This document shows positions 1 to 53,762 of a stretch of 53,762 nt of DNA, piece after piece. Both the position numbers and the translations under genes were made by a program. Under the pieces are notes generated by a model that saw only the letters and a list, made by a program, of their open reading frames with translations, was not told the DNA's origin and did no database searches. Origin of the DNA: Nanobdellati archaeon (GTDB lineage: Archaea; EX4484-52; GLR71). The stretch spans positions 1 through 53,762 of the forward strand of contig JAHYJR010000007.1 in NCBI GenBank assembly GCA_019429005.1. The letters run 5' to 3'. Positions within the stretch are counted from its first letter, which is position 1, and each line of letters begins with the position of its first letter.

Positions 1-140
1 TAAACTATCAAACTTAAACTATCAAACTTAAACTATCAAACTTAAACTATCAAACTTAAACTATCAAACTTAAACTATCAAACTTAAACTATCAAACTTA
101 AACTATCAAACTTAAACTATCAAACTTAAACTATCAAACT
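1..140. repeat. Perfect tandem repeat, 10 x 14 bp (TAAACTATCAAACT)
   Basis: Unit repeats exactly from base 1 to 140 with no spacers and abuts the mre11 stop codon. It may extend beyond the window. Confidence 0.97.
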
Positions 141-1370
141 TTAATTATCAATCTTATAATTATCCATTATCATAGACTCAGCCTTATCTATATCCCCTTC
201 TGATAACAGATTAAACAGCCCATATATTTCAATATCAAGCTTTAATTCTTTAGCTTTTGATTTCAATATATCAAGACCAAGGTCATCTATAGACATACGA
301 TTCTCACGCATATCATTAAAGAGTTCAATCTTTTTCTTTAGATCTTTATTTTCAAGATTATTCTTTATAGACAGTATAATATCTGGATGAGTTTTAGACA
401 TATCCGAAAAAAGCATTTTTTCACTATGATCCACAACACCATTAATTTTTATGCGTACAATTGGTTTTTTATTATATTTTTGATCTTCAATCTGTTGAAT
501 CTCATCTAAAACTTTATTTTTAATCATCTTAGAATCAAGACCAGTACAATCAATCTCACAATATATGATTGGTCTTGTATTTTTAAGTTCAACAAAATCC
601 ATTTTCCTTGTAACAGTATCAAGTATAAACACACCCTTAGGTGTTTCAGATTCACTTTTCCTTATCTGTGTTGTAACTGTTGAACCTGGCAAAAGAAGAA
701 TTGTCTTATTATCACGACCAATCATAGACATATTTGACCAATGTATATGACCATTTATAATCATATCATAACCTTTAGGTAAATCTTCAAGATCTAATGC
801 GGGCGTATGCTCATCTGTATACATATATTGTTTCAAAGACTGATGCATCATAAAAACATTAAATGCACCCTCAATAGGTTTAGGTTCAAGCTTTTCAAGT
901 ATCTGCTTAGTATATCCTTCAGGAACACCACTCATGCCATATATAGCAACAATCTCACATGTCACTTTATCCTTATATACAACATAGTCACCATGAAGAT
1001 GTATTACAAAACCAGTATTATCAAGAAGTTCAATAGGATTAACTTGCCCTTTACCACGCCTTTCATGAGTACCGTGTATTGCAACTACAGGAATACCTGC
1101 TTTATTAAATTTATGAACTTTATTTTTTTTTGAAATTTCTAAAATCTCAAGATTAGATGAATTAAACTTTGGTATAAAAAATAATTTTAACGCTTCAGAC
1201 CATACTTCCTGTTTAGGTACTCTTGAATCAAACAAATCACCTGCAAGAAGTATAAGATCACAATCTAAAGATATCTCAAATGCCTCTTTTGCCTGAACAT
1301 ATGCATCCGAAGCAAGCTCATTATCATAATTGTAACCAAAATGAGTATCTGAAAAAATCGCGATTTTCAT
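141..1370 (-). CDS. mre11: DNA double-strand break repair nuclease Mre11
   Basis: Metallophosphoesterase motifs SDTH, GDLFD, HGTHE, MHQ, GHIH and PGS, followed by a capping domain; 409 aa. Confidence 0.9.
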   Translation of the reverse strand: MKIAIFSDTHFGYNYDNELASDAYVQAKEAFEISLDCDLILLAGDLFDSRVPKQEVWSEALKLFFIPKFNSSNLEILEISKKNKVHKFNKAGIPVVAIHGTHERRGKGQVNPIELLDNTGFVIHLHGDYVVYKDKVTCEIVAIYGMSGVPEGYTKQILEKLEPKPIEGAFNVFMMHQSLKQYMYTDEHTPALDLEDLPKGYDMIINGHIHWSNMSMIGRDNKTILLLPGSTVTTQIRKSESETPKGVFILDTVTRKMDFVELKNTRPIIYCEIDCTGLDSKMIKNKVLDEIQQIEDQKYNKKPIVRIKINGVVDHSEKMLFSDMSKTHPDIILSIKNNLENKDLKKKIELFNDMRENRMSIDDLGLDILKSKAKELKLDIEIYGLFNLLSEGDIDKAESMIMDNYKIDN

Positions 1371-1625
1371 ACAAAATGATTACAATATAAATTATAAAAA
1401 ACTGATTATTATTAAAAAAACTGAAAAAAAATATTATGTATAACTAAGAACGTATTTGAACAACAATAAAATAATAGTCTATATAATTGATACAAAAAAT
1501 ACGAAAGATTGTATAATATATACAATAATAGAATATTTCAGTGAGGCAAATATATATAGAGAATTAAACAATTAATAAACAGATATGTTACATATGCAAC
1601 ATGTTGCGTTACTTACATATCTACT

Positions 1626-1731
1626 GTGGTTGGGTGGATAGAAAAAAATTTCAAGGAAATGTTCCAAATATCTCACTTAAGAGATTAAAGATTTATGCTT
1701 TTCAGTCCACCTAATCCAGGGGTTCTAAACA
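1626..1731 (+). other. Repeated GC-rich hairpin element, copy E1 (candidate ncRNA, cis-element or MITE)
   Basis: GTGGTTGGGTGGATAGAAAA pairs with TTTTCAGTCCACCTAATCCA. The 15-mer CCACCTAATCCAGGG (1707-1721) is identical to 21449-21463. Confidence 0.55.
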
Positions 1732-1735
1732 ATTT

Positions 1736-2293
1736 TTAATTTTTCTTATTACTTTTTTTAATTTTAACTTTTTTCTTTTGATATTCTGTAAAAAAATCAA
1801 TCTCTGAATTTAACGATTTTATAAGATCTGGATTATCATTATTATCAGATATAGCCTGTTTAAGATAATCTAAAGTATATTTAAGATTTAAACCGCCATT
1901 ATGTACTTTTAATGCGTTTTTCTTAATTTCTTTAAGTTTCCTTGCAAGTTCCATCTTATGCATCTTATTTTGTTTATTTTCACTCCGTTCAATAGTATAA
2001 TCTTTTATACCTTGTTTAAATGCCGATTTGGCACCAAGAAAGAAAAAATGCGATGCAATATTTACTTTTTTAATCTTATCAATATTTTCTTTAACTTTAT
2101 ATACACTCCAAATAGGAAAAAAGAAAGAATCCTGAATATTTCTTGCCATAATGCTTAACTGTGTCTGTTTTTTAAGGACTTTATCTTTCTTACGAGATTC
2201 TTTCAAAAATAAGACTTCTTTTTCATTTTTATTAACTGTATCAGTCTCAGATGTATTATCTTTAATATCTTCATTAGTATCATCATTAACCAT
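1736..2293 (-). CDS. Hypothetical lysine-rich protein
   Basis: Long ORF; ATG at 2293 preceded by GGTTTGA and a 5-nt spacer; no family recognised. Confidence 0.7.
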   Translation of the reverse strand: MVNDDTNEDIKDNTSETDTVNKNEKEVLFLKESRKKDKVLKKQTQLSIMARNIQDSFFFPIWSVYKVKENIDKIKKVNIASHFFFLGAKSAFKQGIKDYTIERSENKQNKMHKMELARKLKEIKKNALKVHNGGLNLKYTLDYLKQAISDNNDNPDLIKSLNSEIDFFTEYQKKKVKIKKSNKKN

Positions 2294-2437
2294 AAAAATC
2301 AAACCATATAGATATTTAGTACATTAAATATATTTATATCCTATATTAATATAAAAATAAAACAAAATAAATCATATCAATCATATAAAGATTAAAATAT
2401 AAATATCAACACACAAAACTGAGATAAGGTGTAATAT

Positions 2438-3895
2438 ATGACACAGAATGCAAACGACCTAGGGATTACAATTAAAAAAGAAGATAACTTTAGCGAATGG
2501 TATCTTGAAGTAGTTAGAAAAGGTAAATTCAAAGATCAAAGAACACCTATTAAAGGTCTAGATGTATTTATGCCATGGGGTTATGCATTATGGGAAAAAA
2601 TACAAGAAAACATCAATTTAAGTCTCAAAAAAATGGATGTTAAAAATATGTATTTTCCGCTATTAATACCTGAAAGTCTCTTAAAAAAAGAAGAAGAACA
2701 TTTTAAAGGATTTACAGTTGAGGCTGCAACCGTAACAGAAGTTGGAAAAACAAAATTAAATGAAAAACTTATAATAAGACCAACATCAGAAACAATAATG
2801 TATCATATGTTTTCACAGTGGATCAGAAGTTACAGGGATTTACCTCTTAAAATCAACCAATGGTGCAATGTAATTAGATGGGAAACAAAAGCAACAAAAC
2901 CATTTATAAGAGACAGAGAATTCTTATGGCAAGAAGGTCATACGGCACATGAAACAAGAGAAGACGCAGTAGAGCAAGTTAATAATTCGGTTGAAATGTA
3001 TTCAAAACTTTATGAAATGCTTGCACTTTCAGCACTTGAACTTCAACGTACACCCGCAGATACTTTTGCAGGTGCTGATTATACAGTTGCTTTAGATACA
3101 CTTGTAGACGACGGAAAAGTATTCCAAGGTCCAGGTACCCACCTTCTTGGACAAAATTTTTCAAAACCATTTGATGTCAAATTTGAAAACAAAAATGAAA
3201 AAACCGAATATGTATGGCAAACAAGTTGGGGTGTATCAACAAGACAAATCGGTGGAATACTTATGCAACATGGCGACAATAAAGGTGCTGTACTACCACC
3301 ACAGATTGCACCAATACAAGTTGTAATTACACCTATAATATTCAAAAATAAAAAAGAACCAGTCATAAAAGCTTCAGAAAAACTTCTAAAACAGCTTGAA
3401 AAAATAGGAATACGCACAGAAATTGATCAACGAGAAGAATATTCTTCAGGGTTCAAATTCAATGAATGGGAACTAAAAGGTGTACCTATACGAATTGAGA
3501 TTGGTCCAAGAGATGTTGAAAACTCGCAAACAATTGCTGTACGTCGAGATACTGGAGAAAAAATAACAATAAAAGAAAATGATAGCAAACACATCGAAAA
3601 AATACTTGATGACATACAAAATGCTCTTAAAACTAAAGCAAAAAACGATCTTTACGACAAAATATTTAATACAAAAGACAAAGCTGAATTTGATAAAATA
3701 ATAAAATCAAAGAAAGGTGGTTTTATAAGAGCAAATTGGTGCGGTAATCCTGTTTGTGAAAAAAAGGTCAAAGAAGATACAAATGGTGTTGAAATCAGAG
3801 GTACATTATATAACAAAAAAGAAAAAGTGTTTGGTACCTGCCTATATTGCAATAAAGAGGCAAAAGAAGTAGTATATCTTGCAAAAGCATACTAA
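2438..3895 (+). CDS. proS: Proline--tRNA ligase (archaeal/eukaryote type)
   Basis: RPTSET, FLWQEGHT, QTSWGVSTR, anticodon-binding domain, C-terminal Zn site and AKAY end. Confidence 0.97.
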   Translation: MTQNANDLGITIKKEDNFSEWYLEVVRKGKFKDQRTPIKGLDVFMPWGYALWEKIQENINLSLKKMDVKNMYFPLLIPESLLKKEEEHFKGFTVEAATVTEVGKTKLNEKLIIRPTSETIMYHMFSQWIRSYRDLPLKINQWCNVIRWETKATKPFIRDREFLWQEGHTAHETREDAVEQVNNSVEMYSKLYEMLALSALELQRTPADTFAGADYTVALDTLVDDGKVFQGPGTHLLGQNFSKPFDVKFENKNEKTEYVWQTSWGVSTRQIGGILMQHGDNKGAVLPPQIAPIQVVITPIIFKNKKEPVIKASEKLLKQLEKIGIRTEIDQREEYSSGFKFNEWELKGVPIRIEIGPRDVENSQTIAVRRDTGEKITIKENDSKHIEKILDDIQNALKTKAKNDLYDKIFNTKDKAEFDKIIKSKKGGFIRANWCGNPVCEKKVKEDTNGVEIRGTLYNKKEKVFGTCLYCNKEAKEVVYLAKAY

Positions 3896-3901
3896 AAGGA
3901 A

Positions 3902-4381
3902 TTATCTATTACGGCGATCCCATAGTTCATGTGCTAAGATATTTGAAAATGTCCCACCAAGAAAGGCAAGAGTCACTTGATTTACACTGCCACCATCAAT
4001 ATGGATATTACTAACATAATTATAAACTGGTTTTAAAATATTAGTATAGATAGACTCAAAACAAATGTCTTTATACTCATTTACTCCGTATAAAAACATT
4101 TCACAATTTCCAATAAAAGGCTCCAAAATATCATTATCAACACCATCAAACAAATATGACGCAAATGATATGTCTGACATATCAAAATCACTTTGTTTTA
4201 CAAAAACACCCAATGCAAGAATACCAACACCAAAAGCAACTTTATTATAAGATTTATATGATTTTTTAGAACGCAATTTTAAACAATCATAATTAAAATC
4301 AGGATTTCCAAAAATATTATCTTTATAACCCATCCAACCACAAAAATAATTTATCAAACAAGTCTTTATGATATTTAGCAA
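3902..4381 (-). CDS. Hypothetical protein, possibly membrane-associated
   Basis: 159-aa ORF filling the gap, with two hydrophobic stretches; start uncertain. Confidence 0.55.
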   Translation of the reverse strand: MLNIIKTCLINYFCGWMGYKDNIFGNPDFNYDCLKLRSKKSYKSYNKVAFGVGILALGVFVKQSDFDMSDISFASYLFDGVDNDILEPFIGNCEMFLYGVNEYKDICFESIYTNILKPVYNYVSNIHIDGGSVNQVTLAFLGGTFSNILAHELWDRRNR

Positions 4382-4650
4382 CCACTTACGATAGTGACTA
4401 ACTGATTTTTTACTAATATCACACTATAACATTATGTTTAATAGATTGATATAATATGCATAAGTCAATCACAAGAATACTTATAAAGACCACAAAATAT
4501 ATAAATAAATAGTCATTTTTCCGAAACATTTATAAAGCTTTTTTTAAATATTAGATAAACTGACATATAAGACCAAAATATTTAAAAAGATATCTGTTAG
4601 TTTAATTTATTACTATTAAATAATACATAATTAATTTTAAGGTGCTCATT

Positions 4651-5613
4651 ATGGAAATAGAAAATACTAAATGTCCCGAATGTGGATTTAATAATTTTGA
4701 AAGAGACGAATCAAAAGGTGAACTCATTTGTATGAAATGCGGTGCAATCGTAAATATAGATATGGTTGACACTAGCCCTGAATGGAGAGCATTTGATGTC
4801 GAACAGAAATCAAAAAGAACACGAACTGGAGCACCAATGACCTTTACAAAACACGATAAGGGTTTTTCAACAGAAATCGGAAGCAGTACAGCAGAATTAT
4901 ATAAGGTTCCTGTTAAAAAAAGAGCACAATATTATAGGCTTAGAAAATGGCACAAAAGACTTACAAAATCAAAAGATAGAAACTTGAGTTATTCTTTCTC
5001 TGAACTTGTAAGACAGATTTCATATTTAAATCTAAGTTCAAGCGTTCATGAAGAAGTCGCAAGACTCTATGAAAAAGCAGTAACAAAAGGTCTTGTGAGA
5101 GGACGTTCAATGGAAAGCATAATCACAGCATTGATATATGCAATTGCTAGAGAACATGGAAGTCCAAGAACTCTTTCAGAACTTTCTGCAGCATCCGGTA
5201 TTGAAAAAAGAGAAATCGGAAGAGCTTACAGATACATTGCAAGAGAACTTAAGATTAGAATATTACCTGCAACAGCAAAAGAATACATACCAAGATTTTC
5301 AAGTCTTTTAGGTCTTTCAGGCGAAGTTCAAGCAAGATCTAAAGAAATACTTGACAAAGCAGCAGACGAAGATATCATCTCTGGAAAAGGTCCAACAGGT
5401 ATTGCAGCTTCAGCATTATATATAGCTGCAGTTCTAGGTGGCGAGAAAAGAACACAGAGAGATATAGCAGATGTTGTCGGTGTAACTGAAGTTACTATTC
5501 GGAACAGGTATAAAGATCTTGTCGAAAAATTAGGAATCGAAGAAGAAGTCGAGAAGAAAGCAGCTGAGACTGAAAAACGTCAGAACAAAAGGGTTGAAGA
5601 TAAAATTCTTTAA
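4651..5613 (+). CDS. tfb: Transcription initiation factor IIB
   Basis: Zn ribbon CPEC..CMKC, PEWRAF B-reader, two cyclin repeats (GKGPTG, VTEVTIRNRY). ATG 4651 follows an AGGTG SD. Confidence 0.97.
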   Translation: MEIENTKCPECGFNNFERDESKGELICMKCGAIVNIDMVDTSPEWRAFDVEQKSKRTRTGAPMTFTKHDKGFSTEIGSSTAELYKVPVKKRAQYYRLRKWHKRLTKSKDRNLSYSFSELVRQISYLNLSSSVHEEVARLYEKAVTKGLVRGRSMESIITALIYAIAREHGSPRTLSELSAASGIEKREIGRAYRYIARELKIRILPATAKEYIPRFSSLLGLSGEVQARSKEILDKAADEDIISGKGPTGIAASALYIAAVLGGEKRTQRDIADVVGVTEVTIRNRYKDLVEKLGIEEEVEKKAAETEKRQNKRVEDKIL

Positions 5614-5640
5614 TCACTTTTTTTATTTTTCTTTAATCTA

Positions 5641-5720
5641 TTTTTTTATTTTTTTTATAATAAAATTTTAGATTTTTTTTATTTTTTTTATAATAAAATT
5701 TTAGATTTTTTTTATTTTTT
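5641..5720 (+). terminator. T-rich terminator region duplicated as about 2.4 x 33 bp
   Basis: T7-8 A T8 ATAATAAAATTTTAGA repeats in tandem just after the tfb stop codon. Confidence 0.6.
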
Positions 5721-6006
5721 AATAATCACTTTTTATTTTAAGCATTTTAATTCTATTTTAGACAATATTTAACATTTTTATTTGATCATATATCATATTC
5801 TCAAAAAAAAGGACATTTAATTTCAAATACAAGCGTTTTAAGACCTTTAAATTAGATATTTTAAACTTCTTTTTAATACCAAACCTATATTATTTAATTT
5901 ATTTGTTACTATTATATACTAAATTATAGAAAACTTTATAAACAGAAGAAGTTAATATAATTTTACTAACTAAGAGTAACAATTAAATATGATTTATGGT
6001 GATTTT

Positions 6007-6204
6007 ATGGAAGTTGATCAGGTAAAAACAATGATGCGTTTGGCTAAAGAATCGGGTAACTTAAGAGATCTTGAGAGACTTGAAAAGATTATGAAATTTC
6101 AAACACCTAATTTCAGGTATCCTGAAAAAAGAAGAAGATCTCTATTTGGAAATAATTTCTGGGAAACAGCAATTAAAAACAACAGAATTACACCAAGAGA
6201 TTAA
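6007..6204 (+). CDS. Small hypothetical protein (65 aa)
   Basis: GGTGA SD 4 nt before ATG 6007. Confidence 0.65.
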   Translation: MEVDQVKTMMRLAKESGNLRDLERLEKIMKFQTPNFRYPEKRRRSLFGNNFWETAIKNNRITPRD

Positions 6205-6303
6205 ACAAAAACAGATAGAAACAACACAAAATTAGATTACTACAATAATTTTTTAAAAAAATAGTAATCACAACATAAAAAAATATACATAAACGGTGTG
6301 AAA

Positions 6304-6435
6304 ATGACAAAATTATTTGAACTAATTAAAAAAAATATTGACGAACTAAATAATAAATCTGAAACAGATATGGCAAAACATATTATGTCTAAAGTAAATA
6401 AACAAATTATCAAAAAGATTGCAACAACAGCTTAA
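6304..6435 (+). CDS. Microprotein, 43 aa (MTKLFELIKKNIDELNNK...), not in the ORF track
   Basis: GGTGTGA SD-like motif before the ATG; amphipathic helical sequence. Confidence 0.55.
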   Translation: MTKLFELIKKNIDELNNKSETDMAKHIMSKVNKQIIKKIATTA

Positions 6436-6438
6436 TTA

Positions 6439-7614
6439 TTATTTTTTATCTTGAATCGATAAAATAAGCTCAGTTACATCTGCATCAGTTCTAATTCCAG
6501 TCGGTGTAAAATGAGTTTTTGATACAGAAAAACCTAGAGATTTTAGTTTTTCAATAATTATATCCATCTTAGGTATACTAAGACTATTTTTCTTACAAAA
6601 ATCATGCAAATCATAAAATAAATAATTAATCTTTGATTCTTCCATTACAAGATTAAGAAATTTATACATTTTAACAACATTCTTATCTTCACTCAATTCA
6701 GAATCAAAATTATCAAGAACAGACTTTAAAAAAGGGGAATCTGACATAGATCCAATCCATAAAGGTCCACCCGTCTGAATTGTTTTAGAGCATTTAGGGC
6801 ACGTAATTAAAGACTTGTCACTAGATAAAAACGTTCTAAACCCACAATGTGTGCAGTACGCAACATACCCTATATTTTTAAGTGAATTATCTGTTTTAGT
6901 CTTACCTTTTGTTGCAATTGCAAATATTCTAAAATAATGTTGATCTGAAAAACTCAATACTGGCATAAAAGCCTTATCATATCTTGAAACTGCAAAAGCT
7001 ACCTGACCCATAAGAATCCTAAGGCCAACTTCATGCATAATATCATGATGTAATGGCCTTGCACCATATTTTCTAAAACAAGCTTTGGGATAAGTACCAG
7101 AAAGTGGTGCAGTATCAGTTGCAGTAACAGCAATCATTGAATATCTACTTAAAGCCCTTGCAGCAGAATCCAAAAATATATTAGGCGAACCAAAAGGATC
7201 AATATCAACAAAATCAATTGAATCTTTATATCCTGATAAAAATTCATTTGCATCTAATAGAGAAAATTCAAGAGAATCAACATCATTTAAGATAGCATTC
7301 TCTTTTGCAAGATCTAATGCGGTTGGATTAAGATCATTAAGATAAACAACATCGCAACCAGATTCTTTCCTATATCGTATACCTCTAACACCTGATGCAC
7401 AAAAGACATCTGCAGCAAAAAAAGGATGTACTTTATCTTTTGTTTCTAATAACTTATTTTTTTGAGCTGAAAACTCATTCAATACAATAACAGATATATC
7501 CCTATTTAACCTCATCAAAGGGTTATAAAATACAGAATCCGACTTCTTGATATCTCCAGAATATATTCTAAATGAACATTTGCCTTCAATAATTTTTTGA
7601 GATTTATCTGCCAT
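6439..7614 (-). CDS. trm1: tRNA (guanine26-N2)-dimethyltransferase
   Basis: VFYNP..LNRD, ASGVRGIRY, DIDPFGSP, TATD, CxxC..CxxC finger, THFTPTGIRTDA. Confidence 0.96.
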   Translation of the reverse strand: MADKSQKIIEGKCSFRIYSGDIKKSDSVFYNPLMRLNRDISVIVLNEFSAQKNKLLETKDKVHPFFAADVFCASGVRGIRYRKESGCDVVYLNDLNPTALDLAKENAILNDVDSLEFSLLDANEFLSGYKDSIDFVDIDPFGSPNIFLDSAARALSRYSMIAVTATDTAPLSGTYPKACFRKYGARPLHHDIMHEVGLRILMGQVAFAVSRYDKAFMPVLSFSDQHYFRIFAIATKGKTKTDNSLKNIGYVAYCTHCGFRTFLSSDKSLITCPKCSKTIQTGGPLWIGSMSDSPFLKSVLDNFDSELSEDKNVVKMYKFLNLVMEESKINYLFYDLHDFCKKNSLSIPKMDIIIEKLKSLGFSVSKTHFTPTGIRTDADVTELILSIQDKK

Positions 7615-7675
7615 AAGAATCATAATAGAAATCAAATATAAAAATCTTAGTAAAAATTAAAAAAAATCACTTATT

Positions 7676-9310
7676 TTAGTGATCAATTAATTTTTTCTCT
7701 TCATAACTCTCTTTAGCAAGATCATCACGAACTCTCTCAAGAACAATATCATCCTCAGGTGGTTTTTTATTATCTTTTATCTTATCACCTTTTAAAGTCG
7801 CTTTAACAACATCATCTTTAATTATAGAATTTTTAACAGACTTGTCACCTTTAGGCTCTTTAAGTTCACCTGCATCTTTAAGTTCCTTAAGTTTCTTTCC
7901 AAGCACAAATATGAAACGTTTTGTATCTTCCTTAATCTCATAAATTTCACGCTCAGGAACCATCTCGGCTTGACCTTTCTTTGCAACAACCATAGCTTTT
8001 GCAATCTTTTCAAAAACAAATTCATGTTGTTCTTTAAGATCTGGGAATGTACTTGCCATCACTTTTGGAAGATCTTTAAGTTTCTCAGGTGGTTTTATAC
8101 CTTTAAGTTCAAGAGCACCAACATTTGCTCTCAAAAAAGTCTTATAAGTATCAAGCAGAATACTTGATTTTTTCTTTTGTTCAAGAACTTTCAAAAGCTC
8201 AACCATACGCTTAACAAACTGATCACAAATCTCTATATGTTCATCAACCTTAACACCAAGCCCTTTCAAATTTGCTTCATCATCATCATGTTCCATCTCT
8301 TTTGCAAATTTATGGATTTTATCTGCATAATCAACATATTTCTGCTCAAGAAGTTTCTGTTCAACAAAATAATGTTTTAATTGTTTTGATGTCGCTTCTT
8401 TTCCAGCTGGAATCTTTCCAATAAACATCAAAGGTGCCTGACCTGCTGCAGCCATTGCCTGTTCAAGGTAATGTGCGGCAGATTTCACTCTATATTGAGC
8501 CATCTTAAGATGTTGTGGTGCTATATGAATTCTTTTTGATACAGCTTCCATAGTGGTTGGAAGTTTACCTCGCTGAAGCATCCTTTTTGCAGGCATAAAT
8601 ACACCCACATCAAACACAGGAATACCATTCCGTAATACAACCATAACAAGGGGTTCTACACTCCGTATAGACTCCCAGAATTCAGTTAAAAACATAAATG
8701 CTTGTATTGTAATATTTTTATCAATTTTAGCTGCAATCTTTCTAAGATCAGCCCAAATACGATCTTTTACTTCTGCAGGAATATCATTTTCTAACTTTGT
8801 ATCATCAATAATAACAAAAGTGTCTATATCACTTGTCTCCTTATGATCCCCTCGTGCAGTAGAACCATAAACAACAACAGCTTTCAATGATTTCTTAAAC
8901 TCTTTTGCAAGTTCCTTAGCATATTTCTGTGCAATTTCAAACCTAAGCCTTTGACTTTCCTCTGTTGTTAATATTTTCTTATTTGTATCATCTTTTGTAT
9001 CTGATTTTACATCATCTTTTGTATCTGATTTTACATCATCTTTTGTATCTGATTTTACATCATCTTTTGTATCTGATTTTACATCATCTTTTGTATCTGA
9101 TTTTACATCATCTTTTATATCTGATTTTACATCATCTTTTGTATCTGATTTTACATCATCTTTTATATCTGATTTTACATCATCTTTTGTATCTGATTTT
9201 ACATCATCTTTTATATCTGATTTTACATCCTCTTTAGATACATCATCCGAAACAGAACTCTCTTTTTTATTATCTTTAACAACTGCTTTGGAATGGTCTT
9301 TTTCAGTCAT
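7676..9310 (-). CDS. Pol-beta-superfamily minimal nucleotidyltransferase (MNT) fused to HEPN-like helical domains, with an N-terminal charged repeat
   Basis: YGSTARG...SDID motif followed by all-helical domains; ATG 9310 follows an AGTGA SD. Confidence 0.8.
   Translation of the reverse strand: MTEKDHSKAVVKDNKKESSVSDDVSKEDVKSDIKDDVKSDTKDDVKSDIKDDVKSDTKDDVKSDIKDDVKSDTKDDVKSDTKDDVKSDTKDDVKSDTKDDVKSDTKDDTNKKILTTEESQRLRFEIAQKYAKELAKEFKKSLKAVVVYGSTARGDHKETSDIDTFVIIDDTKLENDIPAEVKDRIWADLRKIAAKIDKNITIQAFMFLTEFWESIRSVEPLVMVVLRNGIPVFDVGVFMPAKRMLQRGKLPTTMEAVSKRIHIAPQHLKMAQYRVKSAAHYLEQAMAAAGQAPLMFIGKIPAGKEATSKQLKHYFVEQKLLEQKYVDYADKIHKFAKEMEHDDDEANLKGLGVKVDEHIEICDQFVKRMVELLKVLEQKKKSSILLDTYKTFLRANVGALELKGIKPPEKLKDLPKVMASTFPDLKEQHEFVFEKIAKAMVVAKKGQAEMVPEREIYEIKEDTKRFIFVLGKKLKELKDAGELKEPKGDKSVKNSIIKDDVVKATLKGDKIKDNKKPPEDDIVLERVRDDLAKESYEEKKLIDH
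8987..9226. repeat. In-frame coding tandem repeat, 10 x 24 bp, encoding VKSD(T/I)KDD
   Basis: Unit ATCATCTTTTRTATCTGATTTTAC on the + strand. Confidence 0.97.
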
Positions 9311-9364
9311 AGGAATCACTTAGATATTTATTAAATTTGAACGTTATATATAATTAACGATTTA

Positions 9365-11470
9365 TTATTTGTATCGCGATTTCAACCAAACATTCATTTT
9401 ATTTTTATTGAACGCATTTGTACTTCTCATAGTTCGATCAGGTAAAGAAAACATAAATAGATTATCCTTAAGCATGTCAAACGCATGTTCACGCACCGCA
9501 AACTGCTGCATTGCCTTAAATGACTCATCAATACCAAACAGCCTTGGCGGTAAATTTTCAGGTTCTATCTCTTGAATAAGACAATCTTTAAGATCCCTAT
9601 AAACTATAGCAGACTCTCCCGGATTACCCCAACTACCCCATTCCCATATTATATATGCATTTTTAATATCTGCTTTCCTCATAGCCCATAACTGCTCATA
9701 CAATATTTCAGGATCTAATGAAAGACGACGTATTGCACCATGAACACCCCAAAGAGGTCTTGGCGCATTAAGATGAAACATTGAAAAATATTTATTTGGA
9801 TTAAGACCTGTCTTATCTCTCCATCTTTCAAGAAGTTTAGCTTCATCAACAGGATTAAGATAATTAAGATTAAGATGCTCTGTATCCATACAATAATTAA
9901 TCATTTCGCCATCATCAATAGCCCGACAGATTTCAACATGATCAAGTATACTCATAACCCTTAAACGTCCCTCATTATTATCTACACTAGGCATATTTGT
10001 CTCAATATAGATTGTAAGTCCTTCATCTTTCAAATAATCATAGAGAGATTGGGTTTTTATAACCTCACCCTTAATATCTTTATAGCATTCATTATCATTA
10101 AGTAAATTTTTATGCGAATGTATTGACGTAGTATGCGGTGGATTCGTTGACTCTTTAGATGTTTCACCATCTATACGCATACCACCCTCAAAACTATTTA
10201 CTTTCAAATGCCCTTCAATGTATTTTCCAGCAACAGCTGTCACCATCTTCGAAAGAGGCACAGTTATCCGCGCAACAAGTTCTGAATTCTGAACAATATT
10301 ATCAGGATCAAACTCGTCTGAAAATGGATTCTTACTATCTGTAATATCAGACAATACATATGCCCACATTTTATCTTTAGTTTTCCACATCCACTTTGCA
10401 ATTATATGATAAGCCACAGATTCATCTGCAACAGAACCCTCCTTGACCCAGGTCTCAAAAAGATCATAAAAATTATATTTAGAAATCTCTAAAATAGTAC
10501 CAAATGTCCTTTCATCAAAATCATTTTTCTTAAATAACTCATCTGAAAAGTTTGTTAATTTAACATTTTTTTCATTTTTCAATTTTTGAAACTTAAGATA
10601 TAATTCTTTATATTTTTCGGAATTTTCGGGTTCATTTTTATGACATTTTTCCAACTCATTTTCAACACCATATATTTCGTTATCTAATTTTTTATCATAT
10701 TCAAATATTTTTTTAGACACGTAACTAATTACACTAAATGCCTCTGTAAAACCAATATCCTTTTTTAATCTACGCCTAAAATAATTTCTTGCTTTAACAA
10801 TCCCTGCAAGATTAATTTTAACATACTCATCAAGATAATAAGACATAAACCAATCTTGCATATATGGCTTATCTGAATTGTCCTTATGCTTCAAGTCATC
10901 TATCTTTTTACCATAAATAAGACTAGTATTTTCACTGTAATATGTAATACCATCATTTTTTATAAATGAACCAATATTAGTCCCCCACGGACTAAACAAA
11001 ATAGCTTGACCTTGTTTAGGATTCACAGATACTGGCCTTATGTTTGACGAAGAATGGAACAAAACCCATTTAGGCTGTATTTTATCAACCGCACCTTTCA
11101 CACTATCTATCAAAATCTTATGCCATAAAGACCATTGCTGACCATACGCAAGAGTCAAGTCCATACGGACATTAAGATGAAGACCAAAATTAAACCCTGT
11201 TTTTTCTTTAACAACCTTCATTTGTTCCCTCAACATAGGTTCATGAACTTCTGATGTCTCTTCAAGTGTCATCATCGCAAAATCAAAACCAAGATATGAT
11301 GCTTTAACAAGTTTATTTGCAAGACCCAGATAATTATTACCAGCCGGCTTAGCAAAACCGGGATCACCTGAGACTATATAACCCACAGGCTTACCTTTTT
11401 TAATGTCCCAAGCCCTAAGTTTATCTAATGCTTCATTCGAAATACCTGGTTTACTATTATCCTGCGTCAA
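9365..11470 (-). CDS. Xylose-isomerase/endonuclease IV-like TIM-barrel metalloprotein with a large insertion
   Basis: Ordered ligand motifs GLH, FHSS, YIET, MDTEH, FHLN..H and IWE; TTG start after GGTGA. Confidence 0.65.
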   Translation of the reverse strand: MTQDNSKPGISNEALDKLRAWDIKKGKPVGYIVSGDPGFAKPAGNNYLGLANKLVKASYLGFDFAMMTLEETSEVHEPMLREQMKVVKEKTGFNFGLHLNVRMDLTLAYGQQWSLWHKILIDSVKGAVDKIQPKWVLFHSSSNIRPVSVNPKQGQAILFSPWGTNIGSFIKNDGITYYSENTSLIYGKKIDDLKHKDNSDKPYMQDWFMSYYLDEYVKINLAGIVKARNYFRRRLKKDIGFTEAFSVISYVSKKIFEYDKKLDNEIYGVENELEKCHKNEPENSEKYKELYLKFQKLKNEKNVKLTNFSDELFKKNDFDERTFGTILEISKYNFYDLFETWVKEGSVADESVAYHIIAKWMWKTKDKMWAYVLSDITDSKNPFSDEFDPDNIVQNSELVARITVPLSKMVTAVAGKYIEGHLKVNSFEGGMRIDGETSKESTNPPHTTSIHSHKNLLNDNECYKDIKGEVIKTQSLYDYLKDEGLTIYIETNMPSVDNNEGRLRVMSILDHVEICRAIDDGEMINYCMDTEHLNLNYLNPVDEAKLLERWRDKTGLNPNKYFSMFHLNAPRPLWGVHGAIRRLSLDPEILYEQLWAMRKADIKNAYIIWEWGSWGNPGESAIVYRDLKDCLIQEIEPENLPPRLFGIDESFKAMQQFAVREHAFDMLKDNLFMFSLPDRTMRSTNAFNKNKMNVWLKSRYK

Positions 11471-11570
11471 AAAATCACCATAATCAAAAAAAGATACAAA
11501 TTTTAAATAATATATATATAGAATTAAATTGAATATATAGTTAAGTGTTTTAAAAAAAAAGTGTTTTCAT

Positions 11571-12365
11571 ATGGAACTTTTCGAAAAACTAAAAGATTTT
11601 GTCACAGATGCAAAAGACAATATAGTAGATCGCCTACCTGGAAGATCTAACGATATAGACAGTATGTTAAAAAATGACAGATCAACAAGCTCAGAAGGTA
11701 GAAAACCATATTCTGCAAATGTTCTTGAAGGCAGCAAACCCTTTGAAAGCACTTTAGACAAATCAGATTTCATGCAAACCCCAACACAACCACAAAGCGG
11801 AATAAATAATATAGGAATGTCGCAAAACACAAATTTTAATCAACAAGTTCAACAAGCACCACCAACAACATATCAAAATACACAAACCTTAGGACATTCA
11901 ACAGGCGCACTTGATATCGGAGGCTCAATGGACCTTGCAAGACATCTTGGAGTTGAACATCCGCTTGAACAAAGAATTAATGAACAAAATTCATTCCAAA
12001 CAACAAATTTTCAACCAAACCCTGTAAGCCCACAGACACAAAACCCTTTCCAGGACTCACAAAACACCACACAAAATCAATTTCAAAATCCTCAAAGCAT
12101 AACACAAAACCCTTTCCCAAACCCCCAAAGCATAACACAAAATCCAATGCAACAACAACCAATAAATCCAGACCCATTTTTAACATTTCAACAAACACAG
12201 ACAAACAATTTATTGCAACAAGACACATTCAATCCAAATAATAATTCACAAAACCCAACAAATCTAGATAGCATCAAAATGGACATAAAACAACTTAAAG
12301 TGCAACAAGAACTGATTCTTGAAAAACTTAATCTGATTGAAGAGAGAACAAGAAGACTAGGTTAA
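11571..12365 (+). CDS. Q/N/P-rich low-complexity protein with C-terminal coiled coil
   Basis: QNPF and ITQNP repeats; C-terminal LDSIKMDIKQLKVQQELILEKLNLIEER. Confidence 0.75.
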   Translation: MELFEKLKDFVTDAKDNIVDRLPGRSNDIDSMLKNDRSTSSEGRKPYSANVLEGSKPFESTLDKSDFMQTPTQPQSGINNIGMSQNTNFNQQVQQAPPTTYQNTQTLGHSTGALDIGGSMDLARHLGVEHPLEQRINEQNSFQTTNFQPNPVSPQTQNPFQDSQNTTQNQFQNPQSITQNPFPNPQSITQNPMQQQPINPDPFLTFQQTQTNNLLQQDTFNPNNNSQNPTNLDSIKMDIKQLKVQQELILEKLNLIEERTRRLG

Positions 12366-12367
12366 AT

Positions 12368-12847
12368 TCACATTGCATTTATACCTAATGCAGAAAGATA
12401 TTCACCTTTTATCCTATCAACAAAATGCCTAGATTCTTTCATATATTGCAATCTCTTTTCATGATAAAACATTTTAGCATATATATTCCATAACATAATC
12501 TGAAACGGATTAGAATAAACATATTTAGTTGTAATAGTTGGATATATGACAATCATAGCATCACCATCTTTAGTAGTAAGATCTTGTGAACCCGAAATTT
12601 CAATAGTAATCTCTAATTTTGTCCAAGCATCAAATTTCAATATCCCAATAACACGTCCTTTAAAATAACCATCTAAAGAACTCCACGAAAACTTAGGATT
12701 TTGTATTCCAGAACTTGCAATATTAAGAACAGTTTTATATATAGTAGCAGCCTTATCTATTAAACTGACAGGATTATTCATCTTACCTTCAACCTTTATC
12801 ACTTTAGAAGGTGAAAGAAGATCATCTGTAATTTTAAGATCCTTCAT
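12368..12847 (-). CDS. Hypothetical protein, paralogue of 12834..13352
   Basis: Shares IQxxxF/YxW, FDxxxxLxIxI, PTxxTxY and FYxxKR...ESR with its neighbour; 14-bp overlap. Confidence 0.8.
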   Translation of the reverse strand: MKDLKITDDLLSPSKVIKVEGKMNNPVSLIDKAATIYKTVLNIASSGIQNPKFSWSSLDGYFKGRVIGILKFDAWTKLEITIEISGSQDLTTKDGDAMIVIYPTITTKYVYSNPFQIMLWNIYAKMFYHEKRLQYMKESRHFVDRIKGEYLSALGINAM

Positions 12848-13352
12848 TATGTCTCAACTCCTCAGCGAAATCTTTAATAGCCTCTGCAAACTTATTTGAA
12901 AGCATACGAGATTCATCAGCAAATTTTTGTCTTTTTTTCTGATAAAATAAAGTATCATGTATACGTCTCATAATCTCATATAATATACTTTGCTCATAAA
13001 GAGAATCCTGTGGATATTCAGTATACATTGTAGGCTCAAGAGAAATTGTTGCATTACCATGACCATCTTCAGATGCACCTTTAAGTCCTATTGAAATCTG
13101 AAGAAATGAAAATTTATCAAAATCTTTAGTAAGCATCCAAGAAAAACCAAATTTACTCTTATTACCTGATTTTTCCCAAGTATAACTTTGTTCCTGTATA
13201 AATTCTTCAGGAACACCAAATATTTTAATCATAAAAGTACGAATTTTTTTATAAAACAGCTCAGGCGTAGGTCCTGAATAATTCATTGATATGTCTGGTT
13301 TAGGTCTAAACACTTCAACAGCGATTGTCAATTTTGTTCTTGCATATACCAC
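12834..13352 (-). CDS. Hypothetical protein, paralogue of 12368..12847
   Basis: GTG start after GGTG; same motif series as its neighbour. Confidence 0.8.
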   Translation of the reverse strand: MVYARTKLTIAVEVFRPKPDISMNYSGPTPELFYKKIRTFMIKIFGVPEEFIQEQSYTWEKSGNKSKFGFSWMLTKDFDKFSFLQISIGLKGASEDGHGNATISLEPTMYTEYPQDSLYEQSILYEIMRRIHDTLFYQKKRQKFADESRMLSNKFAEAIKDFAEELRHNEGS

Positions 13353-13365
13353 TTAAAAAACACCA

Positions 13366-13405
<40 letters not shown>

Positions 13406-13466
13406 TAGGTCTTGCTTTTATATATTTAGACTTAGCTATATAAATATTTGTCACTAATATACAAAT

Positions 13467-13802
13467 ATGTTGGTAGAATTAATAGCTGCATTATTTATTA
13501 CAATCGGCATAGTTTTCATATATATAATGTCAACAAAAAAAGATGAAAATACAACTAAATTCATGACAATGTTCTTTCTTTCAATTGTGTTAACATACAC
13601 AGGAATCACTCTTTTTGGTATCACTTGGGAAATATTTATAACAAAAATAAAAGCACTTATTCTAATCCTAATAGGTGTATTTTTCGCATACAATTTCCAA
13701 GGAAATGTTAGTGATGAATACCAATATGAAGGATTTGCTATGATAGGTATGATAACAGGCATTATTTTATTGATTCTCGGATTATATTGGTTAATATTTT
13801 AA
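13467..13802 (+). CDS. Small integral membrane protein (about 4 TM helices)
   Basis: Four hydrophobic segments in 111 aa. Confidence 0.75.
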   Translation: MLVELIAALFITIGIVFIYIMSTKKDENTTKFMTMFFLSIVLTYTGITLFGITWEIFITKIKALILILIGVFFAYNFQGNVSDEYQYEGFAMIGMITGIILLILGLYWLIF

Positions 13803-13904
13803 CAATTTTATTTAAATTATTTTTAAAAAACTACATTTTGTAACCCATCCAAACGGTAATATTAAGTGTAATATTAATATACAAGTAAACAAATATATTA
13901 TATA

Positions 13905-15611
13905 ATGAAAGAAGCAATTGATTTACATAGTATAGGATCAGAATGGATGAATAAAGCTTGGCCTAGGGCAAAATTTACCTGTTTTGAAGGTGATGAAGGT
14001 ATGCAAACCGAATTATCATATTCGGGGTCTTTAGGCTCAGTAGAAACTCTATGGGTCGGTAGTCTTTTTGGATTATCAGGCAAAGATTTCACAATAATCA
14101 ATTTACACCGTTCCTTTAATGTTACTCCAGCACAAGATAACCCCTATTACCAATCCACACTAGCCCAAAAAGACGCACTTCAAAAACAAATAAGAGAGAC
14201 TTTAGGCGGTATTGGAGCTAATGTAAATGATCTTGAACTTGTTAAAAATGATATAAGAAAATTAAAAGAATTCAAAAGTTATTTTAAAAAGGCTGAAGAG
14301 GGTAATGATTTACCATTAAAGACTATGTTTATAACGGAAGTTGATTTCTATGCAGGTGGTCAAGCTAATATTCAAGGTCAAACAGGCAGACTCAGCATAG
14401 AATTTCAAAGGATAAATAATTTTATGCCGACAGTTGTTGAAGATTTTAATGAAATAAAACCTAAAAAATATTTTGAAAACATCAAAGAAGATTATTTAGA
14501 TAAAGAAAACAGATTCAAAAACATTTCAACAGTTGAAAAAAACTTTCTTGCAGCAAAATGGGAATCATACCAAGAATGGATCAAAATGTTAAAAACTAGG
14601 ATAAATAATGACTATAAATTAATGAAAATACAAGAAAAAAGTAGAAAAAGCACAATAAATATGATGCGAGAAGATATTAAACCACTCATTGCAAGATACA
14701 AAATTAAAAAAGATTCTTTAAGTGATCCAGAAAATCGAAAAAATCTGCTTACAAACTGGACAGATACAGAAAAAAGAATAAATTCAAGCGAAAATATAGA
14801 AGTTTTCGCAATAAAAACAATGGACTCAACAGAATTCCATAAAGCACCTTCAGAAATGGTTGTAAAGGCAGATGTAAAAGCAAATGATAAATGGACACAA
14901 GAAGTTTTGTTATACGGAAAAAAAGATAAAAATGGAGTCCTTACACAACCAGGTTACCTTAAAAAAACATACCCTTGGATTGATGAAAAATGGATCAATG
15001 ACAAAATCAAAAATATTAGTGATTTATCCGGAATTAATCCAGAAAAATCAATGTACTGGACAGTATATAAAATCAGCTATAAAAGATCAAATTTGACACT
15101 ATTAGGAACACCAAGCGAAGATGGTGACTTTTCATTTAAAACATTCATGTTAAGCAAAAACATGCTTCTTGCAAAACTTCTTGACATTGAAGCAAATAAA
15201 GAAAACTTTGAATATGAAATAGATGAAATTGTCGGAACCAGCACAAGACAAGAAGGTACAATAAAATATAAAATTCAAAAAAAAGATAATTCTACTAAAT
15301 ATATAGTATCCGAACAAACAATTGAAACTACGGGCGAAGATATCTATGCCGGAACATACACATCTGAAGAAAACATGAAAGATGAATACGGTAGTGAATA
15401 TGATTACATAGAAACAAAACAAGAAAAGACAAAAAAGAAACTAGAACTATTAAAATATTTTAACATACCCTTTTTCTTTACTAGGCCGACAGGTCCTTAT
15501 GAATCACGTTTCAAAGACAGAATTACCAAAATGTATCTAGGTGTCGTTGGAAAACGATTTTCAGTAGAAGTTGTTGGAACATTCAAAGGCAATATGAAAA
15601 TTGGTGGCTAA
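13905..15611 (+). CDS. Large hypothetical protein with helical/coiled-coil core
   Basis: 568-aa ORF with heptad-like segments; no family recognised. Confidence 0.8.
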   Translation: MKEAIDLHSIGSEWMNKAWPRAKFTCFEGDEGMQTELSYSGSLGSVETLWVGSLFGLSGKDFTIINLHRSFNVTPAQDNPYYQSTLAQKDALQKQIRETLGGIGANVNDLELVKNDIRKLKEFKSYFKKAEEGNDLPLKTMFITEVDFYAGGQANIQGQTGRLSIEFQRINNFMPTVVEDFNEIKPKKYFENIKEDYLDKENRFKNISTVEKNFLAAKWESYQEWIKMLKTRINNDYKLMKIQEKSRKSTINMMREDIKPLIARYKIKKDSLSDPENRKNLLTNWTDTEKRINSSENIEVFAIKTMDSTEFHKAPSEMVVKADVKANDKWTQEVLLYGKKDKNGVLTQPGYLKKTYPWIDEKWINDKIKNISDLSGINPEKSMYWTVYKISYKRSNLTLLGTPSEDGDFSFKTFMLSKNMLLAKLLDIEANKENFEYEIDEIVGTSTRQEGTIKYKIQKKDNSTKYIVSEQTIETTGEDIYAGTYTSEENMKDEYGSEYDYIETKQEKTKKKLELLKYFNIPFFFTRPTGPYESRFKDRITKMYLGVVGKRFSVEVVGTFKGNMKIGG

Positions 15612-15638
15612 AACCAATTTAAAAAACAATCATAAAAA

Positions 15639-16457
15639 TTATTTTATATCATATAAAAATTTCTGAAGATACACTTCACAAAGACCTTGATAAGGTCCCC
15701 ATGATTTTTTTGCAAAATATCTTAGATTTTTATCATTATCAAAATCAATTTTATAATCATCTCTAACAATCTTTCTTATAAGAGAATCCGTATAAAAAAA
15801 ATCAAATTTGCGCATCTGAAACAAACAAAATATATCTATAGAATAGGGACCTAAACCTTTAATTCTTGAAAGTCTAGAAATATCATCAATTTTAGGATTA
15901 AATAACATGAACTTTGCAACATTCAATATGTAATCAGAACGATATCCAACACCACACTCTGAAAGATGTTCTGGCTTTAGAAGAATATCTTTAGGTTCTG
16001 GAAACGCACCAAATCCATATACATTAATCAGATTCAAAACCATCTTCTTATACTGTAGAAAAGACACATTTTGTGAACATATAATTGACACTAATGCTTC
16101 AAAATCTGTATACGCACTCAAAAGCCTATTACCACATATTGCACCCATATACTTTTTAAGAATTTTATCAGATTCGCATGTGACATAAAACCCTGAAAGA
16201 TCCTCACCACAACCTAGACAATATGATACCCTTTTTGAGATGATATCAGAAACATTCGAAGTTACACCCTTTTCATAAGACAAAATCAAATCATTGTCAA
16301 CCTGACTAAATTTAATCTTAATAGAATTTGAACCGACCTTAATTACTTTTTCAGGAAGATTACCCGTAAAAAAAAAGAAAGGTTTATATTTCAAAATCAA
16401 ATCTAAATTAAAATCTTTCTGAAGCGCTATAGATACACTACTGACAAGATTAGCCAT
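15639..16457 (-). CDS. HhH-GPD DNA glycosylase (AlkA/OGG1-like)
   Basis: FEALVSIICSQN, GVGYR, HhH LSRIKGLGPYS and a downstream Asp (YTD). Confidence 0.85.
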   Translation of the reverse strand: MANLVSSVSIALQKDFNLDLILKYKPFFFFTGNLPEKVIKVGSNSIKIKFSQVDNDLILSYEKGVTSNVSDIISKRVSYCLGCGEDLSGFYVTCESDKILKKYMGAICGNRLLSAYTDFEALVSIICSQNVSFLQYKKMVLNLINVYGFGAFPEPKDILLKPEHLSECGVGYRSDYILNVAKFMLFNPKIDDISRLSRIKGLGPYSIDIFCLFQMRKFDFFYTDSLIRKIVRDDYKIDFDNDKNLRYFAKKSWGPYQGLCEVYLQKFLYDIK

Positions 16458-16571
16458 GCCTATAATTCCATAACAAGATATAAATAGATAGTTTATATAA
16501 ATTATATAAAACGGATTATTACACTCTTAAATTATCCTAATCCAGTATTCTAAAATCAAAGGTGAATTAAT

Positions 16572-17789
16572 ATTAATAAAAATAAACAAATTATTGCAAT
16601 CTTATTATTACTAATAACATTCATCACTATAACACCAACTGTATTTACAGAAGAACAACTTTCATGCGAAGACACATCTGAAGGGACTTGTGAACTTGAA
16701 CAACCAAATATAACACAAATAACACAATACAGTAACTTAAATACACATGATAATTGTGCAGAAAACATAACAAATATACATTTTTTCTATGGTACTGGAT
16801 GCCCTCATTGCGCTAATGTTGAACCTTTAATAGATGAAATGGATGAAAAATATAAAAATGAAATAATCATACACCGTCAAGAAATCTATCATGATAACGA
16901 AAATTACAAATTATTTGAAAAAACAAAAGAAAAATTTGATCTGAAAAATGCAGGCATACCACTTATTGTAATAGGAAACACTTATCTTATGGGCGATAAA
17001 TCAATAATTAAAGAGTTAGAAAATGAAATTATCAGATGCGAAACAAAAGACTGTGAATGCCAATTAAGTTGTGATGACACATTACCTGAAGACATATCAC
17101 CAGCACAAATTAAACCAAAATCAATAACATTACCAGTAATAATCATATCAGGACTAATTGATGGAATCAATCCCTGCGCATTTGCAGTAATAATCATACT
17201 TCTGACATACTTAAAAGGCATTGGCAACAAAAAGAAAATGTTTGTAGTTGGTATGACCTACATCTTTGCTGTATATGTTACTTATTTCGTTGCAGGCCTT
17301 GGACTTCTTTCAACATTCCAATTCGCAGGAATAACAAGATCAATCTTTGACATATCTGCAATACTTGTGATTATATTTGGACTTATAAACCTAAAAGATT
17401 TCTTCTGGTATGGTAAAGGTATAAGTCTCGAAATACCAAAACAATACAAAGGAACGATTCATAAATATATCTTAAAAGCCACAATACCTGCCGCATTAAT
17501 ACTTGGTGTTCTAGTCTCTATGTTTGAACTCCCATGCACAGGTGGCGTTTACCTTGCAATCCTAGGCCTTCTATCAAACTCAATGACACAATTAAGTGCA
17601 ATACCATATCTGCTCCTATACAATTTTGCATTTATATTGCCTTTGATAATCATAATGATTGTTATGTATAAAGGTTACGACCCTAAAAAAATTGAAGATG
17701 CAAGAAAAAAAGAGAGAAAATGGATGCGATTAATGATGGGTCTTCTCATGGTCGCGCTTGGAGTTGCTATGCTAACCGGTCTGATATAG
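16572..17789 (+). CDS. Signal peptide + glutaredoxin/thioredoxin domain (CPHC) fused to a CcdA/DsbD-like membrane domain; probable ATT start
   Basis: The frame is open from TGA 16563 and encodes a signal peptide and FFYGTGCPHC upstream of the track ATG at 16839; DGINPCAF and ELPCTG motifs follow. Confidence 0.85.
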   Translation: MNKNKQIIAILLLLITFITITPTVFTEEQLSCEDTSEGTCELEQPNITQITQYSNLNTHDNCAENITNIHFFYGTGCPHCANVEPLIDEMDEKYKNEIIIHRQEIYHDNENYKLFEKTKEKFDLKNAGIPLIVIGNTYLMGDKSIIKELENEIIRCETKDCECQLSCDDTLPEDISPAQIKPKSITLPVIIISGLIDGINPCAFAVIIILLTYLKGIGNKKKMFVVGMTYIFAVYVTYFVAGLGLLSTFQFAGITRSIFDISAILVIIFGLINLKDFFWYGKGISLEIPKQYKGTIHKYILKATIPAALILGVLVSMFELPCTGGVYLAILGLLSNSMTQLSAIPYLLLYNFAFILPLIIIMIVMYKGYDPKKIEDARKKERKWMRLMMGLLMVALGVAMLTGLI

Positions 17790-17829
17790 ACACAACAACC
17801 AACCCATCCACTCTCTTAAGATAAATTAT

Positions 17830-18438
17830 CTAAGGTAAATTATTTAACAGATATGATGCAACAGTCATAGTATCATAATAAACATCACTTTTAGGCTCAA
17901 TCCTTTCAGCAAAATCTAAAGGTGATGTTTGCGTATTCAACATAAGCATACCAAGATAATTGTCTTGACGAAATCTTTTATTTTGCCATTCGTATGATTC
18001 TTTAAGAACGTCGTGATAAGTCTTAATCAACCCTATTGGAACATCTACACAAAATGTCTCAAGAACAATCATATCTTGAAGCATTTCATACACATCCGGA
18101 ACATCCTCCATAATATCTTCAGGACTAGATATACCATATATCAAATCAAGCTTTTCCTTCAGATTATATTGCATAGGATCTGATTGAACAAAACTTTCAA
18201 ATTGAGGATCAATAAGATACATAACAAAATTCAAAGTATCATCTATTATTTTCTTTCCGATTTCAACAGATTTACTTTCAATATAATCATTTCTTATTGA
18301 TACTAATGCACTTGAACGATCTTGAGGACTAAGACAATTCAATGCAGAATTACCAAAAGCCAATGATTTACTATATACATCAACCTCAATTGGTTGTTCA
18401 AGCCACAACTGTTTTGCATCTTCAATTTGATTTTTCAT
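17830..18438 (-). CDS. Hypothetical acidic protein
   Basis: 202-aa ORF abutting the upstream gene, with a GAGGTGA SD. Confidence 0.7.
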   Translation of the reverse strand: MKNQIEDAKQLWLEQPIEVDVYSKSLAFGNSALNCLSPQDRSSALVSIRNDYIESKSVEIGKKIIDDTLNFVMYLIDPQFESFVQSDPMQYNLKEKLDLIYGISSPEDIMEDVPDVYEMLQDMIVLETFCVDVPIGLIKTYHDVLKESYEWQNKRFRQDNYLGMLMLNTQTSPLDFAERIEPKSDVYYDTMTVASYLLNNLP

Positions 18439-19167
18439 TCAATTCACCTCATTAACTAACATACTAGCCCCATACGTACCTGGTGGTGACCTATAGGAAA
18501 ACATAATATCATCTGGTATAACTATCTTAGGCTCAGTTATATCAAAAACCATAACATCACCATCTCTTGTACTTTTCACAAAAGGTCCATAATTTTTAAG
18601 TCTACGTTCTTCAACCCTTTGCCTAAGTAAATCTCTAATTTCCATCGGATCATCATAAATCCACAAAGGTTCATCAAAATCTTCAACAACACAAGATATT
18701 CTTTGAACTTCTGACAAATTCAAATCAGATATAAATTCACAACCTTTCGCAAGCCTTAAACTAATATCATCATATATGGACAAATGAAGTCTTTCAAATT
18801 TAGCATCATATCGAGGACAGTTAATATTGCCACTATATTCAATTAATTGCGAAAGCTCATCAACAAGATTCGTATCAATACCGCATTCATAGTCTTTATA
18901 CGCTTTTAATACCGTTGGCTCACATTCAAGCAAATACGAAGCATGTATAACCATATCATTTCTTAAAGGATGATAATTTTCTAATAACATTGAACCAATC
19001 AAATAAAGAGTATCTTGATATTCATCAGTCTTAAATCTAGGCTGATATATCCAACCCTTATCTTCCACAAGACACATAAGCCTACGAAATTCATCGAAGT
19101 AAATATACTGTCTATCTGATTCATTTAATTCCAAAGTCTCTATCAAAAGACTACTTTCACTTAACAT
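18439..19167 (-). CDS. Hypothetical acidic protein
   Basis: 242-aa ORF with a G-rich SD region. Confidence 0.7.
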   Translation of the reverse strand: MLSESSLLIETLELNESDRQYIYFDEFRRLMCLVEDKGWIYQPRFKTDEYQDTLYLIGSMLLENYHPLRNDMVIHASYLLECEPTVLKAYKDYECGIDTNLVDELSQLIEYSGNINCPRYDAKFERLHLSIYDDISLRLAKGCEFISDLNLSEVQRISCVVEDFDEPLWIYDDPMEIRDLLRQRVEERRLKNYGPFVKSTRDGDVMVFDITEPKIVIPDDIMFSYRSPPGTYGASMLVNEVN

Positions 19168-19643
19168 CCCTTAACACCCCCTAATTATTTTTTAAAACAT
19201 ATCCAACAGATTTTTAGCTAACGCTAATTGATTGAACCAACATAAATGATAGCTTAAACAAAACAAAAAAATAAAAAACGGCTATCAAAAATCTAAGATA
19301 GACTTAGATAATATACATAAAATTTAAACAAAAAAAGAGGTCATCAATATATACCATATTGGCATATTATTAGCGAATCATCCCAATTTATTGCTCAAGG
19401 CACATAAATCCCTTAAGTTTATAAGTAGATGTTTTACAAATAGAATTGACTTTATAGGTTAAACTATGCACTGCGAGATTCAATTTTGCAGTTAATAACA
19501 TAGGTAACATAATAATCTAAATATTATTTAGATATTTAAGTATATATATGTTACTATTTGGGTAAAAATAACAAAATAATTACATAAATTAACAAATACC
19601 ACTATAATATTTCAAAAAAAATTAAAAAAAGGTCCTTTTAGAC

Positions 19644-21290
19644 CTACATCTTCTTTATCTCTTCAATTATCTTTGAAAAAACTTCATCTTTTGCACCTTC
19701 AACAAACTTTATTGAACCTGCAGCATGATGACCACCACCAGATATTGAACCATACGGCATCTCACGCACTAACTTAACAATTAAATCATTAACATTAAAC
19801 CCACGTTCAACAGCAGGGTCTGATATACGCATAGTCACAAAAAACGGACCAAGGCCAATAGTCACAACCATCCTACCTATATATTTATCTTTAAGGGAAT
19901 CATGTGCCATACCTGTCGCCATGCCCGGTGCTGGGAACTCGCCTCTATGAGTCGTAAGACTTGTATCTAATATACCAACAATTACCTTATTATCAAATTC
20001 TTCAACAGACAGGTATTCATCATTCACTAAGTTCTGGTTCTTAAGCGCAAGTCCGATTTCATCATTCAAAAGAGTAACAAGAACACGCTGTTTTTTCAAA
20101 TCAACACCAAGAAGATCATCAACAAGTTTCCAACCTTCAGAAAATCTAAGATAATGTGCTTCAAAATCAACAGCTAATGCAATCTGTTTCAAATAATCTA
20201 AATCAAACCCCATCTCTTTTGCAATAGACATATACTTATCAAAATCATCACCTTTAGCTCGATCTGCTACACCAGCTAAAGCAGGGAAAAAATCAAGATT
20301 GGATACATTTTCATTAAGTAACCTTGCAAGTTCTACACAAAGCATACCTGCTGTAAGATTATTATCACCACCAAACAGATATGGATTCATATGAGCATCC
20401 AAAAATTCATCAACTTTTGATTTGCCATCAATGACTTCACCAGGATAATGATGATCTACAACAATAACCTTTGCATTATAAATTTTTGCTTTACGTATAG
20501 CCAAAATATCTTCTTCAGTAGAACCATTATCTACAAGGATTATCAAAGGTTCAATCTGACCAAAACGTTCCATATCTTTAAGTGCCATAGAAATATCTCT
20601 TAAAACATCAGAATATTCATAGAACGGTGCTTTTGATGGCGAACGTGAAAAATAACGCCATTTTGAATCCTTACTGCCATATTGTGCTTCAATCAAAGGT
20701 ATAATAGCACGCTGAAGAGCAATACCACCACAATACCCATCAGTATCCGCATGATGCCTTACAATAATAGGCCTACCTTCAATGATTGCTCTTTTTATCA
20801 AAGATGCAACCTCAATAAATCGCTGTTTCATTTTATCAAGCATAGGACTTTCAATCAAAAAATCTGAAGATTTAGGTTCAGATAATTTTTTTATATTTTC
20901 TTCAATCTGATTCGAAACCTCAATCTCTTTGGGTGGTAATAATTTACGAATTATAGTTATTTCATTTTTCTTACGCCCATTTTGATTCTTAATAGACAAT
21001 AAGATACTTACAATATCCTCAGAATTAATTTCCGGATTTGCTCTAACACCAGCACCATTAAAAGCTGTAACTTCAATAGAACCTGTACCATCATTAATCA
21101 TAAATACTGTCGGTCCTGAAGTCTGTTGTACTGATATAACTTTACCTTCAATTTGATATATACCTAAACTCTGTTCTAACACAAATTTAATTGTCTTTTT
21201 TTGAATTTTAGATTCACTTGAATTATCATTATTATTATTATCATTAGGAGAACTATTTTCAGAACTCTTTTTAATTATTATTTTATTCAT
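19644..21290 (-). CDS. Archaeal RecJ-like DHH exonuclease with N-terminal OB fold
   Basis: QQTSGPTVF OB fold, HHADTDG, VDNGS, VDHH and the DHHA1 motif GGGHHAAG. Confidence 0.9.
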   Translation of the reverse strand: MNKIIIKKSSENSSPNDNNNNDNSSESKIQKKTIKFVLEQSLGIYQIEGKVISVQQTSGPTVFMINDGTGSIEVTAFNGAGVRANPEINSEDIVSILLSIKNQNGRKKNEITIIRKLLPPKEIEVSNQIEENIKKLSEPKSSDFLIESPMLDKMKQRFIEVASLIKRAIIEGRPIIVRHHADTDGYCGGIALQRAIIPLIEAQYGSKDSKWRYFSRSPSKAPFYEYSDVLRDISMALKDMERFGQIEPLIILVDNGSTEEDILAIRKAKIYNAKVIVVDHHYPGEVIDGKSKVDEFLDAHMNPYLFGGDNNLTAGMLCVELARLLNENVSNLDFFPALAGVADRAKGDDFDKYMSIAKEMGFDLDYLKQIALAVDFEAHYLRFSEGWKLVDDLLGVDLKKQRVLVTLLNDEIGLALKNQNLVNDEYLSVEEFDNKVIVGILDTSLTTHRGEFPAPGMATGMAHDSLKDKYIGRMVVTIGLGPFFVTMRISDPAVERGFNVNDLIVKLVREMPYGSISGGGHHAAGSIKFVEGAKDEVFSKIIEEIKKM

Positions 21291-21392
21291 AAAATCACTT
21301 TAATATTAATTATTTATACATATATTATAAAAAAACCTTTAGATATCCACTGTTTATAAGTCAATTAAAAAAAATGCAAAGAATATAAATTA

Positions 21393-21470
21393 GTGGTTAG
21401 GCGTATAAAAATTAATCAAAAAACTTACGTCAAATGATTGTTTAACGCCCACCTAATCCAGGGTATTTCA
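21393..21470 (+). other. Repeated GC-rich hairpin element, copy E2
   Basis: GTGGTTAGGCGT...ACGCCCACCTAATCCAGGG; left arm matches E1 at 15/19 and the right 15-mer is identical. Confidence 0.55.
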
Positions 21471-21536
21471 AAAATATTTGCTAATTAATTAATAATACAT
21501 AAACTTTATAAAACTATTGTTTATAAAAAATTATAA

Positions 21537-21674
21537 TCAATTAACATTCCAAATTAGATTTTGAATAAATGTACGCTTTTCACATTCTTCTTTTTGATCC
21601 AGACCCTCTTTCACAGGAAGTGTACATTCCCCATTAACATAATCTTTACACGTAGCACATTTTTTTGTTAACAT
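21537..21674 (-). CDS. Cys-rich microprotein, 45 aa (MLTKKCATCKDYVNGECTLP...ECEKR), not in the ORF track
   Basis: GAGGT SD, ATG start, CxxC-x7-C-x13-C pattern. Confidence 0.7.
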   Translation of the reverse strand: MLTKKCATCKDYVNGECTLPVKEGLDQKEECEKRTFIQNLIWNVN

Positions 21675-21785
21675 TCTATGACCTCTAATAATTATTAACA
21701 ATTTTGTTTTTTAAATACTTTATTGTTGGTAACCTTCAGAACAATAAATAATAAAATATAAAAAGAAAAAAACTATAAAAAATAT

Positions 21786-22271
21786 ATGGAAATACGAAAA
21801 GCTACAGAAAATGATGTTAACAAATTAATAAAAATAATAATAAATTTAAAAACAGAACTATCTCAATTCAAATCTAAAGAAGAACAAAAAATTATGAAAG
21901 AGACAAAAACAAATGATGAGATTAAAGAAAATATTAAATCCCTTATATCTAAAAAACATTTTCTTGTAGCTTGTGAAAATACCGAAATCATCGGTTATGT
22001 TTATGGTAATATTAAAGAGTTAAAACATATAATATATAAACCAATCAAATATGGAACACTAAACTATCTCTGGGTAAAAAAAGAATTCCGTAAAAATAAA
22101 ATATCTTCAAAATTGAAAAATGAACTACTTAAATGGTTCAAAAAAAACAACTGTAAATATATTGATCTTTTAGTTCTTAATGAAAATCCAGCTCAAAATA
22201 TTTATGAAAAATGGGGCTTTAAAAAATATCTTATCAAAATGAGAAAAATAATTGATAATCAGAATAATTGA
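21786..22271 (+). CDS. GNAT family N-acetyltransferase
   Basis: IRKAT..D start, LWVKKEFRKNKIS motif A, N.PAQNIYEKWGF. Confidence 0.9.
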   Translation: MEIRKATENDVNKLIKIIINLKTELSQFKSKEEQKIMKETKTNDEIKENIKSLISKKHFLVACENTEIIGYVYGNIKELKHIIYKPIKYGTLNYLWVKKEFRKNKISSKLKNELLKWFKKNNCKYIDLLVLNENPAQNIYEKWGFKKYLIKMRKIIDNQNN

Positions 22272-22339
22272 TAATCAGAATAATTGATAATCAGAATAAT
22301 TGATAATCAGAATAATTGATAATCAGAATAATTGATAAT
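22251..22339. repeat. Tandem repeat, about 5.5 x 16 bp (ATTGATAATCAGAATA)
   Basis: Five exact units plus a partial one, overlapping the GNAT stop codon. Confidence 0.95.
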
Positions 22340-22376
22340 TAAGATAATCTTATTAACAACAAGATTAAAAACATTC

Positions 22377-23765
22377 TTAAAACCCGCAAATCAGATTAAC
22401 ACCACTTTCTACAAAATATGGTCCAAATAATGTAAACAATACCAAGAAGAATGTAATAAAAGTCAAAATATATGCAATCTTACCAGAATATTTAAACCCT
22501 GTAGAACCGATTGCCTCTTTAGCTAATAAGCCACCATCTAAAGGTCCCATTGGAAGAAGATTAAAAAGACCTACACCCAAGTTAAGCATAAAAAGCCATA
22601 AAAATAACTCAACAAGATAAGGATAGAATGTTTCAAATCCTGAACTAATTACTGAAGGTAAATTATATTTAGTCAAAATACCCATAGATACTCCTGTGAT
22701 ACCAAGATATCTTGAAGTGATTGTCTGATTCTCAACAACACATTCTGTTCCAGATAATTTAAAATCAACAGCTTGAACAAATGATGGATATTGTTCATAC
22801 GAATCAATAATATCTGTAGCTGACAAATCATAAATTGTGCCATCAACATCAACTGATAAAACACCATCATTACTATTGATAATAGTAATAAAATCATTAA
22901 GAGTTGTTATATTAATACCATTTACAGATAAGATAGTACCTGATTCGGGAAGAATCCCAAATGCTTGAGTATCATCCATCAATCCACTATAATTAATACC
23001 AATATCTGCTGTGAAAAATAAAGAATATGACATAACAGATATTAACAATAAAAATAAAGACAATCCCGCAAATATAAAATTGCTAAAACTCCCTGCAGCA
23101 AAAATCCTTGACTTTGTAAGCGAACTTTTTTTGCTTAATTGAACTTCATCAGGTTCTGCAAAACCAAGCGGAAGCACAGCAAAAAAACCATAACCCATAG
23201 ATTTAACCCTAACATTTTCAACTCTTGCAATAATAGCGTGAGCTAATTCATGAACAACAACAAGGAAAAATATAGATATCAACCAATATGTTATAGGCAC
23301 ATAAAAAATTGGTGCACCCGAAACCTGAACTGGTAATACAAGCTGTAATGGCGCAAGAAGTTTAGGCATAGTAAATACAGATACCGAATTAGATAAAAGA
23401 TAATAAAACATTGAACCCGAAACACCAAAAAGAACAGTTGCAATAAGCACAAAACCGCTCATAACTGTTGAGAACACTGGATACAATACTAAAAATGCAA
23501 TTGCAGAATACATAATATATTTTCGATTCTTTTGCTCTTTCAAAACATACCAAATACCAAAAACACCAAGACTTATCATAATCCCAATATCTGCAAAAAC
23601 CTTGAAAAAACGATTATATTTTTTTGCTAAATTATCTACAAATTCAAGACCTCTATCAGTTCGTCTTAAAAAAAGAAGTCCAGTTCTTTTAAAATTTTTA
23701 CCATCAACAATCCAAATTATAAAAAATAAAGCTAAAAGAATTATTAACGACTGATAATTATCCAT
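22377..23765 (-). CDS. Site-2 protease (peptidase M50) with PDZ-like domain
   Basis: HELAH, AAGSFSN, NLLPMGPLDGG and multiple TM segments. Confidence 0.93.
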   Translation of the reverse strand: MDNYQSLIILLALFFIIWIVDGKNFKRTGLLFLRRTDRGLEFVDNLAKKYNRFFKVFADIGIMISLGVFGIWYVLKEQKNRKYIMYSAIAFLVLYPVFSTVMSGFVLIATVLFGVSGSMFYYLLSNSVSVFTMPKLLAPLQLVLPVQVSGAPIFYVPITYWLISIFFLVVVHELAHAIIARVENVRVKSMGYGFFAVLPLGFAEPDEVQLSKKSSLTKSRIFAAGSFSNFIFAGLSLFLLLISVMSYSLFFTADIGINYSGLMDDTQAFGILPESGTILSVNGINITTLNDFITIINSNDGVLSVDVDGTIYDLSATDIIDSYEQYPSFVQAVDFKLSGTECVVENQTITSRYLGITGVSMGILTKYNLPSVISSGFETFYPYLVELFLWLFMLNLGVGLFNLLPMGPLDGGLLAKEAIGSTGFKYSGKIAYILTFITFFLVLFTLFGPYFVESGVNLICGF

Positions 23766-23965
23766 ATCATGTTGTTGTATATAACATATATATATCTTTA
23801 CAAATTATTAAAAAATATTTAAATATTAAAAACAGATATATCTATAAATAGCAAAAATTCAATACTTCTAGATACTAACAAATATAAAATTATATCCAAC
23901 TTATTAATCTATTGAATAAAATAATATTACAATTTATTAAATATTATTTTAAAATGTTGATTAAT

Positions 23966-25027
23966 ATGACAAATTTAAATCCAATTGATTATAGAGGACA
24001 TCATGTCGCAATAACTACACCTCTCGAGTACGGTGGTTCAATCGACGAAAATGGATTAAAACAAAATATTGAATTTCTTCTTGAATATGGTGTCAATGGA
24101 ATTGTTGCTGTAGGCACAACCGGTCAAAGTCCAACTTTAACACCAGATGAACATCTTAAAGTCATTGCTATTACAGTAGACACTGTCAATGGTAAAATTC
24201 CTGTTATTGCCGGCACAGGCTCAAACAACACAAAAGAAGCTATATATTTTACAAGAGAATCCAATAATATTGGTGCAGATGCAACACTACAAGTAGATCC
24301 ATATTATAACAAACCAAATTCAAATGGTATTGCAAGACATATAGATCAAATTGCAAAAAGTGCAGACATTCCAATAATATATTATTCAATACCGGGTCGA
24401 AGTGGTACAACAATAAATGTAGCTGATCTTGCACAACTAACAGAAGAATATTCACAGATTATAGGTATAAAAAATGCAACATCAGATTTTGAAAACATGA
24501 AAAATATAAGAAAATATTGTGGTAATGATTTCTTAATATTATCTGGAAATGACACAGACACACAAAGAATGATGTGGCACCCAGACATAAAAGCTGATGG
24601 TGTTGTAAGTGTAATGGGTAATTTGACACCACAGATCTCAACAGAAATCATCAAGAACAGTCTTGATTTACCACGAAATACATCAAAAAAAGATATATAT
24701 GACAAAGATAACAAATTATTACCCCTATACAATCTTGAAATGGGAACAGACAAAAAGAACTCCTTAAGCCATATAAAAAAAGTAATATTAAAATATAAAA
24801 CAAACTTAGATTCACTTCAAAAATATCCAAATCCTGTAGGAATACATACAATGATGGATATCTTAGGTATGCCAACTGGAGAACTAAGATCACCACTTGA
24901 ACCTGTACCAGATGTATTAAGACAAAAAGTGAAAAATGTATTAAGTAAATTTCAAAAAGAAACAGGATATCTTGATCCTGTCAGTGAATTTTTTGATATC
25001 AATTTAGAAACAAAACTTAACCTATAA
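23966..25027 (+). CDS. dapA: 4-hydroxy-tetrahydrodipicolinate synthase (DapA family)
   Basis: GTTGQS, AGTGSNNT, PYYNKP, IYYSIPGRS, GIK (Schiff-base Lys) and NPVGI. Confidence 0.88.
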   Translation: MTNLNPIDYRGHHVAITTPLEYGGSIDENGLKQNIEFLLEYGVNGIVAVGTTGQSPTLTPDEHLKVIAITVDTVNGKIPVIAGTGSNNTKEAIYFTRESNNIGADATLQVDPYYNKPNSNGIARHIDQIAKSADIPIIYYSIPGRSGTTINVADLAQLTEEYSQIIGIKNATSDFENMKNIRKYCGNDFLILSGNDTDTQRMMWHPDIKADGVVSVMGNLTPQISTEIIKNSLDLPRNTSKKDIYDKDNKLLPLYNLEMGTDKKNSLSHIKKVILKYKTNLDSLQKYPNPVGIHTMMDILGMPTGELRSPLEPVPDVLRQKVKNVLSKFQKETGYLDPVSEFFDINLETKLNL

Positions 25028-25090
25028 CAAATATATATAAAAAATAAAATAAAATAAACTTTAACAATATAAAAAACAGGTTTGATAAAT

Positions 25091-26575
25091 ATTTGCTTTA
25101 TTGCTGGTGTATACTTACTTGAAAAAAATGAAAAAAGACTTTCAAAAGTCCATCAATATATTGAAAATCTTATGACACTTTGCTGGAACAGAGCAAATGA
25201 TGAAGGTTCGGGTATTGGTTGGTATGATTTTGATAAAAATACCCTTGGACGTGAAGTAAAAGAAGGTCCGCTTGTATGGTCAAAAAGTTTTCATGAAAAT
25301 TATCCTGTAATGATATCACATGGCATATATTCTAATTCAGGCACAAAAAAAAATATCGAAGAAAAATTACACCCTTTATACAGTGAAAATGATAAACTTC
25401 TTTTTGCATTCAACGGTAACATACCAAACCATGAAAAACTCCGTAAATTAATGCCAGAATATACATTTAATATAGATGGCGATACAGAAACTCTTGCAAA
25501 CCTTCTTGAAAAAGCATATGAACAAAGTGGCGACATATTCAAATCAGTCAAACTTATGTATTCTGTAATTGATGGACCTTGTAACTTTGAAACAATACTT
25601 GATGATGGTAGTCTTGTAATTGGAAGAAGTCCAGATGGAAACAAACCACTCCACATGGCAAAAAATAGAAAAAGAAATGTATTTTCATTTGCATCTGAAA
25701 GTTCTGCATTACAACAATACTTCAGAGACGAAGATATATGCCCAGTTAAACCTGGAGAAGTTATTAAAATTACAAAAGGTATTATTGAATCAAAAATATA
25801 CCCAATAAAACCAATAAAAAGATGCCCTTTCGAATTCCCCTATTTCGCTAAACCTGATTCATATATAGATGGTATCAATGTAGGTTCTGCAAGACGTAAT
25901 ATTGGAAAAATACTAGCATTAAAAAATGATATCCCTACAGATGCTAAAACTGGTGCAGTACCTGATTCAGCAATTGAATTAGCACAAGGTTTTGCAGGTG
26001 GTATGCTAGAACAATGGATAAATAATTGTGAAACACTTAAAGAAGCAAAAGAAATAGCAAACAAGGGTATTCCACTTTATAACGTACTTATGAGAAACAG
26101 ATTTGGTGGTATAAAACGAACTTTTATGCAAAGCTCGGAAGAACTAAGAGACCATGCAATAAGAATCAAATTCAATCCAGTAAAAGAAAACATAACAGAT
26201 GAAGATATATATATTATAGATGACTCAATCGTGCGTGGAAGAACAATAAAGCAAATTGTTAGAGACATAAAACGTTATAATCCTAAAAAAGTACATATGC
26301 TGATTGGTTTTCCAGAGATAAAATATCCATGTCACATAGGTATTGATATGCAAACAAAGGAAGAACTGATTAGTGCAAACATGACACAACAAGAAATTAT
26401 AAATTATGCTAACCTTGATAGCCTTGAATTCGCAACAATGGAAGATATCTCAAAAGCGACAGGTTTTCCAATTGAAGAATTCTGTTTAGGTTGCACAGAA
26501 GGAATACAACCAATAACACCAACTATTGATATTGACCATATTGATCCTGATAATCTGTTTGAACAACTTTATTGA
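25091..26575 (+). CDS. purF: Amidophosphoribosyltransferase-like protein (divergent glutaminase domain); probable ATT start
   Basis: N-terminal (M)CFIAG, NGNI, CPFE..YFA, VPDS, DDSIVRGRT PRPP loop, PC..GID and CLGC. Confidence 0.85.
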   Translation: MCFIAGVYLLEKNEKRLSKVHQYIENLMTLCWNRANDEGSGIGWYDFDKNTLGREVKEGPLVWSKSFHENYPVMISHGIYSNSGTKKNIEEKLHPLYSENDKLLFAFNGNIPNHEKLRKLMPEYTFNIDGDTETLANLLEKAYEQSGDIFKSVKLMYSVIDGPCNFETILDDGSLVIGRSPDGNKPLHMAKNRKRNVFSFASESSALQQYFRDEDICPVKPGEVIKITKGIIESKIYPIKPIKRCPFEFPYFAKPDSYIDGINVGSARRNIGKILALKNDIPTDAKTGAVPDSAIELAQGFAGGMLEQWINNCETLKEAKEIANKGIPLYNVLMRNRFGGIKRTFMQSSEELRDHAIRIKFNPVKENITDEDIYIIDDSIVRGRTIKQIVRDIKRYNPKKVHMLIGFPEIKYPCHIGIDMQTKEELISANMTQQEIINYANLDSLEFATMEDISKATGFPIEEFCLGCTEGIQPITPTIDIDHIDPDNLFEQLY

Positions 26576-26723
26576 ATATTATTTCATACGATTTTATTTA
26601 TGTTTATTCAGAGCTTACTTCTCATAAGAACAACTTTATTGAATATTATTTCATACGATTTTATTTATGTTTATTCAGAGCTTACTTCTCATAAGAACAA
26701 CTTTATTGAATATTATTTCATAC
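26561..26723. repeat. Tandem duplication, about 2.4 x 67 bp, including the purF stop codon
   Basis: Exact units start at 26561, 26628 and 26695. Confidence 0.95.
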
Positions 26724-26747
26724 TCAATTATTTCGTATTCAAACAAA

Positions 26748-28340
26748 TCATTTTATACTCTTTAATATTCCTAAAACTTTCTCTTTACCAATATTCTTAA
26801 TAAAACCTGTAAGTCTTGGACCTCGCTCTTTACCAATCAATACAAGATACACTGCCGTAAAAAACTCTTTTGTTGAAAGCTCTGTAGATACCATTATACT
26901 TTTAAACATCTCAAAAATCGCATCTTCAGTGTAATCTTTTTCAAGCAATTTTTCAGAAAGCATCTTAAGCGCACTTATCTGATTCTTTGATAACTTTGAA
27001 ATAACTTCAGCAGATACAGACTCATTTATCTTAATAATATACTGCTCTGGAGCATATTTAAAAAGCCACGTCTCAGCACAAGCAATCATGTTTTCAACTC
27101 GCATAACATCATAAAGCATAGGAGCCTTAACATCTGCAAGAATCAATTTTTTAGTTTTCTCTTTATCCTGAGTTGCTTGTAAAATATCGCATATTGTCCT
27201 AAATGCAGGCTGTATTGGAAGCTTTTTTGGTATGATGCCTGGAATAGAAAATCTATATATACGCTTCATCTGATTCAATTTCTTGGCATTCTCCTCATCC
27301 TCTATAAAATAAGATCGCTCAACATTATAGAAATCCTCATATATCTTAAAGACCTCATCATCAAAAGCAATAGCAAATTCCTTATTAGGTTTTGTGCCCA
27401 CAAAAAGAAATCTTGTAATCTCTGGAAGATAGACACCCAACACATCAGTCACAGATATAACATTACCTGTTGACCCTGCCATCTTTCCGCCGACACCTTT
27501 AAGGATTATGAAATCATACATTTTATATATCGGAGGCTCTTTTTGAAAAATATGTTTAACAACAACTTTTGCAGTATCCCTAGAACCGCCCGCACTTGAA
27601 TGCTCTTTACCTCCTGGCTCAAAATCAACATTTTCAAAATCCCATCTCATAGGCCAATCAATTCTCCAAGGCGGTTTTACAATACCAACTTTCCTAAAAT
27701 CAATAGTATTTTTGAATCCGCATTCACAAGAATATTTGATTGAATATTCCTCATCATATTTCTCAACCTTGGTTGAATCTTTACCACATTTCTCACAATA
27801 AACTTCAAGAGGAATCCAATCTTCTGAATGTGCTTCTTTTCTAAATTTATCCAGAATCTTTCTAATTCTAGCTCGTGCTTTAAGTGCAGTTCTTATTGAT
27901 TCAGCATACATGCAAGCCTTAAAATTCTCATTCTGTCTTATAAATGTTGGATGTATATCAAGAACTTTAATAGATTCTTCAAGTTCTTTTTCAAAATGTT
28001 CAGCATAAGATTTATGACAACCAAACGGATCTATTGTAGAAGATACTGGAAGCCCTATACATTCTTTAAGCTTATCTTTTTCAGGCAGATTTCCAGGAAC
28101 TTTTCTAAACCGGTCATAATCATCCCAGGAATATATGAACTTAACATTTTTTCCTCTATCAGCAAGCGCTTTAACAACAAGATCTGTAGTAATTATCTCT
28201 CTAAAGTTTCCAATATGAACTGTTCCAGACGGAGTTATACCTGATGCACAAACGTACTCTTTTTTATCGCCTTTTTCTTGTATTACCTGCTCTGCAATTT
28301 GATCTGCCCAATGAATCAATTGTATATCCTTATCTGTCAT
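26748..28340 (-). CDS. lysS: Lysine--tRNA ligase, class I
   Basis: HWAD, GITPSGTVHIGN, WRIDWPMRW, KMAGS (KMSKS-like) and GPRL. Confidence 0.97.
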   Translation of the reverse strand: MTDKDIQLIHWADQIAEQVIQEKGDKKEYVCASGITPSGTVHIGNFREIITTDLVVKALADRGKNVKFIYSWDDYDRFRKVPGNLPEKDKLKECIGLPVSSTIDPFGCHKSYAEHFEKELEESIKVLDIHPTFIRQNENFKACMYAESIRTALKARARIRKILDKFRKEAHSEDWIPLEVYCEKCGKDSTKVEKYDEEYSIKYSCECGFKNTIDFRKVGIVKPPWRIDWPMRWDFENVDFEPGGKEHSSAGGSRDTAKVVVKHIFQKEPPIYKMYDFIILKGVGGKMAGSTGNVISVTDVLGVYLPEITRFLFVGTKPNKEFAIAFDDEVFKIYEDFYNVERSYFIEDEENAKKLNQMKRIYRFSIPGIIPKKLPIQPAFRTICDILQATQDKEKTKKLILADVKAPMLYDVMRVENMIACAETWLFKYAPEQYIIKINESVSAEVISKLSKNQISALKMLSEKLLEKDYTEDAIFEMFKSIMVSTELSTKEFFTAVYLVLIGKERGPRLTGFIKNIGKEKVLGILKSIK

Positions 28341-28529
28341 AATATCACCTGAAACTTAAGTGTAATAGAAATAATAACCATAAAATTATAAAAGGATTAT
28401 TATTTTACCTTTTATTTTAACTTACCAACCAATATACTATTTATTTAATATAAAAAATATTTAATAAAATCATTAAATAATAATCAATTTTTTCATCAGA
28501 ACAAATCTATTTTTAATATTTCACACCCT

Positions 28530-28627
28530 ATATATTATATAATAAAATTATGTATATTATTATAATACAACAACTTGAAAAAATAGTATATTATTAATAT
28601 ATTATATAATAAAATTATGTATATTAT
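28530..28627. repeat. 31-bp direct repeat (28530-28560 and 28597-28627) in a divergent promoter region
   Basis: ATATATTATATAATAAAATTATGTATATTAT occurs twice. Confidence 0.8.
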
Positions 28628-28683
28628 AGTCTATTTAGGGCATATTATGGTTATTATTAAAATAAAGTATTTAATTGATTTAA

Positions 28684-29751
28684 ATGACGTTACGACTTTC
28701 AGAGGAATTAAGTTATGAACAACATCGTCGACGTATGGAATATTTTTATTACAGAAAACAACTAGATTTGATAATATTACAATTTACACTATTAGATTCA
28801 TATAATAATTTCAAGAAAGCTAAATGTCCATATCCTTTTGTTGATATTAAATCATTAGAACATACATTTTCCTACGACGATAGTATAGATGTAGAATATG
28901 AACATCAAAACTCAGCATTAATTCTATTTTATGAAGACAAAATAGATCCTAAATATGAACGACATTTTAGATTTAATTCGAAAAACCGTGTTATGCAAGA
29001 AAATTTTTATCCGTTGCTTGTTGTTGATAATTATAATCCAGAACATCAAAAAATGGAACATCCTGAATTTGAAAACTTTTTTAAAAAATTCCTTTATGTA
29101 GATAGTGCAATATTGATACAAGAAAATGAAGAAAAACATTATTCAATGACAAATTTCCATATGCGAATTGACAAAAGTTATTACGAATGCACAGAACAGT
29201 TTGCAGTATTTTTACGATATGTATCTAGAAATCTTCAAGAATTAAATCCCGAACTTAAAGAAAATATGCAAGCTAAAATTGCACAATATTATGGCTTTAA
29301 TTATTACAGAACATCAAATAGACGTCAAGCTGCAATAGTTGCAGCATCAACTATAAATACAGACTTAGATTTTATAGGAACTGTATATGTTTCCAGTTCT
29401 TCAGAACGTACACTTACAAAAATATCTGAAAAAGGTGTTTCTAAATACATTTTACTTAGACTAACCCCTGAAGAAATCGAAGAACTTAACATAATAATAG
29501 GCACTAATGGAAATCTAAATGATTATATAATTGAAATGGAACAAGATTCAGCTATCGTAATCCTCCAAGTTATCTATGTACCAACAACACATTCTAAACC
29601 ACCTGAAGACGACAAACTTAGAGAATTCTCTGCTAAAAACTCATGGATCAAAGTTGAAAAACAATTAATTATACCTCGTCTAGATAAAAAAAATGTAGCA
29701 CCTATAAAAATCAAAAAACTTTATGGTTGTAAGATCAAAGCTGATAATTAG
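28684..29751 (+). CDS. Hypothetical protein
   Basis: 355-aa globular-looking ORF; no function recognised. Confidence 0.8.
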   Translation: MTLRLSEELSYEQHRRRMEYFYYRKQLDLIILQFTLLDSYNNFKKAKCPYPFVDIKSLEHTFSYDDSIDVEYEHQNSALILFYEDKIDPKYERHFRFNSKNRVMQENFYPLLVVDNYNPEHQKMEHPEFENFFKKFLYVDSAILIQENEEKHYSMTNFHMRIDKSYYECTEQFAVFLRYVSRNLQELNPELKENMQAKIAQYYGFNYYRTSNRRQAAIVAASTINTDLDFIGTVYVSSSSERTLTKISEKGVSKYILLRLTPEEIEELNIIIGTNGNLNDYIIEMEQDSAIVILQVIYVPTTHSKPPEDDKLREFSAKNSWIKVEKQLIIPRLDKKNVAPIKIKKLYGCKIKADN

Positions 29752-29850
29752 CAATTAATTTCAAATACTTAATCTCTACAATTAATTAAACATTTTTATC
29801 AAGTTAAAACATTTAATCCCTATAAAAATCTAAGCTTATAATATATAAAC

Positions 29851-31422
29851 ATGATTTCAAAAACTGGCAAAGATTTTGACATAATCCTAATTACTGCAGA
29901 ATATTATGATGACCATCCTTTAAGCCCAGCTGGAGTTATTGCAAAAATCCTTGATGCTAAAGGTTACAATGTAGGTATCATTGAGGCACCAGATTGGAAA
30001 AAAGATGATGATTTCTTAAAACTAGGAACACCAAAACTCTGCTTCTGTGTAACATCAGGTTCAATTGACAGCATGCTTAACAATTATACACCACTTAAAA
30101 GACAACGATCTGAAGACCCACATGCAAAAATGAACCTTATGCCAGATAGAACATTGATTGTATACTGTAACAAAATAAAACGATTATTTAAAAGAAAACC
30201 TATTGTTTTAGGTGGAATCGAAGCTTCCTTAAGACGTTTTGCGCATTATGATTACTGGGATAATTCTGTTCGCTCAAACATACTTGCAGACACACGAGCC
30301 GATATATTAATCTATGGAAACGGTGAAATCCAGTCACTTGAGATTGCAGAACGCCTCAAAAATGGTAAAGACCTGTTCGGTATTGAAGGCACATCAGTCT
30401 TGTCAAAAGAATTGCCTAAAGATTTCAAAATATTACCATCAACTGAAGATGTGAAAACAGATAAAATAAAATTCATTGAAATGCAAAACATGTTCTCAAA
30501 CAATGAAAATCTAGCACAACCACATGAAACACGTTTTGTATTACAATTCAAATATCCTAAATATACAAGCGAATTTCTTGACTGGATCTATTCTCTTGAT
30601 TACTCAAGAAATTTAAACGAAAAATCATTTCTAAAACTTGCACAATTTTCAGTTGTAACGCATAGAGGTTGCATTGGTGAATGCAGTTTCTGTGCAATAA
30701 CATTTCATCAGGGAAACAAAATTATATCACGTTCAAAAGAAAGCATAATAAAAGAGATTGAAAAGATTTCAAAACATCCAAAGTTCAAAGGTTACATAGA
30801 TGACCTTGGTGGACCTTCTGCAAACATGTACGGCATGGATTGTAATACACCATGCAAAAATAGCTGTATAGGTTGCAAAAAACTAAACTTAACCCACAAC
30901 AGAATCATAAATCTTCTGCAATCTGTACGTAAGATAAAAAATGTCAAGAAAGTCTTTATCCGAAGTGGCATAAGATATGACCTTGCAAATGAAAGCGATA
31001 AGTACATTGAAGAGGTCTCAAAATATCATGTGTCTGGTTACTTAAAAATTGCACCTGAACATTTTTCTGATGACGTTCTTGAACTTATGAACAAACCAAA
31101 AGATAAATTAGATCAATTCAAAACCAAATTTGAAGAAATGAATAAAAATTCTAAACAAACACTAAAATATTATTTCATGGTAGCTCATCCAGGCGATGAG
31201 ATCGATAAATGTAACGACTTAGGTTTAAAACTTAAAGACCAAGATAATGTAGAATCAATACAAATATTCACACCAACCCCAATGACAACATCAACCTGCA
31301 TGTACTGGACTGGAATGAACCCAAAAACTCTTGAAAAAGTGCATGTTCCATATACTTACAACGAAAAGAAGAAACTTAAGAATGAGGTATTTAAGCATTT
31401 GAAAGTGTATTATAGGAAGTAA
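29851..31422 (+). CDS. YgiQ/UPF0313 family radical SAM protein
   Basis: GGIEASLRRFAHYDYW, HRGCIGECSFC, DLGGPSANMY, SGIRYDL, LKIAPEH and FTPTP. Confidence 0.93.
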   Translation: MISKTGKDFDIILITAEYYDDHPLSPAGVIAKILDAKGYNVGIIEAPDWKKDDDFLKLGTPKLCFCVTSGSIDSMLNNYTPLKRQRSEDPHAKMNLMPDRTLIVYCNKIKRLFKRKPIVLGGIEASLRRFAHYDYWDNSVRSNILADTRADILIYGNGEIQSLEIAERLKNGKDLFGIEGTSVLSKELPKDFKILPSTEDVKTDKIKFIEMQNMFSNNENLAQPHETRFVLQFKYPKYTSEFLDWIYSLDYSRNLNEKSFLKLAQFSVVTHRGCIGECSFCAITFHQGNKIISRSKESIIKEIEKISKHPKFKGYIDDLGGPSANMYGMDCNTPCKNSCIGCKKLNLTHNRIINLLQSVRKIKNVKKVFIRSGIRYDLANESDKYIEEVSKYHVSGYLKIAPEHFSDDVLELMNKPKDKLDQFKTKFEEMNKNSKQTLKYYFMVAHPGDEIDKCNDLGLKLKDQDNVESIQIFTPTPMTTSTCMYWTGMNPKTLEKVHVPYTYNEKKKLKNEVFKHLKVYYRK

Positions 31423-31448
31423 TTCTAAAACAAAAAAATAAAAATTAG

Positions 31449-31523
31449 TGAGCCCGAAGGGATTCGAACCCTCGACACCCGGATTAAAAGTCCGGTGCTC
31501 TAGCCAGACTGAGCTACGAGCCC
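31449..31523 (-). tRNA. tRNA-Lys (anticodon UUU)
   Basis: GGGCTCGTAGCTCAG...CCGGA-CTTTTAA-TCCGG...GGTTCGAATCC...CGGGCTCA folds as a cloverleaf; no intron. Confidence 0.97.
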
Positions 31524-31604
31524 ATAATTTTAAAAACAAACTACAGTTACTATATTTACTTATAATTTAATTAAACTAAAGCTTTAAATAGATTTTGGAT
31601 ATTC

Positions 31605-31904
31605 TTAAAAAGGCATATTGTAACTAGATGGTTTACTAAGAGCTAAATAAGCCAAAGGCGTCTCTTTCTCAAAAAGATATCCATACACTTTAGATCCTCT
31701 CATTCCAACATATGTCAATGCCTGAGGAATAAATAATGCCGGAACACACCAAAATAGAGATTCACCAACAATTGAAGCAATAAGTAATGTACCATAACCA
31801 GAAAGAAACGAAACAGGTCCCTCTACAACATAAAAAAAAGTTTCTTGAAATGAAGGTTTCAAAAAGTCCTTAACTTCAGATAAAGATGTACTTTTAGCAT
31901 CCAT
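31605..31904 (-). CDS. Hypothetical small membrane protein
   Basis: 99-aa ORF with two hydrophobic segments. Confidence 0.5.
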   Translation of the reverse strand: MDAKSTSLSEVKDFLKPSFQETFFYVVEGPVSFLSGYGTLLIASIVGESLFWCVPALFIPQALTYVGMRGSKVYGYLFEKETPLAYLALSKPSSYNMPF

Positions 31905-31962
31905 ATAAACTTAAGATAAATCTTTCATACAACTACTATATAATGAAAATTTTATAAACCTT

Positions 31963-32424
31963 TCAACCAAGAGCCCAAATCAAATCTCCAGCAAAATGCA
32001 GGTTCCGAACAACTTTACCAGACTTTAAAGCCATAAGTTCAAAAGAATCCAAAAGAGCAAGCCCAACTGCAAGAGGCACCTTATTTTTCTCATCAATTAT
32101 AACAATAAAATCTCCAGATTTAACATCTTCAGACACAGAAACAATTCCAGGACGCATAATATCTGCACCCTTTGTAACAAACGGAATAGCACCCATATCA
32201 ATAGTTACAGTCTTAAAAGAAATATCTAAATTAGCTCTAACAACTTTAAGCGTCGGATAATACTTACCTTCAAACAAAAAAGCTTTAGGTTTACCATCAA
32301 CAAAAAGCACATCATTATCTAATTCCAAACGACCTTTTACATCAACAATACCCAAAAAACCCATAGCCTCAAAATCAGAAACAATAGATTTCTTATCCCT
32401 TTTACTTATCTGCTTCAAGACCAT
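31963..32424 (-). CDS. PUA-domain RNA-binding protein (DUF1947/MCT-1-like)
   Basis: YPTL, DMGAIPFVTKGADIMRPGI, GKVVRNLHFAGD..W. Confidence 0.92.
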   Translation of the reverse strand: MVLKQISKRDKKSIVSDFEAMGFLGIVDVKGRLELDNDVLFVDGKPKAFLFEGKYYPTLKVVRANLDISFKTVTIDMGAIPFVTKGADIMRPGIVSVSEDVKSGDFIVIIDEKNKVPLAVGLALLDSFELMALKSGKVVRNLHFAGDLIWALG

Positions 32425-32433
32425 ATAAACACT

Positions 32434-33072
32434 TTAATCAAAATAAAATTTTGCAGGCGACACAGTAGGTTGTGCTAGAGGCGGTGCAACTGATGCAACC
32501 GAAAGATCACTAAATATCTTATCAAGAACAAACGGTGGCACTTTCTGAGACTGTAATATGCTCATGATAGGAAGATCAACAGCATCACTTGAATACGTCG
32601 GTAATATATGAAGTGCAAAATGCGGCATAGCCTGACCAGAACTAAAACCACAAGATGTTACAACCGAATACCCTGTAGCTTTAAGTTTAGAGTTAAGCCT
32701 TGAAATCAACTCAAACTGAACCTTACCAAGATTTGACGCCTCAGATGCATTAAGCTCATGATACATTGCAACGTGTCTCTTTGTCACAACAACGATATGA
32801 CCTGAAGTCTTTGGCTGAATATCAAAAAATGCAGCAAACTCATTATCCTCATATATCATCTTTGAAGGTATCTCCTTTTTTGCAATCTTACAAAAAATAC
32901 ATTCAGGTGCAGGGGGTAGACCTTGTGCAACAGGAGCCATACCTTGCATAACAGGTGTAGCCATTTCCAATGCATTGGGTGGCAACCCTATCTTTTGAAG
33001 TACTTGTGCTCTCTGCTCAGGAGGCATATTCTGTAATTGAGTTATTTGTTCTGGAGTTAATTGTGGTGCCAT
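32434..33072 (-). CDS. HIT family protein with degenerate histidine triad and Q/P-rich extensions
   Basis: CIFCKIA, DIQP..GH and GQAMPHFALH. Confidence 0.85.
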   Translation of the reverse strand: MAPQLTPEQITQLQNMPPEQRAQVLQKIGLPPNALEMATPVMQGMAPVAQGLPPAPECIFCKIAKKEIPSKMIYEDNEFAAFFDIQPKTSGHIVVVTKRHVAMYHELNASEASNLGKVQFELISRLNSKLKATGYSVVTSCGFSSGQAMPHFALHILPTYSSDAVDLPIMSILQSQKVPPFVLDKIFSDLSVASVAPPLAQPTVSPAKFYFD

Positions 33073-33078
33073 AATTTA

Positions 33079-33249
33079 TCACATATCTTGCATAATATCT
33101 AAAATCTTAATATGAAGTATCTCGCCTTTACTGTTTCGTGTAATAAATACATTGGATGCAACCTTCTCAATCTTAGCATCTTTAACTTCTTTCAAACTAA
33201 CATTAAGAATATCTTTCTCACAATCCCACTTAATCTTTGCGAAAACCAT
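33079..33249 (-). CDS. DUF2283-like small protein (56 aa), not in the ORF track
   Basis: MVFAKIKWDCEKDILNVSL...KGEILHIKILD resembles the DUF2283 pattern; its stop lies just upstream of the HIT start. Confidence 0.65.
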   Translation of the reverse strand: MVFAKIKWDCEKDILNVSLKEVKDAKIEKVASNVFITRNSKGEILHIKILDIMQDM

Positions 33250-33435
33250 CAACATCAACTGTTTTAATATATATTATATATATTTTAAATTATTTAGTAT
33301 ATATAATAATCAGATATTATAAAAATAAAAACACTAAATATATAATAAAAACTAGAATAATATCAAAAAGAGACCACAATAAATATAAAACTTGTTTATC
33401 GAAAATATGATTACATTAAAAAAAACGTAAATAAT

Positions 33436-33513
33436 GGACTGGTGGCCCAGACTGGCTATGGCGCATGGCTGATAACCATGAGATCGTGAGTTCGAATCTC
33501 ATCCAGTCCACCA
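33436..33513 (+). tRNA. tRNA-Ile (anticodon GAU), CCA encoded
   Basis: GGACTGG/CCAGTCC acceptor stem, CATGG-CTGATAA-CCATG anticodon arm, TTCGAAT T-loop and ACCA end. Confidence 0.97.
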
Positions 33514-33523
33514 TTATTTTTAA

Positions 33524-33871
33524 ATGATACTTATGAACCCTTTAAACACCCCTATAAAAACAATTGACGCTAAAACACATAATAAATATAATCTTGTTCT
33601 TGATACAAAAAGTTTTTTTGTCATAAAATTAGATAATGAAAACAAAAAAATACAAATAACCTATTATAAACCCATAATAGAAAACAATGGTAAGATTATC
33701 AAAGGCACACCGCAATTTATAATCTCAGGAGAAAACGGTCGAGATCTTTACAGAGACATAATAGACCAAAACCTAATATCACAAAAAGATCATGCTGCCT
33801 ATCTAGGATATGAAATAGCAAGAGTAGAAAACGCATTAAAAAACAATACTAAATACATACAAGATAACTAA
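33524..33871 (+). CDS. DUF4346 domain protein
   Basis: C-terminal DHAAYLGYEIARVENAL...YIQD. Confidence 0.8.
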   Translation: MILMNPLNTPIKTIDAKTHNKYNLVLDTKSFFVIKLDNENKKIQITYYKPIIENNGKIIKGTPQFIISGENGRDLYRDIIDQNLISQKDHAAYLGYEIARVENALKNNTKYIQDN

Positions 33872-34524
33872 TCAGAATCTGTTATTTCTCGAACCTTACC
33901 TGCACCAATAAGAATCTCTGCCGTAGCCCCTGGTATTTTAGCTTCATTACCCTTAGAGAATGGTCCATAATCTTTCATATCATTACCAACAAATTGTGGT
34001 ATCTCATCAAGAATTTCAACAGACACTAAATCATCTGAAACAGTCTCTTCAACCTTTTCAACAACACTATCATCAGACAAATCCAATTTTTCTGAATCTT
34101 TCAATAGACTATTATCATCAAGTTCGGATTCCTCTGTATCCTCAACAGATTCAGATGGCTCCTCAGAATATAATATATCACTCAAACCCATCTTATATTT
34201 AGCAACAGCCACTTCAACAACTTCAAAAAGTGCTTTCTCATCAGGAAGCATATTTTTTGGTATTGAACCACCATCCAGTCTCAATCGTGCAGATTCAATT
34301 ATTTTACGTACCCTTCCATCAATAATTGACCTTACAACAGTAAGCGTATGCTGAAGATTAGCCTGATCCTTAAGACTACCTTTTTTAGATAATTTCACAA
34401 TTGTAGCAATATGATTCTTAAGATGCTTATACAGCGCAACATCAAGAGGTTGTAAATCTTGCTTAAACTCTTTTTCGTTTTTCTGTAATTCTCGAAGATG
34501 CTTAAAAGTAATTATTCCTGACAT
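33868..34524 (-). CDS. DNA replication GINS complex subunit (Gins15/51 type)
   Basis: Helical A domain (RVRKII, NMLPDEK) plus B domain IPQFVGNDMKDYGPF..G...IP...AEIL. Confidence 0.88.
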   Translation of the reverse strand: MSGIITFKHLRELQKNEKEFKQDLQPLDVALYKHLKNHIATIVKLSKKGSLKDQANLQHTLTVVRSIIDGRVRKIIESARLRLDGGSIPKNMLPDEKALFEVVEVAVAKYKMGLSDILYSEEPSESVEDTEESELDDNSLLKDSEKLDLSDDSVVEKVEETVSDDLVSVEILDEIPQFVGNDMKDYGPFSKGNEAKIPGATAEILIGAGKVREITDSD

Positions 34525-34710
34525 ACTTACAAATTGAAATATTACAAATAAAAAAGTTAGTATTGAAAATTAAATAATCAAAATAAAAAGATATAATTAT
34601 TTTAAAAAATACTCTTATGCTACATAATTTACAAAAAATACAAGAAACCTAACATTACAACTATTTGAAAGATATAACTAATATAAAATTAAACCCCCCT
34701 ATAAAAAACT

Positions 34711-35334
34711 ATGCTAATCCTAAAAATCGATAAAAATAACCCAGATAAGGAAATTCTCAAACTAGCAAGCGATATCATCAAAAGCAAAGGACTTGTCATA
34801 TACCCAACAGATACCGCTTACGCTATCGGTGCAGACCTTCTTAACTCCGAAGCAATAGACAATCTCGACATCTCAAAACAAAGACAAAAAGAGAAAAATT
34901 ATACGGCAATCGTATGCGATATAGAAATGGCTAAACGATTTGCGCATCTTAGCAATCAAGAAATAAAAGTCATAAAAACACTCATGCCCGGACCATTGAC
35001 TCTCGCAGTACCAAAAAACGAGATAATACCTAACAAAATCCACAAATCAGAGTTCACATTCAGAATCCCTGACAGCATAATCTCAAAAGAGATCTCAAGA
35101 TTATCAAATACAGCAATAACCGCAACAAGTGCAAACATTAGCGGCGAAAATACTCCTTACTCCATAGATAAAATAAACCCCCTACTAAAAGACAAAATAG
35201 ACCTTATCCTTGATGCCGGCGTCCTTAAAAAAACAAAAACAAGCACAATCTGTAAAATAAATGACTTAAAGGTCATAATACTACGAGAGGGTGCAATAAG
35301 TAAAGAAGATATTATAAAAACAATTTCTGATTAA
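34711..35334 (+). CDS. sua5: L-threonylcarbamoyladenylate synthase (YrdC/Sua5/TsaC)
   Basis: YPTDTAY, KxR, PGPLTL, TSANISG, STI and LREGAI. Confidence 0.93.
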   Translation: MLILKIDKNNPDKEILKLASDIIKSKGLVIYPTDTAYAIGADLLNSEAIDNLDISKQRQKEKNYTAIVCDIEMAKRFAHLSNQEIKVIKTLMPGPLTLAVPKNEIIPNKIHKSEFTFRIPDSIISKEISRLSNTAITATSANISGENTPYSIDKINPLLKDKIDLILDAGVLKKTKTSTICKINDLKVIILREGAISKEDIIKTISD

Positions 35335-35390
35335 AAAACCCTTAATAACAATTTAAAAATATTAAACGCAAGAAACTATTCTGTTTTTAA

Positions 35391-35879
35391 ACCATATACA
35401 ACACAATTAAACAAACTATAACAGAAACAAAATAAAAATATAAAGATTAATCACTTATTAGTGATATATAAAATAACCAACAAATAATAGATTTTATAGA
35501 TGAAATATATAAACTTAAATAAGATTATTTATCAAATGCGTTTATTGATAACGAAAATGAGATACCTAATTTAACTAATAATGTTGAAACTTTTGAAAAA
35601 GAATGTAATGCAATTGCAAATGAATTTTAAAAACAGATTAATATTGACATAAATGATAACCCAAATATGACTGTATACCCTTATAACGTAACTGAAAATA
35701 AAAATCAAAAAGCAGTTTCAATAAGTATAAATATTCAAAAAAAGAACGAAAACGATGCGTCTTATACTGAAACTGAACAGATTTTAATCAATATACCAAC
35801 AACCTTAGAGATTATTTATTCAAGTATACAAGACGATTATATCATGATTAAAAATGGAAAAAAACAAACAAGAATATAA
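35391..35879 (+). pseudogene. Possible decayed gene; the 70-aa ORF 35667..35879 would be its 3' remnant
   Basis: The same frame reads protein-like upstream but is broken by TAA at 35433, 35448, 35469, 35520 and 35628. Confidence 0.35.
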
Positions 35880-36075
35880 TATCCAAAACAAATATATAAT
35901 TCCATAATTGAATTTATAATTGAACCAAATAAACCAATAAAAACTAGATACCATAACTGAAGCCAACCCAAACCTTTTTAAACTTATATCGTAAATTATT
36001 TACAATATCTAGTAACTAAAGAATTCTATATTTTTTACAGAACTGGAAATTAAAATTATATTACTGGTGAAATAA

Positions 36076-36375
36076 ATGAAATTACCAAAAGAAATGAAAA
36101 GACACTGCCCTTTTTGTAACAGCCATCAACTACATACTTTAAAACAAGTTAAACCTAAAGGACGAAGCAAATCCAGTTTCAACCAAGCAGACCGATATAG
36201 ACAAGAAAAACTTAACAAAGGTTATGGTGGATCCCCTTATGTTATAATAGCAAACGGTAAAAAATATGGTGCTAAATCAAGTAAAAAAATCATGATTAAA
36301 TACACATGTGGTATATGTAAAAAAGCACATCAATCAAAAAACCCACAAAGATCAAAGAAATTTGAACTAATTTAA
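36076..36375 (+). CDS. rpl44e: 50S ribosomal protein L44e
   Basis: MKLPK..RHCPFC..H, GYGG and C..CKK; GGTGA SD. Confidence 0.95.
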   Translation: MKLPKEMKRHCPFCNSHQLHTLKQVKPKGRSKSSFNQADRYRQEKLNKGYGGSPYVIIANGKKYGAKSSKKIMIKYTCGICKKAHQSKNPQRSKKFELI

Positions 36376-36401
36376 TCTATAATCAAAATATGGTGTAATA
36401 A

Positions 36402-36566
36402 ATGGTCGGACAATTCATAAAAGTTAAATGTTCAAAATGTAATAATGAACAAAACATTTTTAACAAAGCATCTACAGTTATAAAATGTGTTGTATGCAAC
36501 GAAATACTTGCAGAGCCAACAGGTGGTAAGATAAAACTCAAAGCAGACATCATAAGCAATTTATAA
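36402..36566 (+). CDS. rps27e: 30S ribosomal protein S27e (not in the ORF track)
   Basis: FIKVKCSKCNNEQNIF..AST.IKCVVCNEILAEPTGGK. Confidence 0.95.
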   Translation: MVGQFIKVKCSKCNNEQNIFNKASTVIKCVVCNEILAEPTGGKIKLKADIISNL

Positions 36567-36601
36567 CTCAAATAACGAGCACCTTGCATAAAGTGATGTA
36601 C

Positions 36602-37372
36602 ATGAATTCAAAAAAAAAGAAAAACCCTGAAAAAGGGGATTACGTAATATGTACAGTCACAAAACTATATCCAAACAGTGCAAGTGTAACACTAGATGAA
36701 TTTAAAGACCTTGAAGGTATAATTCCTGTTTCTGAAGTTGCAAACAATTGGGTCAAAGATATACGAAAATTCATAAAAATGGACCAAAGAATTGTTTTAA
36801 AGGTTATGCCATCACATAAACGATATGAAGGTCGTATGTTAACATTATCATTAAAAAGAGTCAAACCAATGCAACAAAAGCTAAAAATGAATGAATGGAA
36901 AAATAATAAAAAAGCCATGAATTATTTCATGATTATTGCAAAAAATCTTTCTCAAGACAACATTTCTGAAGAACGCAAAGATGAAATAAAAGACTATTTC
37001 GAAAACCTATACAATGTATTTGAAATTGCTGCAAAAGAAGATGGACAAAGCATACTTGAAGACTTTGGATTTGATAAAGATTGGATATCTGAAATAATAA
37101 AAATTGCAAAAACAAATATTAAAGAAAAAATTATTGAAAAAAGAAAAATCCTTAATATAAAAACCTTCAATATGGGTGGAATTGACGCAATTAAAAAAAC
37201 ATTAGATATAAATAAAAACAATGTTGAAATACGTTATATCAGTGCACCAAAATATGAAGTTTTAACAACTGGAAAAGATTACAAAGAAGCTGAAACACTT
37301 TTAACAGATACAATTGCAGAAATTGAAAAAAATGCCAAAAAGAACAATATTGAAATGACAATCGTAGCATAG
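36602..37372 (+). CDS. eif2a: Translation initiation factor 2 subunit alpha
   Basis: S1 domain (PEKGD, SEVA..W, LSLKRV), ISAPKY and canonical gene order. Confidence 0.93.
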   Translation: MNSKKKKNPEKGDYVICTVTKLYPNSASVTLDEFKDLEGIIPVSEVANNWVKDIRKFIKMDQRIVLKVMPSHKRYEGRMLTLSLKRVKPMQQKLKMNEWKNNKKAMNYFMIIAKNLSQDNISEERKDEIKDYFENLYNVFEIAAKEDGQSILEDFGFDKDWISEIIKIAKTNIKEKIIEKRKILNIKTFNMGGIDAIKKTLDINKNNVEIRYISAPKYEVLTTGKDYKEAETLLTDTIAEIEKNAKKNNIEMTIVA

Positions 37373-37382
37373 GTGTAATAAT

Positions 37383-37556
37383 ATGGCACATATATTCAAA
37401 TGCCCAACTTGTGATACATACACAATGAAAGAAAAATGTAGCAAATGTAAAGAAAAAACAAAAAGACCCGTACCTCCTCGATTTTCACCACAAGATCAAT
37501 ACGGAAAATATAGACGTGCTATGAAAAAACTAAATGAGGACAAAATTAACAAATAG
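37383..37556 (+). CDS. nop10: H/ACA RNP protein Nop10 (not in the ORF track)
   Basis: CPTCDTYTM..CSKC...PPRFSPQDQYGKYRR. Confidence 0.95.
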   Translation: MAHIFKCPTCDTYTMKEKCSKCKEKTKRPVPPRFSPQDQYGKYRRAMKKLNEDKINK

Positions 37557-37566
37557 ATGTGTTATT

Positions 37567-38355
37567 ATGGATACTACTGAAATAATTATACTAAAAAAAC
37601 CAACACTTAATAAACCAATATTTATTAGTGGTCTTCCTGGTGTAGGTTATATTGGACGTAATGTTGTTGCATACATTATAGATCAATTAAAAGCAGAGAA
37701 ATTTGCAAAATTAAGATCTCATCATTTTCCACCAGTTGTTCTTTTAGATCATGATAAAACCGGAAAAATAACAGAACTAGCAAACGAATTTTATTTTTAT
37801 AAAGCAAAAAAAAAAGATGAAAGAGATTTAATATTACTTATAGGCGACGCACAAAGCATAGATTCTATTGGTCACTACGAAATTTCCGAAAAAATAATTA
37901 AACTTGCAAAAAAATTAAAAACTGAAGAATTAATTACAATTGCAGGATTTCCAACAGGACAACTTGAAGATACTAAAGATTGTAAAGTCTTTGGAGCAGC
38001 AATAAAAGATAAAGTCATAAAAAAGTTTGAAAAAGAAAAAATTATATTCAAAGACACAAACATTGGTCAAATCATAGGTGCCTCCGGACTTCTTGTTGTG
38101 GATGCAGAAAAAGAAAATATAGATGCTGTTTGCCTTATGGGTGAAACCTCAGGTATGCTATTAAGTGATCCAAAAGCAACAGAATCAGTACTTAAAATTA
38201 TTGTAAAATATTTAAATATCAAAATTGATATGACAAAAATAAAAGAAAATGTAAAAGATACTGAAAAAGTCATTAAAAAAATAGAAAGTATCCAAAAGAA
38301 AATGACAAATAATGCATCAAAAACAAAAACAGAAGAATTAGGATATATTGGTTAA
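37567..38355 (+). CDS. Proteasome assembly chaperone (PAC2) family protein
   Basis: GLPGVG.IG, HFPP, GDAQ, IIGASGLL, CLMGET, DP and a C-terminal YIG. Confidence 0.92.
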   Translation: MDTTEIIILKKPTLNKPIFISGLPGVGYIGRNVVAYIIDQLKAEKFAKLRSHHFPPVVLLDHDKTGKITELANEFYFYKAKKKDERDLILLIGDAQSIDSIGHYEISEKIIKLAKKLKTEELITIAGFPTGQLEDTKDCKVFGAAIKDKVIKKFEKEKIIFKDTNIGQIIGASGLLVVDAEKENIDAVCLMGETSGMLLSDPKATESVLKIIVKYLNIKIDMTKIKENVKDTEKVIKKIESIQKKMTNNASKTKTEELGYIG

Positions 38356-38376
38356 TCATAATAATAAAATTATTAG

Positions 38377-38568
38377 GTGATAAAAATTAAAATTTATATA
38401 AAACCAAAAGAAATGAATAGATTTGAAAAAGCAAGAGTTATAAGTGCAAGAGCACTTCAGCTTTCTATGGGAGCACCACAGCTCATAAAGACAAAAGAAA
38501 TCGATTCAATAACAATTGCAGAACTTGAGTTTGAAAAAGACGCAATACCAATAACAGTATTACGATAA
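38377..38568 (+). CDS. rpoK: RNA polymerase subunit K (Rpo6); start uncertain (GTG 38377, ATT 38386 or ATG 38413)
   Basis: RFEKARVISARALQLSMGAP...IPITV. Confidence 0.95.
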   Translation: MIKIKIYIKPKEMNRFEKARVISARALQLSMGAPQLIKTKEIDSITIAELEFEKDAIPITVLR

Positions 38569-38577
38569 GTTTAATAG

Positions 38578-39750
38578 GTGAATCCTATAAAAACAGATGA
38601 CACTATAAACAAAATACATGGATACAAAATTCTTGACAGCAGAGGTAATTGGACACTTGCTGTTGAAGTCAATAACTATATAGGTATAACTCCAAGTGGT
38701 GCAAGCACAGGTACATATGAAGCAAAAACCATTGATACCGAAAAAAGTGTTAATCTTGTAAATACTAAACTACAAAAACTTGTTGGAATGCCATTAAATC
38801 AAAAAATAATTGATAATGAACTTGAAACGATTGATGGTACAGACAATTTTTCAAACCTAGGTGGAAACACAACAACTGCAATATCAATGGCTGTTTATAA
38901 TGCCATCGCATCAAAAACACAAGTGGGAAACATATTCCCATACCCACTTGGAAATGTATTCGGTGGTGGTGCACATGGTGGATATACAGAATTTCAAGAA
39001 TTTCTTGCAATACCTACAAAATCTAAAACAATCATAAATGCAATTGAAACAAATGAAATTTTATACCATACTTTAAAAACAAAATTACTTAAGATTCAAA
39101 AAGGTAATATAGGCATCAACGATGAAGGTGCACTTACTGCAAAACTTAATAACATACAAGCACTTGATATTATCACAGACATCGCAGATGATGTAGGGTG
39201 TAGAATTGGTCTTGATATTGCTGCAAGTGAATTTTTTGATGGTAAAACATATAATTATAAAACAAGTGGAAAAAAACTAAAACCTGAAGAACAAATTGAA
39301 TTCGTAATTGAACTTATAAAAAAATACAATTTATATTATGTTGAAGATCCACTAAATGAGTTAGATTTTGAGGGTTTTAAAGAAATTACAAAAAAAGTAG
39401 GTAAACAATGTTTAATATCAGGAGACGATCTTTTTGTAACAAATACAAAAAGACTTGAAATGGGCCTAAAATCTGCAAACGCAATCATAATAAAACCAAA
39501 CCAAAGAGGCTCAATAACAAGAACAATCGAAACCATAAATTTAGCTAAAAAAAACAATTATACTCCCGTAATATCACACAGATCAGCAGAAACCACAGAT
39601 ACAACAATAGCAAGACTTGCACTTGACTATAGCATACCTATAATTAAAGCAGGTGTAGTCGATATGAGAATTGTAAAACTTAACAGTTTAATACAATACT
39701 GGAATAATTCAGAAAAACCAAAAATGACAAAACCGAACCTTAAATTATAA
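38578..39750 (+). CDS. eno: Enolase (short form); start may be ATA 38587
   Basis: ILDSRGN, PSGASTG, GGAH, QEF, DEG, EDP, GDDLFVTN, IKPNQ and SHRS. Confidence 0.95.
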   Translation: MNPIKTDDTINKIHGYKILDSRGNWTLAVEVNNYIGITPSGASTGTYEAKTIDTEKSVNLVNTKLQKLVGMPLNQKIIDNELETIDGTDNFSNLGGNTTTAISMAVYNAIASKTQVGNIFPYPLGNVFGGGAHGGYTEFQEFLAIPTKSKTIINAIETNEILYHTLKTKLLKIQKGNIGINDEGALTAKLNNIQALDIITDIADDVGCRIGLDIAASEFFDGKTYNYKTSGKKLKPEEQIEFVIELIKKYNLYYVEDPLNELDFEGFKEITKKVGKQCLISGDDLFVTNTKRLEMGLKSANAIIIKPNQRGSITRTIETINLAKKNNYTPVISHRSAETTDTTIARLALDYSIPIIKAGVVDMRIVKLNSLIQYWNNSEKPKMTKPNLKL

Positions 39751-39843
39751 AAACAAAAATTTAAAAAAATAAACGATTAATTTATAAAAACAAATCAAAA
39801 TAGTATACTAATAATAATTAAACATAATATATTGTGATTTAAT

Positions 39844-40533
39844 ATGGAAGATAATACAAAAAATACAAGTGATGAAAGCAGCACACAAGATACATTAGTA
39901 CCAATACAGGCATATTTGTCAACAGGTATACATATAGGTATGAAACAGCGATTAAAAGCAATGTCAAAATACATATATAAAGTACGAGATGATAAACTAG
40001 CTGTATTTAATATTCAAATGATAGATGACCAGCTAAAAAATGCTGCAAAAATGATATCAAAATATGATCCTAAAGATATTCTTGTAACAAGCAGAAAAAA
40101 ATATGGCCAAAAACCTGCTGTTATGTTTGCAAAAGCAATAGGTGGTGCAAACGCAGTATACGGTAGATTTTTCCCAGGTTCACTTACAAACCAAAAATAC
40201 CGAAAATATATGGAACCTAAACTTGCAATGGTTACAGACCCACACCTCGATAAACAAGTTGTAAAAGAGGCATTTAACTGTAATATACCAATAATCGGTA
40301 TTTGTGATACATTCAATAATCCACAATATCTTGATTTAGTTATATCCTCAAACAACAAAGGTAGAAAATCATTAGCACTTGTATACTGGATTTTAGCAAA
40401 AGAAGTTCTTAAACTCAGAGGCGATATAAAAGGCGATGCTGAATTTAAATATACAGTAGAAGATTTCGAAATGCCTGAAGAAAAAATAGTAAGAACTGAA
40501 AAAACAGACAGTAGAAATAAACAAAGACGATAA
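39844..40533 (+). CDS. rps2: 30S ribosomal protein S2
   Basis: GIHIG, GRFFPGSLTN, TDP..D, CDT.N and NNKGRKS. Confidence 0.97.
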   Translation: MEDNTKNTSDESSTQDTLVPIQAYLSTGIHIGMKQRLKAMSKYIYKVRDDKLAVFNIQMIDDQLKNAAKMISKYDPKDILVTSRKKYGQKPAVMFAKAIGGANAVYGRFFPGSLTNQKYRKYMEPKLAMVTDPHLDKQVVKEAFNCNIPIIGICDTFNNPQYLDLVISSNNKGRKSLALVYWILAKEVLKLRGDIKGDAEFKYTVEDFEMPEEKIVRTEKTDSRNKQRR

Positions 40534-40561
40534 TAAAGTGTTTAATTAAAATTAATTCAAT

Positions 40562-40609
40562 TACAGCATTGCCATAAATATGATAATTTCGTCATATTTT
40601 GGTGCTGTA
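40562..40609. terminator. Long imperfect hairpin after the ribosomal operon
   Basis: TACAGCA..CCA.AAATATGA-loop-TCATATTT-TGG-TGCTGTA, followed by a T-rich tract. Confidence 0.45.
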
Positions 40610-40807
40610 TTTGTTCTTTCACATTATGAATCATTTTTTCCCTAGTAGCCACAGCAATTATTACACAATTTGTTCTTTTCACATATTTCGATAGAGTTAT
40701 AACACTTTACCTACCATTCTGATTAAATATATATAATTACCTAAATTATTTCTTAAGTTAAATATATATTAATTAAATCACCATTAATTAAGGTTAAGGT
40801 GATTTTA

Positions 40808-42022
40808 ATGAAAGATGATAAAACAATAGTAGCCGGGCTTATAATGGATACAGATTTAAAAACAATTGAATCTGAAAAATATATACAAAATGCTATAGAT
40901 ATAATGCGAAACAAAAACACTGAATATCTTATAGTTATGAATGAAAAAGAATTCAAAGGGATATTTAGATACAAACAACTCCTCTATACAATGAATAAAA
41001 ATCTATCTAAAACAAAAATAAATAAAATCACACTTTTAAAACCACCAATAATACCAAAAGACACATCTTTCGAAAATATCGCATATGAAATGTATAGACA
41101 CAACATAAAAAATATACCTGTCGGAGATACAACTATTGAAGGCATAATCTCAGAAAAAGATATGTTATCTATCGCAATCCAAAAAGGATTCCTTAAAAAC
41201 AAAAAAGTTATAGACTTCATTACAGCAGAACCAATTTGCCTTAATGATTCAGACACAATTGGAAAAGCCGAATCAATAATGCGTGAAAATGATATAAGCA
41301 GATTACCAGTAATAGATTCAGATGATAAACTCATAGGTCTTGTAGAATCAAAAGATATAATCACAAAAAAAATTGAACAAAACCTAGAACAAGGCGTTAT
41401 AAAATCAAAATCTGAAAACAATAGTATGACTGCGACAACATACACACCTAATGAAGTCGCAAATAGTGAAATAAACATCAAATCAATAATGAACACACAG
41501 ATTGTTACAACTGATATATATGATGATGTTGAAAATTGTTTCAAAAACGCTAAAAACCTTAATATCACAACCATCATCGCTGTTGATTCTGAAAATATAC
41601 CACTTGGACTGATAGCACCAAAAGATATAATACAATATATCGCAAGCTTTGTTGAAACAGAACAGATATTATATCAAATATCGGGAATAAATAAGCTAGA
41701 TCTGGATGAATTTGAGATTGAAAAGATCCATAACATAATAAAAGATACAATTATGAAAATATCAAAACAATGCGAAGTAAACTCATTTACAATCCATATT
41801 AAAGAATACAAAAAACAAGGCGAAAACACAAAATATACATTAAGATGTAAAACAGACACTTATTTAGGACTTTTCAGAACAAAAACATTTGGATGGGATG
41901 TACTAGATATCACAAGCAATCTCTTAAAAAATCTTGAAAAAAATATATTGACTAAAAAAGGATACATGAGAGATACTGCTCATAAAAAAAAGAGAGACAA
42001 CAAACACATTAACAATAATTGA
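40808..42022 (+). CDS. Four-CBS-domain protein with C-terminal HPF/RaiA-like domain (candidate ribosome hibernation factor)
   Basis: Four CBS repeats (e.g. ISRLPVID..LIGLV) then a beta-alpha-beta-beta-beta-alpha tail (IHIKEY..KY..GWD). Confidence 0.75.
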   Translation: MKDDKTIVAGLIMDTDLKTIESEKYIQNAIDIMRNKNTEYLIVMNEKEFKGIFRYKQLLYTMNKNLSKTKINKITLLKPPIIPKDTSFENIAYEMYRHNIKNIPVGDTTIEGIISEKDMLSIAIQKGFLKNKKVIDFITAEPICLNDSDTIGKAESIMRENDISRLPVIDSDDKLIGLVESKDIITKKIEQNLEQGVIKSKSENNSMTATTYTPNEVANSEINIKSIMNTQIVTTDIYDDVENCFKNAKNLNITTIIAVDSENIPLGLIAPKDIIQYIASFVETEQILYQISGINKLDLDEFEIEKIHNIIKDTIMKISKQCEVNSFTIHIKEYKKQGENTKYTLRCKTDTYLGLFRTKTFGWDVLDITSNLLKNLEKNILTKKGYMRDTAHKKKRDNKHINNN

Positions 42023-42167
42023 AGCTTATATCAGCTTCAATCTTTTTTTATATTTTTAAAAAAATGTCATTTTAGATAAAACAAGATATCATAATATTAA
42101 TGGATATATTACTAAATAGTTACAAATAATAGATATATTTATAAATAAAAAACACCATATAATATAT

Positions 42168-43076
42168 ATGGATCAAAATTACGCAATTATGTCTGACATG
42201 CATACAATAAAACCTAAAATGGTACAAAAGACTATCAAAAAATTAACCGATTTAGGTTTTGATTCATTAGTATTTAACGGAGATATCATAGGAGATAGGT
42301 CTGGTATTGATCCTGTGACATACCTACATAGCATACTTAAAACGGCAGGAGAATCAGGACTTGAAGTTTATGTCCAGCCAGGAAGTCATGAAAATTCAGA
42401 TTCTTATCAACCTGTAATTGAACACATAACTGATAAATATCCAAATGTTCAAGACGCACTTAAGATGCCAACTATTGAAAAAATAGGTCATGATATTGTA
42501 TTTCTCCCAGGCTCTGATTTTATGGTAAGGGATGCAAGCTATAAACTTGAAAATGGAGATATTCCAACAGGTACATACGAAACAGATGATAGTATTGAAA
42601 GATCTACAAACATGAAAGATCTTGAAAAACTTGTCACAGATGCAGAAAATACAATCCTTTTCAGCCATGTACCCGCAAAATATTATGGCAAACACGCACC
42701 AGATAATGCTATTTATGGTGAAGTGATACAAGAATTTAAATTAGATCAAGAAATTATTAAAATAGGATCAATATTCCCTGGACCCATAGGTTATCAATTA
42801 GCACAACTAGGAGCACCAATACAAATTAAACAAGAAAATAGAGGAAACCTTGATTTAGGTAAAACCTGTGATACAATAGGTATAAACAAAAAAGTCAGTG
42901 GACATTTCCATGAATCTAAAGGTAATGCGATAACACTAGACAATAAACAACTTCCCGAAAATACAAGAACAAATAACATCGCATGGAACGCAAGTTATAT
43001 GGATGGCGGCCTTGTTGGAGCTCTAACAGTACATGATGATGGAACTATAAGTCATCAGAATCTAAATATGGGATAA
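42168..43076 (+). CDS. Calcineurin-like metallophosphoesterase
   Basis: SDMH, NGD, PGSHE, SHVP and GHFHE. Confidence 0.85.
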   Translation: MDQNYAIMSDMHTIKPKMVQKTIKKLTDLGFDSLVFNGDIIGDRSGIDPVTYLHSILKTAGESGLEVYVQPGSHENSDSYQPVIEHITDKYPNVQDALKMPTIEKIGHDIVFLPGSDFMVRDASYKLENGDIPTGTYETDDSIERSTNMKDLEKLVTDAENTILFSHVPAKYYGKHAPDNAIYGEVIQEFKLDQEIIKIGSIFPGPIGYQLAQLGAPIQIKQENRGNLDLGKTCDTIGINKKVSGHFHESKGNAITLDNKQLPENTRTNNIAWNASYMDGGLVGALTVHDDGTISHQNLNMG

Positions 43077-43137
43077 ATTATCCCATTTTCATAACCATTT
43101 AAAAAAGTATTTATTCTATTCTGCACACAAATAACAC

Positions 43138-43872
43138 ATGGAACATAAAATTATCGGAGACGATATGCAACTTGTTGAAATCGCTCTTAACTCAGGTGAA
43201 AGCATACGTGCTGAAACAGGCACAATGCTTTATATGAACAAAGATATAGATATGGAAACAAATACCGGTGGCGGTCTTTTAAAAGGCTTCAAACGTGCAT
43301 TGACAGGTGAAAACTTTTTCATAACAACATACACACACAATGGACAAAACAAAGGTCAAATAGCTTTTGGAGCACCATACCCAGGTAAAATAATAAAACT
43401 AGACTTAACAGAATCAAACAAAGAGTTCCTATGTCAAAAAGATTCATTCTTATGTGCATCAGATAAAGTTGAAATTGATATCGCATTTACAAAAAAACTT
43501 GGTGCTGGATTTTTCGGTGGTGAAGGATTCATACTACAGAGACTTAAAGGTAAAGGCGAAGCATTTATCCACGCAGGTGGTACTATTGTTGAAAAAGTAC
43601 TTGGAGTTAATGAAATCATTAAAGTTGATACCGGATGCATTGTAGCTTTTGAATCAGGTGTTGATTACGACATCAAGATGATTAAAGGCGTAAAAAATAT
43701 GCTTTTTGGTGGCGAAGGAATATTTCTTGCAACACTTACAGGCCCAGGTAAAATCTATCTTCAAAGTCTACCATTCTCACGTCTTGCTTCAAGAATAAAT
43801 AACTTTGCTCCAAAAAGAGGCGAAAACCGTGGTGTAGTTGGAACAATGTTAGGTGGAGATCGTAGTTTTTAA
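43138..43872 (+). CDS. AIM24/TIGR00266 family protein
   Basis: TGENFF, APYPG, GFFGGEGFILQRL, VDTGC and GPGKIYLQSLP. Confidence 0.93.
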   Translation: MEHKIIGDDMQLVEIALNSGESIRAETGTMLYMNKDIDMETNTGGGLLKGFKRALTGENFFITTYTHNGQNKGQIAFGAPYPGKIIKLDLTESNKEFLCQKDSFLCASDKVEIDIAFTKKLGAGFFGGEGFILQRLKGKGEAFIHAGGTIVEKVLGVNEIIKVDTGCIVAFESGVDYDIKMIKGVKNMLFGGEGIFLATLTGPGKIYLQSLPFSRLASRINNFAPKRGENRGVVGTMLGGDRSF

Positions 43873-44083
43873 TATCGACAAATTAAAAAATAAACAAAAA
43901 ATCAGTTTAAAAAACTTAGACCTAATTGATTTATAATACAAAATTATATGTTTTAAATCAATTTATCTAATGTTTTTTTTTAATTTACCATATACCACAC
44001 ATCTTAAACGATTTTATATTTTATAATCATTAATTTTAAATATATAAAAAAATACTATAATTATTAGATAAAAAGGTGTTATT

Positions 44084-44656
44084 ATGGATGAAACAATAAA
44101 AAATCTGGCAAGAGCGTTCATTGGCGAGAGTCAAGCAAGGAACAGATACACAATGTATGCAAAAATTGCAAAAAAAGAAGGTTTTGAACAGATTGGAGAC
44201 ATATTTCTTCTGACAGCTGACAATGAAAGAGAACACGCAAACGGACTCATGAAATTGATTCAAGTATTGAAAGAAAAATCTGAAAATAAAGATGAAATTA
44301 TTGTTGATTCTGAAGTACCTACAACCATATCAACAACTGAAGAAAATCTTAAAGCTGCAATTAACGGTGAAAATTTTGAGCATGAAACAATGTATCCAAA
44401 ATTTGCAGACATTGCCGAGAAAGAAGGTTTTGATGATATCGCAGTACAACTTAGAGCAATTGCAAATGCTGAAAAACATCATGAAAAACAATATATAAGC
44501 CTTCTAAAAGAACTTCAAGAAAAAAAAGTTTTCAAAAAAAATAAAGAAGTTGAATGGGTATGTCTAAACTGTGGTTATACACACACAAGTGAATCAGCAC
44601 CAAAAATCTGTCCCTCATGTTACCATAGCACCGCATATTTTCAGGTAAACAAATGA
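44084..44656 (+). CDS. rbr: Rubrerythrin
   Basis: GESQARNRY, ExEH, GENFE, EKHH and rubredoxin CxxC..CPxC. Confidence 0.95.
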   Translation: MDETIKNLARAFIGESQARNRYTMYAKIAKKEGFEQIGDIFLLTADNEREHANGLMKLIQVLKEKSENKDEIIVDSEVPTTISTTEENLKAAINGENFEHETMYPKFADIAEKEGFDDIAVQLRAIANAEKHHEKQYISLLKELQEKKVFKKNKEVEWVCLNCGYTHTSESAPKICPSCYHSTAYFQVNK

Positions 44657-44957
44657 AAATATTAAATAAAAACATCTCTATTTTTAATAATTAAGACATA
44701 AAAATATATACTTTAAACGCTATATTATAAGTATTAAAGGTGTATTATATGAAAATAGAAGTTATTGAAAAGATTGTTTTAATACTACATCTAGTTCTAT
44801 GAAAACCCTAAATATATCTTTGTTTTAATATATATAAGCTTAATTACAGCTTCTTTTAAGAATTGCCCAGTCATCTAAAATAAAATCCTTTATAAAGGTA
44901 GGACTAAATTAATAATTATATTTTGTTCTATAAACATATTCTTATTAATTAAACCCT

Positions 44958-45560
44958 TCACAACCGCCCAATCTTCCCCGCATCAGTCAATCTAAGCCCA
45001 CCATCAGTTGTGATAAACCCAGAATCGCGAAGGTCATCAATGTTCCTATAAAACATAGCCCTAGAAAGCCCGCATTTCTCACTCATCTCAGCCAAAGATA
45101 TATTATCAGGTGACGAAGAAATCACATCCAAAACAGTCTTCTGACTTTCTGTAAACTTAAATGACATCTTTGGAAGATACACTACAGAACTTTTATCTTC
45201 TTCAGGATTATAAGCAATCTTACTAACACGAGAACTACGCGCATATGCAGCAAACAAAAGTCCAAGTGCCTTAGTCTTCCGACCTGCAGTGATGTTCACA
45301 AATATCTCATCATCTTTAGGCTGAAGATCAATTATCTCCACACATTTACGGGCAACAGACACAATATCATACACATCTGTACGGACCTCCTTAACATCCA
45401 CCACACGCCCTAGAGAATTCTTGATAAGATCAAAATTCTGTTGCTGAGTCTTATCAGGTTTATCATCCATAAGCAATATCAGCCTATTAGGTCCAAGCTG
45501 TGTAGCTGCCACAAGCACAGGATCTGGAGAATATATTGTTGCTATAAGAACTTTAGCCAT
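44958..45560 (-). CDS. csa3: Csa3-like CARF + winged-HTH transcriptional regulator
   Basis: CARF strand VLIAT, NITAGRK motif, LP linker and wHTH SRAMFYRNIDDLRDSGFI...LTDAGK. Confidence 0.85.
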   Translation of the reverse strand: MAKVLIATIYSPDPVLVAATQLGPNRLILLMDDKPDKTQQQNFDLIKNSLGRVVDVKEVRTDVYDIVSVARKCVEIIDLQPKDDEIFVNITAGRKTKALGLLFAAYARSSRVSKIAYNPEEDKSSVVYLPKMSFKFTESQKTVLDVISSSPDNISLAEMSEKCGLSRAMFYRNIDDLRDSGFITTDGGLRLTDAGKIGRL

Positions 45561-45593
45561 GATATATATTACACATTTATACTTTATATGTAT

Positions 45594-45605
45594 TTTGTAT
45601 ACAAA
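45594..45605. promoter_or_regulatory. Perfect palindrome TTTGTATACAAA, candidate operator
   Basis: Lies in the 97-bp divergent gap between the regulator and the island operon. Confidence 0.45.
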
Positions 45606-45657
45606 CCAATAGACAAATATATAAAATTATACACGAATATTATATTTAATACAATTA

Positions 45658-47136
45658 ATGGTGATTATTATTGAAGCGAATATGGCTGAATTTGTTAACA
45701 TACAAGAGAACGATATCAAAACAATAAAATACCTATTGAACTATTTCAAAAAAGATAACGATTCAACTTTACTAAGCAAAAGCTACCTATTCTTTGGAAC
45801 TCCAGGTATTGGAAAAACAACACTTGTAAAAGACATCATAACTTCAATGAATGAAGATATAATCTATATGGCATGGAGACAACTTAATCTGAAAAATGCA
45901 ACAAAAGTAGACACTTTTGAAAAATTAAATGAACTTGCAAACAACAACAAAAAACAAATCATATTCATTGATGACATAAACATATTACTTGAAAAAAATG
46001 AATTTGATGTCATAATTCCAAAACATCAAAAATCAATAATGGAACTTCTTGATAATGTAAAAGAAAATGCAAATAAAGTCTTACTAATGACATCAAACAA
46101 TATTGACTTTTTTGAGATGCCAATACTTGATAGGATAGAGATTACCATCAATTTTGACTTGCCTTCAGAAAAAAATAAACTTAACTTCATAAATTCTAAA
46201 TATTCAAAATACATAACACCTGAAAACATATCATTCATAATCAAAAATTCAATTGGTTATAATTACAGAGATCTCTCAGAAATGATAAAATTTTCTTGGC
46301 GCATAAACGATAAAAAAATAACAAACAAATCGTTGAAAAGAGCATTACATACATGCAAACCAAAAGGTCTTCATACTTTTGATATACATCATCAGATTGA
46401 TACAAACCTAAAAGACATAATTGGCAAAGATAAGGCAGTACAGCTTGTAAACAGATTATCATTGCTTCAAAAAAATGAAAAGCTTAAGCAAAACCTAGGC
46501 ATAAGAAGAAACAACTTAATTCTTTTCCACGGTCCGCCTGGCACAGGAAAAACATTCATGGTTAAAGCGATCTCAGGCGAACTTAAAATCCCTATAATAA
46601 ACATAAGCACAAAAGAGATTTTAGGTGGAAATGTATACCGTACACTTGACATAATAGCAGAGATTGCAAAGACACACAAAGATTACATAATATTCATAGA
46701 TGAGGCTGACAAGATAATGGGTGGCAATATGTTTGATGAAGATAATTCACTAGTAGGTTCATTCCAAGCAGTTCTTGACAACATAGACAGCAAAGAGATA
46801 CAAGCACTATTGATATTGTCTGTCAACAACCCTAAACGTTTCGGCAAAGCATTCAGGGATAGATTTGTAAACATACCGTTCCTATTGCCAAACTTTGAAG
46901 AGAGACTGATCTTTTTAGAGAACAAAATTAAAACTGCAAAGGCTCACATCAAACTGGATATTGAGAGTTCGTACATTGCAGAAGAAACTGAAAACATGTC
47001 TTACAGAGACATGGACCGTATCTGGAACGACCTGATGTTCTATGCTCTTGAGAACGATGAACCTATAACTAATGATACCTTTGATGAGATAATGGGTGCG
47101 TCTAAGAAAAAGATTGTAAATTGTATTGTTGATTAA
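45658..47136 (+). CDS. Tandem AAA+ ATPase (two AAA modules)
   Basis: GTPGIGKT/IFIDD and GPPGTGKT/IFIDEAD, each with an SRH-like Arg. Confidence 0.88.
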   Translation: MVIIIEANMAEFVNIQENDIKTIKYLLNYFKKDNDSTLLSKSYLFFGTPGIGKTTLVKDIITSMNEDIIYMAWRQLNLKNATKVDTFEKLNELANNNKKQIIFIDDINILLEKNEFDVIIPKHQKSIMELLDNVKENANKVLLMTSNNIDFFEMPILDRIEITINFDLPSEKNKLNFINSKYSKYITPENISFIIKNSIGYNYRDLSEMIKFSWRINDKKITNKSLKRALHTCKPKGLHTFDIHHQIDTNLKDIIGKDKAVQLVNRLSLLQKNEKLKQNLGIRRNNLILFHGPPGTGKTFMVKAISGELKIPIINISTKEILGGNVYRTLDIIAEIAKTHKDYIIFIDEADKIMGGNMFDEDNSLVGSFQAVLDNIDSKEIQALLILSVNNPKRFGKAFRDRFVNIPFLLPNFEERLIFLENKIKTAKAHIKLDIESSYIAEETENMSYRDMDRIWNDLMFYALENDEPITNDTFDEIMGASKKKIVNCIVD

Positions 47137-47147
47137 TGGTGTTAAAT

Positions 47148-47771
47148 ATGAAATTTAAAAAAATAACAATAAAAAATTATAAACTATTTAATGATGCTAC
47201 AATTACCTTTAATGACAATTTAACTGTTATTGTTGGTAATAATGGTTCTGGAAAAACCATACTTTTTAATTTACTTAAAAATTATAAAAATACATCAAAA
47301 GACTATTCAATAGATATTGACGGAACTATACCAACAGAAGAAACATATGGTTTTATATCTGAAAACCGTTTATCACAAACGGATCTTTTACAAGAATTTG
47401 ATGAAACTAATGAACTCTTTATGAATGAAATACAACAATTAATTCCACAAATTACAACAGATTTAAAATCACACAAAAAAACATTTAATCAATTAAAAGA
47501 AACCTTTGCCGTTGGTGAAAAAATACTATTTGATTTTGCTAAAATTTTTACATTAAGACAAATAAATAATACCCAGTTCCCTATTGTTTTAGATTCACTT
47601 TTTAGTATTTTAAGTAAAGATAAATCAGAATTATTACTAAAAAGATTACTTAATTTAAACGAACAAGTGATTATTATTGAAAATGAACATTCATTACCAG
47701 ATGGATTAAGTATGAATTATAAATTGAACTATAAAGATGAAAAAACGAATATTGAACAGATTCATAATTAA
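47148..47771 (+). CDS. Compact ABC/SMC-type ATPase lacking a coiled coil
   Basis: IKNYKLF, GNNGSGKT, degenerate signature FAVGEK, PIVLDS and QVII. Confidence 0.75.
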   Translation: MKFKKITIKNYKLFNDATITFNDNLTVIVGNNGSGKTILFNLLKNYKNTSKDYSIDIDGTIPTEETYGFISENRLSQTDLLQEFDETNELFMNEIQQLIPQITTDLKSHKKTFNQLKETFAVGEKILFDFAKIFTLRQINNTQFPIVLDSLFSILSKDKSELLLKRLLNLNEQVIIIENEHSLPDGLSMNYKLNYKDEKTNIEQIHN

Positions 47772-47860
47772 TGACGAGTTAACTAAGTTTGAATACAAAA
47801 TATATAAAATGTTTAAATGCATCAAAAACTAATAAATTAAATTATATAAAAAAACGAAAT

Positions 47861-47911
47861 AATGTACACATAAAACGTTACAATGACCTAAATGTGAATT
47901 TAGATAACAAG
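47861..47911 (+). repeat. Junction repeat A: degenerate copy of helicase codons 5-21 (core GACCTAAATGTGA, 47885-47897)
   Basis: 34/51 nt identical to 51328-51378 by manual alignment. Confidence 0.65.
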
Positions 47912-47919
47912 GGATAAAG

Positions 47920-48942
47920 ATGACTATTAAAAAAATCACCCCAAAAGATAAAACTACAGAATTCTTACTCTATAATTCACCTGATGGAAAAATAAAAGTA
48001 GAAGTCTTTTTGCATAATGAAAATATCTGGCTCACTCAAAAACGAATAGCAGAATTATTTGATGTGACAATCCCTACTATTAATGAACATTTAAAAAACA
48101 TTTTTAATTCAAATGAATTAGACGAAATTTCAGTTATTAGGAATTACCTAACAACTGCTAATGATGGGAAAAAATATGCTACTAATTTCTACAATCTTGA
48201 TGCAATAATTGCAATAGGGTACAGAGTAAATTCAAAAAAAGCAACTCAATTTAGAATCTGGGCAACTAAAATCCTGAAAGAATACATGCTCAAAGGATTT
48301 GCAATGGATGATGAACGACTCAAAAATGGGAAATATTTTGATAAAGATTATTTTGATGAGCTTTTGGAACGAATTAGGTCCATAAGGTCAAGTGAAAGAA
48401 GAATCTATCAAAAGATAACAGATATTTTTGCAGAATGTAGTATTGATTATGATAAAGATTCCATGATTACAAGAAACTTTTATGCAACAATCCAAAATAA
48501 ATTCCACTATGCGATATCTGGAAAAACTGCAGCAGAAATAATATACAAAAAAGCAGATGCAAAAAAACAAAATATGGGTCTGTCAACATGGAAAAATGCG
48601 CCCACAAGTAGGATTTTGAAATCAGATACAATAATTGCTAAAAATTATCTGTCTGAAGAAAATATTAAAAAATTAGAACGAACGATTTCAAGCTTTTTTG
48701 ATTATATTGAAAGGATCATTGAAAATAGAACTACAATGGTTATGAGTGATTTGGCAAAAAGTGTGAACAACTTTTTAGAATTTCATGAATTCAAACTATT
48801 AGATGGAAAAGGAAAAAGATCTTATAAACAAGCTGAAGATAAAGCGTTTAAAGAATATGATCTATTTAACAAGACCCAAAAAATAGAATCTGATTTTGAC
48901 AAACTGACTAAGAAATTAAACCAAAAAATTGAAGATATCTGA
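47920..48942 (+). CDS. rhuM: RhuM-family virulence/DNA-binding protein
   Basis: WLTQK.IAELF, YNLDAIIAIGYRVNS..ATQFR.WAT, IRSSERRIYQKITD and QNKFHYA. Confidence 0.93.
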   Translation: MTIKKITPKDKTTEFLLYNSPDGKIKVEVFLHNENIWLTQKRIAELFDVTIPTINEHLKNIFNSNELDEISVIRNYLTTANDGKKYATNFYNLDAIIAIGYRVNSKKATQFRIWATKILKEYMLKGFAMDDERLKNGKYFDKDYFDELLERIRSIRSSERRIYQKITDIFAECSIDYDKDSMITRNFYATIQNKFHYAISGKTAAEIIYKKADAKKQNMGLSTWKNAPTSRILKSDTIIAKNYLSEENIKKLERTISSFFDYIERIIENRTTMVMSDLAKSVNNFLEFHEFKLLDGKGKRSYKQAEDKAFKEYDLFNKTQKIESDFDKLTKKLNQKIEDI

Positions 48943-48992
48943 GATGAACATAAATTATGTACACACAAAGTTGAACAAAGACTTAAATGTAA
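48940..48992 (+). repeat. Junction repeat B: degenerate copy of the helicase 5' end (core GACTTAAATGTAA, 48980-48992)
   Basis: TGAG-ATGAACATA... is 37/48 nt identical to 51316-51363 from the ATG. Confidence 0.8.
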
Positions 48993-49034
48993 AAGTACTT
49001 GAAAAACCAAATACAATTGTGAAGGTTATTTAAT

Positions 49035-49877
49035 ATGGAAAAAAATATAATCACAAAACTCACTAAAACATTTGAAGATTATATTCATATAGAAGACAGA
49101 ATCGAATTTTGGTTTGCAAGAGATTTACAAACACTTTTAGGTTATTCTAAATGGGAAAATTTTGTAAAAATTATAGAAAAAGCAAAAATTTCTTGTAAAA
49201 AGGCAGGACAAGAAGTAAACAATCATTTTCCTGACGTCAAGAAAACGATAAACATGCCAAAAGGTGCAACAAGAAATATTGACGATTATATACTAACAAG
49301 ATATGCCTGTTACCTTATTGCTCAAAATGGAGATTCAAGAAAAGATGAAATTGCATTTGCACAAAGTTATTTTGCAATACAGACAAGAAAACAAGAATTA
49401 ATTGAAGAAAGGATTGCATTAAAAGAACGCGTTGATGCAAGAGAAAAATTAGTGAAATCTGAAACAGAACTTTCAAAATTAATTTATGAACACGGTGTAG
49501 ATAATAAAGGTTTTGCAAGAATTAGAAGCAAAGGTGATCACGCTTTATTTGGTGGACATAACACAAAACAAATGAAAATAAAACTAAATATCCCACAAAA
49601 TAAACCAGTTGCGGATTTTCTTCCAACAGTTACAATTGCAGCTAAAAACTTTGCAACAGAAATAACAAATTTTAATGTTAAAAAAGAAGATTTGCAAGGC
49701 GAATCTAAAATTACAAATGAACACATAAAAAACAATAAACGAATTAGAACTGTACTTCTAGAAGATGATATTATTCCTGAAGAGTTGCCTCCTGAAGATG
49801 ATATTAAAAAGCTAGAAAGAAGAATTAAAAAGGATGAAAATACACTAGCTAAAGTGTCAAAGACGCTGTTAAAATAA
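49035..49877 (+). CDS. dinD: DNA damage-inducible protein D (Bro-N domain)
   Basis: WFARDLQ.LLGY..WENF, LTRYACYLIAQNGD, AQSYFA.QTR and IRSKGD.ALFGG. Confidence 0.93.
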   Translation: MEKNIITKLTKTFEDYIHIEDRIEFWFARDLQTLLGYSKWENFVKIIEKAKISCKKAGQEVNNHFPDVKKTINMPKGATRNIDDYILTRYACYLIAQNGDSRKDEIAFAQSYFAIQTRKQELIEERIALKERVDAREKLVKSETELSKLIYEHGVDNKGFARIRSKGDHALFGGHNTKQMKIKLNIPQNKPVADFLPTVTIAAKNFATEITNFNVKKEDLQGESKITNEHIKNNKRIRTVLLEDDIIPEELPPEDDIKKLERRIKKDENTLAKVSKTLLK

Positions 49878-49929
49878 AACAACAATTTCAACTTAGGGTG
49901 AAATGAAAAATTGTTGATTAAACGCTGAG

Positions 49930-49942
49930 GATTTAAATGTGA
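49930..49942 (+). repeat. Junction repeat C: core only (GATTTAAATGTGA)
   Basis: Matches the cores of A and B at 11/13 and occupies the equivalent intergenic position. Confidence 0.45.
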
Positions 49943-49987
49943 CAAACACCAATAAATTAAGATATAAAATAAAAAAGATGTTCAATT

Positions 49988-51313
49988 ATGATAAAATTAG
50001 AAAAAACAATGAAATTTTATGATGAAATTAAAAATATGGGGTTTTTTAAAAGATTATTTTCATGGGGTAGTATAATACCTTTACTGACTGAATCCTATTC
50101 TGAAATAACAAAACTTGATGAGATATCAGAAACAAATAATAAGCTTACATCAGATCTCAAAGTTGCAGAAGGAACTATAGAATCATTAACTAATACAATA
50201 AATAAACATGAAATGAAAATATCCAGTTTAGATACTGAGATAAAACATCTGAATCAAGATATCAAGAAAGAAGAATCTGAAGTTGCTAAATTAGAAGAGA
50301 CAAAAGAACAGAACACAGATTTAATATCTAACTTAAAAGCTAATATTAGGACTCTTGAAGATAAAAGAGAGACTTTAACAAAAGAGACTAAAGATTTAAG
50401 CGGTAAAATAAGCCAATTTGAAAAAGTCAAAGAAGAACAACAAAAAAAATACGATGAGACTATTGCAAAACTAGAAAAAAGAGAAGACACTCTTGAAAAG
50501 AGAAGACAAGAACTTGAAGATCAAGAAGTTGGTAAAGAAACACAAAAATTTGAAGAAATGAAAAAAACATGGCGAAATCATGAAATCGCAATTGAACAAT
50601 CAATAAAAAAGATATGCAATAAATATACAATTGATTATTTTGATAAAGAAAAAGTGCCATTCAAAGGTAAACCAGATAACAGCATAAAGATTGCAAACGA
50701 ATTCATCATTTTTGATGCAAAAAGTCCATCAAATGATGATTTAAATAATTTCCCAACATATATCAAAAATCAAGCAATTTCTGTCAAAAAATACATTACA
50801 GAATTAGATGTAAAAAAAGATATTTTTTTAGTCGTACCTACAAACACAATCGATATTTTAGATACAACATTCTATGATATGAGTGATTATAGAGTATATG
50901 TAATAACAATAGATTCTTTAGAACCTATAATACTAAGTCTAAGAAAAATTGAGGATTATGAATTTGCAGAAAAGCTAAGTCCGGAAGACCGAGAATCTAT
51001 ATGTCGTGTTTTAGGTCATTTTGCGCATCACACTAAACGAAGACTCCAGCTTGATACATTTTTAGCTAATGCATCTTTAGACTTGCTTAAAAGTTGTGAA
51101 TACTTGCCTGAAGAAATATTAGATGAAGTAAAAAATCATGAGCTAAAAACAATAATCAATGTCCCTATGGACAAACGTTCTAAAAAGTCCAACTTAGAAA
51201 AACTAATAATTGACACAAAAAGGTTAACTGGTGAAGTTGAGCCTCAAGACATAAATACAAAGCAAACCGCAAAGAAGATTGAGAGTATCGATCTATACAA
51301 CAAAGAAGATTGA
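49988..51313 (+). CDS. Coiled-coil + PD-(D/E)xK nuclease (RmuC-like)
   Basis: About 160-aa coiled coil, then E...KPD...IIFDAK. Confidence 0.75.
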   Translation: MIKLEKTMKFYDEIKNMGFFKRLFSWGSIIPLLTESYSEITKLDEISETNNKLTSDLKVAEGTIESLTNTINKHEMKISSLDTEIKHLNQDIKKEESEVAKLEETKEQNTDLISNLKANIRTLEDKRETLTKETKDLSGKISQFEKVKEEQQKKYDETIAKLEKREDTLEKRRQELEDQEVGKETQKFEEMKKTWRNHEIAIEQSIKKICNKYTIDYFDKEKVPFKGKPDNSIKIANEFIIFDAKSPSNDDLNNFPTYIKNQAISVKKYITELDVKKDIFLVVPTNTIDILDTTFYDMSDYRVYVITIDSLEPIILSLRKIEDYEFAEKLSPEDRESICRVLGHFAHHTKRRLQLDTFLANASLDLLKSCEYLPEEILDEVKNHELKTIINVPMDKRSKKSNLEKLIIDTKRLTGEVEPQDINTKQTAKKIESIDLYNKED

Positions 51314-51315
51314 GT

Positions 51316-53762
51316 ATGAACATAGATAATGTGCGCACAAAGTTAGGCGATGACCTAAAAGTAAACATAGACAGCAAATCTAAGATAAAGTTATGCGCTG
51401 CCTATTTTTCAATATATGCCTTTGATGAACTAAAAAAAGAGCTATCAAAGATAAAAGAATTTTCATTTCTATTTAATTCTCCAACCTTTTTTGAAACAAA
51501 TAATAAGGATAAGAAGGAAAAAGAGTTTTTTATACCACCTTTTGTAAGAGAGAGAACTATTGCTGGTGGTGAATTTGAGATAAAATTAAGAAATAGTCTT
51601 AGTCAGAGAGCAATCGCAAGAGAATGTAGAGAATGGATTGAGAAAAAAGGAAAATTCAAAACTTTAAAGCAAAACATAAGAGCTAATAATGGTATATTCA
51701 TTGAAAATAAAGATGATACGATTGCATATACAAATTTTGACAGCTTTACTGCAGACGGTCTTGGATATGAACAAAATAAAGAACTTATAACTCCAATATA
51801 TCCAAAGATGACAGGTGATAATGCAAAACAATTTATAGATCAATTTAATCAAGTCTGGGATAATAAAGACTTTACAAGTGATGTAACTGAAAAAGTAATT
51901 AATTATATTTCATCAGTCCACAAAGAGAACTCTCCAGAGTACCTTTATTTCATAACACTTTATAATATATTTAGTGAATTTTTAGATGATATCAACGAAG
52001 ACAATATCGCAAATGAAAAAACGGGGTTTAAAGACACATTAATCTGGGATATGATGTATAATTTTCAAAAAGATGCAGTTCTTGGTGCAATAAATAAACT
52101 AGAGAGATTTAATGGATGTATTCTTGCAGATGGCGTAGGTCTTGGAAAAACATTTACAGCTTTAGGTATTATTAAATATTATGAGCTTAGAAATAAGCAA
52201 GTTTTAGTTCTGTGTCCAAAAAGATTATCTGAAAATTGGACAAGTTTTAAATCAAATTATACGACAAATTTATTGTTTAAAGATAGATTTAATTATGATG
52301 TCCTTTTTCATACCGATTTATCAAGAGAACGTGGTGAGAGTAACGGTATAGATCTTGAACGGATTAATTGGGGTAATTATGATTTGATTGTAATTGATGA
52401 AAGTCATAATTTTAGGAATAATACTGCAAGAGCTGACCGTGATACACGTTATCAGACATTGATGAAAAAAGTAATTAGATCTGGTGTTAAAACAAAAGTA
52501 TTGATGCTTTCTGCCACACCAGTCAATAATAAATTTTTGGATTTAAAAAATCAACTAGCTTTAGCTTATGAGGGTGATACAGGGAATATTAATGAGTCTC
52601 TAAATATCTCAAAAGATATAGACTCAGTATTTCGTGATGCACAGGCATCATTTAATGCATGGTCTAAACTAGATACAACTGAGCGCACTACACAAAGACT
52701 ATTAGATTCATTAAGTTTTGATTTTTTTGAATTATTAGATTCAGTAACTATTGCTCGTTCAAGAAAACATATACTGAAATATTATGATACAAAAGATATA
52801 GGAAAATTTCCAGTAAAAAATAAACCAATAAATAAAACTTTTGAATTGACAAGTATAGAAAACTTTCTATCATTTAAAGATTTTTTCGATATATTAAGCT
52901 CATTAAATCTTGAAATATATTCACCGTCAAAATGGATTTTACCAGATAGAAAGGCATATTATGAAGCGAAATATGATACTCAGTTAAGTAATAAATCATC
53001 ATTAAAACAATCAACAAGAGAAACAGGAATTATGAAATTGATGAGAGTCAATATCCTTAAACGGTTAGAGAGTAGCATTGAATCATTTAGGATAACTATG
53101 ACTAAATTAAACAACAATATTGAAATGACACTTAAAGCAATTAATAATTTCAATAATGGTGGTTCTGATGAGTTACAAGCTGTTGATTTAAGTAATGTTG
53201 ATGATGAAGATATAGATAATTATGATAATGGATTCAATATAGGTACAAAAATAAAGATAAATCTTAAAGATATGGATGTCTTATCCTGGGAACGAGAGCT
53301 TAAGCAGGATAATAAAATAATTTCAGACTTATTGGTTGAGATTAAAAAAATAACTCCGCAAAAAGATAGTAAATTAGAAAGTCTTATATCTACAATTGAA
53401 GGAAAAATTAATAGTCCTATAAATCCAGATAATAAAAAAGTGATTATATTTTCAGCTTTTGCAGACACAGTACATTATCTATATGAACATATATCTAAAC
53501 ATTTTTTAGAGAAACATAACTTGCATTCTGCATGTGTCAGTGGGACAAAAACAAATAAATCAACATTAGACATAGGTCATAATGATATGAATCGTATTTT
53601 AACATGTTTTTCTCCAATATCAAAAAATAAAGACTTAATTGGACTTAAAATATCCGGAGATATTGATATTTTAATTGCAACAGACTGTATTTCTGAAGGA
53701 CAAAACTTGCAAGATTGTGATTATTTAATTAACTATGACATCCATTGGAATCCAGTTCGCAT
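51316..53762 (+). CDS. SNF2-family helicase, 3'-truncated by the window edge (not in the ORF track); type usually linked to type III R-M loci
   Basis: Open frame from ATG 51316 to the end: AYFSIYAF, FQKDAV, LADGVGLGKT, DESHNFRN, LSATPVNN, KRLESS and SEGQNLQD..INYDIHWNPVR. Confidence 0.92.
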   Translation, partial: MNIDNVRTKLGDDLKVNIDSKSKIKLCAAYFSIYAFDELKKELSKIKEFSFLFNSPTFFETNNKDKKEKEFFIPPFVRERTIAGGEFEIKLRNSLSQRAIARECREWIEKKGKFKTLKQNIRANNGIFIENKDDTIAYTNFDSFTADGLGYEQNKELITPIYPKMTGDNAKQFIDQFNQVWDNKDFTSDVTEKVINYISSVHKENSPEYLYFITLYNIFSEFLDDINEDNIANEKTGFKDTLIWDMMYNFQKDAVLGAINKLERFNGCILADGVGLGKTFTALGIIKYYELRNKQVLVLCPKRLSENWTSFKSNYTTNLLFKDRFNYDVLFHTDLSRERGESNGIDLERINWGNYDLIVIDESHNFRNNTARADRDTRYQTLMKKVIRSGVKTKVLMLSATPVNNKFLDLKNQLALAYEGDTGNINESLNISKDIDSVFRDAQASFNAWSKLDTTERTTQRLLDSLSFDFFELLDSVTIARSRKHILKYYDTKDIGKFPVKNKPINKTFELTSIENFLSFKDFFDILSSLNLEIYSPSKWILPDRKAYYEAKYDTQLSNKSSLKQSTRETGIMKLMRVNILKRLESSIESFRITMTKLNNNIEMTLKAINNFNNGGSDELQAVDLSNVDDEDIDNYDNGFNIGTKIKINLKDMDVLSWERELKQDNKIISDLLVEIKKITPQKDSKLESLISTIEGKINSPINPDNKKVIIFSAFADTVHYLYEHISKHFLEKHNLHSACVSGTKTNKSTLDIGHNDMNRILTCFSPISKNKDLIGLKISGDIDILIATDCISEGQNLQDCDYLINYDIHWNPVR

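Follow-up and report, generated by a model that had tools for sequence, protein, structure and literature searches.

Remnants of restriction-modification operon genes beside accessory defense genes upstream of an archaeal SNF2 helicase

In a Nanobdellati archaeon with a small genome, three accessory genes stand in a row directly upstream of an SNF2 helicase gene, and sequence resembling the start of that helicase recurs beside them. Did these genes enter as cassettes, or are they what remains of earlier operons? The original prediction was an integron-like stockpile lacking attC sites, in which single-gene cassettes inserted serially at the helicase 5' end. The window analyzed here was a stretch of 53,762 nt (contig JAHYJR010000007.1, positions 1 to 53,762, of assembly GCA_019429005.1), the assembly comprising 15 contigs and being 93.6% complete. 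No close strain was found among 41 other genomes of the phylum, nor among a sample of 300 others from the order to which a Woesearchaeota genome, G061, belongs. G061 itself gave a match.

The genes of the island

The left edge of the defense island was formed by a minus-strand gene (44958..45560) for a Csa3/CasR-like regulator with CARF and winged-helix domains, whose product matched HFX_2341_N, CARF_Card1 and HTH domains in Pfam and CARF3 in PADLOC (E 2.7e-66). The window features described below all lie on the plus strand. A gene for a 492-aa IetA/IteA-like protein with two AAA+ domains (45658..47136; Pfam AAA, E 4.6e-38; PADLOC IetA, E 2.9e-24) scored 77 bits against NCBIfam IteA_antiphage, which is under the cut-off of that model. 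Its stop was overlapped by the start of a gene for a 211-aa ABC/SMC-type ATPase (47136..47771; Pfam AAA_15 and AAA_23; PADLOC PbeC, PtuA and GajA N-terminal matches), longer relatives of which were operon-internal in three loci of the helicase family (L022, L030 and L041; blastp).

Two of the accessory genes kept the names originally given to them. The intact gene at 47920..48942 encodes a RhuM family protein of 340 aa (Pfam PF13310 Virulence_RhuM, E 4.2e-103, 344.5 bits with a gathering cut-off of 33.7; PADLOC PDC-S05, E 2e-148), and that at 49035..49877, also intact, a DinD of 280 aa (NCBIfam NF008573, 354.2 bits with a cut-off of 242; Pfam Bro-N). The third (49988..51313) had been labeled an RmuC-like nuclease, a label that was not confirmed: Pfam and NCBIfam yielded coiled-coil matches only for its 441-aa product, with no RmuC model, and the C-terminal 270 residues, a domain of no recognized family, stayed without a Pfam match even when E was allowed to reach 10. 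In the protein atlas, this protein was placed with unnamed clusters (0.98), DUF2130 reaching only 0.89. It may bear an "IFDAK"-type resemblance to RmuC, and no homologue of its gene was detected in 160 loci of relatives at E 1e-6.

The stop of the 441-aa gene overlapped the TTG start (51310) of the longest ORF of the helicase gene, which was placed at 51316..53760 and encodes a PLD-like N-terminus followed by SNF2 (Pfam SNF2-rel_dom, Helicase_C and ResIII; PADLOC "HKD+Snf2", E 3.6e-96). The protein corresponds to the SNF2/PLD-like helicase of ~1080 aa that is the first gene of its operon, with 815 aa (residues 1-815 of ~1081) present before the contig end cuts the gene. It was 65-83% identical to 24 relatives of 1075-1087 aa (53-83% to relatives overall), and in the locus of the closest relative (L093), where the helicases shared 80% aa identity, an unrelated 257-aa ORF lay directly upstream of the helicase gene. 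Across the 160 loci of this helicase family that were sampled, the operon was helicase-DUF4391-Mod-Res, a widespread, type III-like restriction-modification (R-M) operon.

Gene ends between the accessory genes

The original prediction held that three degenerate copies of the helicase 5' end (A, B and C) lay upstream of the gene, with exactly one accessory gene between successive copies. Within 47000-52000, the top family of direct repeats consisted of A, B and the helicase start. With B (48944-48993) as the reference, over 50 nt without gaps, the helicase start (51316-51365) was 78% identical and A (47849-47898) 70%. The helicase start (51300-51385) was compared with each junction by Smith-Waterman alignment against 3000 dinucleotide shuffles; the scores of B (51) and of A (36; local alignment of 47859-47910 with 51326-51377) were reached by 0/3000 shuffles each, and that of C (13) by 2913/3000. 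Searching both strands of the 15 contigs with the helicase start returned B (51) and A (36) as the top non-self matches, with a background of at most 33. A compared with the helicase start was, taken singly, marginal (36 versus a background of 36). With B as the query, again genome-wide and on both strands, the helicase start scored 45 and A 41 with a background of ≤33, and A was accepted as real because of this link to B. Two of the three claimed copies, A and B, are thus real, exceeding every shuffle and nearly all of the genomic background, as C does not; one gene lies between A and B and, once C is discounted, the interval from B to the helicase contains two. The peptides quoted originally were correct, as was the placing of the last core in helicase codons 13-17.

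Stub A (47849..47910), supported by the repeat family, the local alignment and the shuffles, is a degenerate version of helicase codons 1-21; its start codon is gone and its frame closes with TAA 2 nt ahead of the rhuM ATG. Stub B (48944..48993), 78% identical to 51316-51365 and the best non-self match of the helicase start in the genome, spans codons 1-17, retains the ATG and begins 1 nt past the rhuM stop. Both stubs share the orientation of the helicase and each directly precedes an accessory gene, the helicase itself being intact. Both must therefore descend from helicase starts that once stood there. Exact runs common to the repeats were of ~9 nt, with an overall identity of only 70-84%; residues conserved family-wide are gone from both stubs, neither of which was among the top matches of a helicase N-terminal profile (background up to 13 bits versus 60 for the true start), and no Rfam match was obtained for them at E up to 1.

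Furthermore, the dinD unit was flanked by ends of other operon genes. A Mod 3'-end stub (49002..49034; the last ~11 codons and the stop), at which the blastn match to contig C3 starts, is fused in frame to stub B, and the two make up a mini-ORF of 29 codons (48944-49033). This ORF stops 1 nt ahead of the dinD ATG, and its final eight residues are the same as those of the C3 Mod protein. On C3, Mod (N6_N4_Mtase, E 1.3e-39) and Res (ResIII and RE_endonuc, E 6.4e-30) enclose a dinD of which the window gene is a paralogue (84% nt and 82% aa identity), with differences concentrated at the third codon position (36, 22 and 79 by position). The C3 match extends 10 nt beyond the dinD stop into a Res 5' stub (49873..49891), where the dinD stop overlaps a Res start whose start codon is mutated. 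The whole collinear run, from Mod 3' end through dinD to Res 5' end, covers 888 nt and is 84% identical to C3 6662-5777 (blastn). It is followed by an internal Res fragment (49889..49937) that holds two in-frame stops and matches C3 3512-3464 (82% identity, 49 nt, E 3.3e-5), at ~codons 760-775 in the Res gene of that contig.

The homology of these pieces and their order were observed directly: around junction B, a helicase stub, a Mod stub, dinD and two Res stubs follow one another. This order is exactly that of one operon with its core deleted, and the collinearity and 84% identity of the block with Mod-dinD-Res on C3 mark the dinD "cassette" as a collapsed operon copy. The block, which runs from a Mod 3' stub to two Res fragments, does not fit the proposed discrete single-gene cassettes. 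Nor did it bring a replacement start, as each cassette was supposed to do; it comes from the interior of an operon copy and carries no helicase start of its own.

Judging by sequence, the C3 Mod and Res would be the rest of the operon of the window helicase. An SMC-like ATPase gene is embedded in this part of the operon together with dinD. DUF4391 was not found in the assembly by tblastn, the window contig ending inside the helicase, and neither was the helicase C-terminus; C3 ends in an ORF tail of 30 residues that was not recognizably DUF4391. Many plasmids, E. coli pHS30-1 among them, have an annotated operon of the same four genes, and 117 plasmid records matched. The window helicase is likewise a full-length-type member, and the C3 Mod and Res are of the same kind as those of the plasmids; here, however, the host is an archaeon with a small genome, the operon is split over contigs and DUF4391 was not found.

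The four junctions had also been said to share a core, and the 13-nt pattern GAYYTAAAWGTRA occurred at six sites genome-wide, four of them being the junctions, on the same strand; it was defined post hoc from those same four sites. At copy C, the left part of the core (its first 8-11 nt) is supplied by the last bases of the 49-nt Res fragment, and the flanks are this fragment and a repeat, R2, without helicase sequence. The bases past the Res-derived part also fit the core. Copy C of R2 (49930..49978) is fused to the Res fragment at a common TTTAAA, and the reading of the four-site core as a recombination site was not supported, copy C being a Res fragment joined to R2. Another R2 copy, A0 (47810..47858), AT-rich with TATA-like motifs, lies directly upstream of stub A. 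It was 79% identical over 43 nt to 49932-49974, and elsewhere in the genome it alone fitted the 32-nt pattern with at most 8 mismatches; the R2 tails were alike, with a score reached by 6/2000 shuffles; by local alignment, A0 was not above the genome-wide background. R2 may be a promoter. A third copy, with the same 16-nt junction, was located on contig C6 (47339-47294), where it lies with a rhuM fragment and a dinD fragment around an AAA_14/DUF4143 gene. These decayed pieces indicate that turnover and decay are ongoing in the genome.

Accessory genes and stubs in relatives

In relatives, every internal junction of the operon often holds accessory genes. Extra DNA of >300 nt was present between helicase and DUF4391 in 29/135 loci, between DUF4391 and Mod in 57/120, and between Mod and Res in 48/106, and rhuM directly followed Mod in 18/160. 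Therefore, rhuM and dinD are normally operon-internal. Neither was seen directly upstream of the helicase in the 160 loci, where both lay inside the operon, and the relatives yielded no locus resembling a donor, in which accessory genes would stand right before the helicase. The expected recurrence of the pattern at related loci did not materialize: of the 122 others whose upstream sequence extended to ≥800 nt, none had a convincing helicase-start stub of similar length ahead of the gene, and one had a 22-nt duplicate of the helicase start.

Gene-end stubs beside stacked accessory genes were found in at least four unrelated loci. L080 carries an FRG gene, a Res 5' stub (28 nt), a Mod 3' stub (30 nt) and a second gene, and L131 carries rhuM, a Res 5' stub, an AAA_14/DUF4143 gene, a Mod 3' stub and a Schlafen/AlbA_2 gene. 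In L051, a 95-nt Mod 3' stub precedes a RES-domain gene, and in L096 a PDDEXK_3 gene is accompanied by a Mod 5' stub and a DUF4391 3' stub.

Operon turnover and its alternatives

We lean, with little more than even confidence, towards reading 47.8-51.3 kb as recombination and deletion scars of operon turnover that autonomous accessory genes survived. The rhuM, dinD and 441-aa genes would have outlasted earlier copies or variants of the type III-like operon through its turnover and collapse, in which deletions ending at short imperfect matches would have taken away the older core genes. Remnants would have stayed beside the surviving genes (helicase starts A and B, the Mod 3' end, the Res 5' end and the internal Res piece), and the retained ends may provide start or coupling signals, as in the mini-ORF running from an old helicase ATG to an old Mod stop. 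From these pieces we infer the order of events, a role for microhomology and selection for keeping the stubs. Because Res left two separate fragments, more than one deletion and a stepwise decay are indicated rather than a single precise insertion, and the similar identity of stub B (78%), dinD (84%) and the Res fragment (82%) fits one diverged source copy. The comparable stubs in unrelated loci also count for collapse, as do the recombinases not found in the assembly. Against it, several operon copies or variants must have adjoined here, none being intact upstream; the linkage of C3 to the window helicase is unproven; and the core match at junction C exceeds what the Res fragment alone explains. 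The spacing between stub A and rhuM and between rhuM and stub B is 1-2 nt, with no detectable Mod or Res remnant, which is tidier than random deletions would commonly leave, and displacement fits it at least as well. Moreover, the stubs measure 20-100 nt in the window and the other loci alike; purely neutral deletion would leave stubs of more varied length, and either selection or some more specific process must be invoked.

Such displacement might have proceeded serially by homology-facilitated illegitimate recombination (HFIR), without a dedicated recombinase, a tentative alternative that we regard as rather unlikely. DNA of a variant locus would anchor by homologous recombination inside the helicase gene and join illegitimately, at its other end, to a short match in the first 17-21 codons of the resident helicase; each event would add the donor's upstream genes and a new helicase start, shifting the old start upstream, and the product would mirror the C-terminal displacement arrays of rhs, CDI and T6SS loci. 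The co-oriented stubs A and B, each with an intact gene right after it, the intact helicase, the greater divergence of the outer, older stub A (70% versus 78%), the tidy spacing at rhuM and the short imperfect matches at the helicase|Mod junction all agree with this, and the route has been proposed for orphan immunity-gene arrays (available part of PMC5361080). Nevertheless, the incoming block must already hold a decayed operon (Mod stub, dinD and two Res fragments), so that decay is needed even then; no comparable upstream stub occurred in the 122 other loci, no donor-like locus was found, the unrelated ORF lying upstream in L093, and the same source puts the frequency of HFIR several orders of magnitude below that of ordinary homologous recombination. 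Equally tentative is the view that the embedded accessory genes travel as modules, each with conserved ends of its neighbors in the operon attached: the final codons of the core gene before it and the initial codons of the one after it. Even between very different hosts, such short ends would offer portable arms for recombination; a clean exchange would replace a module, and after one-sided or single-crossover events modules would pile up with stubs left in pairs, as with Res 5' and Mod 3' (L080 and L131) or helicase 5' and Mod 3' (the window). If true, a recombinase-free cassette system would reside in the operon's own gene ends, with the window as its most extended example, in an archaeon.

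The original integron-like system, with single-gene cassettes entering the core at helicase codons 13-17 and a recombinase encoded elsewhere, is very improbable. The placement of four of the six genomic core sites at the junctions on one strand speaks for it, as does the fit of the bases past the Res-derived part of junction C, but the core was derived from these sites, junction C has its Res and R2 flanks and its shuffle result, and Mod and Res remnants, not core sites, bound the dinD unit. The recombinase that it needs was not detected in the 93.6%-complete assembly, either of the tyrosine or of the serine type (0 matches to PF00589 and PF00239, control searches being positive in 14/14 and 12/14 genomes), an unassembled gene being possible. 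No conserved attC-type inverted repeat was present at the four junctions (inverted-repeat scan, 47000-52000), and the pattern was absent from the 122 other loci. The row of mostly single, same-strand, closely spaced adaptive or defense genes does resemble integron arrays; in contrast to them, no IntI-type recombinase was found, attC-like inverted repeats are absent, and gene remnants rather than recombination sites bound the units. That the stubs are instead a functional element (an operator, leader peptide or translational coupling signal), copied before the accessory genes to co-regulate them with the helicase, is improbable: the position of both right before a gene at 1-2 nt, the kept ATG and in-frame 29-codon ORF ending at the dinD start, and the nearby CARF-HTH regulator would suit it, yet the stubs are degenerate, with conserved residues gone, missed by the N-terminal profile and unmatched in Rfam, stub A lacks a start codon, no copy precedes the 441-aa gene, and other loci show no such repeats. 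Scarcely any weight is given to a chimeric metagenome contig joining strain variants. The assembly is in 15 contigs, and the contig break inside the helicase suggests population heterogeneity at the operon, but an assembler would not be misled by repeats so short and diverged (70-84% identity, exact runs of ~9 nt), each junction is compact and gene-coherent, and analogous stubs occur in independent assemblies.

At the effector-immunity loci of rhs, CDI and T6SS systems, orphan arrays arise via displacement, with HFIR as the proposed route (available part of PMC5361080, whose reference list includes Jackson 2009 and Poole 2011). As described there, they share with the window recurring short stubs, co-oriented stacked small genes, one intact copy and no recombinase; those arrays, however, lie downstream, keep 3' ends and contain immunity genes, whereas the window has 5'-end stubs upstream, mixed with Mod and Res remnants, and has retained defense accessories. 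Co-oriented stubs A and B do precede rhuM and dinD, and the one intact helicase follows farther on, but no alternative modules in active position were seen in 160 loci. Accessory genes embedded in R-M operons are known from prrC in a type IC locus and from RhuM-like genes in R-M loci (available parts of PMC3710099 and PMC12707154). In the window, rhuM, dinD and ATPase genes are likewise packed tightly with R-M genes but, unlike the cases described in those parts, lie upstream of the operon, separated by stubs of operon genes.

No new class of mobile element emerges from the window. The attractive but unsupported idea of an integron without attC gives way to something more ordinary, the turnover of operons with deletions and possibly with one-sided recombination, in which rhuM and dinD would outlive their host restriction operons and then pile up beside the current one. 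Scars of gene ends let a defense island be read as history. Since the same kind of stub is present in at least four unrelated loci, stub-hunting could trace the moves of embedded defense genes between restriction operons and reveal new accessory genes.

Helicase-start repeats in the defence island

The assembly holding the window (1.08 Mb in 15 contigs, 30% G+C, 93.6% complete) carried the archaeal markers class I lysyl-tRNA ligase and Hef-associated nuclease, and the window was the whole of its contig C7. The defence island at 44.9-53.8 kb contained, in this order, the genes for a CARF-HTH regulator, a double-AAA+ protein, a 211-aa ABC-type ATPase, rhuM, dinD, a 441-aa coiled-coil protein and an SNF2 helicase. 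No CRISPR-Cas genes were present among the nine genes annotated between 44.1 and 53.8 kb, and the 441-aa protein gave no Pfam or NCBIfam match other than coiled-coil ones. At 44958-47771, the gene of the CARF-HTH regulator (Csa3/CasR-like) was divergent from the adjoining double-AAA+ gene (IetA/IteA-like, below the cut-off), whose stop overlapped the start of the 211-aa ATPase gene; these last two may be a defence system of their own, controlled by cyclic oligonucleotides. The helicase, with a PLD-like N-terminus, was truncated by the contig end (window 53762) at residue 815 of about 1081, and its C-terminus was missing from the assembly together with DUF4391. This contig break inside the helicase points to a repeat at the operon or to heterogeneity among strains.

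The original prediction, whose quoted peptides were correct, held that degenerate copies of the helicase 5' end lie at three junctions upstream of the gene. Two of these, A (47849-47910) and B (48944-48993), formed with the helicase start a family of direct repeats that ranked first among those between 47 and 52 kb; with B as the reference, identity over 50 nt without gaps was 78% for the helicase start and 70% for A. Alignment of the helicase start to each junction, tested with 3000 dinucleotide shuffles, gave scores of 51 for B and 36 for A, which no shuffle reached. The whole genome, on both strands, served as a second, empirical null. Here B (51) and A (36) were the top two non-self matches of the helicase start, with a background of at most 33, and the query B recovered the helicase start (45) and A (41), clear of a background again of at most 33. 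Since the match of A to the helicase start alone did not exceed the background (36), A was secured through its link to B. The third copy, C, near 49930, did not survive the same comparison, its score of 13 being reached by 2913 of 3000 shuffles, and its flank was instead a fragment of Res (ResIII + endonuclease). The 13-nt degenerate core proposed as common to four junctions did occur at all of them and at only six sites in the genome, a count to be read with the fact that the pattern had been derived from those same four.

A profile made for the N-terminus of the helicase from 106 of 120 family proteins missed A and B in the genome and found only true gene starts in 160 loci. Only a DNA comparison with the helicase of the window itself thus reveals the stubs, which are decayed copies of this genome's own type of helicase start and not conserved functional peptides. 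Stub A corresponded to codons 1-21 but lacked the start codon; its frame (47849-47917) closed 2 nt short of the rhuM ATG.

The helicase operon and its embedded genes

Relatives of the helicase, of about 1080 aa, were very widespread in bacteria and also found in some archaea, with more than 8000 family proteins matched, 24 relatives at 65-83% identity and 117 plasmid records. The gene order in 160 fetched loci was helicase, DUF4391, the N6_N4 methyltransferase gene (Mod) and Res, and an annotated E. coli plasmid carried the same four genes. More than 300 nt of extra DNA was found between helicase and DUF4391 in 29 of 135 loci, between DUF4391 and Mod in 57 of 120 and between Mod and Res in 48 of 106. 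A rhuM gene directly followed Mod in 18 of the 160 loci, and dinD and ATPases like the 211-aa protein of the window were also internal to the operon in relatives. Published work describes the carriage of RhuM-like genes within R-M loci (PMC3710099) and, as a general idea, the coupling of R-M systems to accessory genes (PMC12707154).

Mod and Res were on another contig of the same genome, C3, where a 747-aa SMC-like ATPase gene preceded Mod and a second dinD separated Mod from Res. The ATPase gene (8531-10774 of the C3 locus L092, minus strand) overlapped the Mod start and gave a weak TrlF-family match; it adds to the accessory genes embedded in the intact operon. DUF4391 was not recognizable in the ORF tail with which C3 ends. 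As the helicase C-terminus and DUF4391 are absent from the assembly, it is likely but unproven that C3 is physically linked to the window.

The operon is sporadic among the window's kin, and no helicase match at E ≤1e-50 was obtained in 41 other genomes of the phylum. The closest locus available was that of a Methanoperedens assembly (L093, 80% aa identity), which had no stubs upstream. A search at E ≤1e-100 of 301 genomes of the order of genome G061 matched G061 alone, and the N-terminal part of that helicase was missing from the G061 assembly.

Composition of the junctions around dinD

Junction B was chimeric: its helicase homology began about 22 nt ahead of the ATG and extended through codon 17, and the last 11 or so codons of Mod followed. 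From 49002, 888 nt were collinear with C3 at 84% identity, covering the Mod 3' end, dinD and 10 nt past the dinD stop, and in C3 it is at the first 10 nt past this stop that Res starts. After this run came a 49-nt piece resembling Res codons about 760-775 (82%, E 3e-5) with in-frame stops. In order, the pieces were a helicase stub, a Mod stub, dinD, a Res 5' stub and a Res internal fragment; this is how one operon copy would look after the loss of its core genes in three or more deletions. Stub B continued in frame into the Mod stub, giving an ORF of 29 codons (48944-49033) that ran from the old helicase ATG to the old Mod stop and ended 1 nt before the dinD ATG. The dinD copies of the window and C3 shared 82% protein identity and differed mostly at third codon positions, which indicated that both are old and both under selection. 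The collapsed operon copy would accordingly represent a diverged variant and not a fresh duplicate.

At junction C, the core consisted of the end of the Res fragment and the start of a second short repeat, R2. The tail past the core was fitted neither by the helicase onward from codon 17 (1638 of 2000 shuffles reached the score) nor by a continued Res (1927 of 2000). Three copies of R2 were located, preceding stub A (47810-47858), the 441-aa gene (49930-49978) and a dinD fragment on contig C6 (47339-47294), and the latter two shared an identical 16-nt junction with Res-derived sequence. R2 was short and AT-rich, with TATA-like motifs, and by local alignment it did not rise above the AT-rich background of the genome. 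It matched neither the 3' end of Res nor the sequence downstream of it; we suspect, by inference, that it is an old promoter region of the operon.

Gene-end stubs in other loci and the origin of the array

Stubs of the helicase start were sought in 58 metagenome and 64 genome loci with at least 800 nt upstream, 38 of the 160 loci being left out for having less upstream DNA. None of these 122 loci had one of comparable length. The only other upstream duplicate of a helicase start was a 22-nt one in L014 (2708-2728 and 2847-2868), where the ribosome-binding and start region was repeated at 21/22 nt, 140 nt upstream and within the preceding ORF; upstream matches in L017, L025, L065 and L069 were chance-like.

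Stacked embedded genes flanked by stubs of other core-gene ends were found in four loci of unrelated bacteria. In L080 (16246-17789), an FRG gene was followed by a 28-nt Res 5' stub, 20 nt, a 30-nt Mod 3' stub, a second gene and Res, and in L131 (17448-21489) the order was rhuM, Res 5' stub, AAA_14/DUF4143 gene, Mod 3' stub, Schlafen/AlbA_2 gene and Res. L051 (7629-8670) had a 95-nt Mod 3' stub between a gene and a RES-domain gene, and L096 (11942-12676) had a PDDEXK_3 gene, a Mod 5' stub, a DUF4391 3' stub and Mod. The Mod ends and the Res start were conserved as DNA even across distant loci. Tandem pairs of full Mod genes (L086, L095, L148, L149 and L162) and interspersed repeats (L126, L136 and L137) were not counted as stubs, and L106 and L118 were undecided. 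In L126, L136 and L137, the core-gene gaps were filled by interspersed or tandem short repeats of 25-90 nt, some near-perfect, distinct from the gene-end stubs. A literature search, with supplements outside its reach, found no published account of such stubs in the operons of R-M systems.

For the array, the best reading is that of scars left by restriction-operon turnover. On this account, which we consider somewhat more probable than all others together, copies of the restriction operon would turn over, core genes would be lost by successive deletions, and autonomous accessory genes would stay behind; short gene ends would persist where they adjoin surviving genes, probably serving them. The collinearity with C3 and the multiple Res fragments are seen directly in the DNA, and from these we infer the events themselves. 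The main alternative, tentative and of clearly lower probability, is displacement without a recombinase, in which DNA entering the locus would be anchored in the helicase and undergo an illegitimate join within the first helicase codons. It explains the tidy rhuM junctions better than operon collapse does, and such a route has been put forward for the orphan immunity arrays of T6SS and rhs loci (PMC5361080), but the incoming block must still contain a decayed operon.

The original prediction had instead seen an integron-like array, with rhuM, dinD and a third gene inserted serially as single-gene cassettes at the helicase 5' end. The search for tyrosine and serine recombinases found none in the assembly, attC-like repeats were lacking, the boundaries consisted of gene remnants and the arrangement did not recur in other loci; a site-specific system of this kind is therefore very unlikely. 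A regulatory repeat, with no Rfam match at E up to 1, and an assembly artefact were judged very improbable as well. Operon turnover would make the array a variation on what is already known of accessory genes embedded in R-M operons and of displacement or orphan arrays.

Additionally, a second graveyard of the same modules was found on C6 (45447-48368; about 7448-10369 of locus L173) round an intact AAA_14/DUF4143 ATPase gene, adjoining a UvrD-helicase/PD-(D/E)XK nuclease gene. Its remnants comprised 130 nt of rhuM, about 350 nt of dinD (82% identical to the window copy and 87% to the one on C3), 28 nt from the start of rhuM and the Res/R2 junction. These decayed pieces of rhuM, dinD and R2 indicated that the lineage has repeatedly gained and lost these modules.
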